A stretch of DNA of 63,399 bases, filler included, from Dimorphilus gyrociliatus (Eukaryota; Animalia; Annelida): NCBI GenBank assembly GCA_904063045.1. It is 4 parts of 4 records of this genome, joined end to end, with 100 filler letters (N's around TTAATTAATTAA, not from the genome) between each part and the next. Parts side by side here need not be neighbours in the genome. Positions count along the whole stretch, not along the records: positions 28,720 to 47,294 come from CAJFCJ010000195.1; 3 more parts are not named here. One strand, given 5' to 3'. The translations under genes were made by a program, and so were the position numbers. The notes below the pieces were generated by a model. It was not told where the DNA came from. It saw nothing but the letters and a program-made list of their open reading frames with translations, and did not search any database. Below are positions 1 to 63,399 of this stretch, one piece after another. Position 1 is the stretch's first letter. Every line of letters starts with the position of its first letter.

Positions 1-915
1 TACCATGTACCAACTTGCATGTATTATCATCCTTTTGTATTTCATATATCCACTTTGATGCATTGACTTTTGTTATTCGGTATGGGCCTAACCATTTTAA
101 AGAAGGATTTTTGTTTATTGCAATTCTTGCAGCATCATTTCTTAAGAATACTTCATCATCAACCTCAAAATATTTTGGAAGATTGAGATTTCTATTCTTT
201 CTTTCCCTATATTGTTCTTTTGCCATGATGGATTTACAGAAGGCTGTAGCTCTTAACTGTACTAATTGCTGCTGATGATTGAATACAAATAGTACATTTG
301 TTTCAGGAGAGGTAGTATGCATTGTTACATCAATCAGTGTTCTTGTGCTGGTGCCAAAAAGAAGTTCCTGGGGTGGTAGTCTTGTACTTCCTACAGGTGA
401 TTGATTCAAAAATGCTTGAATCAAGGGTAGGTTTGCAACCCAGTTATGCTGATTTTCTTCCACCACTAATTTATTGATTTCCTTCCTCACTTCTCTATTT
501 CTTCGTTCAACTAGTCCATTGCTCTGGCTTCTATAAGCTGTTGTTTGGATTTTCTCAATACCTAATACCTTCATAAACTCTTTAAAAGCTTTACCAACAA
601 AGTTTCTTCCTTGATCTGTCAACATTTGTTTTGGAATTCCAAAAATGGGAAAAAATCTGTTGAAAAGAAGGTTTGCAATTTCTTTACTGGTTTGCTGTTT
701 GAGTGCATATAAAACTGTGTATCTACTGAAATGATCCACTATCACAAGTATGAATCTGTATGACTTAACCATGGGTAAGGGTCCCATTATATCCATGGCT
801 ACCAACTCCATTGGTGATGCAGGGTGAAAGGTTTCTACCAAAGGGTATACTCTACTCCTACCATTCATTTGTTCACACAAAGTGCAATCCTTTATTGAAT
901 TCTCAATCATAATCT
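1..915 (-). CDS. Integrase (continuation of pol after a 1-nt frameshift), open to the window edge
   Basis: Manual translation: WHP|LKIMIENSIKDCTLC (HHCC), VAMDIMGP, LTDQG, NGLVERR (DDE), KWLGPYRI (GPY/F). One extra A in CCAAA would restore WHPKLK. Confidence 0.9.
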
Positions 916-3900
916 TTAATTTGGGTGCCAAAAGGTCTTTGTAATTATTTGTAATGTCATTCTGGGTCCATGGTGATTGTGAATTTTATTTTTATGGAAT
1001 TTAGGGAGCAGAGTTAGCATCAAATGGTCAGGTAAAACCAGAATGTTTCTTTCTTCAAGGATAATCCAGATCATTTCCTTGTGAACAAACATCTCCATTA
1101 TGAAAGGTGTAAAAGTTCCAAAATAAGGAATAGGTAGCTGACCATCCAATGTTAAATATTCTTTAATTGATTTTAAATTCACATCTTTTTCTTGCTCTGA
1201 CTGTAAGTCAACAGAAGACAAATCAATTTTCTCTTCACTGTTATCACTGGTAGCTACAAAAGTTAACTCTGGTGTATGTTCATACTGTTCCATTTTAACT
1301 GAAATAGAGGGAGAATTCTCCTTTTTGATCTTTCCATGAATTAGCTCTTCAAATGTTACTTTCCTTGGGGGTGTATATTCTTCTAATCTTGTTAATGCAT
1401 CTGCTCTATTTTTTCGTCCTGTCACATAGTTAATTGTAAATTTTAAATCCATTAAAGCCATGACCCATTTTGCTGTGCTGACATTCAATTTGTTTTGCTT
1501 AAATGTTTGTACTAGACTCTGATGGTCAGTATATAAAAAGAATGGCTTGTCTTGAAGGTAATGTAAAAATTTCTTTACAACCCAGTAAACCCCAAATGCT
1601 TCCTTTTGATAGGCTGCATATTTCATTTGATTATTGTTGAATTGTTTTGAAGCGTAGGCAATGGGTTTCATTGTTTTCTTCCCATTCTCATCTACATAAA
1701 CTTGTTCAAGAACTCCTCCTACAGCTACATTCGATGCATCTGTTGTTAAGTGAAAATCTTTAGCAAAATCAGGTAGTTGTAATACAGGAGGGTTAACTAC
1801 TGCATCTCTCAACTTGAAAAATGATTGCTTGGCTTCCTCAGTCCATTGCAATTTATCCTTTTTCCCATGTAGTTTCATTAACATATACAGAGGTTTAGCT
1901 ACTCTTGCAAAATCTTGTATAAATTTTCTGTAATAGCCACAAAATGCAACAAAGCTTAGTAGTGAATTTGCAAACACTGGTGGCTGTAAATTATATAATT
2001 TATCTGTCTTGGACTTATCTGTTTCAATCCCCTTTTCTGATACAATGTGTCCCAAGAATTGAACTTGTTCTTTCAAAAACACACATTTACTTAGTTTAAT
2101 CTTAAAATTGTACTTTTGAATCTGTTGAAGAATGGTCTCCAATGCTTCCCAATGTTGGTCCAGCGACTTGGTAAATATTATTATGTCATCAAGGTAGTTT
2201 AGGCACAAATGCTTTACATCCTTTAGCACAAATGAATTCATTACATAACTAAAATGAGGAGGGGCATTGGTTAATCCAAAAGGCATCTTAATAAATTCAA
2301 ACAAGCCAAAAGGTGTAATAAATGCTGTTTTAGACCTATCTTCTTTCTTGATGTTAATGTGGTGGTATGCACTTGTCAAATCCATTGTAGAAAAGAATTT
2401 ATTTCCTCCTCCCAAATGGTCAAAAAGATCATCTTGATTTGGCAGTGGATACTTGTTTTTAACTGTCATTTTGTTTAGTTTTCTATAATCTACACACATT
2501 CGTAGACTACCTTCCTTCTTTCTTACGAAAACAATTGGTGAAGCCCAATTGCTCTTGCTTGGTTGAATAACTTTGCTTTTTACCAATTCAGCTATCTGTT
2601 GCTTACATTCTTCTTGTTTTTGAGGAGGCATTCTATATGGCCTTTGTCTATATGGTGTTGAACCTGGTTCAAGAGTTATTTCCAAGGGTGGTACCTCTGG
2701 ATTGCCAATATCAAATCTGTCTTCTGCAATAGTTTCTTTATATTTTGCCAGAATTTGGGTAACTTTGTTCTTCATCTCGGGATTTTCTTGTTCAATTGTT
2801 GTCTGAAGGGTATGTATTTGACTCTCATTCTTTTTCATAATAAGAGGAACTGGGTAAAACCCTTTGAAAGATAAGTGTTGTGTTCCAACAGGGTAATTCT
2901 TTTCTGTACCTGGCTGGAGTATAATCTGTCTCTTGCCAAAGTCAAGGGTAGCTCCATTTTGTTGTAGAAAGTCACACCCAATAATACATTGTTGTGTAAT
3001 GATTTTGTTGATCAGAAAGCGTTGTTTAATAATCTTTTCATTAAAATAAAGTCTGAGAATGATTTCTCCACATATCTCGATGCTATTTCCTGAAGCATCT
3101 CTAGCATTTTTCACAGTTTGTTCTGGGAAGGATGCTTTTCCTTGAACTTGTCTTAATACCTTTTTTGAAATGAAAGATCTGTCACTACCAGAGTCTATCA
3201 AGGCATCAAACTTAAAACCAGTATTAGTTTCAAATTGTCCAATAAATGTTGAAGCATTTCGCTCAGATTGTTTGCTTTGTAACAGCTGACAAGTGGATTC
3301 GTCACTATCTGAAAAACAGAGAATATCTTGAACTTCGTCGTTTTCTGACATGCTTTCATTGTCTAATGTTTCTAATTTTTGTAGCTTAGGTTCCTCTTTC
3401 AGTATCGTCTTTGCTGGTTGATTTTTCTTATAATACCTATTTGTTGTAGTTGGTGCATACTTTTGGACTTTTTGGCTTGAAAACTTTTCTTTAGTAGCAT
3501 TTTTGTTGTCAGGTACATGCTTTCTATTCCAGAAATTTGGGGTTTCTGTAGAAGCATCTTTTCTGATTACCTGGGTCTTTTTGGTCTCTTTTCTTTGTTG
3601 AGTTTCCAATTTTGACACCATTGTGATCGGTTTTCTTTGAGTTAGTTTTAATGAAGTTTCTGCTTGCTTAGCAGCCTCATATAGTTCTGCCAATGTTTGA
3701 CATTTAGGATGTAAGGTGTACACTAAATGTAGAATATCCTGTTGTAATCCTCTTTGTAAAACTTCCATCAGTTTTATTTCTTTCATAGTTGCAAGCAATT
3801 GTGGTTCCATTGGTCTAGGTGGAGAAAACCTCTTTATCAATTTCTTTGCTCTATTAACAAACTGAACCACACTTTCGCCATTCATTTGCTTTAAGTTAAG

Positions 3901-4422
3901 CAATTTCTCCTGATACTCCAAAGGATCTAGATCAAATTCGTCATGGAGGGCTTTCCATATTTCCTCCACAGTAGGCTCTCCATCCAGAGCCAACACCAAA
4001 TCCTTTGCAGGACCAGTTAAATAATCTAAAAGATTTGCTTTCACAACATCTTCTCCTATCCAACCATAAGCATAACATGCCTGATTAAAGTCTTCTTTGA
4101 ATTTTGAACACTCCTTGCTTCCATCATACAACTTGAGAATAGTTCTTTGAGGGCGGTCCCAAGCAGCCCTTAATGCTTGAATTACTGTTGTGATATCAAC
4201 ATTTGGGTTCTGTGCTGGGTGATGTGTTCCATCTCCATGATCTGTTGGAATTGTGATTCGATTTCTTTTCATTTCACTCACCAATCTATCATAGTCTTCA
4301 ATTAGTCTTTGTTGCCTTTCTGACATTCCTGCTGGCTGAATTGTAATTGTTGGAGTTGCTGGGGTTGAAGGGTTAGAGTCTGTAACTGCCCCAGTGGCGT
4401 TTCCATTTCCTCCTTCTGCCAT
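916..4422 (-). CDS. gag-pol: Single-ORF Gag-Pol: gag, aspartic protease, reverse transcriptase, RNase H, start of integrase
   Basis: LIDSGS protease, YLDD RT, TDASNVAVGGVL/TDHQSL RNase H motifs. True start is probably MAEGG (ATG at 4422) because the upstream part of the track ORF lies in the LTR/PBS. Confidence 0.92.
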   Translation of the reverse strand: MAEGGNGNATGAVTDSNPSTPATPTITIQPAGMSERQQRLIEDYDRLVSEMKRNRITIPTDHGDGTHHPAQNPNVDITTVIQALRAAWDRPQRTILKLYDGSKECSKFKEDFNQACYAYGWIGEDVVKANLLDYLTGPAKDLVLALDGEPTVEEIWKALHDEFDLDPLEYQEKLLNLKQMNGESVVQFVNRAKKLIKRFSPPRPMEPQLLATMKEIKLMEVLQRGLQQDILHLVYTLHPKCQTLAELYEAAKQAETSLKLTQRKPITMVSKLETQQRKETKKTQVIRKDASTETPNFWNRKHVPDNKNATKEKFSSQKVQKYAPTTTNRYYKKNQPAKTILKEEPKLQKLETLDNESMSENDEVQDILCFSDSDESTCQLLQSKQSERNASTFIGQFETNTGFKFDALIDSGSDRSFISKKVLRQVQGKASFPEQTVKNARDASGNSIEICGEIILRLYFNEKIIKQRFLINKIITQQCIIGCDFLQQNGATLDFGKRQIILQPGTEKNYPVGTQHLSFKGFYPVPLIMKKNESQIHTLQTTIEQENPEMKNKVTQILAKYKETIAEDRFDIGNPEVPPLEITLEPGSTPYRQRPYRMPPQKQEECKQQIAELVKSKVIQPSKSNWASPIVFVRKKEGSLRMCVDYRKLNKMTVKNKYPLPNQDDLFDHLGGGNKFFSTMDLTSAYHHINIKKEDRSKTAFITPFGLFEFIKMPFGLTNAPPHFSYVMNSFVLKDVKHLCLNYLDDIIIFTKSLDQHWEALETILQQIQKYNFKIKLSKCVFLKEQVQFLGHIVSEKGIETDKSKTDKLYNLQPPVFANSLLSFVAFCGYYRKFIQDFARVAKPLYMLMKLHGKKDKLQWTEEAKQSFFKLRDAVVNPPVLQLPDFAKDFHLTTDASNVAVGGVLEQVYVDENGKKTMKPIAYASKQFNNNQMKYAAYQKEAFGVYWVVKKFLHYLQDKPFFLYTDHQSLVQTFKQNKLNVSTAKWVMALMDLKFTINYVTGRKNRADALTRLEEYTPPRKVTFEELIHGKIKKENSPSISVKMEQYEHTPELTFVATSDNSEEKIDLSSVDLQSEQEKDVNLKSIKEYLTLDGQLPIPYFGTFTPFIMEMFVHKEMIWIILEERNILVLPDHLMLTLLPKFHKNKIHNHHGPRMTLQIITKTFWHPN

Positions 4423-4460
4423 ATTTACTTTCTCAAAACTTTTGAATAAACCAAAAGAAT

Positions 4461-4478
4461 ATCCTGTCGACTGCGCCA
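4461..4478 (-). promoter_or_regulatory. Primer-binding site complementary to a tRNA-Ser 3' end
   Basis: Minus TGGCGCAGTCGACAGGAT; plus ATCCTGTCGACTGCGCCA resembles eukaryotic tRNA-Ser 3' end ...ATCCTGCCGACT(A/G)CG-CCA. Confidence 0.8.
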
Positions 4479-4482
4479 AATT

Positions 4483-5117
4483 TGTACTGCTCTTGCTGGC
4501 AAAATCTATGCGTTTGCAAGTTATAACAATACTGGTTCTACTCGAACCTTTAAACAAATGTTTAAATTAAAATGGTTTATTCGCAATAATAATACTTAAG
4601 CAAGTAACAATATGAGAGTTCGATAGCAGAGTAGATAGTTTGTAAAAGCAGGTTGCCAAATTACCAAACTGTCTTCTAATGTTGAGGAGTAGATGGATGG
4701 TTCCAGTGGAGGTTGTTTCCAGATGATTTTCCCAGGTCCTTGGGTCCAGATGGAAGCTGCATGCCAAATGAGAATAATGAGGATTTATATACTTTGAGGT
4801 TTGTCTCTGACATCCAATCATCACTTTACAGTTGCCGAAATGTGTAGTTCATATTTATCTTTAGTAACAGGATGTTACAAGGTTCAACATTTAGGAAGGT
4901 TAATTGAATTATAACTTGGCCACACCCTAGGCAAGTTAATTAAATTATAACTTGGCCAAACCTTTATTGGTAATTAAAGATGAGCCTTCAAGCTGACTAA
5001 TCAGACTTATGTTTGGCCAATGTTATAGCATTTTCTTGCGTAGGTTTTAAGATGTACATGTATATGTTGCATAAAATAATAGAGTTCAAGCATGTAAAAT
5101 ATAACCAAAGTTGTACA
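4483..5117 (-). repeat. 5' LTR (~635 bp)
   Basis: Minus strand begins TGTACAAC and ends GCAGTACA (inverted TGTAC termini), 4 nt before the PBS; same TGTACAAC terminus in the related copy at 58628. Confidence 0.8.
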
Positions 5118-5126
5118 ATAGGATGG

Positions 5127-7116
5127 TTAATATTTTAATTTAGAATATAATTTAAACAAATCTCTCAGATTTTTACATTGATTTTCATTTAAATCACATT
5201 CAGACAAGTCAAGATTATTCAAAGTGTTTAATGATTGTTCAAGTCCTTTACAAATATCTAAAAATCCATTTTCCATATCTTTATTCTCGCTTAAAGTTAT
5301 TGTTTCAATCTTAGAACAATTTTTTAATAAATTTCCTAACATTCTGCTTTGCATCTCATATAAAACACATCCAGACAAATTCAGACTCTTCAAACTGTTT
5401 GATGATTGATGAAGTCCTTCACAAATATTCAAAAATCCATTTTCCATATTTTCATTCCAATTTAAAGTTATTGTTTCTATTTTAGAACAATTTTTCAGTA
5501 AATTTCCCAAGTTTTTACTTTGCTCTTCAGTTAAATCACAGGAAGATAGGTCAAGCTTCTTTAATGTATTTGATGAATTTTGAAGACCTTCACATATGTT
5601 AAAAAACCCATTTCCCATTGTTTTGTTCCAACTCAAAGTTATTGATTGGATTTTCCTGCAATTTTTCCAGAATTTTGCATGATTTTTTATTCAAATCACA
5701 ACAAGACAAATCAAGACTTTTTAAAGTGGTTGATGATTGTTGAAGCCCTTTGCAAATATCCAAAAATCTATTTCATATTGTTTTATTCCAACATAGTTTT
5801 ATTGTTTCAATTTTAGAACAATTTTTAAGCAAATTTTTTAAGTTTTTACTTTGTTCATCATTCAAATCGCAACAAGCCAAATTAAGGCTCTTTAAAGAGT
5901 TTGCGGATTTTTGAAGTCCCTCACACACAGTTAAAAAACCATTTCCCATATTCTGATTCTCACTTAAAGTTATTGTTTCTATTTCAGAACAATTTACAAG
6001 TACATTACCTAAGCTTGTACTTTGTTTTTCATTTAATTTACAATATGACAAATTGACACTCCTTAAAGTGTTTGATGATTGTTGAAGCCCTTCACAAATA
6101 TCCAAAAATGTATTGCCTATTTCTTGATTCTCACTTAAATTTAACATTTCTATATGGAAAAAATTTTTAAACAAATTTCCCAATTTATTACTTTGCTTGT
6201 CATTTAAATTACATCCAGACAAATCTAGACTCTTTAAAGTGTTTGAGGTTGATTCCAGTCCTTTACAGATATCCAAAAATCCACTTTCCATTGTTGTATT
6301 CAAACTTAAAGTTATTGTTTCTATTCTTGAACAATTTTTAAGCAAATTTCCTAAACTTCTACTTTGCTTTTCATTCAAATCACAGGAAGACAAATTGAGG
6401 CTCTTTAAAGTGTTTGATGATTGATGAAGTCCATTGAAAATATCCAATAAGCCATTTTCCATTGTTGTATTCAAACTTAAAGTTATTGTTTCTATTCTTG
6501 AACAATTTTTTAGCAAATTTCCCAAGCTTCTACTTTGTTCTTCATTCAAATCACAGGAAGACAAGTCGAGATACTTTAAAGTATTTGACGATTGTTGAAG
6601 TCCATTGCAAATATCCAAAAATCCACTTCACATTCTTTTATTCCAATTTAAAGTTATTGTTTCAATTTTAGAACAATTTTTCAGCAAATTTCCTAAGTTT
6701 TTACTTTGTTCTTCATTCAAATAACATACAGACATGTTAATATTCTTTATAGTGTTTGATGATTCTTGAAATCCTTTGCAAATATTATAAAAGCCATTTC
6801 CCACCCTTTCATTCAAACAATAAAGCATTGTTTTCATCTGATGATTTATGGATAAATTTTTATTTTTTGTTAATTTTTTAACTGTTTTGTCCAATCTATT
6901 CTTTGGCGAGTAAATAGTATAAACGTCTTTCTGTGTTATCTTTTCCCTGCATTCTGGACAGGAAATTTGGTTTTTTGTGATTGGTAATTGACTTAAACAG
7001 CTGAAGCAAAACGTATGTTGACATTGAAAGGCTCTTGGATCATTTTCCAGCCAAGAGTATTTGCAAATAGGGCACTGAAATTCTTTCTGTTTCATATAAT
7101 GAGTACCTGCAGCCAT
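5127..7116 (-). pseudogene. RING finger + RNI-like 28-aa leucine-rich-repeat gene, disrupted
   Basis: C3HC4 RING (CPIC..CQHTFCFSC..CPEC), then many LKxLDLSxCxL/IETITLSxN repeats. In-frame TGA at 6628-6630 and 5773-5775 and a frameshift near 5660-5690. Confidence 0.85.
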
Positions 7117-7352
7117 TTTTTACCAGTAGTCCTAAACTCTAATTTTTTGAGGGAAGTTATTAAGTAATCTATTATCTATTTATTACTAATTGATTATTGT
7201 CAATTTCTCATCTCCTTACAGATAGCCAAGTTTTTCGACACTATATTGCTTACAGTGTACTTTTCTCAGGTTAGAAAATGGTTTTAAATATAAATTTGTG
7301 GTTTTAAGAATGGTTTTAAGAGTGGTTGTAACATTCATGTGGATCAGTGCGA

Positions 7353-7431
7353 ATAGGGGTGAAACCGTACCTGAGTAAAACCATAACCATACCCATACCG
7401 GGTGAAGCCATACCTGGGTGAAACTGTACCC
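7353..7431. repeat. Short GGGTGAAAC..TACC repeats resembling a solo MULE-type terminal repeat
   Basis: Motif style similar to the TIR at 53641-53700 (AATAGGGTG..GTACCTG). Confidence 0.35.
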
Positions 7432-7798
7432 TTGAAATTCTAGAGATATTATTTATTAATTCTGAAGAAAAGCATACAAAATATAAAGAAAATGAGATTA
7501 AAAAACATTTAATTATAAAAGATAAATATATCTGGAGTTAAGTTTGGGATATCTGGTGTTCTTAAACAAACAGCACTGTTCAATGATCATAGAGTGGTAC
7601 TAAATCACGCATATAATATATTTTAAGGATAGATGGCGCTTATGAATACCATGCTGTCATCTAGTAATACTCTGAGTTACATATGAATGAAAAGCCATTT
7701 TATTTAATTTTACAATTTTAAAAAGTATATTGAAAGTTTAGCTGATTTATAAAAAAAGTCTTAGACAGACTAACAAATCTAAAAAATGTTAATAGATT

Positions 7799-8818
7799 TT
7801 AATTTAAAAAGTTTTTAATGGTCTTAGAGTAAACAACATCATTAGCATTGATGAACCAACATTTAGATTTTCCTCTCCAAATAATTTCACTACTAACAAT
7901 TCTGTCATTAATTTTCACAGATGATCTTTCCTTATCTTGAATTGTTTGGTAAAATTCATAGGAATTTTTTATAGCTTGACCCAAAAGTCCAGAAGCTGAT
8001 GTATAAGAATTAAGGTTGCTTATATAAACGTTTAAATACGAGCTGATTAGAGAATTCCTTGACCTTTGTACAAAAAATCTATGTTCGCCGTGACTGTTTT
8101 GAGACCTTTCAATGATTAGGCTCAATACATCATCTTTTATATTGATTTGTATATTTCTTTCATGTTTTTGAAATTCAAAAACTTCATTATGCCAACCAAT
8201 GATATTTCTGTCCTGCCAAACAATCTCATCCGTATTTACCTCGACAAATTGTTCGTCAATATAGAATTGAATTTTATGCATATAATAATCATCTTTCAAT
8301 ACTCCAAATATGGTAATATTGTCATTGTTGTCGTGAAAAATGTTTATTCTATCCCCTTTCTAGAGCTAACATCAAAGCATACATTTTCAAGGGTTTTATC
8401 TCTTTTATCTGAAACAAGCAGCTTAAAATGGGGATCCCCGTTTCCACCAGGAGGATCGTGTACATCAATTGTCACCGTAAATGTGAACCCACCGCATTGA
8501 ATTGGTATTGCAACACTTTCAGAAGTCTCCTCTACACCATCAGCTATTAGAGATACAGCTGCCGTGGATGTTTGATATGCACCGATTGACAAGGAAGTAG
8601 GCTGCTTGAAAGTATAGTCAGAGTTTGTTGATGATAATCTAAAAGCGTATTTTGCAGTGTCAAAAAAACTGTAACATATTGTCTAATTACGTGCAGGTCA
8701 AAGGGCCAGATTCTGCGATCACTTTTATTTCCATGTCATTACCCTCTACAAAGGGACCAGGTCCAACAGGAGTGGCAGAGCCAGGTGATCCTAAAGCGGA
8801 TACTTTTCCAACGTCTGA
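7799..8818 (-). CDS. Calx-beta-like domain followed by ITIH C-terminal-like (GDPHF...GLLGQ) domain; 5' exons not located
   Basis: Short GT-AG intron (~8639-8690) joins exons in frame; LIADGVEETSESV Calx-beta-like; GNGDPHF, VCFDV, SGLLGQ. One missing G in GGGG near 8355 restores the frame. Confidence 0.65.
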
Positions 8819-10103
8819 TTGATTTTTTAATTCAAAATACTTTTTAAACTATTCACTTTGACAAATAATCAGGACGGATATAAAAATATATATTAACATT
8901 TTAACTCGTTTATTCAACTTGGAGGATAAGAAATAAGTTGTTGATATTTTTTAGAGAGATTTCAATGCGATTTGAGTAATAAATAACTGAGAAGCAGAAT
9001 TTATTGAAATTTTATTTGGAATGATTATTCATAGGATTTTTTCTCTTTTGAAAACAGAATGATAGTAGTAAACAAGTTTCAGCCTTTGTTTGATCCATTT
9101 ATCTTATTCCAATATCTTAGTCACCAGTTTACTAATGCAAAGAGATGAAAAATTCCCGCAATAGATGTGGGAAGAGCATTGAAAGAATTTTAAAGTTGAG
9201 TTAAGAGGTCACCGCCTCTATTGTATAACAAAACATTTTTTGAACGACAAAGATCTATTATGATATCTTCTTTGACATATTATTCAATGAACAATACAGA
9301 TGATTTTCGTGGGAAAATCCTGTGTTCATCATACAACAAAGTATATCTCAAAAGTACCAAAACATAAAGACAATCTAAGCTTTTCTGTAGATTCAAGTAT
9401 GCTGTTCTCTTTTTCGATTTCAATTCTCTTTACCAATACAACCCAGCTTCTCTTTGTGGACGATCTCTATCTCTTTTTTGGACGTTATCTGTTTCTTCTG
9501 TGGACATTGGGATAATTCAGATTTTTTTTTTAATTAAATTATTTCTCAAAGTTGATGTAATAAGAGATAAAAGTTCATTGTAGAAAATGTCGAAGTCACT
9601 ATCATCGTGTATTTTCAGGCTGCTGACCTAAAATATAGTGACGACTAAAAATTTCAAAATGATGATTTAAAAATATAAAATATTTTTTTTGGAAACTATC
9701 TCTCAATCATATATTTTAATTTGCTTTTAATGAGGCATTTAGACACACAAAAGGAAGTTTAATCCACCAAAACTCTATCTAGAATTAAAACCAAACCTAT
9801 CTCACCCTTTGGTGTTCTAATTTTCAAAATAAGTACAATGGGAAAAAATTTACCTCATCATTTAAAGAGACATCAAAAACCTACTTGTTGTGAAATCTTA
9901 TGAAGCAAATATAGCTTTAGGTTAAAGAAATTGACTCTAATTATAATATTAGGCCAAGAACTACAAATTATGTTTTGAAGGTGAAAGAATAAACTGATAA
10001 AAAATTTAATCTGAAAAACTAATCGGATAACTTCTTATCATTTTGTATAAAAGCTTTGATTTTTCTTTTATTTAAACAATGTAAAATGTTTTTTGCAAGA
10101 AAA

Positions 10104-12060
10104 ATGAAATTAATATTATCGATTTTATTATGTAAATATTTTGTTTTTCATTTCATTCTAACAATTCTAATTTTTTATCCTAAATTTTTTTACAGTATTA
10201 TCATTGGCTGAATGGAACTTTTCTCAGTTTGTTTGTCCACTTAACTCTGAATTAAAACCAGTTGATGGCTCCTATCCAGATCCGGAGTACTGTGGCACAT
10301 ATTATCATTGTATTAATGGTACAGCTTATCCTCAACAATGTCCTCCTGGACTATTCTTTACAATCTCCTTAACCAATTGTAAATATTCCATGTGTGTTGA
10401 GCCACATGAGGCTGAATGTCCTGGAGGAGAGTCATCCATGATCAATAAGTCTGACAATGATTTAGAGTGTTCAAGAGAGGATGATTCTCAAATTACCTTT
10501 CAGAAGGCTTGTTATGTGAAAAATGATGACTGTGAGGGAGGCCTGAATGGCACATTCCCCAACAAAAATGATTGTAGGCAATACTATCATTGCTATAATG
10601 GAGTTGCTTGGCCACAGCAATGTCCATTGGGTTTTTTCTTTAGTCCTACACTAAACGTCCGAGATTGCTCTAGTAGAATATGTGTTACTGCTGAAGAGTC
10701 TAAATGTCCTGTAGCAGGAGGATGGTCCGAATGGTCTGAATGGAGTGAATGCAATCCAAGCTGTGGAGATGGTTTAAAAACAAGAACAAGAACTTGTACA
10801 AATCCTCCACCACCTAATGGAGGATTGAATTGTCCAGGAAATTCAGTTGATGTAGAATTATGTTTAAATCCTGCTTGTAATTTAGATAAAAACCCTGCAT
10901 TTATGGTATCTTTAACAAGAACTACAAGCACCGGAACAGGAAAACTTTTATGGCATAAAGTAAATTATGATAATGGAAATTTATTTAATTCAGCCACAAA
11001 CTCAATGAATGTAACAAAAACTGGATTATACTTTCTTTCATATACTGGTACAACATACTCATCTACTTCAAGAAGCTACTTAGCGAGATTAGCAAATGTT
11101 GGTTTTGATGTATCTGTCTATCAGAGTAAAAGTTATCATCGAGATACTTTTACAACTTCTGGAATGTATTCATTAACTACCCTTACACAACCTTTTATAC
11201 ATCATAACATCAATACTCAATCTGTTGGTACTGAAAACGGGTGTGAAACATCTTGGTCTGGTTTTCATTACGATTCTAAAAATGCTTTTTTTCTTGGTAG
11301 AATGTCAAATTATCTTTTAACTGGAAACAAAATTCCTCTACAGACGATTGTTACTTTGAGAGGAGCATCTGTGAATACTGCTAGAACTGAGGTAACAGTA
11401 GCAACAAAAGGATGGTATTTCATTAATTTTGGAAGTGGATTTTTCACTTTTAGAAAATGTTTAGTGGCTTTACTATTAAATGATGAACCAGTATCTAATG
11501 ATAGAATGGTAGTTAAGGAAAATTCTTTGAGGGAAGTCAATCAAGCTTCCAGAGGGATTATGCTTCAGCTAAATGCAAATGACAGACTATCCTTAAAATT
11601 GGTTGAAGGAACTACAAGATCAACTACTATGTATACTTACTTATCAGGATTTAAAATCAATGCATCTGAACAATATCCAGCATTTTATGCTTATAGAACC
11701 AATAATTTACAAACATCTGTTAGGGTAAATATTGGCTATCAGCAAATTGTTCTTGACACAAATTCTGGTTGGAATTCAGTAGATAATACATATAAAGTTG
11801 CAGTTTCCGGTTTATATTATATTGACCTATCCGTTGGATCATGGCCATTTTCTCAAACTATAGTATACGTTAAGGTAAATAATGAACACAAAATGCATAT
11901 GCAAAGATTAAGAAGTAGACCAGCTACTGAGGTTATGAGTAGAGGAGGATTGCTAGAATTGCAACTAGGCGACATTGTATCAATAGAGACAGGTCACCGG
12001 TTGTTTAATGACAAATGGAAAGTAACATCTATTGCTTTATTTTATGTTTCGTCTTTATAG
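10104..12060 (+). CDS. Secreted protein: 2x chitin-binding peritrophin-A (CBM14), TSP1, 3x C1q-like domains
   Basis: Signal-peptide exon 10104-10131 (MKLILSILL) spliced GT..AG to 10196 gives MKLILSILLLLSLA|EW; CxxYYHCxNG..CPxGxFF twice; WSEWSEWSECNPSCG TSP1; three GLY(F/Y)-type C1q repeats. Confidence 0.85.
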
Positions 12061-12756
12061 TCTTTTAATAAAATATACGAAATAATGAAATTTTTAAATT
12101 AACAGACTAGGCCTATGTTAAGTTCAATATAAAAAACCACTCTTGGGAAATTTTCGCAAGTGACCCCTATTTCAATAGCAGCTTCCCCTGTTAGAACACA
12201 TCTGAGCACAGAGAATAGCCTGCGGAGCTATATATGTATCTAAGCTTTCATGATTTATAATTGCAACATCAAAAATATGTTGTGTCTTTCAAAATTGCGA
12301 TATTCAACAAGCCCGATTTACATTGTCAAGTTGCCCTTTACTCAAATCCATTAGAGAGTAGAGTATAGAATGTATAATACTGTATAGAGTATTTTTAGAG
12401 GCAACCCTGATTGGCTGACAATTTGAACAGTGATTGTGATTTTTTTCTAAGCAACAAATCTATTTTAATAAGCAATTTTATGCTTAATTTTCCTTTTTTA
12501 AGTTTTTTATGTAAGCCAAAACTTTTTAAATCTGACTTCAATTATTTTTCAGCTTTACTTATTAAAAAACAGATATTTTCCTGTTACAAATCAGCCATTA
12601 CAATGATTACGAAAAAAATTTGTAAAGCGTTTTGCTACTTATTGAGGAAATGACTTTGAAATTTAGCAAACCACAATTGCTAAAGAGGAATTTTTTTCTC
12701 TATTTGTAACTTAGTTTTAAGTTAACCAACCAGAAAAAAAGAAAACCTTTGGCATT

Positions 12757-14772
12757 TTGGTAAAATGCTTTCAGATTGAGCTATTGAATTTACTTGACAA
12801 TAAACTTACAACATCTGGACTTTTGGATATTTGTCTTGGACTTTGTAATTCTATAAATAATTTAAAATCTCTTTTATTAGCATTTCTTACATTTGATGAA
12901 AGAATGAATAGATGTTTTGGCAAATTCTTAGAAAAATGTCATCAACTTGAAAGTATCATATTAGACGATAATTCATATTTCAGCAGAGAATTTTTCACGT
13001 TATGTTGTTCATTGAGCTCTTCTTCTCAGACATTGGCAAAACTTCATTTCAATACAGAGGTTTTTAATTCACAAATATCACAATATATTGTAGATCTGTT
13101 AAAACAATGCAACAATATTGAAAATATACAAATACATGTTGGCATTGAAGACGACTTTAAATCATGGTCTATATTTTCTGCACTCAAAGCATCAACAAAA
13201 AATTAAAAGAACTCAATGTTGTCTGCTGTGTTGATGTCCAAATGTTTGTCGAATTTGAACAACTTTTAAATAATTGTTCAAAACTTGAAAGTGTTTTCAT
13301 TCCACCATCAGATAATTTTACAAACAATGAACTGTTAAATGTTTGTCAAGGTTTGCAGAAATCCTGTAAAATTTTAAAAAGATTAGACTTTAGTCATGGC
13401 TTCCTAAGTCAAAATTGCTTTATAAATATTGGAAATTTCCTAAAACTTTGTTCAAACATTGAAGTTATTTTCTTGAATAATGATTTCTATACAAAAAATT
13501 CTATATCAAATATTTGCGATGGACTTGCAATGAATTCTTCCAATTCATTAAAGTCTATACATTTTGATTTATGCGGCTTTGAAGAAAACTCATGGACTCC
13601 TCTATTGAATTTATTAATCAAATGTTCAAACAGACCAACAATAGCTATTTTGGATTTTGATGAAAGTTTAATTTAATGAATTGTTGTCAATGTTAACTGA
13701 ACAAATGAGTATATCATCAAATACTATAAAAGAGATTAATTTGAACTCATTATATTATCATTCTGATTTTGTTGTTAGGCTTAGCATCTATAATAGAACA
13801 GCATAAACAAATTGAATCAGTAGAAATAGTTGATATTGCTGATGAAAATGTATTGTCAATTATATGTAATGATTTGGAATTGTCATGTAACCATGTTGAA
13901 AGTATTCTTATTTCACAATTAGAATGAATGATAATTTATGGAAGATAATTTGTGAGTTTTTGTCAACTTGTAAACTTAAGTCAGTAACATTTCTGAAGTA
14001 TATTATCTTGGAAAAAAGCAGTTTTAATATTTGGAAGGGATTACAGAATTCTATATCTAGTTTAAAATTTTTGGAATTTAGTTGCTTTAATTGGGAAATG
14101 AGTGAATATAATGATTTAGGAATGTTTTTTGGAGAATTGCTTCAACATTGAAATATTTAATTTGTCACACACTCATATTTCAAATGATTCCTTGTCAAGA
14201 ATTCTTAAAGGTTTAGAAAAATCTTCAAAAAATATAAGAATTTTAAACTTAAGTGAATGTTGTATTCATGATGAAGAGAGCAAAATGATCAGTAGTCTAT
14301 TGATCAACTGTTCAAAATTTCCATCAATAAATCTGAATGGCAGTAGTGCTATTAGAAGCTCATTAAACAATGTTTGTGAACAGTTAGAGAAATCATCAAC
14401 TCTTTTAAAAGAAATTCATTTACAAAATTGTGATATTACGGAGCAAAATTGGAATAGTTTGACACAATTATTGAGTAAATGTCATAGAATTAAAAAAATA
14501 ACGTTATCCTACAATGCAAAAAAAAACTTTCAAAAGTTTACAAAATCTGTTAAAAAAGTGCACAAAACTTGAATATATATATATATGAGAAGATTAATTT
14601 AGAATACTGTAAACTAACAAAGAATGTTTGTCAAAGCGTTAACAATCTATTATTAAAATGTCATTACCTTAAAGTTGTTGAACTTAGAGGGAATGAAAAT
14701 TTAATGAGAGACTTAAGTATTTCAGACAAGTTAAAAGTTTCAGCAAATACTGTTCATTACAGTCATTTCTAA
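12757..14772 (+). CDS. RNI-like leucine-rich-repeat protein, broken into several ORFs
   Basis: LKRLDFSHGFL, IRILNLSECCI, LKEIHLQNCDI, INLEYCKL repeats across five consecutive ORFs. Confidence 0.75.
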
Positions 14773-17015
14773 CAAAGATGGGAATAATGAGAATAAAAAT
14801 TATCTTTCTTTGTAGACCATTGTTAAAGCCTTTTTAATATTTGATGACCATTATATCTATAATATATTTTTAGTAACATTTTATCCATAATCAAGTGAAT
14901 GATTTATTGCATTGATGAATGAAGATATAGAGTAATACATTATCCTAAACCTAACCCAGAAGCTAACAAAATTTTCTCTATTTTGTCTTTGCTAGCCTGC
15001 AGTTCAATTTTAACAGATATGAATATATTCTACAGCTACATAAAAAATATTGTATGTTGAATAATCTAAATAATTTATAGACTCTTCGCTGCAAAACCCT
15101 CAGTTGATTGCAGTCTATGAAAAGTTGGAGAAAGCGATTTATATACATCAAAAGATTATTTTTGATTTGCAAAATAAACTAAAGAAAACAAACTGACATT
15201 CATTGATTTATTATCCTTATCATTTTGCACAAATATTTTTTTAAAAGCTTCCATATAGAACAGTTTGGTTTAAAGTCTTAGAGATGATTGGGTATAAATA
15301 CGGATAAGAGGATTTAATGTTGAATTTGAAAGAGCAATTGCTAGCATTGACATTAGAAGCCTTGTAAACTCCAATTTAGGATATCCTTTTACCCTGCTCT
15401 GATAATCAACAATTATCAATACAGCTGGTGTACTCCATAATAAGCAATTGAATATTAGTAGACTAGCTAGAGCTCTAAAACTAGTTCCTTCAGGCTCTTA
15501 AAGTAAGTGAACATTCAACACTTCAGAGACTATCCGTAGAGCCAGACTGCCTTCATTTTGAATTTTCGAATGTTTACAATATTAAATATTTACGTGTTTT
15601 CAAATATCAGTTTTGCATTGGTAGACAGAATTGACATGATAAAAAGACAAGAACAGATGTTGGACAAAATGTCCCCTATTTTGCATTTTTACCGTAACCC
15701 TAATTCAACAGTGGATAAAGTAATATCTGTTTTTTTGTCCCTAACCTACAGTTTTGCCCCGACATAAACTGAAATCAATAAAATTGAATTTTTCCTAACC
15801 CTAGAAAGTCCCAAACCTGGGAAGCTAACCACCATTTTCAATTGTGTAAAATGTTTTGTCTCGACCCTGACAGGAACATATGAACAGACAAGAGCTGAGA
15901 TTTAGGAAATTTCCATAAATGATTTTCACTTAAAGTTTTACAAGAAGAAAGTAAAAAAATGTAAAGATCTTTTCATTCACAAATGTTATACATTCAACAT
16001 AAACAAATAAAGAGGCAAACTACAATTCACATTTGTTGTGATTTCAATCATATAGTGGCTCCATCTGCCTATTATTCTAATTCCTACAAAAAAACTGTTT
16101 CTCTTCTCCATCATTTCATTTTTTAAGTATCACTGTCACTACTTTAAAGTGTATCCTAATATTTAAAAAAGTCAAAGAAGATAAAATCTTATTGCCTCAT
16201 CTTCTCCATGTTGACAATTGCTTTTTAACATCACAAAACTTTCTCTTTTAGAATGCATTTCAAATTGCATGTCATGTATGCACAATTCTTACAAACTACA
16301 ATATTAATCAATAGATCACAATGGGTATCACTAAATATGAATTTTAGTTGTTATTGTGATTTATTGAAATCTCCTTTGTTTTAGCAATGCATTCTTCATC
16401 ACTTCCATCTAGAAATGGAAAATATTCCATTTAGTCCAATTGTTTATGTTATACATTTTACTGTAAAATTTGTCATCAGTAACACCAACACAACCAATTT
16501 TGTAAAAGAAAACTTTGTGAAAATTTTCTATTTCTCCTATGACCTTCCAGGAGTTTTGAATTGCATTTTATTGGCAGAAAACCATCAAGGAAAAAAAAGC
16601 TTTTACAGCCAATATTAATAAGTTCTTGAATATTGTGTTGAAACTATTAAGTATTGTAGTAAAACCCATTTAAAGTTCATTGCCAAGTGAGTCATTTGTC
16701 TGAATTTAAAAATGATAAACACTTCTAAAGCGATAGAAAAACGGTATACTGGACAACTATTCAGGTATAAGACCTAATGAAGAACAAAAGGTTAGAATTC
16801 ATGGAAGTCTGCTGCTAAATATGAATTCAGTCAAAAGATTAAATCACTAATAATTAATTTAATAAAAAAAATCTTCTTGTTTTTTCTCATTTTCTTATTA
16901 ATAACTTGTTTTCATTTACATGAACACCTACAAGTATTTGCCGAAGTAGCAGTAGCAGTGGTAGTTGGTGCTGCTGTTGTGGTTGTTACTGAGCTCCTTT
17001 AACAGACATTTACAT

Positions 17016-17243
17016 TTAGCTGCTTGAATATAATGTATATACTGAAGATTCACTCTTAAAAGTGATTGTCGAAAGGAGATAGCAATATCCATTATTGGCA
17101 TAGTTAAATGCAGTGCAGTATGATCTCTTATTACATTGATCATGACATGATCTAACTGTTATTCTCATCCACGTTCTTCTATTAATTAGAATAGGTCTTC
17201 CAGAAGCTCTTGTAAAGTCAGTTGACCAGAATTTCTCACCTAA
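17016..17243 (-). CDS. PAN/Apple-like domain exon, followed by a Thr-rich linker, of an unresolved gene
   Basis: Manual translation SCHDQCNKRSYCTAFNYANNGYCYLL; VTTTTAAPTTTATATS at ~16930-16990. Confidence 0.5.
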   Translation of the reverse strand, partial: LGEKFWSTDFTRASGRPILINRRTWMRITVRSCHDQCNKRSYCTAFNYANNGYCYLLSTITFKSESSVYTLYSSS

Positions 17244-18744
17244 AAAGAGGGAAAAGAGCTCAAATTATTGGTCTTGGACTAAGGCACTCAGAAAAAAAAT
17301 ATTACCTAATTCTTGAGGGGTGCTGATTGGTTGAATAGGTCATAATTAAAAATTTAAAAACAGAATACTCATTGTTAAAAACTACTCACGCTTTAATATA
17401 AATTAATGAATCTATTGTAGATTGAGTTGTAGAAATAAAACTAACACATAGACAAGCAGCAAAAAGATTTTAAAATCTCTTTCTCTCTCTCTCTCTCTCT
17501 TATGCACGGAAAACAAATCTTAAAAAAAAATCTCTTCACATTCAATATCGATTTTAACACAATGACAAGTGGCTTGCAGTGGTCTTTTTATTCCAAAAGT
17601 CAACCTATTAAGTTTAAAATAAGTTGGAATTTGCTGGACTAGCAAGATCACAAGGTTTTGAACAAAATGAAAAGTAAATTTGTTTCATCCCTCAACAACA
17701 ATAAAGAATGCTTAGATTCAAAGTATGACGATCTGCTAGATAAGTTCTATCTATCCACCATTGAATATATTTGAACTCAATCAAAAATTGATACCATTAC
17801 TAAAATTCATTGCTAAAAAAACAGTTCACTTTTAACTATCAAACATGGCTGCCACTAATAATTAATTGAGATTAATACATCCTTAACATTAAAATAGGAG
17901 TCTGTAATAAAGGCTTAATACTATATAAAACAATCTACGATTGCAGGGAATCTTTCAACAATAAAGAGAGCTTTAATTGCAATTCAACTTAAAGAATTTA
18001 TCACTTTGAAAATGAATATCTATATATTGAAGGAATATATAAATTCATCATGATAATGGATCAAAATTCAGAATCACACTTCATCATTTTCTCACAGATT
18101 TTGAAATATTTTCCGTGAAAAGAAATAATTTAGTGTAAACTAAAAATGAATAAGAAAAATATGATTTGTTTAATTTAAAGAATAATTGATTGTATATTTA
18201 AAAAATGAAATATAATGAGTTTTACACAAATTTTTCAATTATTTTGCATACAATATCTCCAAATGATAATATATCATTGTTTCTACCAGCATCAGTCATA
18301 TTTGACAGACAATTTAAAATGATGAAACATTTCTTGTTCTCTTGCTATTAATAAAATTAATATCAATAGATTTGAATTTAAATAAACAATCAAAATCATT
18401 TCTTACATTGACAAATATATTTTTCATTTTCAATCCTCCACCTAAACAATAAGAATTCTCATGGCAATGCAAAATTTTTTTAAGTATTTCTTTCAAACAG
18501 TTCAAATATTCCAACAAGTCAGAATAAAAGTTCTGGAATTTGTTTAACTCATATCTAGGAACATGCAACATCAAAGAGTTTTTTTGAAAGCAATTATAAA
18601 ATTTGGTCACTGAAAAAAACATTTGATTAAATAATTTATAATCAAGAGACATAAAACATGCATTCAAATTCTCTTTTATCAACAGCAGCTTTCAAAACTG
18701 ATAATCTGGAAAGCAAAATGTTCAAGCAATAACACAGAAAATTC

Positions 18745-21000
18745 CTATAAACTATACCTTTTCAATCTTCTTTTCTCCTTTTTCATTTCAAAAATTTCTC
18801 TGATGTCATTTAATGAATAAAATATTGGATTTAAAACAGAGTTTATAGGTATAAATACAACAATAATGAATGAGAAAACATCATTGTTAAAGTGAATTTT
18901 GAAGATTGTAGATAAAACACCTTGAAAAGACAGGGTTAGGGTTACCCTGTAGAGTTTAGTTTTATGGAATTGTAGGAATCTTACTGAGTGCCGAAGTGGG
19001 AAACCAACAAATACAGTTAATGGATACAATGAAAAATGATGTTTTCACTGAGTGAAAAACTGCAGTCTGTTTACTTTTTGTTTTCTTGAACGACATTGAT
19101 TTAACTATGCGAAGAATGATGTTTAAATACAATACGAATATTACAAAAGTGATGAAAAGCGGTATAACTCCAAATATGATTACTTTCATTTCCCATCCTT
19201 CACTCATTTCACTTCTGATGTGCACATCAAAGCAGATGGAATGTTCCTTCTCGGTTGTCTAAACAGTTTGAAAAGAAAAAGATACGACTGTTTCAATTTT
19301 CAGAAAAGAATCAATGTACTTTGTAAATGATCAGTGAAAGACACGACAGTAAAAGGCAAATCAGAAAATTCAATATCGTTATGTGTCTTCTGCATCTAGT
19401 AAATTTTGACGCAGAAAGTGGATGCACAACTTTCTGGTGTCTCTCAATTGTTATAAACAATAGACTATGAATTGACATTAGTATTGAAAAAGACATTAAT
19501 GCTCCTAAAAATCTACAAAATAAACATCTCCTCCAAAATTCGTCATTTTCAATATAGTTATCTTTATAATACAAATCAACACTTGCAATGCAAACTAGAT
19601 AAAAAGATATCAGCAAATCTCCACTGGTTTTTGACAATCTGTACTCTTTGCACACAGATTTTCCCAAAATGGTTGTAACAACTGCCAAAATATTTCCAAT
19701 CAATCCAAATGTTCCAAAAATCCAAAATATTGATCTGACAAATGTGGAACTAAGCAGATTTGAACAAGTGAAAAATATAGATTTCGATGGAAAACACACT
19801 GCACTGCTATTCTGATACTTCCATACAAAGCAACACAACTTTAGATTAACATTGAAAACCTTGCCAATTCCCTTTAAATATTTCGCAACTCTGATGCTGT
19901 GCCTCACCGGAAATACTGTTTCATTCAGATGCAATTCATGCAGATTTGATAAAGATTTAAAAAAGTAGTCCTCAATGTGCAGAATGAGGCATTTTGATAT
20001 TTTCAATATGTTCAAGTGGTGAAACCCAAACATGCTGTCATTCAAATGACGAATTGGATTTGAAGAAATATCTAAAAAGCTCAGGTGAGTCATATTCAAA
20101 AGCGACAAAACTCCTGTATCAGATATCATATTTCCAGATAAATCGAGATGTCTCAACAGTTTCAGTTGATATCCAATAAAATGTTCATTTTGCAGTTCAC
20201 TTCGCTGCGATACTAAAACTATGAGATTTGGAAAAATATCAAACTTTTGATTGCAAATGGCTCGATTGTCAATTATTGACAATACTTTCATCTCGGCATG
20301 AATTTGTGAGTAGTTGAAGACTATTTTGCCAAATAGGGACAGTGCCTTGATGCTGGAACCTAAGGGAATAGCTAGGCAGAATTTCTTGTCTGTAGAGTTG
20401 TGAGTATTCTCACATTTGAACTGAAAGTCTGATAGTTTCGTACAATTTTTGTGGGAAAACGTCTGAAAGTTTGACTGAAGCTCGTCACTTCCTGCCAAAC
20501 AATTGATTATTCCGTCATTAATGAACTTTCTGTGAAGGAATAATCTTTGATTTTTGCACTTGAAATATCCTTTTGGTTTAAAATTTTCTTCAACAGTAAA
20601 ACAAAATTAAATATAATTCAAGTTTTCCTTATTTGCAACACAAACCACAATTCAACTCATCTTCATCATTCAAACAATGATTTATTCCATCACATACTTG
20701 TTCTATAGAAATACAAAATTTTTCTTTTTTACATAAGTATTCTCCTTTTTCACATGTGTTTTTTTGACAATCTTGTAGTTGAAAAAATAAATAATCTATC
20801 TTTGTTAATAAATTTCCATATGTGTTGTATTTTATAAAACAATTTCTTGTTAAGATTGAAGCTTTTCGAGAGCAAATTTCCACATCTTCATCAATGAAAT
20901 TTTCACAATGTATGTGACTATCACATTGAAATGTAAGTGGAAAGCATTTTTTTGAACATTTGAATTGATACTGTGTTCGGCAATCTAAAAAATGGTATTG
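18745..21000 (-). CDS. GRL101/LGR-like GPCR: LDLa repeats, LRRs and rhodopsin-type 7TM
   Basis: LDLa (CDGINHCLNDEDELNC), LRR (LRHLDLSGNMI, LDISSNPI), CSNLLS hinge, TM1 GLIGN, ITIERH, CWFP, NSVLNPIFYS. Confidence 0.88.
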
Positions 21001-21129
21001 GTGAGTTAAAATTTTGAATTGATAGTAATAAAGTTACTGGATTTGTTCGTTTTAATAAAATATTCAAGGAATGTCTTGGCTGTTACAACTTTGTTTTGCT
21101 TATAAAATGGAAAATAATCCTATATATAC

Positions 21130-22375
21130 AGTATATAAAGTAAAAATCTAAAATTCCCAGACACTGTAAATTTTGATAGGCTGAAGATTAAATATCTTTT
21201 TCTCTATTCTTTAGCAATGAAATATTAGGCGAAACTTGGATCTACAAAGAAATTTCTATGAAATAGTATTTAGATAAGTTTTTACATAATTTTTTTCATT
21301 TTTATTTAGTGTATATTTTCATAAGTTTTTTTCTTATTTGGCAGTGAGTCACATTATTCCAGACAATGGTTTGGTGACTAATATTTTTGCTACTTTTGTA
21401 TTTGATGACCTTCTTTCTCAATGCACATACTGATCCTACCCCCCATTCCAGCATACAGATTTGGTAGCAAGTCAGGATTTTTGTTTATAAGTTGGTAGGA
21501 GCATTTTTCAATTTTCTCCCATAGTTCATCTTCTGATTTGAATTGTGCCCCATAGTAAAAGAAATTTTTAGTCAGGTGCCACACATTTTCTATTGGGCTA
21601 AGATCAGGGCTCTTAGCTGGCCAGTTGATTGGATGTATGCCTATTCATCCTGAATGCCCTCCTGGTAACTCTTGCAGTATGGCACCCTGCATTATCTTGC
21701 TGGAAGATGTAATCTCACCCCATTTTATCTGAGATTTCTTCTATAACTGGGAGAACATCTTCAACCACAAAAGTAGAGTAGTTTTGGGCATTCAATCTTT
21801 TGCTTACCCTCCTTACCTCAAAAAACACACCATCCGAGGTTATTAGTCCCCAAACCATTACTTCACCCCTGCCCATATTTTTGTTAATCTCCTCTCTTTT
21901 TCCCTGTCATTTGTCCCAGCCCTGAAGTCGTCAGGACCACTCAATGAAAATCTTGCCTCATCCATAAATATGACTCTTGACCAATTTAAGTGTTCTGGAA
22001 TAGTTTGTAAACAATACTGTTTCCTTCTTTTGCAGTCATTGCTTCTGAGATCAACTCTTTGTCAAATTTGTTTATATCAAAAATATTGCAATTTCAAGAC
22101 TCTCTGAATTGTCTTCAGGCTTAACTTAACTTAACTTGGAAAATTAATTTTGTTGAAAAAAATTTCAGTTTAAGACATCTGTTTAAATGCAAAACTGGAT
22201 GTAATCCGGATGTACAGTTAATTTGGACTTACAGCCAAATAAAGAAAAAAACAATGAAAATTAATAAAAAAATTTTGCTAATAATTTTCACAAATATGAT
22301 AATTCTCTATAGTTTTTTTTCAGTATTACATAAATATAACTCTTTCTTCATGGAAATTGACTTTATATATATACA
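21130..22375 (-). mobile_element. Decayed Tc1-family (DD34E) transposon in an intron; ends approximate
   Basis: WSRVIFMDEARFSLSGPD, QDNA, WPAKSPDLSPIENVW motifs with frameshifts; degraded long TIRs (TTTTCAT..ATTTGGC.GT.AGTC). Confidence 0.8.
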
Positions 22376-22412
22376 GATTTGAGTGAAAGAAATATATATA
22401 TATATATATATA

Positions 22413-23501
22413 CAGTACTGGCAGTAAGTCACTGTTACACCTCAAAAAAATAATATTTTCTTGATTTTTTCTCTTTCCATACTTAAAGAATGAAAATGAA
22501 GGATATTATTATATTTAGTAATATTCTTCTTATCATTATAGAGAGAAAATATACATTTTTCATTTCAAATCTCTGAATTATTGATATTTTAATGTGGTAG
22601 GCCTATTTTCTATGGGAGCATAAGTACTTGTTACAATCACAAAAATTACTCTAAAAGAATATTAAAAGTATTTTTTTGTTCTTATTTTGACTGTTATTTA
22701 CAGGATATTATATTCTTTAATGCCTTAATATTTTGTGTGCATACCCTTAGCTTCTACAACTGCCCTAAGCCTTCTTTCCATTGTCTCATATAAGAATTGA
22801 ATTTCCAATTCTGAAATTTTATAAATTTCCTCTCTGAACATCTCCCACAGCTCATCCTTGTTTCTTGGCTTACATGCCATTAAATGTTTTTTGCATATGC
22901 CCCATATTTGCTCAATTATGTTCAGGTCTGGGCTGTTTGCTGGCCATGGATCCAGTGTTTCTACTCCCTTTCCATCTTTGGTGTCACTTTTTTTGGTCTA
23001 CCACTTCTTTGCTTATCTTTTATCGTTTTTAGCTCTTTAAATTTATTTTTTATATTTTGTACAGTAGTTGGACTACATTTAAAAAGCTTTGCCACTTTTC
23101 GAATGGACATTTCTGGTCTTTGAAGACAATTTAAGATAGAAATTCTTGTTGCTTCAGATAGCTTCACCATTTTTATTTTAAATTTGTCAACTGTTAGATT
23201 ACACATGCGCACACACATAAATGACCTTAAAATCTGGTTAAAAGTGACACTACTCAATGATCAGGGTAAATTTTTTGAACATAACTGATGCTTGTGCTTT
23301 TCCATAAATAGGCCTATCACATTAAAGTGATCATATTTCTGAGATTTTAAATTAAAAACATATATTTTCTTTGTATAATGATAAGAAGAATATTATTAAA
23401 TATAATAATATCCTTCATTTTCATTCTTTAGGCGCGGAAAGAGAAAAAATCAAGAAAATATTATTTTTTTGAGGTGTAACAGTGACTTACCGCCGGTACT
23501 G
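22413..23501 (-). mobile_element. Internally deleted Tc1 element with ~210-bp TIRs and TA target duplication
   Basis: CAGTAC(T/C)GGC(A/G)GTAAGTCACTGTTACACCTC TIRs flanked by TA; HTH (SIRKVAKLFKCSPTTV, RSGRPKK) joined directly to C-terminal WPANSPDLNIIEQIW. Confidence 0.92.
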
Positions 23502-24384
23502 TATATATGATTAATTATTATTTTTGCACATTTGGAGAAAAGACAGGAAAGAGTTGATTTATATTTAGTAGTATTCTTCCAATCATTTTAGTTTTTTTAT
23601 TTGAGAAATATGACTTGTTTATTAAAGAAGGACTGTTTTGAATAGGTACATCAACAACTGTAAGACTTGTAAAATGTTGCTAAAATAGGGTTTAAAATTA
23701 TTTTTATGTATTATTTTGTGCTTCACTTGAAAAGTTTTGCTACCTTTTTGCTTAACATACCAGGCTTTTGAAGGGTATTCAAGACTTAAATTTTGTTAAA
23801 TGCACTTAAATAGATTTGCAAATGCATAAACAACTTTAAAATAATATATAAACCAAAAAAAAATCAATAAAAAATGTTTTTCATGATGTAGTATTGACTT
23901 TTGGACTTTTACACAGATTAACACTATGTTATGTATTTGAATGGCTATCTTTGATATACAGATCTAGCACTTATTACTAGACTTGCTTCATAAAATTGAA
24001 TTACTACTGATTTTAGACCTGGCCCTTAAGTTTAGACACTATTACTATCTTCTACTATGCTTTCTCTATCATTGATTATTATTATAAAGGGATGATTTTT
24101 AATCAATTTTCTATTACACTATACTTATGGTCCATTTATCATATCAGTTAGGCTGATTGTTACAAAGTCCAGAGATCTATAATAATACAATCTAATCATT
24201 AATATAATTTGTGTTGACATTGAAAACTTCAGACTGAAAGAAGTGATGGTAAAAACTTTTAAAATTCTACAGTTCTGTATAAAAAATCATGCTATTACTC
24301 TGTTCAAGTAATATTTATCTCTATTGACTTGATTAACAAATTTTTAGTTTATGTTTTTATCATACATACTATGATGAAAATTGG

Positions 24385-24961
24385 AAACTAGCGCTTCTGA
24401 ACTCCCACAGATTTCGTCTGAATCATCAAAACAAGATTTGGATGCATCGCAAACATGATCCGATTGAATACAATGCCCATCATTGCAACTTCTGAAAAAA
24501 AGATATCATTTATGAAATGTTGATGAAGAGAGTAAAAAACATTGAAACATTTTTCCATATTTTTCACATAATTCTCTCTCTAATTGTTAAAAAAATGAAA
24601 TGATTAGTTGTTTTTTTCAACATTTAATTCGTTAAATAAACAGAAAAGTACCACAAAAAGTCTCGTCAGATTTGTCCGCACAATCATTATGCGAGTCGCA
24701 TACCAGACTGTAGTGAATTGTTTGATTATTCGAGTGACATTGGAATTGAATGAATGATTCTTCATTGCAATTCAGTTCATCTTCTCCCATTGAACAATCC
24801 AATTCATTATCGCAAACGTGTAGGATGTTGATGAAAATTCCATCATGACGACAAAAGAATGTGTTTCTAGGCCAAACGGTTGAATTAATTGGCAAATTCA
24901 AATGAATATATGGTGAAATGGATTGGCGAAGAGGATTGGCAAATTCTAAAAGTAATCTCAT
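24385..24961 (-). CDS. LDL-receptor class A repeat exons (probably upstream exons of the GRL101-like gene)
   Basis: VCDNELDCSMGEDELNC, VCDSHNDCADKSDETFC, VCDASKSCFDDSDEIC. Confidence 0.85.
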
Positions 24962-25059
24962 ATTATCGCTCTCTTAAGTAATTCAGCTCAAAAAATAAGA
25001 TATTCATACTCAATAAACTCTTTTGGCATATAATATAATCAAGTTTTTCAGTTTTGCAA

Positions 25060-27737
25060 TCAAATTTTATCAACTGGATGTAAATGTGTAAACCTTCCGC
25101 ATATCTCTTGATTTATAAAATATGTTAATATAACTTTAAAATTAAAAGGAATGATTGAGTTTACTTCAAATTTAATACATGTTTCAAGTAAGTTTTTTGA
25201 ATTTTTAATCATCAATTGATGACGAATACTGTCAACTATATGAAACTGATATTCATAATCATCATATTGAGATCTTAATAGGTAAAAAAAGTTGAGAGGA
25301 ATGTTAGCCTTTGTAACAAAGACATCTTTATGGTAAATTTTCTTCTTTTTCAAGTCTTTTTTTATATTTTATTAAAAGAAATATTTTTTTGAGAAGTGAA
25401 TGAGAATATTTTTGCAGTGAATCTTACAGTTAATAATTTTAAGAGGTATCAACTCTTTGTGCTTCTCTTTCCTCTCTAGAAAGTAATTTAAATAAACTTC
25501 CAACAAAGAATATAATGTAAAAACTCTATTTGTTGGGAAATGAAAGTAATCCTGATTTCTTTTTTTACAATATTCATTCATTTCCATTAGACTTAAAGGG
25601 TTTTTTGATTTGTAAAAGTAATAACAAAAGTTTTTATATTTTAAAGTTTTGTCACCAAAACAACTGAAATCTTTTTCAACATAAATATAAATGTCTATAA
25701 AAAATAATTGTATAAAAGTAGTCACTTTTTGATATAGACTCCTTCAGACAAAGAATTATTGGTAAATCTGGAATGGAACTAAAAAAAAAACAGAAAAACA
25801 CTTTAGAAAAAGCTGGAAATGAATTTTTTTTATTTTTGTAATAAAATACTAGAGACTCTCGATGCTATATGAGAAAAGGCAGTTTTTGATAAATGTTACA
25901 TTTTCTGAACAGAAAATATATTGTTTTGTTGAAAGAGACAAAAAATTTTTGAATGCAACATAATCAAATCCAAAACTTTTACAAATGACCTTATATGCAA
26001 AAGAAGAAGCTGAAACTTCAACCCATTTGTTCTGTAGAAATTTTTGAAGTCTTCCACTAAACTTCTGATATGTGTGATTAAATCTTTTCGTTAGTGATAG
26101 CGTAACAATTTCATTATTTTCATCTTTTCCTATCATTCTATAATTTTTATCTTGATGTAAAAGAATAGTTTAGTTAGAGGTTTACAAGAAAATTGTAATG
26201 GAAGAGTTTAAAAACAAAATTATGCAGTCAAAAACCTCTTCCCTTACATTCTCATAACAGATACAATACAAAATGTTCATAGATCACAAGAGAATGCTGA
26301 TATATTGACAAAAAATGTCCATAAAAAGATGAATTTAACTTTACTTAACTCTATTAAAAACCCTATCTAAATCAATTGAATATCTACAATCACTTGGACA
26401 TTTCCTGTCAATTCCTTTCCTCCTTTTTCAAAAAGAAAAAAATTAGATAGTTTACCTTGATTATCGTATTTACCACAGTTACTTTCTACAGATAATGTAT
26501 ACTTTGCATAGTTGTCATTGTTGTCATACTGACAAAAAGCTATAACAGAGTTTTTGATATAACAAATTGGTCTATTTGCCTTTAAAAAAAGATTTACAAT
26601 TTCAAGATTTTATTTTCTAGATTTTTGAATGCGAAATAACCTACCAAATTTGGGGGATATGGTTTGCTATATCTACACCCCTTTTCTATTGGAATAGAAT
26701 CTAATGATTTACAAATATATTGACATAGTTTAAAAGAAAGTTGGTCATCTAACGACACAACGACAAGCGAAAAAGTTCCAAGTGTTTTTGACATAACAAG
26801 AAAATTTCCAATCGAAAAATTTCTATGAACAGTTCTTGAATATGGATGTCCTTTTTCTATAAGTTGAATTTCTAAGATAAGACAATAAAGGCAAGATTAA
26901 TTTGAATGGGAATATTTTCATTTTCATACCATTCAATTCAGTAAAATTACAAGATTTTATTGAATAATTTGTATTTTGATAAGGTGTTGCAATAATTTTA
27001 TCTTTGTTGTACTCAACAATAACAGCATTTTCATTTATAATGTTTCCAATTTGTTGAATAGAAATAAAATATTCAGAATTTTTACAAATATTACTTTTGT
27101 TGTCATTGACAATTGGATAAATGAAATTTAACTTTCTTAAGTACATGTAAAACATATTTACATCAGTTTGTAAACCTAAAATATCTTGAATATAAAATCA
27201 GAAAATAAAAGAAAAGTCAATTAAAAAAAAGCAGAAATGGAAGAGAAATATATTTTTTTTAATAAATATTACATTCTTCATCATTTTTAAAACATATTAT
27301 GTTCAGAACTATTGAAGTATATAGTTTTTTTTCACTGTTTTTAAAAAATCTCTGGAAATTTGAAAGGTCACTATTTTGCAAAAATTTACTTACTATCTAC
27401 AACATTGATTCTTTTCCAAAAAGAACAACTTTAAAGTAACTCTATCATTATTTAATAAACTTTCATAAGATTTCGAATATATTGAATCATAGCCCATTAT
27501 TTTACAAAGAAGATTACTCTGATTTTGATAAAATCTCTCGCCTGAAATGTAGTATGAAATATTTTTTGAATTTTTAGCAATTATTCTTCCATCCACTTTG
27601 CCATTTGCTTGATAGTATGGTTCAATGGAAAATTTATAATTATTATTTAAATGTTGACTACCATTGCATAGTAATTTAACAGATAGAGATAGAAGTATAT
27701 GCAATAAGAGAATTACCATAACTATTTTGTACCTCAA
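25060..27737 (-). CDS. Signal peptide + SRCR-like and C-type-lectin-like exons of a multi-exon extracellular protein
   Basis: MRYKIVMVILLLHILL signal; DGRI..NLLCKIMGYD and SGRL..W..VICKSFGF SRCR-like; YKNFCYYFY..MNEYC lectin-like. Confidence 0.55.
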
Positions 27738-27993
27738 CCTTTATTTTTCCTGCTATTGGAAATAGTATAGTAGTGTTTGAATGTTGTTCCTATAGATATA
27801 AGATTTTATCAGCTGGCAACAAGCCAATATCAGAAAGTTTAATTAAACAAGAGATTCAAATAACAATACTCTTAAAGAACAATTTCATGTTTAACAACAA
27901 AAAAAGAAAGAATGAGGTAAATAATACAAGAATAAAGGTTACCTGAAACTTTCACTCATTTCACAACAAATAGCAACATAAAGGGGAAGGAAT

Positions 27994-28317
27994 ATGATAG
28001 CTTTCCTCCTTGTTGAAACATTCCTTCAATATTTTACATTACAAGTTAATGGAGAAAAAGTCCAAAATTATACTCTTTCAATTAAAGCAGATATTGAAAC
28101 AAAAACAAAAATTGATGGATTGCTTATTGCCTATGATTTTTATTTAAATGATACAAATATTGTAAATCTTTCACCAAGTATTGAAAGTTCAACAAATGTC
28201 ATTTGTAAAAGTATGGGATATGATCATATAAAATCAAAAGTATATTCTTGTTATATCAATAAAACAAACAAGGCTATTAATGTCATTGTTGAAAATAATT
28301 CATGTTGTAAATTGTAA
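27994..28317 (+). CDS. First exon(s) of a divergent paralogue with an SRCR-like domain
   Basis: DGLLI..NVICKSMGYD..NSCCK aligns with DGRII..NLLCKIMGYD..NQCCR of 27393-27737. Confidence 0.55.
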   Translation: MIAFLLVETFLQYFTLQVNGEKVQNYTLSIKADIETKTKIDGLLIAYDFYLNDTNIVNLSPSIESSTNVICKSMGYDHIKSKVYSCYINKTNKAINVIVENNSCCKL

Positions 28318-28619
28318 GTAGTAGACATTTTAAAGTGTTTCTTTATTATATAATCATTTTTTCATTATTTTATATAAAAAGTAAAAGAGTATATTTGAAT
28401 TTTTTCCTTGAATATGGAAGATGTATTGTATGTTATAAAAATGATGAAGGATGTAAATAAACACAATTTTAAATGTTTAAATTTTAAATTTTTTAAATTT
28501 TTGAAAAAAAAACTATAGATATTTTAGGCTTAAAAATTCAAATGAACGTTTTTCATATGTATTTAAGAAAATCAGATTTTCACTATCCAATTGTTAATGA
28601 TAATAAAGATATTTGTAAA

Positions 28620-28719
28620 NNNNNNNNNNNNNNNNNNNNNNNNNNNNNNNNNNNNNNNNNNNNTTAATTAATTAANNNNNNNNNNNNNNNNNNNNNNNNN
28701 NNNNNNNNNNNNNNNNNNN
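28620..28719. other. Artificial contig linker
   Basis: 44 N + TTAATTAATTAA (stops in all six frames) + 44 N. Confidence 0.97.
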
Positions 28720-29935
28720 GAAAGATGATGAGTTTATTGCAGAAAAGAGAGACTCTGTTAGTATAACCAATGAAGAAAACAATCAACAAACCAAATCAAC
28801 TAATCTAGTATAGAAAGAAATAATGAACAAATAGTAAATACAGCTGAGGAAACCAAGAATAAAACAGCAACTGAAGAAAAGGATAAAAATGAGGAAGAAA
28901 GGTTTACAGATCAAATCAGTGTTGAAAATGATCTTACTGAAATGATGGAAACAGCTACAAATGAAAATGATAACAAATTTTGTTCAAGAGACATTTCAAA
29001 TGAGACAATCATGGTGCTTGTGATAAAGAATCTGTTGTTACAAAATTACATTTGTCAAAAAATTTGAATTAGGATCACCATTAAAAACATCTTCACCAAT
29101 AGAAACTACTAACAATATCTCCATTGATTCTAGTGAACTGGATTTGTTTGATGAAAAAGCCTGGTTGGCATTGGAAGAGATGAGGTCTCAAGATCACTGC
29201 AAAGAAGCAAAAAAAATGGGTATAGATGGAGCCAATGCACTTGTTTTGAGTATGACAGATTGCATCAAAAAATATAAGGGATGGAAAATGATATTGAGGA
29301 ACAATTATAGAAAAGATAAAAAGCTGATTGATATTTATAGAGAATGGGGAAAGATTTCTTGTCAGACAAGGAGGCAAAAAACTTTTCAAAGTTATTGCCA
29401 CAAATATACAAATGAAAACAGAATTTTTTATGATATCTGACAGTTCATTTAGAGATATTCAAGTCAAAACTATCTCAATATAGCCTCCAAATATAAAATT
29501 GCTAAAAATGGAATATTAATCAACATTAGCCAATTAAACTATGAAGATATTTTACCCATTTTAAATAAACTGGAATATTCAATGTCAATATATATTCATA
29601 CATACAAATTTAAATTCTCCTAAAAAACATATGGATTAGCAAAATTTCTAAAGAACAAGTATGGAACTTGCAAGAATGTGATCATAGCCATTCCATTTGG
29701 CACAAAACTATTTTCTGCATACAAAGATATTCAAATGGCAACTAAGAAACAAGCCACTGTTCTTGATATGACTGATATGAGAAAATTGGGATTTACAGAT
29801 AATCCAACTGGAAATTCGAAATGTAAACACCTGACAAAGAAGGCACAAGAATTTTCAATTGATTTAGTAATGAAAACTTTGCAGAATTATCAAAGATCAG
29901 AAAGAGGAAACAATGGACATAGATACATCAACTAA
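28720..29935 (+). CDS. ORF1 of element A: acidic N-part plus putative SGNH/GDSL esterase domain, frameshifted
   Basis: Joining frames gives RIFMISDSSFRDI (block I), ILINISQLNYED (II), YIFIHTNLN (III), KHLTKKAQ (V). Confidence 0.5.
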
Positions 29936-29946
29936 CAAGTATATTA

Positions 29947-32623
29947 ATGTCTGGATTTAATTTCTATAAACAATTAAATACTCAATATGTTGTTAATTTG
30001 AGCAAATATCAGATTCCAAATGATGTCAATAGTTTTTTTAATCTTGGTTTAAAGTTTGTACATGAAAGTATAAAACCAGACAAATGGAAGCAATACACAT
30101 TGTTCAATTTAGAGAGATTCTTTAAAAAAGTATCAATCATTAAAAAACAAAATAAATCAACAAATCTGGAAAATCTTAGATGTATTAACTATCAATGGAT
30201 ACCAAAAGAAGGATTTGAAAGAAATATAACATCTGTTGAAGAACTAGATGATACTGATGATGATGATGGTGGTGATGGTGACAGTGATGAAATGTTACAA
30301 TTTTTCAAAGGATGCAGAAAGGCAATTCAAAGTAATATTTTTAAAGAGAATTCTAATCAAAACTTGGAAAATTTGACAAAGATTTCTTTAAATCTCTGAG
30401 AAAGTTTTTATCATTAGACATTGTGATTAAGCCAGCTGACAAGGATCTTGTGTTGTGATACAAAATACTGAAGATTATATCTACATGTGCAATCAATTAC
30501 TTTCTGATAATAAACAATATTGTAAACTATCAACAACTTCTAATATAAATATTTCTGGTAATAAATTTTTAGAAAAGTCAATTTTCTATTATAAAGACCT
30601 AATTAAAACATTTAAAGTTACCTTGGATGAAAAAGAATATAAACATTTGTTGGATTCTCTGTGTACAAAGAAGCATTCTTTTGAGAATAGAATATTTTAT
30701 GGCTTACCTAAAATACATAAGGAACCAGAACAATGGTTGGTTGATGGTAAAATTCCTAAAGGAAGGCCTGTTGTTAGCAATTTAAGGACAGAATCTTATG
30801 AAATATCAAGATATATCTCACATCACCTCAAACCAATTAGTATACTACATTCTTCATATATTGGTAATTCTAAACAACTGTTGGATGAACTTAATAGAAT
30901 AACAATTCCAGATGATGCTCTTTTGGTGACTCTGGACATAAAAAGTATGTATACAAACATTGATACTTACACTGGATTGAAAGCTGTAAAATATTTTTTT
31001 GAAAAGTATTCCTACAAGCACAGACCTGATGATTTTCTTATTCAACTTCTCAAATTCAACTTGCATAAGAATCATTTTAAATTTTTAGATACAATATACT
31101 TACAAAAGAGTGGTTGTGCTATGGGTCAAAGTTATGCTCCTGCTTATGCAAACTTATGGATGGCTTGGGTGGAAGAAGTGTACCTCTTCAACATTAGACC
31201 TAAACCTCTATTTTATAAAAGATATTTGGATGATATTTTCCTAATTTGGACAGGTAGCATTGATACATTTCATAGCTATCTTCAAAAAGTCAATAATATA
31301 TTAAAAAATTTAAAGTTTGAGGGAACAACTAGTTTTCAATCAATCAACTTTTTAGATTTAATTCTATTTAAAGGAACAAGATTTCTCTCAACAAATCAAT
31401 TGGATCATCTAACTTTCTTCAAAAATTGTGAAACATTTCATCAACTTCATAGAACTTCTTTTCATCCTAAACATATCTTTAAAGGACTTTTAAAATCTCA
31501 ATTCAAAAGATTTCTTAATAACAGCTCCTCTCCATTTCTATTCTTTCAAACTTGTCAAACTGTGATGAAACCACTTTCCAGTCAAGGCTACAGTGCTAAA
31601 GAAATAAGAAAAGCAATACAGTCTGCAATTAAAGACCAAATGAAGAAAGAAAACTATGAAAGAGTGTTGGAAGAAAATAGAAAGACACAGTGGAATATTC
31701 CAAAGGAATTAAGAATATATTTTAACATAAGAAAAAAGATATTCTGCCCTCTAAACATGAATTTCATTTATAGGAAAAACTGTGTAGATTTAATTACAGA
31801 TAACTCAAAAGTATTTCTATTACAATGTAAAGAATGTGGACAAATGATGTACTTTTCTATACAACAACATAAAAAAATCAGCATCTTACAAACACTTAAA
31901 TACCTTCTATCAAGAAAATATTTGGAATTGAATAATATTGACCTAGTAGAAAACTATATCCAGCATCAACATTTTGCAGAAAATCAATTTAATATAACAA
32001 TATTTCCTTATGAACAATTGCAAAGAGATAAATCAACAATTGAAATGAACAGATATATTTATCACTTGAATATGAAAAATGTCATGTATTATCCCTTTGG
32101 CTTAGCCAGATATACCAGTTGTCCAGTATATTCAAAGCTACCATTAATTATGCCTTATAGAAATGATCATGGACCAGTGTTAAAAAAATTAACAAAAACC
32201 TATAAATTATTAAGTGATAAGAATTCCATATTTAAAAACATTCCTCTGATATTTGCTTTTACAAACAACATAAATAGTTATTTTCAATTAATTCATAAAA
32301 ACATTTATTTTAAACAGGAACAAAATATGTCTACTTCCTTATTTCATAAAAGAAATACAACTAGTACAGATTCATCAGAAAAATGTCATTTTTCACTAAA
32401 TAAAACAGGAACATCAACAATTAAACATTTTTATAAAAAGAAGAATGCAGAAGAAACATCTTCACTTAGTGCACCACCTCAACCAGGAAAAAAACCAAAG
32501 TTTGATACAATTACAAGAAAATTCACTATGAAGAGGAAGATGGAGAAGGAAACAGACGAACATAAACCAGTAGTTGCAGAGAAGATGGTTAGAACTGGAA
32601 GAAGAATTAAGAAGAAACTTTAA
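29947..32623 (+). CDS. Penelope-like reverse transcriptase with C-terminal degenerate GIY-YIG domain (element A)
   Basis: VVNLSKY..LGLKF, IKPADK, FYGLPKIHK..GRPVVS, LDIKSMYTNI, GCAMGQSYAPAYANLWM, RYLDDIF, INFLDL, HPKH..KSQ. Two 1-nt homopolymer deletions near 30373 and 30442 split it. Confidence 0.93.
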
Positions 32624-32713
32624 ACTTTCAATATTTTTTAATTAGTTGTTTTCCTTTGAATATTTGTTTTGTTTGCTTCATAATAATTTGCTTTTCACTG
32701 CATATATCTGTAC

Positions 32714-32758
<45 letters not shown>

Positions 32759-32863
32759 TATTCTATGTATTCTTAGATTTGTTCAGTTCATATCTATAAT
32801 ATTCTTTTTGTGTAGAATATACTAAATTTTACTAAATTATTTTGTTTTTATAGATTTTCTATA

Positions 32864-33927
32864 ATGGCAAATAATACTCCACAAAATCAAATTGAAAGAA
32901 TAGAAAATGATGCAATTCTTATCAATCAAATAATTGATATTGAACATTTTTTACCACCATCTTTTCAACAATTTTTTAACTTTGGAACATTTTATAATCA
33001 TCTTCAAAGATTTAGAAGAGATGACAGAAATCATCCTCCAATTTTTGATGCAAGTAAATTTGAAAAAGATACTGTAGACAAACTGATGAAATTTAAACAA
33101 TTTTGTGATGAAAAAATGTGGCTTGTTGAACAACACCAAGTAAATAATATAAATAAACAACAACTTGGAGAAGTGATATTAAGATATTTGAATGGTACTG
33201 ACCAGCTTGTAAGATTTAATAATACAATCAAAGTTAATAGAAGAAAACATTTCAATGTTGGTGAACTACTAGCATCTTTTGCAGATATTGGAGTGAATTT
33301 AACAGAAGGGGAAATGGAAAATCTTATGAAAATTCAACAACCAGCAGTGAAATTTACTACCAACTGTAATTTGCTTCTCTTAACAGATGCTAGTTTGAGT
33401 GATTTGGATTTGTTTCAAATAGAAGATGTTAAGAGGAATATCAATTTTCATGGAAATATTTTGATTGTAAATATTTGTGGATTAACATTTGAAAATTGCA
33501 AAGAAATTTATCAAAATGGAAGATAAAAACTAACATTGTAGCTCTACATATTCCTTTTGACACCATTAATGATATTGATGATAATTTTCCAGCTATTTAT
33601 CAAAGTAATGGAAATATTAAGGAATGTATGCTGTTTATATCATACAAAGTTCAGGATAATTTTAATAATCAACAATTTCTACCAGAAAGGTTAAAAAAAA
33701 TGTTTACAAATATTGTTTATATCAATGGCATTATAAGAGGAGATCCTTTTCATAGAAGACTCCAACAGGACAAGATATCTCCTTTAAGAAATATTGTTCA
33801 ACATTTAATTTTTAATGAGATATTAGTAAACACTAAAGATGTGATAGAACAACAACAAAGAAGAACTGGAAGAAGAAGATTAAACAGACAAGATATTCAG
33901 GCTATAGAGGAACAACACAATGAGTGA
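32864..33927 (+). CDS. ORF3 of element A (~350 aa after one frameshift), SGNH-like without the catalytic Ser
   Basis: Overlapping ORFs 32864-33526 and 33496-33927; homologous along its length to 42790-43860; LLTDASLSDL, ILIVNICGLTFEN, GDPFH motifs. Confidence 0.7.
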
Positions 33928-34961
33928 AATTAACAGACCTATCAAAACTAAATTTCAATCTCTGTATATTTTATATAAACACTTTGATATTTCTCTAGTT
34001 TAAAATAGTAATATTAGCATAATATAACTATGTATTTATATCAATGCAAAATTGATTAGGTGTGTGACACACTGGAATGCCAGAGGCTGACATATCACTT
34101 CTTATATAATACCAAATGTGTCTAGGCTTGGGATACTAAAACTTTTATGTAATACCAGATACTTGTCAAGATAAACTGACATATCTTAGGATATGTCAAT
34201 TACATAACACTCCTCTATATAAGCTACAAGGTCTATCAAACATCATCACTTCAAGAAAATTCTCAGAACAAGAAGGACTGCTCTCTACAAAAACTCTGTT
34301 TAGTGATTCAACATCTACATACTACAAAAGATCATTTTTCTACATCAAACAACTCTGAAAGAAAAAACAAAGTAAGCTATATGTTTGTTTGTTCATTTGA
34401 GAAATTAAAGATACTATAATGTTTTACATTTATGTATCTATTTGTTTATATATGTTCAGGTGACTTTAAGATGTTATAGTTGATTTTCATCAATTTCATT
34501 TCTTTCATTAACACTATAAGACCTGTCAGACAACTTGGATTATATATCTTGCTGTTTAACAGTTCAAAAATTGTTCAATGAGGAACAGGAACAAATGAAA
34601 ATTATAAACTCTGGCATCTTTTGTAAACATTATATACACATTGTACCTACATTATATCTAAACATACCAATAGGACAACAAAAAAAACCATTAGGCAAAT
34701 AACTATATATCAGACCAAAGAAAATTTCAATAACTGAAAAGTAAGCAACTAGATATTACAAAACAAAAGTCATCTTATTGACAAGTATTACAAAGAATCA
34801 ACTTCTATGGTTGATATTCATCCATACATATATAAACCTACAAATACACATACAATTTCAACATCCATACAACAAGAACATTCTTGCAAGGAAGGATTCA
34901 ATTATAAAATTGGTCCTCTCCTCCCCTTCAAGATAGTTCTTAGGTTATACTATCCTCTGAA

Positions 34962-35016
34962 TTGACCCTGATGAGTCTTTGCATTAAAAGGGGAAGACGA
35001 AACCATGGTAGGTCAA
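34962..35016 (+). ncRNA. Minimal type I hammerhead ribozyme 1
   Basis: TTGACC-CTGATGA-GTCTT..AAGAC-GAAA-CCATGG-TA-GGTCAA; predicted cleavage after GUA (35010). Confidence 0.93.
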
Positions 35017-35800
35017 CCATACTTGGCAACCATCTAGATTAATATATCCTAGGTTAAACATACTATTGCAATTTAAAACCAAATCAAAAACAAACAAACA
35101 GACATAAATTGATTAGTGATGGGAAGAGTACTTGTTTTAAAATGTACAATAAGTTCTTACTCTTGCATTCCATTTCATTATGGGATCTTCTGAAAGTTTG
35201 GTGGAAGTTATTTGACTTTCATCAGAACTGAGACCTTAGTGTCTAGTTCAAACCTATATAAAACCTAATCACAAGTAAGAAGAGTCAAGGGGTTTTGAGG
35301 AACAGTACAAGTTGAACTTAACATCTGATCATCACAAATTCAATCAAAAATTAAAAAACATCAACTTTTATCCATTCAAAACAAATAAAAAACATATTTA
35401 CACACAAACATACACACATGCATTCATTGTTAAAAACAAAAGTTCTTATGAATACCATATATAACCTCACAAATTATATAAAAAATTAGGCATCAAAATA
35501 CAACTATCTATATGACCAAAATCATCTTCATAATCCTAATAGGAAACAAACTAAAAAAATTACAAAAAAATTACAAAAAACAAATCTCAACTTGTTGACA
35601 ACTATTACAAAAATCAACTTCAATGGTTGATATATACATTCACAATCACACATACACCTACACATAATGATACATATACATACATATAACAATTTATGAT
35701 TAGGCTTATAACCAAAAACTTACTGCAGGGAAGGATTCAATTGTAGAATTGATCCTCTCCTCCCCTTCAAGATAGTTCTTAGGTTATACTATCCTCTGAA

Positions 35801-35855
35801 TTGACCCTGATGAGTCTTTGCATTAAAAGGGGAAGACGAAACCATGGTAGGTCAA
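35801..35855 (+). ncRNA. Hammerhead ribozyme 2
   Basis: Same sequence as ribozyme 1. Confidence 0.93.
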
Positions 35856-36639
35856 CCATACTTGGCAACCATCTAGATTAATATATCCTAGGTTAAACAT
35901 ACTATTGCAATTTAAAACCAAATCAAAAACAAACAAACAGACATAAATTGATTAGTGATGGGAAGAGTACTTGTTTTAAAATGTACAATAAGTTCTTACT
36001 CTTGCATTCCATTTCATTATGGGATCTTCTGAAAGTTTGGTGGAAGTTATTTGACTTTCATCAGAACTGAGACCTTAGTGTCTAGTTCAAACCTATATAA
36101 AACCTAATCACAAGTAAGAAGAGTCAAGGGGTTTTGAGGAACAGTACAAGTTGAACTTAACATCTGATCATCACAAATTCAATCAAAAATTAAAAAACAT
36201 CAACTTTTATCCATTCAAAACAAATAAAAAACATATTTACACACAAACATACACACATGCATTCATTGTTAAAAACAAAAGTTCTTATGAATACCATATA
36301 TAACCTCACAAATTATATAAAAAATTAGGCATCAAAATACAACTATCTATATGACCAAAATCATCTTCATAATCCTAATAGGAAACAAACTAAAAAAATT
36401 ACAAAAAAATTACAAAAAACAAATCTCAACTTGTTGACAACTATTACAAAAATCAACTTCAATGGTTGATATATACATTCACAATCACACATACACCTAC
36501 ACATAATGATACATATACATACATATAACAATTTATGATTAGGCTTATAACCAAAAACTTACTGCAGGGAAGGATTCAATTGTAGAATTGATCCTCTCCT
36601 CCCCTTCAAGATAGTTCTTAGGTTATACTATCCTCTGAA

Positions 36640-36694
36640 TTGACCCTGATGAGTCTTTGCATTAAAAGGGGAAGACGAAACCATGGTAGGTCAA
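36640..36694 (+). ncRNA. Hammerhead ribozyme 3
   Basis: Same sequence as ribozyme 1. Confidence 0.93.
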
Positions 36695-37478
36695 CCATAC
36701 TTGGCAACCATCTAGATTAATATATCCTAGGTTAAACATACTATTGCAATTTAAAACCAAATCAAAAACAAACAAACAGACATAAATTGATTAGTGATGG
36801 GAAGAGTACTTGTTTTAAAATGTACAATAAGTTCTTACTCTTGCATTCCATTTCATTATGGGATCTTCTGAAAGTTTGGTGGAAGTTATTTGACTTTCAT
36901 CAGAACTGAGACCTTAGTGTCTAGTTCAAACCTATATAAAACCTAATCACAAGTAAGAAGAGTCAAGGGGTTTTGAGGAACAGTACAAGTTGAACTTAAC
37001 ATCTGATCATCACAAATTCAATCAAAAATTAAAAAACATCAACTTTTATCCATTCAAAACAAATAAAAAACATATTTACACACAAACATACACACATGCA
37101 TTCATTGTTAAAAACAAAAGTTCTTATGAATACCATATATAACCTCACAAATTATATAAAAAATTAGGCATCAAAATACAACTATCTATATGACCAAAAT
37201 CATCTTCATAATCCTAATAGGAAACAAACTAAAAAAATTACAAAAAAATTACAAAAAACAAATCTCAACTTGTTGACAACTATTACAAAAATCAACTTCA
37301 ATGGTTGATATATACATTCACAATCACACATACACCTACACATAATGATACATATACATACATATAACAATTTATGATTAGGCTTATAACCAAAAACTTA
37401 CTGCAGGGAAGGATTCAATTGTAGAATTGATCCTCTCCTCCCCTTCAAGATAGTTCTTAGGTTATACTATCCTCTGAA

Positions 37479-37533
37479 TTGACCCTGATGAGTCTTTGCA
37501 TTAAAAGGGGAAGACGAAACCATGGTAGGTCAA
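37479..37533 (+). ncRNA. Hammerhead ribozyme 4
   Basis: Same sequence as ribozyme 1. Confidence 0.93.
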
Positions 37534-38317
37534 CCATACTTGGCAACCATCTAGATTAATATATCCTAGGTTAAACATACTATTGCAATTTAAAACCAAA
37601 TCAAAAACAAACAAACAGACATAAATTGATTAGTGATGGGAAGAGTACTTGTTTTAAAATGTACAATAAGTTCTTACTCTTGCATTCCATTTCATTATGG
37701 GATCTTCTGAAAGTTTGGTGGAAGTTATTTGACTTTCATCAGAACTGAGACCTTAGTGTCTAGTTCAAACCTATATAAAACCTAATCACAAGTAAGAAGA
37801 GTCAAGGGGTTTTGAGGAACAGTACAAGTTGAACTTAACATCTGATCATCACAAATTCAATCAAAAATTAAAAAACATCAACTTTTATCCATTCAAAACA
37901 AATAAAAAACATATTTACACACAAACATACACACATGCATTCATTGTTAAAAACAAAAGTTCTTATGAATACCATATATAACCTCACAAATTATATAAAA
38001 AATTAGGCATCAAAATACAACTATCTATATGACCAAAATCATCTTCATAATCCTAATAGGAAACAAACTAAAAAAATTACAAAAAAATTACAAAAAACAA
38101 ATCTCAACTTGTTGACAACTATTACAAAAATCAACTTCAATGGTTGATATATACATTCACAATCACACATACACCTACACATAATGATACATATACATAC
38201 ATATAACAATTTATGATTAGGCTTATAACCAAAAACTTACTGCAGGGAAGGATTCAATTGTAGAATTGATCCTCTCCTCCCCTTCAAGATAGTTCTTAGG
38301 TTATACTATCCTCTGAA

Positions 38318-38372
38318 TTGACCCTGATGAGTCTTTGCATTAAAAGGGGAAGACGAAACCATGGTAGGTCAA
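38318..38372 (+). ncRNA. Hammerhead ribozyme 5
   Basis: Same sequence as ribozyme 1. Confidence 0.93.
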
Positions 38373-38619
38373 CCATACTTGGCAACCATCTAGATTAATA
38401 TATCCTAGGTTAAACATACTATTGCAATTTAAAACCAAATCAAAAACAAACAAACAGACATAAATTGATTAGTGATGGGAAGAGTACTTGTTTTAAAATG
38501 TACAATAAGTTCTTACTCTTGCATTCCATTTCATTATGGGATCTTCTGAAAGTTTGGTGGAAGTTATTTGACTTTCATCAGAACTGAGACCTTAGTGTCT
38601 AGTTCAAACCTATATAAAA

Positions 38620-38669
38620 CCCTAACCTAACCCTAACCTAACCCTAACCTAACCCTAACCTAACCCTAA
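38620..38669 (+). repeat. Telomeric tract (CCCTAACCTAA)4CCCTAA
   Basis: Strict alternation of hexamer and pentamer, read directly. Confidence 0.9.
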
Positions 38670-38993
38670 GAACAGTACAAGTTGGATTCTATGTCTGATC
38701 ATCCAGCTTACAAAAAAATTAAAACAAAAATTATTACAAAACACAAAAATACTCATATGTTCATTCATGCAAACAAACATACATTGATTACAAAATTCAA
38801 CTTCCACAAGTTGATATTACAAAAAACACACACAAACATCATTAGACATACAGTTACAAAACATTCCCTCTTCCATTCAATATATACACATTCATCAATC
38901 TTATGACAAAAATGGAATGCAAGGCAGGATACAATTGCAGAATTGGTCCTGACCTCCCCTTCAAGGTAGTGTAAGTGAAGCTATCTTCTGAAA

Positions 38994-39043
38994 TGACCCT
39001 GATGAGTCTTTGCAAAAGGGGAAGACGAAACCATGGTAGGTCA
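38994..39043 (+). ncRNA. Hammerhead ribozyme 6
   Basis: TGACC-CTGATGA-GTCTT-TGCAAAAGGGG-AAGAC-GAAA-CCATGG-TA-GGTCA. Confidence 0.93.
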
Positions 39044-39599
39044 ACTATTCTTAGTAACCATCAAAAAATTAGAACAAAAACTGAACATTTTTTCATCAAT
39101 CAGTTGTAGATAGTCTTACTTGTACAGAGTGTTCTTACTCTTGCATTCCATACCATTGTGGAATCTCTTGAAACTTTGGTGGAAGTTATTCAACTTTCAT
39201 CAGAACTTAGATCTTAGTATCTAGTTCAACATTACAAAAACCTAATCAGAAGTAAGGAGAGTCAAGGGGTTTGAAGAACAGTACAAGTTGGATTCTATGT
39301 CTGATCATCCAGCTTACAAAAAAATTAAAACAAAAATTATTACAAAACACAAAAATACTCATATGTTCATTCATGCAAACAAACATACATTGATTACAAA
39401 ATTCAACTTCCACAAGTTGATATTACAAAAAACACACACAAACATCATTAGACATACAGTTACAAAACATTCCCTCTTCCATTCAATATATACACATTCA
39501 TCAATCTTATGACAAAAATGGAATGCAAGGCAGGATACAATTGCAGAATTGGTCCTGACCTCCCCTTCAAGGTAGTGTAAGTGAAGCTATCTTCTGAAA

Positions 39600-39649
39600 T
39601 GACCCTGATGAGTCTTTGCAAAAGGGGAAGACGAAACCATGGTAGGTCA
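39600..39649 (+). ncRNA. Hammerhead ribozyme 7
   Basis: Same sequence as ribozyme 6. Confidence 0.93.
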
Positions 39650-39946
39650 ACTATTCTTAGTAACCATCAAAAAATTAGAACAAAAACTGAACATTTTTTC
39701 ATCAATCAGTTGTAGATAGTCTTACTTGTACAGAGTGTTCTTACTCTTGCATTCCATACCATTGTGGAATCTCTTGAAACTTTGGTGGAAGTTATTCAAC
39801 TTTCATCAGAACTTAGATCTTAGTATCTAGTTCAACATTACAAAAACCCTAACCCTAGTTAGGTATTACACTGGAACACTAGCTAACCAGTTCCCAAAAA
39901 CATTACCAGAGTTGTGTGAGTGGCCTAACCCATAACCCTTACCAAA

Positions 39947-39987
39947 CCCTAACCCTAACCTAACCCTAACCTAACCCTAACCCCTAA
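39947..39987 (+). repeat. Telomeric tract capping the 5'-truncated element B
   Basis: CCCTAA CCCTAA CCTAA CCCTAA CCTAA CCCTAA CCCCTAA joined to RT coding sequence. Confidence 0.88.
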
Positions 39988-42574
39988 ATATCAAATACCC
40001 CATGATGTTAATAATTTCTTAAATCTTGGCTTAAAATTTGTTTATCAACTCATCAAAGAAAAGCAATGGAGAGAACAAGCTTTATTGAATTTAGAAAAAT
40101 TTTACAAAAAAATATCATTTTTGAAAAAGCAAAGTGTTAATTCAAATTCATCAAGTCTCAGATTCATCAATCACAAATGGAAACCCATACACCCTAAAGA
40201 GTATTGTAATCCAGTTATTGTTGAAAATGATGATGATGACAATGATACATTAATGAAACTTTTTAAAGAATGTAAATCTGCTATAAAGAAACATATTTTC
40301 AAAGAAAATAATGGTAAACTGCAAATGTTTGATAAGACATTTTTCTCTTCTCTTTCAAAATTTCTCTCACTAGATATTGTTATTAAGCCAGCTGATAAAG
40401 GATCTTGCATTGTTATACAAAACACTGATGATTATGTCACTATGTGTGAACAGCTTCTTTCAGACTCAAAACAGTATTCTGTCCTATCAACAATATCATG
40501 TAACCAAACAACAGAAAATGATAGCTTTTTAAAACAGTCTATTACTTATTATAAAAACTTGATAAAAAGATTCAAAGTTATGCTTAATGATGATGAATAT
40601 CAAGAACTGTTAGACTCTGTTTGTATGAAACAAAATTTAATCAAGCATAGGATATTTTATGGATTGCCAAAGATTCACAAAGAAAGAGATGAATGGCTTA
40701 TAAATGGAAAAATACCTAAAGGTAGACCTGTTGTAAGCAACTTGAGAACTGAATCCTATGAAATATCAAGATTTCTATCACACTACTTGAAACCAATTAG
40801 TACATTACATGCTTCCTATATTGACAACTCTCAAAATTTTTTAAATCAACTAAGTAGAATTAACATTCCCTCTGATGCTCTTCTTATAACACTTGATGTT
40901 AAAAATATGTACACAAATATTGATACATATACTGGTCTGAAAGCTGTCAAATACTTTTTTCAAAAGTACCCTTCAAACAATAGACCTGATGACTTTCTAA
41001 TAGAACTTCTCCAGTATAATTTGCACAAGAATCATTTTAAATTTTTAAACAAAATATTTCTTCAAAAATTTGGATGTGCTATGGTCAGAGTTATGCTCCA
41101 GCATATGCTAATTTATGGATGGCTTGGATTGAAGAAGTTTTTCTTTTTAATATAAAACCAAAGCCATTTTTCTATAAAAGATATTTAGATGATATCTTTC
41201 TGATTTGGACTGAAGGAGTTGAAAAATTTGTTAATTATCTTAGAAAAGCCAACAGTATTTTAAAGAATCTGAAATTCAAGGAAAAAATTAGCTCAACTTC
41301 AATCAACTTTCTTGATTTGGTTCTCTTTAAAGGAACAAGATTTCTGTCTTCCAATCATTTGGATCATATAACATACTTCAAAAAATGTGAAACATTTCAC
41401 CAGTTACATCGAAATTCTCTTCATCCAAAGCACACTTTTAAAGGATTGTTGAAAGCTCAATTTCAAAGACTTTTTAAAAATAGTTCCTCCAATGTTATTT
41501 TTTATCTAACCTGTCAAACTGTTATCCATCCACTCTTACAGCAAGGCTATCACCTAAAAGAAATAAGAAAAGCAATAAAATCTGTACTGAAAGATGATTT
41601 GTATAGAGAACACTGCCAGAGAGAATTAAAAGAAATATGTGAAAAAAACAATGACATACCTGTGAAGATGAAAATCTTTTTCAACATCTCAAGCAAAATA
41701 TATCATCCTCTTAAATTACAATTCCTTTATAGAAATGGTTATATTAATTTTTTGGCTGAAAAACCCCAGATTTACCTCCTTCAATGTAAAGAGTGTGGAC
41801 AGTTAATGTTTTTTTCCATTTTCCAAAAGTACACAGATGTGAATATTTTTGAAACACTTGATTATTTACTGTCAAGACAGTACTTGAAAATTAAAAATGA
41901 TGAACTAGTGGAGAATTTTATTGAACATGGTCATTTTAATGAAAATCAACAAAATATTACAATATTTCCATATGAACAAATACAAAAAGAAATGTCTCCA
42001 ATTGAAGTCTGTAAACATGTTTATATATTAAATACAAAATATATCATGTTTCATCCTTTTGGTTTGGCAAAATTCACTTCTTGCCAAAATTCAACAAAAT
42101 TACCATTCATTATACCTTTTGGAAACCAACTACAGCCATTGATTAAAAAAATTCATAAATGTTATTGTAAATTTAGAATAGAAAATCCCACTTTGAAAAA
42201 CCTTCATTTGATATTTGCTTATACCAACAACACAAATATATATGTAAAACTAATAAATACTAATACAAGCTATCAACAGCAACAAATTGAATCCACTTCT
42301 TTCGCTTGCTCCAAGAACAATAGCTCACATGATACAAGTACTGAAACATCTTTATTAGAAAAAGCCAAATTGCCAACAATCAAGAACTTCTACAAGAGGA
42401 CAACTTGTCAAAAAGAACCTTCTTACATTCCAGATAAGAAGCCAAAATTGGATGAAACAATCACCAGAAAGTTTAAATCCAATGAGCACAATGAAGGGAG
42501 TTGTGGAAAAAACAAGTGATCCACCTGTAATTAAAAGAACTGGAAGAAGAATTAAGAAGATAGCAAAAAATTAA
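39986..42574 (+). CDS. Penelope-like RT with degenerate GIY-YIG (element B), N-terminally truncated and frameshifted
   Basis: IKPADKG, FYGLPKIHK, LDVKNMYTNI, RYLDDIF, IYLLQCKECG. Missing G at ATGG(G)TCAG (~41083); a further shift near 42480 extends the tail to RTGRRIKKIAKN*. Confidence 0.92.
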
Positions 42575-42789
42575 ACAAAAACTTAATATTAGTTTCTTGT
42601 AGAACATAGAATTTGTTAAAGTTACCTTATGGTAAATTGTAGAAATAGTTAAAACATTTGTAAAAGTTGTAGGCAGTATGTGTAGAACTTCCACAAAGTA
42701 TACATTTATCCCAATATATATATAGAACACATTTTTGAAAAAATACATTTCATTAACCAGTTTGCTTCATTTAAAATAGGTTTATACCA

Positions 42790-43860
42790 ATGGCTTCAAG
42801 TAATCCAATTAATACAAATACTAAAGTGATCATTGAAAACTCAAAAAATGTGATTGCAAATAACATCAATGTTGACCATTTTCTTCCTTCTTCATTTCAA
42901 GACTTTTTCAACTTTCAATTGTATTACAATTGCATAAAAAAGTATATGAGAAATAAAGCCATCCAACCTCCACTATACAATGAGAAGGAACATGAAAAAG
43001 CTCTTCTTACCAAAATGTCACAATTCAAAGAATTTTGTAACAAGGAATTATGGCTAGTTGAACATAATGAACAGAAAAGATTTATTAACACAGAACATCT
43101 TGTTAACTTAATCTATGAGCATCTGAACAAAACAGACAACACTGTCAAACTTGAAAATTCTTTCAAATTAAACAGAAAAACAATTGACATCAGAGAAAAT
43201 ATTATACAGCAACTCCACAGAATTGGAATAAATTTGAGTGAAGATGAAGCTATAAATTCTTTTAAAATACAACAACCAGCAATCAACTTTCCAGATGTCT
43301 TGGATTTGCTAATCTTAAGTGATCATAGTTTGGAGATGTTGATTTGAATAATGTTAGACTTGTTCAGAACAACATCAGATTTCAAGGAAATATAATCATT
43401 TTGAATATTAAAGAATTGTCATTTGCCAACTGTAAAGAAATACTTTTAAACTGGAAGTTAAAAGCAAAGGTAGTTGTTTAAATGTTCCATTTCAAGAAGA
43501 ACATGACACTGATAAACACTTCTACCTGATATCAGAAAATAACTCAATAACAAACATATCATGTTGGTTCAAAAATATCAGCTTCAGAAATCTCCAATCA
43601 ACAACACATTCCAACATATCCTTCAGAAAATGTTTACAAATATTATCAATGTTAACCAAATGATAAAAGGAGACCCATTCCATGCAAGAATACCTCCAAC
43701 TAAATTATCACCTTTAAGGAATGCTGTTCAACAACTAATTATGAATGAAATTATCGTACAGCTCAAACCATTCTCAACCAACAAAACATCCAAAGAACTG
43801 GAAGGAAAAGAAAAAGATACAAGCCAATCAAAACAACAATCTTCAATCATAGGACTCTAA
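42790..43860 (+). CDS. ORF3 of element B, homologue of 32864-33927, frameshifted
   Basis: HFLPSSFQDFFNF, KEFCNKELWLVE, IQQPA, LILSDHSL, KMFTNI..GDPFH..SPLRN shared with A. Confidence 0.7.
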
Positions 43861-44074
43861 TAATTTAAAAATCACAGAACAATCAAAGTAAGTAAAAACT
43901 CTCATAGTCTAACAATGCTAACAATACCAATACTCAGTTACCACTTAGAATTAAATAAAAATAATATTGAGCAAAACTGTAAAGTAAAAGTAAATACAAA
44001 AAAAAATTGCTGGGAGTTGATACAATTCTAGAATTGATCTCTCCTCCCCTTGATTAGTATTCAAAACAATCGAA

Positions 44075-44123
44075 TGACCCTGATGAGTCTTTGCTAAAGG
44101 GAAGATGAAACCATGGTAGGTCA
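44075..44123 (+). ncRNA. Hammerhead ribozyme 8
   Basis: TGACC-CTGATGA-GTCTT..AAGAT (G-U closing pair)-GAAA-CCATGG-TA-GGTCA. Confidence 0.88.
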
Positions 44124-44665
44124 GTTACTCAAAAATATTTTCAAAAATTTTTTACATCATGAACCAGGATATTGTTTTCTCTGTCAAACCTGTGCAGGAG
44201 GTCCACACTCTTGCATTCCATTTGGAACTCCTGAAAATTGGTGGAAGCTACCAACTTTTACCAGGACTTAGATCATAGTGTCAAGTTCAACTTTTATTAA
44301 AACCTTACACAGAAGTATGGAGAGCCAAGGGGTTTTAAAGGACAGCACTAGTCTGATGGGCAAATCATACTCTGGTTCAAAAAAATTTTTTTCATTCAAA
44401 ACAAAAAAGCAATAAAAATATACAACAAAGCAAACTCAATCAAACCCATACACACTTATGCATACACTTATCACAAAAATCAACTTCAATAGTTGATATT
44501 GCACCCACACATACACATGCAACATTAGAGATACACTTAAAAAATTCCATCTAAATACATGCACCCAATCCTATAGCAAAAAATTAAATGCAAGGTGGGA
44601 TCCAGTTAAAGAATTGATCCTAGCCTCCCCTTCCAGATAGCAGTAAGAGAAGCTATACTCAGAAA

Positions 44666-44715
44666 TGACCCTGATGAGTCTTTGCTAAAGGGGAAGACGA
44701 AACCATGGTAGGTCA
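44666..44715 (+). ncRNA. Hammerhead ribozyme 9
   Basis: TGACC-CTGATGA-GTCTT..AAGAC-GAAA-CCATGG-TA-GGTCA. Confidence 0.93.
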
Positions 44716-44897
44716 GTTACTCAAAAAATATTTTTCAAAAAATTTTTTACATCATGAACCAGGATATTGTTTTCTCTGTCAAACCTGTGCAGGAGGTCCA
44801 CACTCTTGCATTCCATTTGGAACTCCTGAAAATTGGTGGAAGCTACCAACTTTTACCAGGACTTAGATCATAGTGTCAAGTTCAACTTTTATTAAAA

Positions 44898-45004
44898 CCC
44901 TAACCTAACCTAACCCTAACCTAACCCTAACCCTAACCTAACCCTAACCTAACCCTAACCTAACCCTAACCCCTAACCCTAACCTAACCTAACCCTAACC
45001 CTAA
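44898..45004 (+). repeat. Telomeric tract of 19 units (10 CCCTAA, 8 CCTAA, 1 CCCCTAA)
   Basis: Read directly; marks the boundary between the retroelement chain and AT-rich flank. Confidence 0.92.
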
Positions 45005-45869
45005 AATTTTTCATTATAGAGCTGTAAAGTTTTTTTTACATTAAACAAAAGTTAGCTAATACAATATTAATGTATTGAATAGGTTTTATATGTTACTTTC
45101 CTCTTTCTCAAATATATATATATATAATTGATTTCATTAAACATTGGAGAGATATATAAAGAATACTTTTATCAATTTAACCACAGCAAACCAAATGCTA
45201 CAATTCAAGATTCCTTTTAAAAGTATATAAAAATATTCAAAGGAATGATTTCCATCAGAACCAATAGAAAAAGTTTTGGGAAGAAGAGGTCTATAAGAAA
45301 AGGATTAAGACAATAAGAAAAATAAACATGGTAAATAAGAAAACAAGAAAAAGGAACAGGAGAAACAGAAGGAAAACAAGAAGAGAAACAAACTCACCAA
45401 AAGGATGAGCAAGCAGAAGAGGCAGAGATGAAGAAAGTGTTATTTATTTTGAAGAAATAGATATTAAAAAAAATGATAAAAATATATATTAACCAAGAAA
45501 TTTGATTCAAACATTTGATAAAAAATTGTTAAACTGAGAAGAATTGATCACTCTTACAAATAACTTTTGTTTTTAGCTAAAATTCATAAAAAAATATTAA
45601 TTATAGTAAAGAATGAAAAGTAATTATTATAAATTTAATACCAACAGCAAGACAGAATTGTAAAGTTATATTATATTATATATTTACTTTAAATTTCAAT
45701 TTTGCCTTAAACTTTAATATATTTTCTTTATACAATTCATCACATTTCTATTAATATTTTTGGAATAAGAAATATTTATGTATTATGCAGAACATCCCTC
45801 TAATTGTTATTATTTTTTCCTGACAATAATTTTGGTTCAAATTTGATCAAAATCGGCCCAGTAGTTGCT

Positions 45870-47130
45870 GAGATATGGATTATAAGAAACATTATATATC
45901 AACTCTATTAAAAGCTTATATAAACAAAAATATTCGATGTTCAAAAAAACTAAATTTGTTAATATAAAAGTCAGAGCTCTGAAATTTTGTACATATACTA
46001 ATATTGATATACCGATTATAAATCTTTTTACAGAATTCAATTATCTTTTATAGTTTGGGAGCTACGTTACGTTAAAGTTTGTATTAGAAGACTTTTTTTT
46101 TAAAAAAAAAGAAAAAAAAATTTTTCATCTTGAGTGATGTCTTAAAAAAAAAAGAACGGCGGTGGTGTCTGTTAATTAGTTTCAATATTACGAACTCAAT
46201 ATTATTTGGTCAGTCTGCCTACACCCCTACACATCAAAATGTAAGTAAAATTGTTAAATTACCCTGATTAATATCTGTTTTTGTAATTAATTTTTGTTGT
46301 ATTTTATCTATTAAAATATGTAGAATGTTATCTGTTGCTTTTTAATTATTTTATTCAATTACTTTACTTTAAATCCCATTAATTTCTGCCAAAAGACATA
46401 AGTTACTTTTGAACACTACATTAAATGTAAGCCTATAATCATATTTTCGTCACAAAATTTTAACTCTGTTATGAATTAAGTTAGAGCTTTGAAATTTGGT
46501 ACATAGATTGTTATTATTACGCCGATATTAAATCTTTTTACAGAACTCAATTATCTTTTACGGTTCAAAAGATATGGCGCCGTCAAGTTTTATTCATTAT
46601 TCTTTATTTGTGAGCCTATATGAAATATTCGATAGGGCTAATCTAACTCTGTTATTAATAATCATAAAGCTTTCAAAGTTGGAACATAGATTAATATTAG
46701 TGGGCCGATTAAAAATCCTTTTACAGAATTCAATTATCTTGTATGGTTCAAAAGTTATGGCGCCGTTAAATTCTGTTGCTATTTCTTCTCCATAGGTCTA
46801 TATAAAATATTCGTTAGGGTCGATAAAAGTTAGTTAATATGTACAATAGAGCTTTGAAATTCAGTTCATATAGTAATATTGGTAGGCCGATTTCAAATCC
46901 GTTTACAGAATTCAATTATCTCTTTTGGTTCAAAAGTTATGGCAACTTTATTTTTTCGTCAATACTTTGTATTTAGGCCTTAAAAAATATTTGTCATCTG
47001 AAAACTAACTTTCTTATTAGTTAGCTTAGAGCTTTGAAACTTGGTATATAGACTAATTTTGGTATGCCGATCTCAAATCTGCTTACAGAATCCAAATATC
47101 AGTTACCGTTTTTGAGCTATTTACAATTAA
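45870..47130 (+). repeat. Diverged ~180-bp tandem repeats (subtelomeric satellite or non-autonomous element)
   Basis: AGAGCTTTGAAATT..GCCGAT..TTACAGAATTCAATTATC recurs at 46031, 46541, 46724, 46906, 47086. Confidence 0.75.
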
Positions 47131-47294
47131 AGTGTTTTACAGTTTGCTGTTATAAATATTTTTATTGTTATGATATTGTTGTGTTCAAAAGTTAATTGTT
47201 ATGAATGTAAGAGTGTTTGAATTGTATATTGGAGTTTTAGTGTGCTTTTTAATAATTTGATTGTAATTATCTGTTTTTAATTAAGATAAAGCTT

Positions 47295-47394
47295 NNNNNN
47301 NNNNNNNNNNNNNNNNNNNNNNNNNNNNNNNNNNNNNNTTAATTAATTAANNNNNNNNNNNNNNNNNNNNNNNNNNNNNNNNNNNNNNNNNNNN
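47295..47394. other. Artificial contig linker
   Basis: 44 N + TTAATTAATTAA + 44 N. Confidence 0.97.
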
Positions 47395-47894
47395 CTAGAG
47401 GATTTAAAGAGGTAAATGATGAAAGTTTGACTTTGAGGAGTAAGTATATATTGGATATATTCTCTGAAAGAAAAGTATGTAAATTCACATACATTTGCAC
47501 TTGATAACCAAAATAATCTCTACAGTATTTGTTCTTGCACAATTGTAAATATCAGGAAGGCGATAGGAAAGAAGCTATAAATTGTTCTCTGCTCTATCAA
47601 AGTCCACTAAAAATGCTTCAAACTTTCAAACAAATCATTTACATTCCAAATTACTCCTGCAATTCTAAAAGAGGTAGTTTTTAAATAAAATTATTTCTTT
47701 TATTATATTCAACATCAGAATTCAATATGCCAACAAGACATTCTACATTTGAATATCTTTCAAAACTACAAAACATTTGTGATTGGTCAACTTCAAATGA
47801 AACATTTGAAATCATTGACAAATGTAAATTATATTCCATTTATTATTTCGAAACATCAAAAAAGTACAAATCTAATGTGTTATGATTTGGGATA

Positions 47895-48036
47895 TGAAAC
47901 ATATGGACTAATTGTTTGTTTAAGATTTGGGATATGATATTTTTCATTCTCTTCATGTTAAGATTACATGGAAATGGAAGAGAATGAAAAATATCATATC
48001 CCAAATCTTAAACAAACAATTAGTCCATATGTTTCA
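47895..48036. repeat. Perfect 60-bp inverted repeat with 22-nt spacer
   Basis: 47895-47954 is the exact reverse complement of 47977-48036. Confidence 0.92.
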
Positions 48037-48149
48037 GTAATATATGTTTCAGTAATATATGTTGGTACTACCTACAAACTGTAAATATCATTTTTCAACT
48101 ATATTTTTGAAAACTAGTCCTATTAAAGCATTTAGTAACATGATTTCAG

Positions 48150-49685
48150 ATCAATAGTTAAAGGATCAAATTTCATTGTAAAAAATGGAAACCATCTTCA
48201 TAAGTTGTATAAAAATCTGGAAAATGTTCTTCAATCAAGAATGGATTTGAAAGAAATGGCAAATTGTGACAATGACAAAACTGGTAAAAGAATAGCAGAA
48301 GATATTATTCTTAAATTTAAAGATAATATTGAAGACTTACCAGAATTAGAATCACTAAGAAGAAAAGCTTCCAGATATAAAGAGAATAGAAGACCAAAGC
48401 ATCCTAGAGATTTACACTTTGAAATAAATCTAGATGAAATTCCAATGGATTTCTTATTGAAAGATATAAAAGAAAAGAAAAATCGATGTATTTTATTTGG
48501 TACAAATCATCAAATAGAATTACTTGAATGTTGTAAAATTTGGTTCATTGATGCAACTTTTAAAGTTGTTAGAGATCCATTTTATCAACTCTTTTCAATT
48601 CATGGATTCTTGAAAAAACATGATGAATACCAGCAGGTTCCATTGATTTATGTTCTGATGAGTAGCAAAAAGAAAAACTGCTATATTGCTGTTCTTCAGG
48701 TTTGAAATTTTTCAATATGATATTCACTTTTAATTTAACTCCTTATAAATGAACACAGGAGATAAGAAAATTACTGAATGATAAAACACCCAGGAAATGT
48801 GTTCTTGATTTTGAAAAGGCTATATGGATGGCACTTAAAGACCAGTTTCCTAATTCTGACCTTCAAGGATGCTCTTTTCATTTCAAGCAAGCAATTTTGA
48901 GAAACATTCAGGTAGATTAAACAATACTGCAAACAATTAAATATTCATAGAAAATTTTTTGTTAGAAACTTGGATACATTAATGATTATAAAGAAAATGA
49001 ATATAAAGGGAAAATGTTACAAAAATTGATGTGTTTGGCCTATCTTCCAGCAAAATTTATTGAACAAAAGTTTTTTCAAATAAAAGAAGAACTTTGTGAA
49101 AAGAAATTCTTTTCAGATTTGCTTGATTATATTGAAGAAACATTTATTAAAAGCAGCATTTGGCCTCCTAAATTCTGGTCTGTTTATCAATTGGCTGTGA
49201 GAACAAACAATCATGTTGAGGCATAGCATTCCAGGCTTAACAAAAACTTGAACATGGATGAGAACTTGTATTCCCTCATAAAAGAATTAAGAAGAGAAGC
49301 TGAGTTAGTAGAGATCTTTGAAAAGTTATTTTCTGAGAAAAAGTTAAGAAAGATACAAAAGAAGAAGTATCAAGATTTACAATTCCAAATATTTCAGTTG
49401 TGGAGTAAATTTGAAGAAAGAGAACTGAGTTTGGATGAATTATTGGATGGACTTGTACATTTAAATATTTTTTAAAAGTTAACATTTCTTACTCTGCATT
49501 TTTGTTATTGTATGTTATATCATTCTTTGACTGTTTTGAAATTGTTTCCTTTCTTATTGAAAAAAAAAACATAATCCATCATAAAATGAAAAGTTATATT
49601 CTTGAATATTAATGCTCTAAAATGGGCTGAAATGTCCTAAAGTGGGCCAAAATGTCCAAAGTGGGCCTAAATGTCCTGGCCCCCA
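48150..49685 (+). mobile_element. MULE (Mutator-like) transposon, spliced transposase with a nonsense codon; right terminal repeat present
   Basis: WFIDATFKVV..FYQLFSIHG..VPLIYVLM, DFEKAI, GCSFHFKQAI, RTNNHVEA*H; 19-20-bp TGGGC..AAATGTCC repeats ending ..GGCCCC at ~49684. Confidence 0.85.
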
Positions 49686-50447
49686 TCTAGCTGTTGTATG
49701 TGTACAAATGTAAGTATTTATACAAGTTGTATAAAGAAAAAACAATTTTCATTTCTCTGTCCATAGAAGAAAATCTCTTCCAAAGATGACTTCTTCTATC
49801 TATTCTAAATCTTTAACATTTTTTTCAATTCTTTTTGATGCTACTCACACTTTTAATGGAGGATGTAGCATGTGGTAAATAAAAAAAACATATTCAAATT
49901 CTTTTTTATTATTATTAATCAATAATTAATTTAAGATTCTTGTTCCTATTCTACTATTTTGGAAAATAAAACTAGTGATTGTTAAAAATTGATGAAATTT
50001 AAACATAGCAACTTGACAGAGTGTAGAGAATATTGCAATCTTCATCCTATCTGCAAGTAAATGATTGATTGGTTGATTGATTATTTATTCTAATCTTCCT
50101 TTTTAGGGCATATTCTTTTAAAGCAAATGATTTAAAGATAACTATCTATGAGAATCTATATGAAGACATTATGAAACAAATGTTTTGTAGACAATCCATA
50201 ATTCTTTTTATCATTTTCAAAAGTATATGCACTCAATATATAATTAATTACAATAAACAGATAGACAATTAAGTGGTAATTATTTAATTAGTACCTGACT
50301 ACAAAACAAAATCTATTTATACTGACAATGTCATCATTAAAAGCTAGGTAAGTACATCTTGCATGAATTTAATATACTCATAGGCCTATATTCTACCTAT
50401 TAAAAAAATGAAAGACTCCTTACAACCTTTTAACTGCAATAGAACGC

Positions 50448-53400
50448 GTTTACAATGAGTTGGGGTGCAAACATACCTGGGTGCGAACATACCCTGGTGC
50501 GAACATACCTGGGGTGGGTGCAAACATACCCAGGTACATTCACACCCTATTTTTGCACTTGCTATTTTATTGAATTTTTGAATAAAAGATTTAGCTATAA
50601 ATCTAAAAGTATGTATTTAAAAGACTAAATATTATACTAAAAAACAATAAAGGTTGACAAATGATATTTATGCTGGAGAGTAGATATGGGATGTCTGCAT
50701 TAATAAATCAATTGATATCAATTTGTTCAACTTGAAATCATCCCACAAATCAAAAAATTTCTTTTGGATGTCAATATACTTTTTCTTTTGATGTTTGTAA
50801 ATCCTTTTTTCTGACAGTAATTTCTCATAAACTGCAATCAACTCTGTACTTTCCTGCTATGGGGTTGTAGGTAAGTATTGGTCCAAATAGAATTGAATTA
50901 GGAGTCAGCCACTTAGAAGAGATGTAGAATTGAATAAAGATGAATATAGAACCAATTTGTAAGAACAATATAACTGTATGCTAAAGTAATACTAGACCTG
51001 TTCACTAAGAGGGTTGATTCAGGACTGAATGCCTGTTACTACCTATGCCCTGTCTTATATACAATTCCTTATCAGTTGTTTGTGCCATTGGTGTCAACAA
51101 CAAGGGTCTAACTCCAGATAAGGGTTGTTCACAACAAACAGGGTCAAGGGTTATCATATTATGCAATAGTGATGTAAACAACAACAACTTTGTGTAGGTA
51201 AACCCTTAAGGGTCAATTGTTACATCATATTTATGTAAATAAACACTTGGTGTTGTTGTCAACATGTTTGGTTATGTAACATCTTATTTTTTTCCTATAA
51301 AAGGGCTTGATTCTGGTAGTTCTACCCTAGAGGCAACATCTACTCTACTACTTCTAGCATCATGTGGTAAGTACCATTAATATCATATCTATTATCTATA
51401 GTTCATAAGTGTACAAACTCAGACTCTTTTTTTAGCTCATCAACCAGCATGTAAAAAGACCCATTAGCAGGTAGCTTACTGTTCATTCTTTGATGCCATC
51501 CTTCACAATCATTATTGGTCCTAATAGACAAACCAAAAACTGACCAATTATTTGGTTTCCATAATTTATTTTTGATCCAGTTTGTTTGGAAGTATTGCAG
51601 CAGGTCCAAAAATTTATTTTTTTCACAAAGTTCTGCATTTATTCTGTTAAATGTTGGTTCAATAATATGTGCTGGCAAGAAAGGCAGAGCCATCAATTTT
51701 CTGAAATCTTTCCAATCATTTCCTTTTTCTTTGTATTTCTTTACATAGCCAAGAGCCTATTGAATCACATAAGTTATTCAATACATAAAGTTATATATAT
51801 TTGAATGTAACTGACTTGTATTTTCCTATACACTGCTTGTGTGAAATGAAATACACAGCCTTGAAATTCAGTGAGGGGATATACTTTTGATAATGCTTTC
51901 CATAGTCCTTTTTCAAAATCCATTGTAATTCTTTTTGGATGAAAATCATTGATAAGATTGTTGATATGCTACAAAAGAGCAACTTTATTTATCATCACTT
52001 TTGAAGAGATAATATCAAACATTTACCTGAAATGCTTGTAAGTATGCTTTGGTATGCTTTGAAGTCAGGAAAATAAAAACAAGAGGAACTTGCTTCATAT
52101 CATCACTGTTCTTAACAAATGAGTGAATACTGACAAGTTGATAAAATGGTTCTTTTACAATCTTGAAAGTACCATCAATGTACCAACAGTTGGATTTTGA
52201 TAATAAATTCAGCTGATGGTTTTTTGCAAAGATTAAAATTCTTTCTCCATTTTCACAAATATCTTTCTGCAAAAATTCGTCAGGCAAAAAGGTTTCATCT
52301 AAATTAAAGTTATACACTTTAGGTTCCACTGGCCTAAACTTTTGTCTATTTGAGTTTGCCATTCTCTTCAAATAGTTAATATCAGGAAGACAAGTAGCAT
52401 TGGGTTCATAGGATAGAAGAACTTTTTCAGCAATGCTTCTTCCAGATGTTTTATTATCACTTCTGGAAACAATCAAATCTGTTTTCACTTTAATATCAAC
52501 TTCTAAATTCTTTTTTCTGTTGTGATTATGTTCCAAATTGCCTTCAAGAAATAAATTTCCATTTTGTCTTATTCTGGCCACACATCTTTTCTTCTTACTT
52601 CTCACACTGCACACCCAAATAGTACTTGATGGTGTTTTGTGTTTAACAACAAAAGAATATCCATCATTCAGTATAATGTCATGTCCCTTTCTACTTCCTC
52701 CTTTTACAATCTCAAACTCACTTTTTGTCAATGATTCACAATATTCTTCAGCATTCTCCTCAACTTCCTCCAAAGAGTCTAGGTCCATTGATTGGCATTC
52801 TGAAAGAACATGATTTTCATCCTCCAATATTGATTCTTTAACTACAGCCATCTCATTTCTTTCATCAATAAAGCTTTCTTCAGAATTTACTTTGAATTGA
52901 TGAATTTCCAGATCAGTTAACTTCTTGAGCATGACAATACATTTTCTTTTGTTACAAGGTTTGCAAATTGGTATGTTGGCTGTTTCTATATGAATGTGTT
53001 AAAAAATATAATTACATGAAAGCTGATTAAAGAGTTACATACCTGTGCATTTCCTATGAATAAGGTTCTTACAAAGGCTGCATTTCAAATATTTTTGCCT
53101 TCCATAAATTGTTGAATGACAATTGTGACATTTGAAAGCCATTTTATAATCTCCAATCAAATGTAGATGGTTATCTAACAAAATTTCCAGTTATCAATAA
53201 ATCTCCTTCCCAAATATTCAAAATGGCTGAAATTTTATTTATGAAAAATATTGAGCTTTTTCACAATTGAAGATGATACATTACATTAGAATATCATGTA
53301 TCAACAATCTCAATGATTGGATATAGATACTTACTTCTGTTGAAGCTTCCAAGAAGAACTTTGTCCAAATTTATACAGTAAATATAGCTTTACTTTTGCA

Positions 53401-53736
53401 AGCATAAATATTCCTAGTGAAAGTTTATTTAATAAAACTACCACTATTAAAATGGCTGCTATTTCACTTTCAACAACATTTTCTTCTAAAGTAGTAAGTA
53501 TTATTGTTGGGATATGTATTCTATTTAATATCTGCATTCTATCTAATCAATATATTAACAATTTTATCATGAAGGAAAAGAAGGAAAACAGGCTGTCAAT
53601 GTACATGTTTATTCAAAAATTCAAAAATAAAATATATATAAAAATAGGGTGCGAATGTACCTGGGTAAGTTCGCCCCCACCTAGGGTACGTTCACACCCA
53701 ACCCCATTTACAAAGTGCTCAACACTCATTTAAAAC
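50448..53736 (-). mobile_element. MULE transposon with imperfect TIRs (ends approximate)
   Basis: AAAATAGGGTG(C/T)GAATGTACCTGGGTA inverted at ~50525-50553 and 53641-53668; transposase inside. Confidence 0.85.
51403..53142 (-). CDS. PHD finger-FLYWCH-MULE transposase (spliced)
   Basis: Exon 53043-53142 MAFKCHNC..CSLC..HRKC spliced via 57-nt GT-AG intron to CKPC, in frame with ORF 52932; IWVCSVR..C..HNH; WYIDGTFK; RTNNDCEGWH. Confidence 0.8.
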
Positions 53737-53989
53737 ATTTTCAACAATTCAATTGTATGAAGAAAAATATGAATGTTTTAAAGAAATACAAAAAGTATAA
53801 CATCAGCTTTTACTTTGGAAGAATACTTTTGATTTTGTTAAAGAATTTCTCAACTTTTTAAAGGTCAATCTATTTTTTTTGTCAACAAATTGCAGGTGTA
53901 AATGGATAATCATGATTACAGTCATCACTATGATTTCCTTTATAATTCTAATTCTGCAGCATCTGTGACAAGAAAATACAAAAACACAC

Positions 53990-54600
53990 CACACTACTCA
54001 ATTGCAATGCTAATTTACAAAAATATTAATGACATCTTAACAATTTGTCAACTAGAAATATGGAGTTTATTAAATATTGTAAAAAATAGACCATCAACAA
54101 TAGCTAACTCTAATGATGGCTTACCTGATAGAACTATTGAGTGTTGCTCAGTAAATGGGAGTGGTGGGTTTTATTGTGCTAAATCAGATACAATTAATCT
54201 TCCATGACGGCAAGTTGACTTGCAAAAGAATTCTGTTGTCTTTGCAGTTACTATTATTGGAATATACAATTCTCCAACTCAAATAGAGAACCTTCGCATT
54301 GATGTTTCACAAAATAACATTGATCCTACAACTGGAATTGAGGTAGAATGTGGCTACAAAGAGGGACTTGTACCTCTCTATTTCACAATGAAATGTGCAC
54401 AGTGGACAGTTGGTCATTTTCTATCCACAATAATAGATTTTCAATCAGGCATCAAGAAATTAAATCTATGTGAAGTGGATGTTTTTGGGTATAATTTGGA
54501 CAAAGAGTTTACACCATACACAATTCTACAAAGCAAAACCAATTATTCTTATAGCAACTATGCAAAAGAAAAAGATTGTCATGGCAACATTAAATTCTGA
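53990..54600 (+). pseudogene. Fucolectin (FTP)/F5-8C-like domain gene fragment with in-frame TGA
   Basis: LTICQLEIW, LP*RQVDL..VFAVTII..IENLRI..VECG..MKC..GHFL..LNLCEVDVFG. Confidence 0.65.
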
Positions 54601-55893
54601 ATAGATTTGGTAGACTATATTCTAATAAGTTTACGTTTTGAATGAATGTAGTAGGAATTTTGAAAGACTGTATTATGAAAAATGCTTTTTCAGCATCAAA
54701 ATTCCAAACTGGAAATGGTGAAAATATTAATGAATGTGCACTTTTACACACTACTGATAGTTATTTAACAAGTACAATAACAATTAATAAGAAATTGATT
54801 TTACTTCAAAGATAATAATTTTAATATGTTTTACAAGATTCTCTTATCAAATTATCAACAAACAAATTCAAAATGGCTGCCTTGAAAGTAAAAAGCTGCT
54901 ACTTGTATGCCATATTATTTGTACTAAAATTACTCAAACAAGCTGTGTCAACAATTCTCATGTCCATTATTCAGTTTGAAATAAGAACAAACATAGGCAG
55001 CAAATCAACCTTGTAACATTCAACTTGTACAAAAATAGATGGCTCTTTAAATCTTTTATAAAAAGGACATCTTTTGTATAAGAGTTCCACCATATATCCT
55101 TTAAAAAGAACAATTTTGAATTACTAAATTGACATCAGTTAGACCTGAAAATTTTATAAAAAAATTGGAGTCAATTGGATATAGAAAATTTTGCAAAATT
55201 TATTTCAACTTCATACATATAAAAAGAGAGTTTGACAAAAAGTGGTAGATACTTGGAAATTGGCAGTGGCCCTTCAACTATTTGAATTTTTTCAGTAAAA
55301 TACGAAACTGCTTGAAAGATGGTAGAGCATAGAGGACAACATAATAACTTTGAATATGTTTCAGCTTTAGAAGGCTATGGCATTAATGAAATGAATGAAA
55401 ATGAATTTAAAAGTGTTAAGAGAATTAAGAAGATTTGATGAAAGCATAAAAAAATGTATACAATAAACTGAAACCAGGTGGCGTATTGTACAATTATGGA
55501 GCTCTAAAACAACACAATTATCAAGTTGGAGAAGAAACATTTGTACATTATTGCATTTTAAATGAATTTTGTTCATTGGTCAATAACTGTCAGACATCAA
55601 TTTACCATTAATTCTTTGAACCTATTAAACATATATATATATATATTTTCAATTTGGTCATTGACACTAAATTAGAATTTCACAAGACTGTTAATATTCA
55701 ATTTAAAAAGCTAAAATCTGCACAAACAGTTAAAGAGTTTATATTTTAATTTAAAAGTCCAAAATTTTTATTCCATATGAGATTGGAGTCTTTCTAAGTG
55801 GAAAAATTAACAATTATTCAATTGATTAATCCTAACCTTGTCAAAATGTCAGTTTTTGTTTTTATTTTTGAATTCTTGACCTTAAAAAGTTGA

Positions 55894-56685
55894 TTAAATA
55901 TTTCTGGATGCCACTCTCTTTTGTTTAAAGAGATTCCAAAGTGAGAATTTTATTGAAGAATTTCCAATTATTGTTATTACAGGATTAAATACAGATTGAA
56001 ATATAGTTATAATATTTGCAGAGTTTACAATTTTGATTGTCGTTGCAGTTGGATAATAGAAATATAGAATAAATACTAAAGAATATAACATCCAAATAGA
56101 AGCCACTAGGATCAATTGTATTAAAGTTGCTTTAGAGGATTTTGAAATATTTTTAGTCCTATTTGTTTGTTTTTCAATATCATTTGCATGTTTTTTAGCC
56201 AATTTTAAAACTTTTAAATGTAGAATTAAAGCTCCAAATATATTTGGAAGGAAAATAGTTTGATAAATAAAATAATATTCATATTTATAGACCATATAAC
56301 CTTGACAAATTGCATATTTTTTATAGCCAAACATTGGAATATAACATGGAAAAAGGCAAAAGATAAATGAGAAGAGAATAACAAGAAGAATAGTTAAAAA
56401 TGATCTGCAATTAGTGAAATATCTATCATAATGTAAAGGATATTTAACCATAATGAATCTATAAATAAAACAAAATAATAAATAAATTTGAGATTGAATA
56501 TAGAAAATAACTTTTAACAAATATATCAAAATACATAAAACTGGTTGGTAAAAATTCAAATTACGACAGAGAGAGAGAGAGAGAGAGAGGAAGGTGAAAA
56601 CTACTATGGTATCCTTAGAAATGTCATTTATCATTTGTAAAAAAAATGCTTTTAGCCAAAGTAAACGCAATTTCCCATTTTCCAT
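55894..56685 (-). CDS. Rhodopsin-like class A GPCR (TM3-TM7 clear; 5' part disrupted)
   Basis: YRFIMVKYPLHY (ICL2), LKLAKKHA (ICL3), SVFNPVITI (TM7). Confidence 0.75.
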   Translation of the reverse strand: MENGKLRLLWLKAFFLQMINDISKDTIVVFTFLSLSLSLCRNLNFYQPVLCILIYLLKVIFYIQSQIYLLFCFIYRFIMVKYPLHYDRYFTNCRSFLTILLVILFSFIFCLFPCYIPMFGYKKYAICQGYMVYKYEYYFIYQTIFLPNIFGALILHLKVLKLAKKHANDIEKQTNRTKNISKSSKATLIQLILVASIWMLYSLVFILYFYYPTATTIKIVNSANIITIFQSVFNPVITIIGNSSIKFSLWNLFKQKRVASRNI

Positions 56686-57149
56686 ATTAATTTAACAAAG
56701 AAAAAATAATAATATAATGTGCATCATGTGATCTTTTATTTAAATGTGTCTTTTAAGATTTTCTTACTGTGATTAATCACTTTATAATTAATACTATATG
56801 GATGAAATATAGAGCAATGTTACTGATGTCAATTTCCCAATATCACTGTATGATTAGTTCAAATGATCCAACTGATATGTCAATATAAAATAAACCAGAA
56901 ATAGCTACCTCATAATGATGAGCTATTATTACTAGCTGGAACAATTTCATCATAATTAAAACCTGCTCTTGAATGTGAAATAAAACGTCATCTTTTAAAA
57001 GCATACAATAATGCTGGACTATCTCTTATGACATTCAACAGCCATTCTAAAATGTGTGGTTGATAGTCCTATTTCTTATACATTTAATTAAAATTTAATT
57101 TAAGTTTAAAAATTTAAATATGTTGTCTCTCTAATTGACTATCACACAA

Positions 57150-57660
57150 CAAATGATATAAATTGGAAAATAATACTGATAATATTGTGCTGCTGCAGGT
57201 AATTTATCTCCGTGGATCCAAGTGTTTCTTTTAACTGTTAAGGCTTTTCCTTGGACAGATTGTTTTTAACCATCTGTCTGCTTTGCTCAGGTGTTACTTT
57301 AATAATTAAGTCAACAATTCTCCTCTTCTTTGCTCCAAAGAAATAATATGTGTAAAAGTTAGTTCTTAGATACACTTTACATTTGACTGCCCTTGTTTCA
57401 ATTTCTTGTAATTTCAATTCATAGATGTCAGCCATAATTGTTTTTGTTTCCTGGGCTTCTATATTGCAAACAGGTTCCTCTGCTAGATCAAAGGTGTGGT
57501 TAGGCAATTGATTAGAACAGAAATATAAGGGTGGCTTAAATGTTAAAGTTATGTTTGCACTTGTAACAGCAGCACCTTGGTATAATGATTTTGGGACTGT
57601 TCTTGGACTACTGCAGTTGAAAGTCATTATTAGTGTTATTCATAATGGTAACCATGACAT
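57150..57660 (-). pseudogene. Putative env-like glycoprotein N-terminus of the Gypsy family
   Basis: MSWLPL*ITLIMTFNC signal-like start; FCSN..P..VC..IY..AVKC..YFFG..VTPEQSRQMV, then in a shifted frame GKALTVKRNTW; Cys spacing recalls rhabdovirus-G-like env of invertebrate LTR elements. Confidence 0.45.
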
Positions 57661-58628
57661 AGGCTTCCTGCTAGTTCTTCTTATATTGATTCTTGTTGCA
57701 CCATCAGAAATTTCTTCTTTTGGTTCAACTGTGACAATTATTCCATCTTCTAACTCTATGTATTGGGTCTTCATTTCCATTTCTTTAGCACTATTTTCAA
57801 TCTCATCTGTCTCTGAATCTATAGCAATGATTGACGCATTGTCTGAGATACTTGTAATTTCCGTCTTCTCTTCAGCTGAATCAATAAGAATGATTGACTC
57901 ATTATCAGAACTATATATCTGCTCAAATGGTCAACCACAACAAGAAGGAATCTGTATGACTTAACCATTGGAAGGGGTCCAATTCTATCCATAGCTACTG
58001 GCTCCATTGGTGAGGTAGGGTGAAAGGTCTCTACCAAAGGGTATATTCTACTTCTATCATTCATTAGTTCCAAAGTAGTGGAGAGGTAGTTGTCCATTAT
58101 ATACTAAATACTCTTTGATTGACTTTAAGTTTATATCTTTCTCCTGTTCTACATGTATGTCAGTTGCGGCATGCCTGATTAAAGTCTTCCTTGAATTTTG
58201 AACATTCCTTGCTACCATCATATAAGAGCTGCTTGAGACCACCCTCAAAGAGCTATCCTCAGGTTAATGTTTGAATTAGGGTTGTGATATCTACATTGGG
58301 ATTTTGTACTGGGTGAGGTGTTACATTTTCATAGCCTGCAGTAATTGTAATATTATTTCTTTTTATTTCATATACCAATCTATCATAGTCCTCAATTAGT
58401 CTCTGTTGTCTTTCTGAAATCCCTGCTGGTTGAATTGTAATTGTTGGAGTTGCTGGGGGTAGAAGGATTATAGTCTGTGACTGCTCCAGTGGTATTTCCA
58501 TTTCCTCCTAAAGTATGGCCAACCAAAGACTATGTAAGGTCAAATGTTATTATATTCCCTTGTGTAGGTTTGTAGTAAGTTTTAGATAATAGTATAGTAT
58601 AACAATAAAATAGAACGAAAGTTGTACA
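57150..58628 (-). mobile_element. Multiply deleted relative of the Ty3/Gypsy element at 1-5117
   Basis: Collinear pieces: LTR end TGTACAAC, gag PATPTITIQPAG..ERQQRLIEDYDRL, KEDFNQAC, EQEKDINLKSIKEY, integrase YPLVETFHP..GPLPMVKSY, acidic tail, env-like ORF. Confidence 0.88.
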
Positions 58629-58807
58629 ATATAATCTGCAAATTCTGTTTATTCATTCTGTTTGACAAAGAAAGAGACATAATTTGTTGAACAACTTTTG
58701 AAAAATCAGTTGTACAGAGAAAAATAATCATGATCCAACGACAAGAATTAGCTATTTTCAGATGATTATTCGTACAGGTGTCTGAAGATTTCATCTTTTG
58801 CTCTTAA

Positions 58808-59060
58808 TTAATCTTCTCCAAAATCTAAATTTAAATTATCCAAATCTGACTTAACTGTCACATAGCCTATAATCAATTGTCTACATAGGGGACAGTGTGG
58901 TTTCTCTAAACTCAAAACACATTTTTTACATGTAACCATATGATTACATGGTAATAGTAAAATGTTTACCATTTGAGCAAAGCAAACTTTACACTGATGA
59001 CTAGCTATTACCTGGCGAAAAGCGGCTATTTCTCCACTAGCTGAACTATCAAGATGATCA
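58808..59060 (-). pseudogene. C3HC4 RING finger fragment (IAP/E3-type C-terminus)
   Basis: Manual translation CKVCFAQMVNILLLPCNHMVTCKKC..HCPLCRQLI; no upstream start. Confidence 0.75.
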
Positions 59061-59410
59061 TTTTCTTATCAGATTACTGCTTAAAAGAAGAGTATATCAC
59101 TTCACAAGATATTCAAGTAAAGACCAAGAAAGAGCATCAATTTATCTCAACACCTTCCACCTATAGAAATTTGTTAAAAGCTGCTGGATTTGGTAAAATT
59201 TTTGTCCAAGATGAAACCTCAAAAGTCCTCGAGCTTTTAGAACAAGAATTATCAACAATGAAAGAGATTAAGGAAGATTTCAAAGATATATCCAAAACTT
59301 CTCTATCTAACATCGTGAAGAATGGGCAGGAAAGAATTGACAATTGTATGGATGATGAGCTAATTTTCTGTTGGTTTTTGGCCTTTAAAGATGAGACTGC
59401 TGAGTCATGA
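59054..59410 (+). CDS. C-terminal fragment of a phosphoethanolamine N-methyltransferase-like SAM methyltransferase
   Basis: IFLSDYC, YRNLLKAAGF..VQDET..LEQEL..KEDF..IVKN..RI....E..WFLAFK matches the PEAMT C-terminal pattern. Confidence 0.65.
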   Translation: MIIFLSDYCLKEEYITSQDIQVKTKKEHQFISTPSTYRNLLKAAGFGKIFVQDETSKVLELLEQELSTMKEIKEDFKDISKTSLSNIVKNGQERIDNCMDDELIFCWFLAFKDETAES

Positions 59411-59474
59411 GAAAAATAAAGGATGTAATTAATTATTTAATGATTAATGAGCTTAGAAGTGGTGTCTATATTAT

Positions 59475-59574
59475 NNNNNNNNNNNNNNNNNNNNNNNNNN
59501 NNNNNNNNNNNNNNNNNNTTAATTAATTAANNNNNNNNNNNNNNNNNNNNNNNNNNNNNNNNNNNNNNNNNNNN
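59475..59574. other. Artificial contig linker
   Basis: 44 N + TTAATTAATTAA + 44 N. Confidence 0.97.
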
Positions 59575-59681
59575 TTCTTATATTTATAATTAATTCTTTT
59601 TTAATTGTATTAATATAAGAATTATTTTTTATATTATTTTTTATTTTTTTATATAATAATTATTTAAAAATATATATTTAA

Positions 59682-61588
59682 TGTTGTATACCATTAAGTT
59701 GCATGATTCATTGTGCAACTACCAATTTACCATAGAATTTACAAAAAATAATTATTTTAACCCCTATTTTACATTTTTAGTTGTATATCATTGCGTTGCG
59801 CACCAAATTAGTTAAAATTTTTTTTTAATAAATAGGAATTTTTAGTTAAATTTTTTTTTCATGCAGCACTGATTCATTGTGCAACTACCAAGTTAGTAGG
59901 GGTATAATCCCCTTTAAATTAAGCAGAAAAATTAGTTTTTATAAGTTTTTTAATATAAACTTGAATTTTAATAATATAAAACATTTTTAATTCAACATTT
60001 TAAATAAAAACCTTTAATTTTGAATATTTCTTGCGACATATCTCTTTAGTCTATTAATATTAACAGAACTTTCATTTCCATCGTCTGAAACTATAGTACA
60101 TACACTATCTCTAATTGATGTTATAGTATATATTTCGGCAAAATATAGAAAATCTAAATCATTTCTACGAGTTTGTACGTTCATATCAAAATCTTTTGAA
60201 AGTAAAACTCTTTCTCCTATCTGAACCTGTCTTTGTGTTATTCTAGTGTTATGTTCATTTACAAATTTAGTAGTATAATTGATTATGTTATTCCTCACAT
60301 CACATCTTTCTAAGTTTGCTTGAATACTAGATATGTTTTGGGTATTTATTGCTCCTTTATAGATAAAAAATGGTGTATATCTAGTGGCTCTATGCCTCGA
60401 ATTGTTATACTCGAAAATAAGTTTTTTTAATTTATTTATATATCGATTACTATTAGCTGCAATGAGCTACGAATTTTATCTTTAATTGTTCTGTTAAATC
60501 GCTCGATTTGGCCTTGTGATTGAGGATGTCTAGGCCTTCCATGAATAATTTGAATTCCCCATTCATTGCATATGTTCATAACTTCTTGGTTTACGAACTC
60601 TCTTCCATTGTCTGTGTGCAATATGTCAAATTTTCCTTCACTATATAAAAAATTATTTAAAATCTCAGAAAATGTTCTCGCTGTTTTATCTTTAGCTGGA
60701 AATGAGAATGCATATTTACTAAAAGTTTCTATAAAATTAAAACAAATATCTATATCCATCATTATCGTTTCTATATCTTGATAGATCCACCAAATCAACC
60801 ATAATTCTTTGTCTAAAATAGTCGGGGATTATGGGTGTTATTATCTGGTCAGTATTTGTACGTCTTATACGTTGGCATCTCTCGCAAGATGCAACGAATC
60901 TTCTAATATCATCACTTTTTATGCCTATGTAAGAAAGGCTCAGATTGTTTCTGATAGATGTAATTCCAGAATGACCATCACCGTGGGCCCTGTGAATTAT
61001 TTCTGTTACTCTAATAATATCATAAGATGGGATTATTTCCTTGTTTGTATTTCCTTTTGTATAAAACAATTTGCCACCAACATATCTTAGGTATTTAACT
61101 TTTCTTAAGAAACTATATCTTTTATTTCTATCACTAAAATTTGGTATATTTCCATTCCTTAAATAACATACTATTTGATCTCTTTCTTCAATTGAGTTGA
61201 TTGTAATATTTTTTACCATTATGGATAATGAATTAAAATTTTATTAAAACTTATGAAGGTTTTTATTTAAAATGTTGAATTAAAAATGTTTTATATTATT
61301 AAAATTCAAGTTTATATTAAAAAACTTATAAAAACTAATTTTTCTGCTTAATTTAAAGGGGATTATACCCCTACTAACTTGGTAGTTGCACAATGAATCA
61401 GTGCTGCATGAAAAAAAAATTTAACTAAAAATTCCTATTTATTAAAAAAAAATTTTAACTAATTTGGTGCGCAACGCAATGATATACAACTAAAAATGTA
61501 AAATAGGGGTTAAAATAATTATTTTTTGTAAATTCTATGGTAAATTGGTAGTTGCACAATGAATCATGCAGCACAATGATATACAACA
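59682..61588 (-). mobile_element. Ginger-type DNA transposon (retroviral-like integrase, ~333-bp TIRs, 5-bp TSD TTTAA)
   Basis: TGTTGTATA..TATACAACA termini; near-perfect inverted repeats 59682-60014 and 61256-61588; TTTAA at 59677-59681 and 61589-61593. Confidence 0.88.
60014..61219 (-). CDS. Integrase-like transposase (~400 aa, two 1-nt frameshifts)
   Basis: HRAHGDGH..CERC (HHCC), IMVDLVD, LHTDNGREF, HPQSQGQIERFN (DDE), VNINRLKRY. Confidence 0.9.
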
Positions 61589-61689
61589 TTTAATATAAGT
61601 TTATACAAATACTAACAAATGTTTTATTTTTTCATCTACTATTATAATTGATTCTATAAAAACAATATTTTATTTCATAAAAAAGTGGT

Positions 61690-62621
61690 TGAATTAATTT
61701 AGTATCTTTTTTTAGCTTCGTATAATGCTTCTTATCTTCTTTGTATAAGCTTAACAAGCTTTTTCTATGCTTAAATAAATGTATTATAATAAATGTTTTT
61801 ACAACTTCAGAGACTTTATGTTATGTTAATGGTAATACACCTATTTCGTTTTCTTTAAATAGCTGGAGTTTACTCCTTAATGAATACTTAGGATAGTTGT
61901 CCTACTGGAAGACAAAACTAGTAGGAAGATTTGGAGTATCCTTTTGTCAATATACTATTAATATGTGTTTTCAAATACATTCATAAGACATTATACTACC
62001 TCTTCCATGCTTGACAGTTGGTATGCAATTCTTTTATTCACGAGATTGTACATACTATAGCTCTACCATTGCTTGTAAATAGGCTAAATTTACATACGTT
62101 TGTAAACATAACTTGTCTCTTGATTTGTTGTATCTCTCAATAACGTTTTTTTTTGTTAGACCTAAATCATATAGAATTTTTCTTATATAGACAGTTTATT
62201 ATATAATCTGTTTATTATATAGACAGTTTCTTATATAGACAGTTTCTTATATAATCTGTTTATTATATAGACAGTTTCTTATATAGACAGTTTATTATAT
62301 AATCTGTTTATTATATAGACAGTTTCTTATATAGACAGTTTATTATTGTTTGTAAACATACTCGTTTAACTGTCTTTGTATTTAACTTTTTGCCCATTTT
62401 GTCGCTGATATTTTAGGTGATTTATCAAATTCTGATAAAATTAAGGCTTTATCTATATTATTAAGAGACATTCGTTTTCCAGAGCCAACTTTCCTCTTTA
62501 TATTACCTTGTATAATTTTGGTGACTGTTGACTTTCCTATTTCTGTTTTTTTAGAAATTTTTTAAATGGAAACCCCTTGCTTAAAAAGAGAAATAATCTT
62601 ACCTGATATTAAAAGGGTCAT
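61690..62621 (-). mobile_element. Decayed Tc1-like transposase interrupted by a minisatellite
   Basis: HTH (ISKKTEIGKSTVTKII..GSGKR), KHGRGSIM, FQ*DNYPK fragments. Confidence 0.65.
62181..62346. repeat. Minisatellite of 16-18-bp units (ATATAGACAGTTT(A/C)TTAT / ATAATCTGTTTATTAT)
   Basis: Read directly. Confidence 0.9.
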
Positions 62622-62949
62622 TTTGTTATACATAAGGAGTTCTAAAATAATAATTTATATATATACCAATAAATTTCCATTCAGGCTGTCTGATTTTTTT
62701 TTAGTTTTTTTTATTAGATAAAAGTATGATTTAATGCTTAATAACGTTTTATAGAATCAACCTTTTTTTCTAATTTTTTTATTAAATGAAAAATAAAGTA
62801 TTTATTAATATTTGGGTAAAATTTGCTTTCAGGGCCCCCTTAAAAATAAATATTTAGAGAAAAATAAATATTAGAGAAAAGATAAATAGACAGTTTCTTT
62901 TAAAATAAATTTTTATTAATTTTTATCCGCGCAAAAACTTCCATAAATG

Positions 62950-63399
62950 GATTTTCTTTTTTAGAAATAAATAATCTTTTATATGTTCACTTAAATTATT
63001 TTTATATTATTTCCTCTCGTTTTTAAGTAGTGTTTCAACCACTTCCATTGATTTTCTATATTTTGAGTGTGAACTTCTGGTATAATTTTATCTTTAAATG
63101 TATCTTTATGTTTTGTCGTGAAATGTCCATACTCATATAATTTAATATCACAATATCCTTTCCATTCATCTGTAATGATTACAGAATAATCTTTTACATT
63201 TATATTGATAATATTTTGGAGTGTTTTTTTTATCTCTTCTCATTGCAACTTAAAAAAAACACTCTTTTGTCGATCTAAATAGTCCCCCAACTACCCAAAA
63301 TTGTTTATTACACTTTCCTATTTACTAACTGCATTTTCATTAATTTCTACTACCTTTCCATCACCTCCTATTTTAGTCAAATGATCTAACCCAGTTTCG
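62950..63399 (-). mobile_element. Decayed Merlin (IS1595/ISXO2-like) transposase, running off the window
   Basis: KIGGDGKVVEINE, FWVVGG, IITDEWKGY, EVHTQNIENQWKWLK with frameshifts. Confidence 0.8.

What the first reader, a model, noticed from the sequence alone, without database searches (positions are those of the whole stretch)
28720..45004. Terminon-like chain of telomere-attached Penelope-like retroelements, apparently outside bdelloid rotifers
Seen: a co-oriented chain reading element A - telomeric tract - 606-bp ribozyme dimer - telomeric tract - 5'-truncated element B - 107-bp telomeric tract - AT-rich flank. C-rich repeats are always on the sense strand, so a chromosome end would lie to the left and elements were added right to left. 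Known: endonuclease-deficient Athena PLEs and multi-ORF Terminons of bdelloid rotifers show this polarity, hammerheads at 3' ends, telomere-capped 5' truncations and GDSL esterase cargo. Inferred: this is an analogous telomere-extending retroelement system in another invertebrate, built from an RT lineage that still carries a GIY-YIG remnant, so possibly an independent origin.
Basis: partly seen in the sequence, partly recalled or inferred. Interest (0 to 1): 0.92.

Follow-up and report, generated by a model that had tools for sequence, protein, structure and literature searches.

The report
Telomere-attached Penelope-like retroelement chain
A head-to-tail chain of reverse-transcriptase elements and ribozyme-bearing repeats, each joined to telomere repeats, lies at what looks like a chromosome end of a non-rotifer invertebrate (probably the small annelid Dimorphilus); the arrangement is known from rotifer Athena/Terminon elements, but this lineage still carries a dead endonuclease domain.

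Summary
All telomeric tracts are C-strand on +. All nine hammerhead cores are on +. All three element 3' ends join the repeats at the same homologous site (...AAAACC|CTAACC).

The RT is a Penelope-like RT. Its only close relatives are in Dimorphilus gyrociliatus (46% identity). Next come endonuclease-bearing PLEs. The GIY-YIG remnant is real: the CC/HF motifs are kept, the invariant Glu, Asn and YIG Gly are replaced, and it is under purifying selection (dN/dS about 0.12).

These are not bdelloid Terminons. The telomere repeat differs, a relic EN is present, there are only two ORFs, and GDSL cargo is unconfirmed. Independent origin from an EN+ ancestor is plausible but not shown by phylogeny; a shrimp precedent (MjPLE01) exists. 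Terminal chromosomal location is unproven.

Short-read contigs place 1-nt insertions at the ORF breaks of B, so those frameshifts are probably assembly errors. I rate this a new variant of a known kind.

The parts
28720..38617 (+). Element A: a near full-length PLE, cut by the piece's left edge. It contains an N-terminal extension, the RT ORF, ORF2, a 3' UTR and a hammerhead unit array.
   Evidence: tblastn of the Dimorphilus protein P0001: residues 259-471 match 29243-29875, 482-549 match 29947-30150, and 634-1209 match 30431-32182. ORFs are listed.
29947..32623 (+). RT ORF of A in two pieces (29947-30399 and 30455-32623, with an apparent 1-nt frameshift near 30440). The RT motifs are intact, including YLDD.
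   Evidence: translation; best hit is the D. gyrociliatus protein DgyrCDS14925 (E 8.8e-146, 46% identity), followed by EN+ PLEs at E about 1e-80.
31811..32116 (+). Relic GIY-YIG domain (residues 453-554 of the 722-aa piece), followed by a C-terminal extension at 32117-32305 that is shared with linker-type EN+ PLEs.
   Evidence: Alignments: C36, C39 and H84-F85 are kept; the invariant Glu is M/V/I, Asn is A/A/A, the YIG Gly is lost and the linker Cys is lost. HMM E about 0.01. The model's best PDB matches are GIY-YIG nucleases, Z 6.4-4. dN/dS 0.12.
32864..33927 (+). ORF2 of A in two pieces (32864-33526 and 33496-33927). It is an orphan protein. Its C-terminal half has by-eye SGNH-like motifs (DAS, HGN, IND, DPFH) that remain unverified.
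   Evidence: No Pfam, Atlas or homologue hit. Exhaustive profile search: only a D. gyrociliatus fragment. dN/dS A vs B is 0.44.
34755..38617 (+). Array of 839-bp hammerhead units, 4.6 copies. The first partial unit is 84-96% identical to the rest, and the other four are identical to each other. HHR cores lie at 34968-35003, 35807-35842, 36646-36681, 37485-37520 and 38324-38359.
   Evidence: (families D1, D7-D9).
38618..38669 (+). Telomeric tract 1, C-strand, with units alternating 6/5 nt (CCCTAA/CCTAA). It separates A's 3' end from the dimer's 5' end.
38670..39849 (+). Dimer of a 606-bp hammerhead unit (retrozyme-like or solo pseudo-LTR). It consists of body, 33-nt tail and body. HHR cores lie at 38999-39031 and 39605-39637.
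   Evidence: (D10, 100% identity).
39850..39923 (+). Short telomeric cap (CCTAACCCTAG...) followed by the 3'-terminal 53 nt (39871-39923) of another repeated element, which ends ...GTGTGAGTGG.
   Evidence: in all four runs the sequence upstream of 39871 differs at other loci (loose end ACTCCTACCTATTGG...). A related 3' end (...CTGCAAGTGG) is seen after telomeric repeats.
39924..39983 (+). Telomeric tract 2, degenerate at its left side. It caps the 5' truncation of B.
39984..44897 (+). Element B: a different family (about 73-76% nt and 65% aa identity to A), 5'-truncated. RT pieces are 40085-41155 and 41074-42519. ORF2 pieces are 42790-43347 and 43561-43860. About 1.5 units of 595 bp carry HHR cores at 44080-44111 (U variant) and 44671-44703.
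   Evidence: (D11-D19). Short-read contigs tile 39988-44639 at 99% or more.
44898..45004 (+). Telomeric tract 3 (19 units of 5-7 nt), lying between B's 3' end and the non-telomeric flank.
45005..47294 (.). AT-rich flank without ORFs. It holds about 5 diverged copies of a ~182-bp repeat (45923-47130) and is presumed to be subtelomeric.
   Evidence: D6. A contig covers 45011-45700 at 98.5% identity.
41554..41659 (-). 106-nt segment skipped in contigs of runs X2 and X3. It has canonical minus-strand splice sites (CAG|GTATGT...TTTTAG|G).
42540..42625 (-). 86-nt segment skipped in X3 and X4. X2 uses an alternative acceptor at about 42525. Minus-strand sites are AAG|GTAAC...TTCCAG|T or TTACAG|G.

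Best explanation
This is a subtelomeric or telomeric stack of Penelope-like retroelements, built by successive additions to a chromosome end that lay to the left.

Proposed cycle:
1. The G-rich telomeric 3' overhang anneals to a short element-encoded AACC(UAA) site. That site lies about 190-250 nt downstream of the hammerhead, inside the 3' module of the element RNA.
2. The element's RT extends the overhang. The endonuclease-like domain is catalytically dead, so no nick is needed.
3. cDNA synthesis stops at the RNA 5' end or earlier, which gives 5' truncation.
4. Telomerase re-caps the new end with TTAGGG/TTAGG repeats.
5. The cycle repeats.

Hammerhead-bearing non-coding units (839, 606 and 595 bp) share the 3' module. 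They are carried along as multimers, or mobilised in trans like retrozymes.

Shown: the anatomy, the orientation, the identical 3' junction site, the dead but constrained GIY-YIG relic, the PLE affinity, and relatives in Dimorphilus.
Inferred: overhang priming, telomerase healing, the terminal position, the host identity, and independence from Athena.
For: - Chain and orientation. C-strand tracts occur only on +, and the innermost tract abuts non-telomeric flank in the orientation expected for a left chromosome end.
- Three independent 3' junctions from three diverged families fall at the same homologous position (...AAAACC|CTAACC). Internal unit-to-unit junctions carry an extra 33-34 nt 'tail'. 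This matches the PLE signature of RT initiation internal to the RNA (PMC11167929).
- The 5' ends differ (the unit boundary at 38670; inside the ORF at 39984) and both are capped by telomeric repeats.
- Reads show further junctions of the same kind at other loci: a unit 3' end, then CTGTGTAACCCTAACCTAG, then a truncated unit; and a 3' end followed by ACCCTAACCCC....
- The EN relic lacks the invariant Glu, Asn and YIG Gly in A, B and the Dimorphilus protein. It evolves under dN/dS 0.12, like the RT at 0.09-0.14.
- The RT motifs are intact.
- Short-read contigs place 1-nt insertions at B's ORF breaks, so the copies are probably intact and young.
- The same architecture is documented for Athena/Terminons (PMC6431247, PMC8557442).
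Against: - No contig bridges a telomeric tract, so the junction order is not independently verified.
- The piece ends inside element A, so a terminal position is not shown.
- Junction phase is constant at the 3' (3 of 3) and 5' (2 of 2) sides. A site-specific nick would also give this.
- A related ORF2 fragment in Dimorphilus (L002) and the P0001 copy (L001) have no telomeric repeats within 10 kb. L001's 3' end is hidden in an assembly gap.
- The element-encoded complementarity to the overhang is only 5-7 nt.
- The hammerhead is not adjacent to the 3' end as it is in Athena.
Confidence: 0.65

Rival explanations
1. The elements insert site-specifically into pre-existing telomeric-repeat arrays, terminal or interstitial. 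An endonuclease acting in cis or in trans (ORF2, or an EN+ PLE elsewhere in the genome) would make the nick, as TRAS/SART do in Bombyx. This replaces attachment to free ends.
For: Junction phase is constant at both sides of the insertions. ORF2 has no assigned function. EN+ PLEs are known to prefer microsatellite targets (PMC8557442).
Against: The element's own EN relic lacks the invariant Glu, Asn and YIG Gly. Some caps are only 12-19 nt long (39850-39861; read variant), which is a poor target for insertion but enough as a healed end. All members share one orientation, and it matches a left-end telomere. No target-site duplication can be discerned.
Confidence: 0.15
2. The chain did form at a chromosome end, but the locus is now internal: a fossil telomere or interstitial telomeric site left by fusion or rearrangement. 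Alternatively the family is mostly dispersed and this is an exceptional locus.
For: A terminal position is not shown. Related fragments lie in internal-looking Dimorphilus contigs without telomeric repeats. Tract 2 is degenerate.
Against: Units within the arrays are 100% identical, and B matches short-read contigs at 99% or more, with its ORF breaks attributable to assembly indels. The additions are therefore recent. Tracts 1 and 3 are nearly perfect.
Confidence: 0.1
3. The chain is an assembly chimera: a long-read contig that stitches together repeated telomere-associated pieces which are not contiguous in the genome.
For: The assembly carries many 1-nt indel errors. All short-read contigs break at the telomeric tracts. 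The hammerhead module has very high k-mer depth (5,900-64,000 against about 215-500 elsewhere), so it is highly repeated.
Against: Each junction has the same logic (defined 3' end, then repeats, then a truncated 5' end). Reads independently show other junctions of that kind. Long reads normally span 50-110-bp tracts.
Confidence: 0.05
4. This is an ordinary, already known Athena/Terminon of a bdelloid rotifer, either a contaminant or a mislabelled host.
For: The architecture is the same (PMC6431247). With GIY-YIG clusters excluded, the nearest ESM-Atlas clusters are mostly rotifer clusters.
Against: The telomeric repeat is CCCTAA/CCTAA, whereas bdelloid elements carry (ACACCC)n or (TCACCC)n (PMC6431247). 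The best and only close relatives of the RT, the N-terminal extension and ORF2 are D. gyrociliatus proteins. A relic EN is present, whereas Athena lacks EN entirely (PMC8557442). GC content of about 29% resembles the Dimorphilus contigs at 25-28%.
Confidence: 0.02

Closest known systems
Athena EN-deficient PLEs and Terminons of bdelloid rotifers (Gladyshev & Arkhipova 2007; Arkhipova et al. 2017; reviewed in PMC6431247)
   Same: Head-to-tail, co-oriented arrays. 3' ends are joined to C-strand telomeric repeats. 5' truncations are capped by short telomeric stretches. There is a hammerhead in the 3' module and no working endonuclease. Other sequences are captured between members.
   Different: The host is not a rotifer, and the repeat is TTAGGG/TTAGG rather than TGTGGG. 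A relic GIY-YIG domain is retained, whereas Athena has none. The hammerhead lies 187-251 nt upstream of the 3' end rather than immediately next to the repeats. The element encodes only about one telomeric unit (AACCUAA). There are two ORFs with the extra ORF downstream of the RT, and the body is not a giant multi-ORF one. GDSL, DEDDy and Rep cargo were not found. The position of the RT relative to Athena is untested.
MjPLE01, the Neptune-like EN- PLE of kuruma shrimp (Koyama et al. 2013, cited in PMC8557442)
   Same: An EN- family that arose within or next to the EN+ C-terminal-EN PLEs in a non-rotifer animal. PMC8557442 states that such families must secure 3'-OH ends by other means.
   Different: The phylum and the lineage differ. 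I could not read the primary paper; my recollection that MjPLE01 sits in TTAGG-type repeats at chromosome ends is from memory only.
Linker-type C-terminal EN+ PLEs (Neptune/Nematis-like; hits P0002-P0008 and others)
   Same: RT similarity at E about 1e-80 and 31-36% identity over about 85% of the query. Same domain order: RT, then GIY-YIG, then a C-terminal 'IPFV...NKNL' extension. [quoted passage not shown]
   Different: The CX2-5CxxC linker cysteines, the YIG Gly and the catalytic Glu and Asn are lost. There is a long orphan N-terminal extension and an extra ORF2. The junctions are telomeric rather than dispersed insertions. The branch is very long, about 3.3 substitutions per site.
Non-LTR retrozymes: tandem type I hammerhead repeats of animals (PMC7229834; bioRxiv 10.64898/2026.07.22.740005)
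   Same: The 839-bp x4.6 and 606-bp x2 arrays carry one type I hammerhead per unit, share their sequence with a PLE terminal module, and are non-coding.
   Different: Here the arrays are attached to telomeric repeats at a defined 3' site, and one array is contiguous with an autonomous element. circRNA formation was not tested.
TRAS/SART telomeric-repeat-specific non-LTR elements of Bombyx
   Same: Retroelements interspersed with TTAGG-type repeats in a fixed orientation and phase.
   Different: Those are LINE-like elements with an active AP endonuclease that nicks the repeats. Here the RT is PLE-type and the only nuclease-like domain lacks its catalytic residues.

Membership tests
Penelope-like elements (PLE) | RT homologous to PLE RTs | tested here: met
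   554 hits, of which 120 were listed. Apart from the Dimorphilus protein, the best hits are proteins carrying RVT_1, DUF8422, HTH_animal and mostly GIY-YIG, at E 1e-83 to 1e-72. YLDD and the other motifs are intact. Pfam itself misses the window protein.
Penelope-like elements (PLE) | Hammerhead ribozyme motif in the terminal repeat | tested here: met
   Nine cores on the + strand against 0.003 expected. Helix I has 5-6 of 6 bp, helix II is predicted, and the cleavage site is GUA. The core is invariant across three families that are about 73% identical elsewhere. Rfam is negative. Self-cleavage was not assayed.
Penelope-like elements (PLE) | Tandem or pseudo-LTR organisation with an optional 30-40 nt 'tail' (internal RT initiation) | tested here: met
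   Internal unit junctions carry 33-34 nt that are absent from all three terminal junctions. Compare PMC11167929.
EN+ PLEs (Neptune/Nematis/Penelope-Poseidon) | Catalytically competent C-terminal GIY-YIG endonuclease with the CCHH motif | tested here: not met
   The domain is present, but the invariant Glu is M/V/I, Asn is A/A/A, the YIG Gly is lost and the linker Cys is lost. The CxxC and HF motifs are kept.
Athena / Terminon | RT belongs to the Athena clade | not testable with these tools
   No Athena, Coprina or TERT sequence could be obtained. In the unrooted tree of 71 sequences, (A, B, Dimorphilus) sits on a long branch attached to the linker-type EN+ part.
Athena / Terminon | EN domain entirely absent from the RT ORF | tested here: not met
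   A relic GIY-YIG domain is retained and constrained.
Athena / Terminon | 3' end joined to reverse-complement telomeric repeats; 5' truncations capped by telomeric repeats; head-to-tail arrays | tested here: met
Athena / Terminon | Telomeric-repeat stretch immediately downstream of the hammerhead fold | tested here: not met
   The distance from the cleavage site to the 3' end is 251 nt (A), 205 nt (606 unit) and 187 nt (B).
Athena / Terminon | Giant multi-ORF body with accessory genes (GDSL esterase, DEDDy exonuclease, Rep, stand-alone EN) | tested here: not met
   Only the RT ORF and one further ORF are present. ORF2 has no detectable family. SGNH-like motifs were seen by eye only.
Athena / Terminon | Bdelloid rotifer host with (TGTGGG)n telomeres | tested here: not met
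   The repeats are CCCTAA/CCTAA. The closest relatives are in D. gyrociliatus.
Non-LTR retrozymes | Tandem repeats with a type I hammerhead in every unit | tested here: met
   839 bp x4.6 and 606 bp x2.
Non-LTR retrozymes | Self-cleaved, circularised RNA | not tested
   No RNA run of known type was available. Contigs cannot show RNA ends.

The most novel reading that the evidence does not exclude
A lineage of Penelope-like elements in a lophotrochozoan (Dimorphilus or a close dinophilid annelid) has become telomere-specialised independently of rotifer Athena. It killed but kept its GIY-YIG domain, perhaps as a DNA-end or repeat-binding module. It primes reverse transcription from the telomeric overhang at an internal AACCUAA site. 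It loads hammerhead 'retrozyme' multimers onto chromosome ends. The ends of this very compact genome would then be composite telomerase-plus-retroelement structures, transcribed towards the end and spliced on the antisense strand.
Probability: 0.4. Interest if true: 0.75.

Novelty: new variant of a known kind. Interest (0 to 1): 0.62.

Why it matters
PLE RTs are the sister group of telomerase RTs, and telomere-attached PLEs are the main argument for a link between the two.

In the papers I could read, telomere-attached animal PLEs are described for bdelloid rotifers. One EN- family, in a shrimp, is named as arising within an EN+ clade. A further case in an annelid, derived from an endonuclease-bearing ancestor with the dead domain still under selection, would have three consequences:
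- It would show that end-attachment evolves repeatedly.
- It would point to a non-catalytic role for the GIY-YIG fold.
- It would tie hammerhead tandem repeats (retrozymes) to PLE-driven addition at chromosome ends.

Dimorphilus gyrociliatus is culturable and has a 74-Mb genome, so the model is testable there.

On the practical side, small repeat-rich contigs of this assembly carry indel errors that mimic pseudogenisation.

Tried and rejected
- Rfam at E<=1 finds no hammerhead. The motif was established by pattern, alignment and folding instead.
- Pfam sees nothing in any window ORF.
- ORF2:
  - ESM Atlas gave no usable hit.
  - The word-based homologue search gave none.
  - The exhaustive profile search of 1.84 billion representatives gave one D. 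gyrociliatus fragment and one spurious repeat protein.
  - AlphaFold of the C-terminal piece failed at pLDDT 42.
  - The GDSL/SGNH reading therefore stays a by-eye lead.
- The N-terminal extension of the Dimorphilus protein has no homologue other than itself.
- The PDB sequence search of the RT ORF gave nothing meaningful.
- An HMM of the EN+ GIY-YIG domain scores the relic only marginally, at E about 0.01 for 3 targets.
- The RT tree could not be rooted and holds no Athena, Coprina or TERT sequence, so it neither supports nor rejects independent origin. It is also affected by a very long branch.
- A metagenome scan for the 19-nt hammerhead core returned only unrelated, mostly bacterial contigs.
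- The Terminon and Athena primary papers (PMC5850863, PMC1890498) and the MjPLE01 paper are not held. Their content is taken from PMC6431247 and PMC8557442.
- Read laying returned contigs only, so it gives no RNA ends, no strand information and no bridging of the telomeric tracts.
- The bdelloid Terminon reading was considered and rejected (see rival explanations).

Full report
ANATOMY

The piece 28720-47294 has about 29% G+C. On the + strand it reads as follows.

- Element A (28720-38617) is cut by the piece's left edge.
  - It has an N-terminal extension homologous to residues 259-471 of a Dimorphilus protein.
  - Its RT ORF is in two pieces (29947-30399 and 30455-32623).
  - A second ORF covers 32864-33927, also in two pieces, followed by a 3' UTR.
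  - From about 34755 there is a 4.6-unit array of 839-bp units. The last four units are identical; the first is 84-96% identical to them.
- Next comes a 52-bp telomeric tract (38618-38669).
- Then a dimer of a 606-bp unit (38670-39849; 100% identical copies).
- Then a 12-nt telomeric cap, and 53 nt (39871-39923) that read contigs show to be the 3' end of yet another repeated element.
- Then a degenerate telomeric tract (39924-39983).
- Element B follows (39984-44897). It is a different family: about 73-76% nt identity to A, and 65% aa identity in the tree alignment. It is 5'-truncated at the position of residue ~501 of the Dimorphilus protein.
- Then a 107-bp telomeric tract (44898-45004).
- Last is an ORF-free AT-rich flank with diverged ~182-bp repeats.

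Every telomeric tract is C-strand on +, and there is no G-strand tract on +. Shuffles give none. The tracts mix 6-nt and 5-nt units (CCCTAA/CCTAA), often in strict alternation.

HAMMERHEADS AND THE 3' MODULE

Nine matches to CUGAUGAG-N-[C/U]GAAAC occur, all on +, against 0.003 expected. Each has these features:
- a 5-6 bp helix I (UUGACC/GGUCAA);
- a 6-bp helix II;
- a 2-bp helix III closed by the palindromic loop CAUG;
- a GUA cleavage site.

This is the minimal type I form described for PLEs (PMC4209133). Rfam's models do not see it.

The core is invariant across the three unit families, which are otherwise about 73% identical.

All three element-to-telomere junctions fall at the same homologous position, ...AAAACC|CTAACC. 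Where one unit is followed by another unit, the sequence continues AAAACC-UAAUCA... for a further 33-34 nt before the next unit body starts (GAACAGUACAAG...).

The 606-bp dimer is exactly body-tail-body. Its telomere-capped 5' end sits exactly at the start of a unit body.

This is the PLE 'tail' signature. Frangieh et al. (PMC11167929) traced that signature to reverse transcription starting inside the RNA rather than at its 3' end. In families A and 606 the start site is AACCUAA, which is one telomeric unit. In B it is AACCUUA.

THE PROTEINS

The 722-aa RT piece finds one close relative, DgyrCDS14925 of Dimorphilus gyrociliatus (E 8.8e-146, 46% identity). After that come hundreds of PLE proteins, most of which carry GIY-YIG (PF01541), at E about 1e-80.

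In the Dimorphilus contig the homologous ORF is open for 1319 codons until an assembly gap.

Between the RT thumb and a C-terminal extension, A, B and the Dimorphilus protein carry a region with the GIY hairpin and its two cysteines (V[F/Y]L[L/I]xCKEC) and the HF motif. The C-terminal extension is shared with the linker-type (CX2-5CxxC) EN+ relatives. The residues that are invariant in 34 EN+ relatives are replaced in all three proteins:
- Glu becomes M/V/I;
- Asn becomes A/A/A;
- the YIG Gly is lost;
- the linker Cys is lost.

Evidence on the nature of this relic:
- An HMM of the EN+ domain recognises it only marginally (E about 0.01).
- An AlphaFold model (pLDDT 73) has GIY-YIG nucleases as its best PDB matches: 9u75 at Z 6.4, I-TevI at Z 6.0 and UvrC at Z about 4. 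Its alignment is dominated by EN+ relatives, so this is not independent evidence.
- Between A and B the relic evolves at dN/dS about 0.12, like the RT (0.09-0.14). dS is saturated, so the values are rough.

The domain is therefore dead as a nuclease but still under selection.

ORF2 is conserved between A and B (39-43% identity, dN/dS about 0.44). It has no family in Pfam, the Atlas or the 5.8-billion-protein set. An exhaustive profile search found only a fragment embedded in a chimeric D. gyrociliatus gene model. By eye, its C-terminal half carries SGNH-like blocks (DAS, HGN, IND, DPFH). I could not verify this, and the fold attempt failed.

HOST

The evidence is indirect:
- The only relatives of the RT, the N-terminal extension and ORF2 are in the D. 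gyrociliatus assembly GCA_904063045.1, at 67-70% nt identity.
- Those contigs have a similar G+C content (25-28%).
- The stretch is held at 99% or more by runs from a 2020 study and from a 2017 study filed under a different organism label. This would fit the renaming of Dinophilus to Dimorphilus gyrociliatus.
- The published assembly is PacBio-based (PMC7854359), which fits the indel errors described below.

I take the host to be D. gyrociliatus or a close dinophilid. It is not a bdelloid, whose elements carry (ACACCC)n or (TCACCC)n (PMC6431247).

WHAT THE READS ADD (contigs only)

- Short-read contigs tile element B and the flank but all break at the telomeric tracts. The junction order is therefore not independently confirmed.
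- The contigs carry 1-nt insertions at 41082, 43331, 43473, 43551 and 43760, among others. These are the places where B's ORFs change frame in the window.
- Downstream of 43760 the alternate frame reads QRTGRKRKRYK, matching RRTGRRRLNRQ at the end of A's ORF2. B's 'frameshifts' are therefore most likely long-read consensus errors, and B is probably intact from its truncation point. I did not build corrected sequences.
- k-mer depth of the hammerhead module is 10-100 times that of B's body or the flank, so the module is highly repeated.
- Other junctions of the same type exist in the reads: a unit 3' end, then a 19-nt telomere-like spacer, then a truncated unit; and a 3' end followed by telomeric repeats and then a different sequence.
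- Contigs of three runs skip 106 nt (41554-41659) and 86 nt (42540-42625, with an alternative acceptor at about 42525). Both segments are bounded by canonical GT...AG signals on the minus strand. If those runs are RNA, which their sizes suggest but the record does not state, the elements are crossed by spliced antisense transcripts running from the subtelomere towards the chromosome end.

MECHANISM

The simplest account is end-attachment. The G-overhang pairs with the AACC(UAA) site of the 3' module. The RT extends it without any nick. The cDNA ends at the RNA 5' end or earlier. Telomerase then re-caps the end. Each junction in the chain is a former chromosome end, with the oldest on the right.

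The identical units within the arrays suggest multimeric, or possibly circular, hammerhead-unit RNAs as templates. The lower identity of A's first unit suggests either a template switch in the conserved core or a master copy that already carried the array.

All of this is inference from anatomy, from the dead EN, and from what is established for Athena (PMC6431247, PMC8557442) and for PLE initiation (PMC11167929).

The main rival is site-specific insertion into telomeric arrays by some nuclease. It explains the constant junction phase equally well. It is disfavoured by the dead EN and by caps as short as 12-19 nt.

COMPARISON AND NOVELTY

The system works like Athena/Terminon, but it fails several membership tests for that family:
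- a relic EN is present;
- the hammerhead is not adjacent to the repeats;
- there is no giant multi-ORF body;
- the host and the telomeric repeat differ.

In an unrooted tree, (A, B, Dimorphilus) is a 100%-supported clade on a very long branch. It attaches to the linker-type EN+ part and lies outside the well-supported no-linker clade. Without Athena, Coprina or TERT the tree cannot test independence.

What is shown is that the lineage descends from an EN-bearing ancestor.

PMC8557442 already notes that EN- families arise within EN+ clades (Chlamys PLE-X; Neptune-like MjPLE01 of shrimp). The principle is therefore known.

No held paper mentions Dimorphilus together with Penelope. The D. gyrociliatus genome paper mentions neither telomeres nor Penelope. 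A 2023 survey lists only Athena among PLE-type telomeric elements (PMC10088271).

I rate this a new variant of a known kind, of solid specialist interest. It remains open on two points: terminal location and phylogenetic independence.

Noticed in passing
window 39701-45700 (41082, 42507, 42656, 43331, 43473, 43551, 43760, 44098-44142): Short-read contigs differ from the window by single-base insertions or deletions exactly where element B's ORFs change frame. The apparent pseudogenisation is probably long-read consensus error. Element A's breaks (~30440, ~33510) were not checked.
   Followed up: partly
window 41554-41659 and 42540-42625 (alternative site ~42525), minus strand: Contigs of runs X2-X4 lack these segments, which have canonical minus-strand GT...AG splice signals and an alternative acceptor. 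This suggests spliced antisense transcripts running from the subtelomere towards the chromosome end (TERRA-like direction). The run type is not on record.
   Followed up: partly
window 38618-38669, 39947-39980, 44898-45004: The telomeric tracts are mixtures of CCCTAA and CCTAA, often strictly alternating (11-nt period AACCCTAACCT). The same mix appears in short-read junction variants, so it is unlikely to be only homopolymer error. This is unusual for an annelid, where I would expect plain TTAGGG.
   Followed up: no
window 39871-39923: These 53 nt are the 3' end of a fourth, unidentified repeated element ending ...GTGTGAGTGG directly before telomeric repeats. Reads show a related end (...CTGCAAGTGG) at other loci. 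This may be another telomere-attaching family.
   Followed up: no
window 32585-32623, 33868-33900, 42535-42560, 43790-43825 (alternate frame): Both ORFs of both elements end in a basic RTGR[RK][RI] motif (VRTGRRIKKKL, RRTGRRRLNRQ, KRTGRRIKKI, QRTGRKRKRYK). It may be a shared localisation or nucleic-acid-binding tail.
   Followed up: no
window 32717-32761: A (TA)22 microsatellite lies between the RT ORF and ORF2 of element A and is absent from B. (TA)n is the preferred target of several EN+ PLE clades (PMC8557442).
   Followed up: no
window 45923-47130: About five diverged copies (62-76% identity) of a ~182-bp repeat lie in the flank, perhaps a subtelomeric satellite or a SINE/MITE-like family. 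The flank contig in the reads differs from the window by 1.5%.
   Followed up: no
L001 10001-13959 (D. gyrociliatus CAJFCJ010000101.1): The homologous PLE ORF is open for 1319 codons, then runs into a 3.2-kb N gap. The annotated gene model DgyrCDS14925 (1212 aa) is this retroelement ORF. No other called gene lies in 23.8 kb.
   Followed up: partly
L002 11472-11830 (D. gyrociliatus CAJFCJ010000043.1): Gene model DgyrCDS14481 is a chimera of an F5/8 type C (discoidin) domain protein and a 360-bp fragment of the element's ORF2. There are no telomeric repeats or hammerhead nearby.
   Followed up: partly
proteins P0002-P0008 versus P0009, P0035, P0045, P0052: Among EN+ PLE hits, the conserved 'LPxVxxYS...(A/G)[FY]xRNKNLxDxLV' module lies downstream of the GIY-YIG domain in linker-type proteins and upstream of it in no-linker (fish) proteins. 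This is a domain-order difference that separates the two groups.
   Followed up: no
L007 985-1040 (metagenome contig JADWZK010131562.1): This contig shares the 19-nt hammerhead core and has a downstream GAAAC, so it may be an unrelated hammerhead. The other eleven metagenome hits are one conserved bacterial locus.
   Followed up: no

Follow-up and report, generated by a model that had tools for sequence, protein, structure and literature searches.

How does a retroelement at a chromosome end come to carry a tail of several identical, ribozyme-bearing copies of a short non-coding unit, directly next to a diverged partial copy of the same unit? We ask this for a locus of the annelid Dimorphilus gyrociliatus, in a window of 63,399 nucleotides (the whole stretch of DNA that was analysed, along which all positions are counted); the piece under study has its left edge at 28720. 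The locus makes it easier to test how Penelope-like elements and retrozymes make tandem copies, a question for which a circular-RNA model has existed since 2014. It is testable because it has an exact target, the telomere, and an exact start point, AAAACC, and also because the putative template unit is bounded by ribozymes.

The piece is a subterminal chain of Penelope-like retroelements, each added to the chromosome end with its 3' end innermost. Three elements lie head-to-tail on the + strand: an ORF-bearing element with a tail of 839-bp units, a remnant made of 606-bp units, and a 5'-truncated element with a tail of 592-bp units. C-strand telomere repeats are interposed between neighbouring elements and, since such repeats are found 3' of every element on the sense strand, the chromosome end is to the left. 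All three elements end in the identical phase, AAAACC/CTAA. The first-pass annotation of this DNA had proposed copying from the telomere, in support of which the elements sit 3'-end-first on C-strand telomere repeats.

Element 1 (body at 28720-34913, +) has lost its 5' end at the edge of the piece; its extent comes from tblastn of P0001, a homologue search and a protein alignment. It begins with a region matching the N-terminal part of P0001 (29243-30399, +; tblastn), followed by a Penelope-like RT ORF with a relic GIY-YIG region (30455-32623, +; homologue search and protein alignment), accessory ORFs (32864-33927, +; dN/dS) and a 3' UTR that contains X', a partial and diverged copy of the unit (about 34660-34913, +; from comparing X' with the unit). 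Then comes array A (34914-38621, +), a perfect tandem of 4.42 non-coding 839-bp units with 0 mismatches, which ends at AAAACC and passes into a C-strand telomere tract, (AACCCTAACCT) x 4.7 (38618-38669, +), at the boundary with the 606-bp-unit element. The accessory ORF at 32864-33526 had no match in either the Atlas or the word search. We also rejected a copy of the unit 5' of the ORFs: 28720-29300 shows no similarity, although the true 5' end is beyond the edge of the piece.

The second element, M606 (38670-39846, +), consists of units alone: 1.94 units of 606 bp with two hammerheads and no ORF, starting at GAACAG and ending at AAAACC. It is possibly the eroded remnant of a longer element; ORF-bearing elements are attached in the other two cases. 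Two candidate features near the end point were rejected. A TATA box, TATATAAA, shortly before it was considered as the promoter behind the M606 5' end, but it is not kept in M606 or B and its spacing of ~46 nt is too long. A 30-nt mini-intron from a conserved GTAAG to a CAG past the end point is too short and does not fit the M606 5' end.

Behind M606 the telomere repeats run briefly (39847-39860, +), give way to a 63-nt insert (39861-39923, +) and resume as a second tract, degenerate and then regular (39924-39987, +), before element 3. Element 3 (family B; 39988-44895, +) is 5'-truncated within its ORF and has ~70% identity to element 1. Its RT (40085-42519, +) has a 1-nt frameshift at 41083 (GGG to GG), accessory ORFs follow (42790-43860, +), and its tail has the order X'-HHR'-Y-X-HHR-Y. 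The innermost telomere tract (44896-45005, +) is an irregular mix of CCCTAA and CCTAA, to the right of which lies non-element DNA with a 182-bp satellite.

A homologue search with the RT ORF returned 554 homologues, and most of the 120 listed have an RT plus GIY-YIG architecture. The best match was P0001 of D. gyrociliatus (46% identity, E 9e-146), and the nearest after it were endonuclease-bearing elements at E around 1e-83. The RT motifs align with those of Penelope-like RTs in the protein alignment; Pfam and PDB sequence searches with the window ORFs gave no match. Among the sequences returned, the window RTs cluster only with P0001 (SH-aLRT 100) and P0121. Among 1.84 billion representative proteins, a profile search turned up just two other members of the lineage, and no RT relatives were found in the metagenome contigs searched. 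One of these relatives is encoded on a D. gyrociliatus contig (CAD5126909.1) and the other, P0121, on a Logan contig. To judge by these comparisons, the window RT belongs to a rare, deep lineage.

The relic GIY-YIG region is homologous when searched in isolation (BLASTP E 2e-5), and the relic domain is common to the window copies, P0001 and P0121. The replaced residues are the GIY Tyr (in element 1), the YIG Tyr and Gly, the Thr, and the conserved Arg, Glu and Asn, while about 113 of the 120 homologues listed keep the full set. Going by these residues, the domain is still present with its catalytic positions replaced, and so is a degenerate nuclease.

Array A has five identical minimal type-I hammerheads with equal stems and a GTA cleavage triplet. 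The first (34962-35016, +) is made up of stem I TTGACC/GGTCAA, core CTGATGA, stem II GTCTT/AAGAC, GAAA and stem III ACCATGGT, and identical copies follow at 35801-35855, 36640-36694, 37479-37533 and 38318-38372 (all +). The cores start at 34968, 35807, 36646, 37485 and 38324, which bears out the earlier description of five ribozymes at exact 839-bp spacing with no differences; the first cut is predicted after 35010, with further cuts at +839 steps. The M606 hammerheads are at 38994-39043 and 39600-39649 (+; predicted cuts after 39038 and 39644). B has a variant copy with a loop 1 nt shorter at 44075-44123 (+; predicted cut after 44118) and a second copy at 44666-44715 (+; predicted cut after 44710).

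All nine copies have the catalytic core CUGAUGA ... GAAA and the G10.1-C11.1 pair closing helix II, the sole core deviation being a G.U for the G-C pair that closes stem II at 44080 in the first B copy. The fold is a three-helix junction with helix I open and a NUH-type triplet, GUA. Helix I has 5-6 bp, helix II has 5 bp, and helix III consists of an A-U and a C-G pair under the palindromic loop CAUG. The palindromic stem III that had been pointed out is present in 9/9 ribozymes. The claim that these are minimal, dimer-type hammerheads also agrees with the predicted dimer fold, in which stem III of two copies pairs into an 8-bp intermolecular helix (-39.2 vs 2 x -13.7 kcal/mol).

The hammerhead-core pattern occurs 8 times in the window, compared with 0.00 times expected from shuffled sequence, and metagenome, viral and prokaryote-genome contigs scanned for exact hammerhead patterns had 0 matches. 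Rfam found no ribozyme family over the whole piece at E up to 1. In a local Rfam scan of 34930-35040 the best two matches were hammerhead families, both sub-threshold: RAGATH-1-hammerhead with 17.3 bits (cut-off 56.3) and Hammerhead_3 with 15.3 bits (cut-off 48.5). A sub-threshold score is expected for variants without helix III because the minimal motif is below threshold in every Rfam family. Across the three unit families the ribozyme is unchanged except for a loop 2 indel and one substitution; near-invariance against an overall column identity of 68% indicates selection. The sequence and the modelled folds support an assignment of these motifs to minimal Penelope-type hammerheads of type I, with self-cleavage predicted. 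Minimal dimeric hammerheads of pseudo-LTRs are reported by Cervera and de la Pena 2014 and by Lunse et al. 2017. We rejected a minus-strand hammerhead at the conserved TCATCAG (35219 and its repeats), which lacks both GAAA and helix II and whose motif is not kept in B.

Every unit has one such hammerhead, several conserved hairpins and a telomere-like seed, AAAACCTAA, which is one repeat long and is how the end-point site reads inside the arrays. There is no ORF over 55 aa in array A, and the units are non-coding, A-rich and weakly structured (fold z -1.75 and -2.44). A conserved block at the 3' end of the unit (38510-38621, +) contains two predicted hairpins, an A-rich single strand and the AAAACC end point, and has its equivalents at 39732-39846 and 44790-44899.

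When array A is shifted by 839 bp, there are 0 mismatches from 34914 to 38621, which is 3708 bp or 4.42 units. A diverged version of the unit does lie upstream, as had been described, but the final difference is at 34913 and not at ~34912; the preceding 45 nt hold 11 differences. The ORF-proximal X' has about 70-75% identity to X (about 28% diverged), with indels, and the switch to 100% at 34914 is abrupt. The 606-bp unit is exact as well, with 0 differences between 38670-39240 and the sequence 606 bp further on (571 nt). In B the unit is 592 bp from cut site to cut site (44118 and 44710), and its Y copies have homopolymer differences alone over 186 nt. The last substitution in B is at 44106, 12 nt before the cut, in line with the first reading of the sequence; the region downstream of the cut was said to be the same, but it has three homopolymer-length differences at 44131-44150 before about 165 identical nt. 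Only array A of the three elements has more than two units. Internal junctions at cut sites are scar-free in 4/4 cases.

With 0% against about 28% divergence within one element, something must regenerate the tail. Since each of the three elements has identical repeats and more than a single unit, the process looks systematic and not sporadic, and the contrast of identical repeats with a diverged X' favors regeneration from a one-unit template in reverse transcription. We lean towards this reading, at somewhat under an even chance going by the sequence. The G-rich telomere overhang would pair with the AAAACC site and the element RT would extend it, which would explain one end phase in three families that are about 30% diverged. 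The repeated part of the tail would then be remade from a one-unit template whenever the element retrotransposes. The template we favor would be a monomer RNA cut by the hammerheads and ligated into a circle, copied for more than one round (1.3 in B, 4.3 in A), after which the cDNA would switch, by homology near the conserved ribozyme block, onto a coding RNA with its own older X'. In a variant, the RT would switch repeatedly among identical linear monomers; the scar-free junctions fit a continuous template better than such end-to-end jumps. Each ribozyme pair delimits exactly one unit, which we counted for the circular RNA form.

Rolling-circle copying of a circular RNA specifically is possible but doubtful. 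The first-pass annotation was right that identical units beside a diverged partial unit call for amplification of a single unit; a circular template specifically does not follow, as the DNA allows other routes too. Nothing in it sets a circle apart as the template: a linear multimer, jumps from the end of one linear monomer to the next, or unequal exchange at the DNA level could have left this sequence as well. Nor is the circular-RNA template idea new: it was published in 2014, and such copying is a plausible candidate. The proposed jump of the RT at the ribozyme finds no particular support. In A the identity boundary precedes the cut by 97 nt, and in B it lies at -12 to +13 from the cut if the homopolymer differences are real, otherwise possibly beyond; without a point common to both, the ribozyme cut has no special status. 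This also counts against our favored model, as does the fact that A-rich, weakly structured units are unlike compact retrozyme circles. In addition, hammerhead cleavage was not needed for insertion of PAc in vitro (PMC11167929).

The growth of the array may instead have happened in DNA. An insertion whose tail was at first minimal, at ~1.3 units (HHR'-Y-X-HHR-Y, the arrangement seen in B), would have grown to 4.4 units in A by unequal sister-chromatid exchange or replication slippage, with gene conversion keeping the units identical. Since only one of three elements has more than two units, that growth could be a single DNA-level event, and unequal exchange that adds one identical unit each time and leaves X' untouched would produce the abrupt boundary at 34914. 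Recombination is frequent in subterminal arrays, which also speaks for this. A preprint on vertebrate retrozymes likewise invokes tandem formation and then unequal crossover (bioRxiv 10.64898/2026.07.22.740005). Taken alone, DNA-level amplification leaves unexplained why M606 (571 nt) and B (186 nt) are free of substitutions next to an X' that is about 28% diverged, and it requires that conversion be frequent and yet keep to one segment, the same in each of three separate elements. We consider it unlikely. We give still less credence to a linear copy. Here the transcript of a master that already has several identical units would read through into the telomere repeats beyond them, and the RT would begin inside the uncleaved multimer, at its last AAAACC or within those repeats, so that the ribozymes have no part in the array. 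This is the scenario proposed for PAc, with multimeric mRNA, internal RT initiation and dispensable cleavage (PMC11167929). The AAAACC/CTAA junction in three diverged families could then be inherited and not re-made, and transcription could have begun at GAACAG, the M606 5' end, which lies 33 nt past the end-point phase. However, the origin of the identical units is merely pushed back to the master, the units should diverge like X' and X without a homogenizing step, and a multimer copied from internal starts can gain no units over generations, only retain or lose them.

We also considered an artefact of assembly or polishing, in which the tandem is real but the 4.42 copies or the perfect identity come from repeat expansion by the assembler or from multiply mapped reads. 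Array A has 11 runs of at least 5 nt per unit (about 48 in total), all equal across 4.4 units, whereas the two Y copies of B mismatch in three of their four longest runs. Either the B differences are real or A was homogenized by polishing, and the latter would also weaken the model we favor. Breaks in the ORF frame, such as the one at 41083, would suit noisy long reads. Against this, single long reads easily span a 3.7-kb array, the architecture is common to three independent elements with identical copies in M606 too, and the array ends make biological sense, at the X' boundary and at a telomere junction in the family-wide phase. Of the explanations weighed here we find this one the most improbable.

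Returning to the circular template, the full proposal is that a Penelope-like RT with a dead nuclease domain would be primed by the telomeric G-overhang and would have an endless template in a circular RNA made by the hammerheads, extending the chromosome end by rolling-circle copying before it switches to the coding RNA. We put this forward tentatively. If true, it would be in effect a telomerase-like enzyme with a circular, ribozyme-processed template, and it would tie Penelope-like elements directly to retrozymes and to telomere addition. Comparing sister insertions across the genome could tell circular from linear templates without wet work.

The closest known systems are Athena/Terminon of bdelloid rotifers and Coprina of fungi, protists and plants, which are telomere-attached Penelope-like elements without endonuclease (PMC8557442). 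They have in common with our elements the head-to-tail chains, 5' truncation, short tracts of reverse-complement telomere repeats at the 3' ends, hammerhead motifs near the 3' end and extra ORFs beside the RT (PMC8557442, PMC6431247). Athena and Coprina are described as entirely lacking the endonuclease domain (PMC8557442), while the window elements keep a degenerate GIY-YIG region; the distinction is drawn from these descriptions. A lineage that retains a GIY-YIG domain without its catalytic residues looks like a different route to telomere specialization than that of the domain-less clades. In Athena and Coprina the telomere repeats are immediately 3' of the hammerhead (PMC6431247), whereas here they are 255 nt (A), 202 nt (M606) and 186 nt (B) past the cut, and the tail is made of whole tandem units, up to 4.4. 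Two further conserved hairpins lie between the hammerhead and the telomere repeats in the window.

The pseudo-LTRs of canonical, endonuclease-bearing Penelope-like elements have the same kind of ribozyme (type I, 2-bp helix III, palindromic loop, predicted dimer; PMC4209133, PMC7761336) and share the partial-tandem arrangement with hammerheads in the repeats. Their repeat includes the ORF (pLTR-ORF-pLTR), whereas in the window a short non-coding unit is repeated 3' of the ORFs. Canonical Penelope/Poseidon, Neptune and Nematis have an intact C-terminal GIY-YIG nuclease, unlike our elements, and nuclease-driven insertion of canonical elements is at internal AT-rich sites, the target in the window being the telomere. 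Cervera and de la Pena 2014 put forward a model for tandem Penelope-like elements in which reverse transcription on a circular RNA runs beyond one unit (PMC4209133). For PAc, which bears an endonuclease, the RT started internally on unprocessed multimeric RNA, and the RNA-seq data had no reads ending at the cut (PMC11167929).

Animals express circular RNAs from repeats of 150 to over 1000 nt that are flanked by hammerheads (PMC7229834, PMC7761336). Metazoan non-LTR retrozymes, like the window tails, are non-coding tandem repeats with one type-I hammerhead each; they are thought to give monomeric circular RNAs and to be mobilized by Penelope-like elements (PMC7229834), and a 2026 preprint derives retrozymes from pLTRs (bioRxiv 10.64898/2026.07.22.740005). 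Retrozyme units are about 150-400 nt, against 592-839 nt here. Retrozymes are also non-autonomous and separate, whereas our units are physically attached to an autonomous element in two cases, M606 being without an ORF. The window units further differ in a weakly stable predicted fold and a minimal ribozyme variant.

Telomerase and the Drosophila telomere retrotransposons HeT-A/TART/TAHRE extend the chromosome end by reverse transcription that the terminal 3' end primes, and the window elements probably do so too. HeT-A and TART are LINE-like, with poly(A) and no ribozyme, unlike the window elements. Telomerase, whose RT is the sister group of Penelope-like RTs (PMC8557442), differs from them in copying a short internal template in a dedicated RNA.

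The AT-rich piece from 28720 to 47294 (GC ~25–34%) carries a chain of Penelope-like elements, tails and telomere tracts, all on the + strand. The sense strand is the C-rich one, so the chromosome end lies to the left. Element 1, whose 5' end lies beyond the edge of the piece, has a coding region (29243–33927), a diverged ORF-proximal partial tail unit (X', ~34660–34913) and then an array of 839-bp units (array A) that runs to 38621. A telomere tract of (AACCCTAACCT) x 4.7 (38618–38669) separates it from M606 (38670–39846), a unit-only element of 1.94 units of 606 bp with 0 differences between copies. After this come a short telomere tract, a 63-nt insert (39861–39923) and a second telomere tract that ends at 39987. 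Element 3 (family B, with 592-bp units) starts at 39988 and is 5'-truncated within its ORF, at a point that aligns with ~30029 of element 1 (the two elements are ~70% identical). Its tail reads X'-HHR'-Y-X-HHR-Y, where X and Y are the parts of the unit on either side of the hammerhead (HHR) and HHR' is the variant hammerhead next to X'. The innermost telomere tract (44896–45005) is followed by unrelated DNA, in which a tandem satellite of ~182 bp (45923–47130, 62–76% identity between copies) is probably subtelomeric.

In every element of the chain the 3' end is innermost, the geometry expected if a G-overhang primes cDNA synthesis on the element RNA. All three share one end phase, AAAACC then CTAACC (3 matches vs 0.01 expected), and within the arrays the same site is a one-repeat telomere-like seed, AAAACCTAA for A and M606 and AAAACCTTA for B. 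Directly upstream of the end point are ~110 conserved nt with two predicted hairpins and then an A-rich single strand; we treat this fold as a prediction because it is backed by just one compensatory change. The three tracts at 38618–38669, 39924–39987 and 44896–45005 mix CCCTAA and CCTAA units, in a perfect 11-mer alternation in 38618–38669 and irregularly in the innermost one. A host telomerase making both TTAGGG and TTAGG, or template slippage, may be behind the mixture. The 63-nt insert starts with an inverted TTAGGT directly after CCCTAG, and we found no similarity between it and the rest of the piece; it may be filler DNA, or another element that was added in a severely truncated form.

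Pfam and PDB sequence searches gave no match for the ORFs of the window, and a homologue search identified the 722-aa ORF of element 1 (30455–32623) as a Penelope-like reverse transcriptase (RT). Its closest match is P0001 (CAD5126909.1, Dimorphilus gyrociliatus; 46% identity, E 9e-146), followed by hundreds of RT + GIY-YIG elements at 31–45% identity. The alignment extends across the part that is GIY-YIG in endonuclease-bearing relatives, and this region alone matches the nuclease domain of one of them (P0002) with E 2e-5. The GIY Tyr, two Cys, the YIG Tyr and Gly, and the Thr, Arg, Glu and Asn are kept in ~113 of the 120 homologues listed, whereas of these only the two Cys remain in both window copies and in P0001, together with the first Tyr in element 3; the terminal GLN motif, for example, has become GLA. 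The nuclease is thus probably inactive, though the domain is conserved. The two window RTs and P0001 form one clade (SH-aLRT 100). When 1.84 billion representative proteins were searched with a profile, P0001 scored 1047 bits and P0121, from an 8.3-kb contig of a Logan assembly and with the same relic motifs, scored 629 bits. Because the next score drops to 343 bits, the lineage is, by these protein sequences, rare, with P0001 and P0121 its sole other members in that set. Both are long (1212 and 1327 aa, respectively), with large N-terminal extensions. Scans of metagenome, viral and prokaryote-genome contigs found no related loci.

Element 1 also has two accessory ORFs 3' of the RT, overlapping in different frames on the + strand (32864–33526, 220 aa; 33496–33927, 143 aa). 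They are conserved in element 3 (42790–43860) with dN/dS of 0.25–0.40 at saturated dS, and no homologues were detected in Pfam, the ESM Atlas or a word search. In element 3 a 1-nt deletion at 41083 (GGG to GG), in a conserved RT motif reading GCAMGQSYAP in element 1, divides the RT between two frames; either the defect is real and the copy dead, or a sequencing error shortened the homopolymer. Compared with P0001, element 1 itself changes frame twice in 29875–30455, from 2 to 1 near 29875–29947 and back to 2 between ~30150 and 30431. Sequencing errors could produce such changes, as could short introns or programmed frameshifting. Between the RT ORF and the accessory ORFs lies a (TA)22 microsatellite (32717–32761), where Rfam gave only spurious microRNA-like matches. 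Both ORF-bearing elements have an intron-like segment in the 3' UTR (34372–34459, 88 nt; 43888–43937, 50 nt) with a GTAAG start, a T-rich interior amid A-rich sequence and a CAG end. Penelope-like elements are known, unusually, to retain introns.

The tail units contain no ORF longer than 74 aa, and each carries a hammerhead. Its CTGATGA core lies at 34968 and at four more positions in exact 839-bp steps in array A, at 38999 and 39605 in M606 (606-bp spacing), and at 44080 and 44671 in B (591 bp apart, with 592 bp between cut sites). The core pattern (CTGATGAG, gap, CGAAAC) was matched 8 times where shuffles predict 0.00, and the ninth hammerhead (44080) misses it solely through a C-to-T change. 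Every copy has helix I (TTGACC/GGTCAA in A, TGACC/GGTCA in M606 and B), the CUGAUGA core, helix II (GUCUU/AAGAC, loop of 10–14 nt), GAAA, ACCAUGGU and A, in that order, and cleavage would be expected after GUA. Rfam had no hammerhead match at threshold, and in a local scan of 34930–35040 the best two matches were hammerhead families, both sub-threshold. By its sequence, the ribozyme is the minimal Penelope-type hammerhead of Cervera and de la Pena 2014, who argued that it acts as a dimer and measured little in vitro activity (PMC4209133; see also PMC7761336). Helix III has A-U and C-G pairs only, around a palindromic CAUG loop. ViennaRNA predicts that two A copies pair via an 8-bp intermolecular helix III with the helix I strands swapped (-39.2 vs 2 x -13.7 kcal/mol; other variants similar). 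Across the three unit families the ribozyme is unchanged apart from one indel and one substitution in loop 2, while whole units average only 68% column identity, which argues for selection on the ribozyme. Small hairpins also occur in every unit (e.g. 35598–35625 and 35731–35757) and are kept in all three families. One is ATCAAC...GTTGAT; another, GGA-TCAATT-GTAG-AATTGA-TCC, is directly followed by a CT-rich box and then the ribozyme, and its B version has changes that look compensatory. These hairpins may bind proteins or assist folding.

The key contrast is internal to the elements. The first-pass annotation had described exact 839-bp tandem units with hammerheads, and its coordinates and description were correct apart from one point on B, given below: at an 839-bp shift there are 0 mismatches over 34914–38621, or 4.42 perfect units. 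The repeated parts of M606 (571 nt) and B (186 nt, homopolymers apart) are also identical between copies. However, the X' of element 1 is only ~70–75% identical to X, with many indels; there are 11 differences in the 45 nt just before the perfect array (34869–34913), 34913 being the last of them, and identity jumps to 100% at 34914. In element 3, X' outside the ribozyme block has diverged almost past alignment. Since linear base-for-base inheritance would predict drift in the repeats like that of X' against X, we infer that some process frequently regenerates the repeated part of the tail from one unit.

Rolling-circle reverse transcription of a hammerhead-cut, ligated monomer, as proposed in the first-pass annotation, would give identical units and tails of 1.3 and 4.3 units with always the same end phase. 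It fits the ribozymes bounding exactly one unit, the scarless internal cut-site junctions, and the circular RNAs that related hammerhead repeats yield in animals (PMC7229834). A circle, a linear multimer of identical units and repeated monomer switching would be indistinguishable in the DNA. Unequal sister-chromatid exchange would also produce array A from a 1.3-unit tail, and gene conversion could keep short repeats identical. To our knowledge, there is only one biochemical study of Penelope-like elements. That study, of PAc, speaks against rolling-circle copying as a general rule: RT initiated internally on unprocessed RNA, ribozyme cleavage was not needed in vitro and no reads ended at the cut (PMC11167929).

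The suggestion that the RT jumps to the coding RNA at the ribozyme cut is not supported, as the boundaries of A and B differ and share no point. The data bound the switch from one side only, and in A it may lie anywhere right of 34913. The 97 nt from 34914 to the cut (35010) match the unit, although this stretch varies between families, so the last exchange left its footprint 97 nt upstream of the cut rather than at the cut. The last substitution in B is at 44106, 12 nt before the cut, as had been noted, but the sequence downstream is not all the same: three single-base homopolymer-length differences (44131–44150, +13 to +32) precede ~165 identical nt. If these are real, the B boundary lies past the cut. 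A homology-guided switch somewhere within the conserved ribozyme block would account for both. The same differences bear on the assembly, as 3 of the 4 longest homopolymer runs of the 186-nt repeat differ in B, whereas the 11 runs of at least 5 nt per unit in array A are all equal through 4.4 units. Either B, which as the innermost element is presumably the oldest, has real slippage mutations, or A was homogenised by polishing. The tandem architecture itself is not an artefact because all three elements show it, with ends that make sense.

M606 resembles a retrozyme-type addition of units alone to a telomere. It may instead be the remnant of a longer element, because the distal (5') side of any terminal addition is open to erosion until the next capping. 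Its 5' end (GAACAG) is 33 nt past the end-point phase, directly after a conserved block, and could as well mark the start of transcription, a stop by the RT or a break that was healed.

Telomere-attached Penelope-like elements with hammerheads were already known (PMC8557442; PMC6431247), as were the circular-RNA, more-than-unit model of 2014 (PMC4209133) and the derivation of animal retrozymes from pLTRs (2026 preprint, bioRxiv 10.64898/2026.07.22.740005). New here are the location at telomeres of a rare clade whose nuclease domain is a relic, and a tail of whole tandem ribozyme units, with the telomere junction 186–255 nt from the ribozyme and not adjoining it. The divergence contrast inside one element is also new and makes the template question tractable genome-wide. 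The 3'-end-innermost geometry is the one described for Athena, Coprina and Terminon (PMC8557442; PMC6431247), but Athena and Coprina are described as wholly without an endonuclease domain (PMC8557442), whereas the elements here keep a relic GIY-YIG.

Follow-up and report, generated by a model that had tools for sequence, protein, structure and literature searches.

The window, which is the whole stretch of DNA analysed (63,399 nt), joins four parts of the Dimorphilus gyrociliatus genome (GCA_904063045.1), and the part under study is positions 28,720 to 47,294, from CAJFCJ010000195.1. It carries three sense-strand (+) elements arranged head to tail: element A, built on 839-nt units; an array consisting only of 606-nt units; and element B, built on 592-nt units. 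Their features are summarized in Table 1. Unique or satellite DNA is found only to the right of the chain, where the tract after B adjoins AT-rich subtelomeric DNA. The telomere repeat at this locus is a mix of CCCTAA and CCTAA. There is also an age gradient along the chain, as the proximal element B has units that are 97% identical, frameshifts, and irregular tracts, while the distal A and 606 elements have identical units and a perfect tract. The 65-nt insert between two of the tracts has no similarity elsewhere in the piece and no Rfam match.

Table 1. Features of the element chain in CAJFCJ010000195.1. Positions are those of the window.
Feature	Position	Strand	Remarks
Element A, Penelope-like retroelement, defective copy	28720..38621	+	5' side cut by the edge of the piece
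RT ORF of element A, 722 aa	30455..32623	+	Protein matches
Relic GIY-YIG-like domain in the RT ORF of A	about 31800-32260	+	BLASTP, hhalign
ORF3 of element A, lineage-specific protein, broken	32864..33927	+	Comparison of A with B
3'UTR stretch of A itself, paralog of the region ahead of the ribozyme in the 839-nt unit	34683..34915	+	Local alignment
Array of 839-nt units, about 4.4 copies, perfectly periodic	34916..38621	+	Self-comparison
Predicted hammerhead ribozyme, first A unit	34962..35016	+	Cut after 35010; recurs at +839, +1678, +2517 and +3356
Two conserved hairpins (predicted) just 5' of the junction point	35199..35249	+	Terminal copy 38555-38605
Internal telomere-like site AAAACCTAA of A units	35260..35268	+	Recurs at 36099, 36938, 37777
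Conserved GGGGTTTT, complementary to AAAACC	35289..35296	+	24-27 nt past the internal site
Telomeric tract after A	38620..38669	+	CCCTAA/CCTAA in perfect alternation, 11-nt period 100% matching
Unit-only element, 606-nt units, 1.94 copies	38670..39848	+	Telomeric repeats on both flanks
Short telomeric tract after the 606 element, 11 nt	39847..39857	+	
Orphan 65-nt insert between telomeric tracts	39858..39922	.	
Telomeric tract capping 5'-truncated element B, partly degenerate	39923..39984	+	
Element B, 5'-truncated in the RT N-terminal region	39985..44899	+	Ends in about 1.5 copies of the 592-nt unit
Telomeric tract after B, irregular	44898..45004	+	89% matches, 10% indels to the 11-mer

RT homology in element A runs from about 29331 to 32623, with a frameshift inside the DKG motif near 30440 (read against B). 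The DKG, YGLPKIHK-type and YLDD motifs are readable in translation, as is characteristic of a Penelope-like RT. A protein search with this RT returned 554 matches, and nearly all of the top ones were Penelope-like proteins with RVT_1, with or without GIY-YIG (E-values down to 1e-83). The best match of the RT ORF is the D. gyrociliatus protein P0001 (46% identity, E 9e-146); the remaining matches are endonuclease-bearing Penelope-like elements, with those of animals nearest after P0001. A local Pfam scan gave no RVT_1 match and did not detect GIY-YIG. A relic of a GIY-YIG-like domain was identified by BLASTP (E 3e-6) and hhalign (95% probability, E 4e-8), the C-terminal 136 columns aligning to the endonuclease domain of endonuclease-bearing elements, so the domain is not completely absent. 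A, B, and P0001 all have other residues in place of the Arg, Glu, and Asn of this domain, and in A the Gly of YIG is replaced as well. From these replacements, the relic is probably catalytically dead, leaving no functional endonuclease, and a relic lacking these three residues makes a nick-free route of insertion plausible. That the nearest proteins belong to endonuclease-bearing animal elements hints at a loss of the endonuclease independent of that in Athena and Coprina. A and B are both defective copies, and an intact enzyme is absent from the piece.

ORF3 shares 39% amino-acid identity between A and B and is broken in both; in B it lies at 42790-43860, and B has a further frameshift near 41090. 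Word and atlas searches returned no homologues of ORF3, and the sole match of an exhaustive HMMER search was a fragment resembling ORF3, contained in a gene model of D. gyrociliatus. Two other D. gyrociliatus loci (L001 and L241) contain a related RT with an ORF3 fragment; no hammerhead units or telomeric junctions were found at either. Ten ORFs of the window had no exact match in the protein collection, and no close fragments were found with the RT core as query. A conserved 15-mer gave chance matches only in metagenome and genome collections (none extended by blastn), a pattern of that length being too short for collections of such size, and two longer patterns found nothing among viral contigs.

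The unit arrays of the two younger elements are uniform. In array A there are zero mismatches between positions i and i+839 from 34916 to its end, and the units of the 606 array are likewise mutually identical, with zero mismatches. A sharp boundary at about 34914 marks the chimeric join between array A and the 3'UTR of the same element: the 3'UTR stretch aligns locally to the unit at about 80% identity (66-80% over the paralogous part), and the mismatches, 22 of which fall in 34851-34913, cease from 34916 onward. Unequal crossing-over and assembly polishing are other possible sources of identical units. The 606 element starts at GAACAG, 34 nt past the internal site, and its two units contain two hammerheads and no ORF of at least 80 aa, which is the organization of a non-coding tandem-repeat retrozyme.

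Nine hammerhead cores were found, all on the + strand. The A hammerhead combines CUGAUGAG and CGAAAC cores with helices I and II of 6 bp each and with the palindrome ACCAUGGU as helix III; across the nine motifs the full core is accompanied by helix I of 5-6 bp, helix II of 6 bp, and the same helix III. Predicted cuts fall after 39038 and 39644 in the 606 array, and after 44118 (degenerate core) and 44710 in B. Judged by core and helices, the predicted hammerheads are of type I in the variant of Penelope-like elements (CUGAUGA...GAAA core, short palindromic helix III), the same type as described for such elements in PMC4209133. They miss the Rfam gathering threshold, the best model being Hammerhead_3 (16.8 bits vs. 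48.5, E 0.39, 201 nt), and an Rfam scan of the whole piece found no hammerhead. A reading of TATATAAAA in the A unit as a TATA box was rejected, as the sequence is not conserved in 606 or B.

All three elements pass into telomeric DNA in one alignment column, at which a run of four or five A is followed by CC and then by C-strand telomere repeats. The junction of element A has AAAA at 38616-38619 and CCC at 38620-38622; that of the 606 element AAAAA at 39842-39846 and CCC at 39847-39849; and that of element B AAAA at 44894-44897 and CCC at 44898-44900. Between the hammerhead cut (GUA/GGUCA) and the last shared C lie 255 nt in A, 204 nt in 606, and 186 nt in B. The original prediction had placed all three 3' junctions at one homologous point away from the ribozyme cut, about 250, 210, and 190 nt downstream of it, and these measurements bear it out. 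It had also read the junctions as the same sequence that occurs inside the units. The AAAA-CC point is indeed shared, but the junctions carry CCC (three of three) vs. CC at the internal sites, which read AAAACC-TAATCA in A (35260 + multiples of 839) and 606 (39237-39245), and AAAACC-TTACAC in B (44299-44304). The chance probability of three CCC junctions is about 0.17, which is no proof of the primer ends. If junctions were placed at random, two further matches on the same nucleotide would have p of about 3e-6. The sample comprises three junctions, all from homologous unit families, and this homology makes common descent of the junction possible.

Sequence conservation is concentrated around this point. 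The last 125 nt up to the junction are 70-80% identical between families vs. 19-41% just upstream, and in internal units the conserved block runs on for about 60 nt beyond the junction point. Two hairpins are kept in the three families, with 96.7% of cells paired vs. 25-50% when partners are slid; their covariation, calculated from three sequences, is not significant. The GGGGTTTT motif is present in all three families (chance expectation about 0.004 per 40-nt window) and is predicted to pair with AAAACC in local minimum-free-energy folds of A and 606. Folding of the terminal copy predicts a single-stranded C-rich tail. Predicted accessibility of the internal site is average (68th-76th percentile) and uninformative. 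The junction therefore closes a conserved 125-nt domain with two predicted hairpins, far from the ribozyme.

The repeats 3' of every element are C-strand on the sense strand, so that the G-strand 3' end abuts the antisense copy. This arrangement fits what priming from a chromosome end would predict. Telomerase healing at an AACC seed is ruled out by the same polarity, since its repeats would sit on the other side. Polyadenylation was rejected as the source of the 3' ends because there is no A-tail and no signal in a suitable place.

The reading we favor, although we would not put it above an even chance, is that the chain grew at a chromosome end, with the 3' end of the telomeric G-strand priming, free of any nick, at one fixed site set by an RNA domain. 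Penelope-like elements would have been added one by one to an end lying toward lower coordinates, each addition being primed on the element RNA by the G-strand 3' end instead of an endonuclease cut. The primer would have ended in GGG in all three cases, and copying would begin at a fixed template position, the last A of the A4-5 run before CC. We suggest that this start site would be set mainly by the 125-nt RNA domain together with recognition by the RT, and that the primer end would form two to three pairs (G:C, G:C, and G.U on CCU), leaving the full ACCUAA:TTAGG duplex unused. The ribozyme-bearing units would be retrozyme-like RNAs. That units are identical within an array, and that array A meets its 3'UTR in a chimeric join, suggests that one unit template serves to regenerate the arrays, possibly through rolling-circle copying or a series of template jumps, and after unit copying the enzyme would switch onto the ORF-bearing RNA. 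Published context for such a mechanism is given in PMC6431247, PMC8557442, PMC7761336, and the preprint 10.64898/2026.07.22.740005. Under fixed-site priming, the 606 element would have been primed from a tract of 11 nt only. The broader part of the original prediction, that a telomeric G-overhang primes without a nick, agrees with the strand polarity, the age gradient, and the dead GIY-YIG relic; the ACCUAA:TTAGG pairing that it proposed is invisible in the products.

A constant junction could also be inherited, an explanation that we regard as possible but tentative. Read-through RNAs would carry telomeric repeats, the G-overhang would anneal anywhere in that long, fully complementary tract and prime synthesis into the element, and daughter copies would keep the junction. 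The common position would then date to the ancestor of A, 606, and B, with the internal CCTAA a vestige of the first event or a coincidence. Such inheritance, the route published for Athena/Terminon, is the known mechanism of endonuclease-less Penelope-like elements (PMC6431247; PMC8557442), and it accounts for the constant junction about as well as a fixed-site start. It agrees with the CCCTAA that opens all three junctions where internal sites have CC, with the CCTTAC of the internal site of B, and with the predicted single-stranded C-rich tail of the terminal copy; a tract of 50-109 nt is, in addition, a far better docking site than a 7-mer, and the orphan insert after 606 could be transduced parent flank. 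However, it leaves unexplained that truncation falls on the one AACCTAA of the unit, as well as the conservation just past the junction point in internal units of all three families, and the 606 junction has just 11 nt of repeats. Inheritance of a tail and fixed-site priming are not mutually exclusive.

A more elaborate version of fixed-site priming, which we think rather unlikely, would make the retrozyme units adaptors for the telomere. Here the GGG tip would prime at a position resembling a primer-binding site in a self-cleaved, possibly circular unit RNA; the two hairpins would hold the start position, and the downstream GGGGUUUU would mimic the primer and its first product. Rolling-circle copying or template jumping would lay down identical units, followed by a copy-choice switch to the ORF-bearing RNA near the ribozyme. 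If this were true, the locus would be the first genomic read-out of a Penelope-like RT priming on retrozyme RNA, in a lineage whose loss of endonuclease activity was separate from that in Athena and Coprina.

The original prediction in its full form, in which an in-register TTAGG:CCUAA duplex (up to 7 bp with AACCUAA) alone fixes the start, we consider improbable. The junctions do coincide with the motif, and outside telomeric tracts the heptamer AACCTAA occurs at internal sites only, in A and 606 units at the junction point; about 0.13-0.2 heptamers of this type are expected per unit. However, perfect TTAGG pairing would yield a fully templated AAAA-CCTAA, and AAAA-CCCTAA is what each of the three products shows; a GGG-ended primer, set in the register for this outcome, pairs only with C, C, and a wobble U. 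Element B has CCTTAC instead of the motif, and the second CCTAA of the A unit (35535) carries no junction here. By chance, TAA would follow with a probability of about 0.04-0.05, and in evolutionary terms this is a single observation; the site is unremarkable in its predicted accessibility, and read-through templates with telomeric repeats would yield the same constant junction by inheritance. ACCUAA is at best a candidate docking site. An origin at the DNA level or an artefact (unequal exchange, break-induced replication between telomeric tracts, or repeat assembly and polishing) is very improbable: recombination is frequent at subtelomeres, the perfect identity of the 839-nt units could reflect concerted evolution or polishing, and the sharp boundary at about 34914 could be a crossover, but recombination cannot place a sense-element/C-strand junction on one and the same nucleotide three times over in units that differ by 20-30%, repeats added by telomerase healing would lie at the opposite end of the element, and the age gradient fits stepwise terminal addition.

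In PMC7761336 the role of the hammerhead is called a mystery, and no priming motif is known. As the primer stays attached to the product at a telomere, junctions record the start site directly, and with fixed-site priming this would be a point ending a conserved structured domain, about 200 nt past the ribozyme cut. The locus bears on the initiation of Penelope-like RTs, the role of terminal-repeat hammerheads, and the priming of animal retrozymes. If seen in more copies, the arrangement would provide a defined primer-template pair for biochemical tests, as well as a second route to telomere specificity, through endonuclease decay rather than domain loss.

Other retroelements also extend chromosome ends. 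HeT-A and TART in Drosophila and SART and TRAS in Bombyx add copies head to tail to telomeric repeats or chromosome ends, and LINE-1, when it inserts at uncapped telomeres independently of its endonuclease, uses the free end as primer with short microhomology. These belong to another RT class, with poly(A) or endonuclease-dependent targeting, and are not known to carry ribozyme units or a fixed internal start site. Telomerase RT is related to Penelope-like RTs, and aligns the chromosome 3' end on a site within its RNA that structured elements flank; copying in the present case would instead run for kilobases, rather than as short-template repeats, and no boundary element would stop it.

The 606 array resembles metazoan non-LTR retrozymes in being unit-only with identical copies; a search of RNA runs returned none containing the sequence. 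Those retrozymes are non-coding tandem units, in each of which the type I hammerhead has a weak, palindromic helix III and needs two copies for cleavage, and Penelope-like RTs are proposed to copy them from circular RNA into cDNA of several units (PMC7761336; 10.64898/2026.07.22.740005). Unlike them (usual range about 150-400 nt), the units here are 592-839 nt long, form the 3' end of ORF-bearing elements, are located at a telomere, and preserve the primer junction. The 606 array may also be simply a 5'-truncated autonomous element. Coprina elements of fungi, protists, and plants are likewise telomere-associated and without endonuclease, with short reverse-complement telomeric repeats and hammerheads (PMC8557442; PMC4209133). 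However, the Coprina hammerhead works as a monomer and its helix III is long (PMC4209133), in contrast to the short palindromic helix III of dimer-type metazoan form found here, and the nearest proteins of the present elements are from endonuclease-bearing animal elements.

For Athena/Terminon elements of bdelloid rotifers, endonuclease-less attachment to G-overhangs has been proposed (PMC6431247; PMC8557442). The likeness, which is one of features, includes the Penelope-like RT class, head-to-tail telomeric chains with 3' ends toward the centromere, short telomeric stretches capping 5'-truncated copies, 3' ends joined to reverse-complement telomeric repeats, and a hammerhead motif in the 3' region. 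Chain, reverse-complement repeat, and cap are thus those of the endonuclease-deficient telomeric kind, but the repeats are not adjacent to the hammerhead: Athena/Terminon repeats directly follow the hammerhead fold, whereas the junction here lies 186-255 nt past the cut and closes the two-hairpin domain. The ribozyme region here is also a tandem unit, in 1.5-4.4 copies, and the telomere repeat is CCCTAA/CCTAA instead of ACACCC. A dead GIY-YIG-like domain is retained, while the Athena/Terminon clades are described as being without the domain entirely. New in the present chain are the position of the junction, which closes a conserved domain remote from the ribozyme, the tandem ribozyme units that are identical within the two younger arrays, the chimeric joining of array A to its own 3'UTR, and the dead endonuclease domain kept by the RT. 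Telomere-primed, nick-free copying, which is partly supported here, would be the known Athena/Terminon principle in a new layout.

Three elements lie head to tail on the + strand of the piece at window positions 28720–47294, with C-strand telomeric tracts between them and 3' of them. We refer to them as A, 606 and B, the second after the length of its repeat unit.

Features of the retroelement chain, in window coordinates.
Feature	Position	Strand	Length or content
Element A	left end cut off by piece edge	+	Penelope-like reverse-transcriptase ORF and second conserved ORF
Reverse-transcriptase ORF of A	30455–32623	+	Penelope-like
Second conserved ORF of A	32864–33927	+	
3' region of A		+	~4.4 copies of 839-nt unit
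Telomeric tract between A and 606			50 nt
606 element	38670–39848	+	1.94 copies of 606-nt unit; without ORF
Telomeric repeats directly 3' of 606			11 nt, then orphan insert
Orphan insert	39858–39922		65 nt, then partly degenerate telomeric tract
Element B	5'-truncated	+	same two ORFs as A, both broken; ~1.5 copies of 592-nt unit
Telomeric tract after B			107 nt

The telomeric repeat is a mixture of CCCTAA and CCTAA (38618–38669, 44896–45004, 39923–39984). The youngest tract alternates perfectly between the two with an 11-nt period, and every tract has the six-nucleotide form at both ends, a pattern that suggests a telomerase template of 11 nt or a regular slip. The orphan insert starts with GTTAGG directly after CCCTA and exits through GAGTGG followed by CCTAACCC; it shows no similarity to the rest of the piece and no Rfam match. 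To the right of the chain is AT-rich DNA with a subtelomeric satellite of ~182 nt (45950–47120; 2.6 copies, 76% identity) that adjoins the innermost telomeric tract and is flanked on both sides by diverged copies.

Every repeat unit carries a hammerhead core (nine in total, all on the + strand), with helix I of 5–6 bp, helix II of 6 bp and helix III formed by the palindrome ACCAUGGU; the first ribozyme of B is degenerate, and Rfam returned weak matches only. The palindromic helix III corresponds to the dimer-type hammerhead described for Penelope-like elements (PMC4209133). In an alignment that starts at the ribozyme cut and includes each unit type's internal and terminal copies, the three unit-to-telomere junctions fell in one column, bearing out the original prediction of a common end point. 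Terminal copies read A4-5 and then CCCTAA, and internal copies A4-5 and then CCTAATCA (A and 606) or CCTTACAC (B), so the junction sequence first proposed was right in position but not in its C count (CCC at junctions vs. CC at internal sites). From the cut to the last shared C is 255, 204 and 186 nt in A, 606 and B. Telomeric tracts aside, AACCTAA is confined to the internal sites, and the coincidence of junctions has p ~3e-6 under random placement; inheritance of one ancestral junction by homologous unit families is possible. The junction pattern is real and well described.

The junction closes a conserved domain: the 125 nt up to it are 70–80% identical between families, compared to 19–41% for the stretch from the cut to this domain. 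Two hairpins within this domain are kept in all three families, with 96.7% of hairpin cells paired vs. 25–50% with slid partners; covariation is not significant, there being three sequences only. An A/U-rich spacer of 13–15 nt separates the second hairpin from the CC. Beyond the junction point internal units stay conserved for ~60 nt more, and this block contains GGGGUUU(U), which is predicted to be able to pair with AAAACC. As this motif matches the end of the primer followed by the first four nucleotides of the product, it could be a mimic of both.

The original prediction had the telomeric overhang docking at the internal ACCUAA and priming without a nick. The docking duplex finds no support in the products. 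Had CCUAA served as template, the product would read AAAA-CCTAA, but all three have AAAA-CCCTAA. GGG must therefore have come from the primer, whose pairing in the register yielding the observed product is limited to C, C and a wobble U. Furthermore, the internal site of B is not ACCUAA, the second CCTAA of the A unit is not used in this chain, and the motif is of average predicted accessibility. By chance, the TAA continuation would arise with a probability of ~0.04–0.05; it counts as one evolutionary observation. CCC in all three junctions (p ~0.17, given ~55% six-nucleotide repeats in the tracts) is a hint of a GGG primer end rather than a test of it.

In the Athena/Terminon model, a template with reverse-complement telomeric repeats beside the hammerhead uses these repeats to anneal to the overhang (PMC6431247). 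Likewise, read-through RNA with a telomeric tail may have been the template here, with daughters inheriting the junction, CCC included. Read-through transcripts of the present copies would have 11–109 nt of telomeric repeats, the C-rich tail is predicted to be single-stranded in the fold of the terminal copy, and the orphan insert after 606 could be a transduced flank, or else another element's stump. However, an inherited tail leaves unexplained why the end coincides with the unit's only telomere-like heptamer, and why internal units are conserved past the end point. With three junctions, fixed-site initiation and the inherited-tail route are inseparable, and both may operate.

From 34916 to the end of array A, its units match one another without a single mismatch. 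The preceding 230 nt are only a 66–80% paralogue of the corresponding unit part; the array is thus chimerically joined to A's own 3'UTR, ~95 nt upstream of the first cut. In 606, too, both units are identical; the element equals two units less the 34 nt between the internal site and GAACAG. Unequal exchange or assembly polishing could lie behind the identical units and the chimeric join. These features of A and 606 fit regeneration of the arrays from a single unit RNA: the enzyme would either copy a circle in rolling-circle fashion or jump repeatedly from one cleaved monomer to the next, and then switch onto the ORF RNA. The retrozyme model is consistent with such regeneration (PMC7761336), and a recent preprint (10.64898/2026.07.22.740005) links retrozymes to the terminal repeats that Penelope-like elements carry. 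Each 839-nt unit contains a low-complexity A-rich stretch with identical letters (38059–38099).

In a telomere, the 3' end of the G-rich strand points to the chromosome terminus. Since the + strand carries the C-strand, the chromosome end is to the left, and the 5' end of each element faces it. On the G-strand, what lies 3' of each telomeric tract is the next element in antisense, the expected product of a telomeric 3' end extended on an RNA template. Telomerase healing accounts for the 5' telomeric caps but not the 3' junctions, as its repeats would sit on the element's opposite side. The age gradient along the chain is as expected: in proximal B the units are 97% identical, the first ribozyme is degenerate, frameshifts occur and the tracts are irregular; the distal arrays are perfectly periodic, with a tract of perfect 11-nt alternation.

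A local Pfam scan did not find a GIY-YIG domain in the reverse transcriptase. Even so, homology to the endonuclease domain of endonuclease-bearing elements is evident in its C-terminal region (BLASTP E 3e-6; hhalign probability 95%, E 4e-8). The five endonuclease-bearing sequences compared share an invariant Arg pair, a Glu in the RE-YWI motif, an Asn that follows G-M/L and the YIG Gly; all of these residues are replaced in A, B and the closest relative, a D. gyrociliatus protein. They occupy the catalytic positions of the GIY-YIG fold. Their replacement fits a nick-free, end-primed route and makes this part of the original prediction plausible. One base is lost within the DKG motif of A (~30440) and one in the reverse-transcriptase core of B (~41090); both copies are therefore defective. 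A flawless array on a frameshifted A suggests that a defective template was mobilised in trans or that the array was homogenised later. The second ORF, which follows the reverse transcriptase (42790–43860 in B), shares 39% protein identity between A and B and is broken in both. It matches no Pfam family and no homologue except one D. gyrociliatus fragment (365 nt, 70% nucleotide identity) inside a gene model (L241 11473–11830). A (TA)22 microsatellite separates the two ORFs in A (32717–32761) and is missing at the corresponding place in B.

Searches for further copies left out the A-rich letters of 38059–38099. Short-pattern scans gave chance matches only, longer patterns had no match in viral contigs, and the window's ORFs are absent from the protein collection. 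The only close relatives found were two D. gyrociliatus loci, both without ribozyme units or telomeric junctions. As to the host, the closest proteins and a comparable base composition both indicate this annelid or one of its relatives. The locus with the closest reverse transcriptase (L001 10001–17343) has no hammerhead or telomeric repeat within 10 kb; it has a 2404-aa ORF, of which the annotated protein is the first 1212 aa only, and an ORF of 1135 aa that runs antisense to the second half of the longer one.

Telomere-primed, endonuclease-less Penelope-like elements with hammerheads are an already known principle. New in the layout are a fixed start point, remote from the ribozyme, that closes a conserved domain, tandem retrozyme-like units identical within the two younger arrays, and an array chimeric with its own element's 3'UTR. 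A fourth new feature lies in the reverse transcriptase: Athena and Coprina are described as lacking the endonuclease domain altogether (PMC8557442), whereas the elements here, judging from their residues, appear to have kept a dead one.
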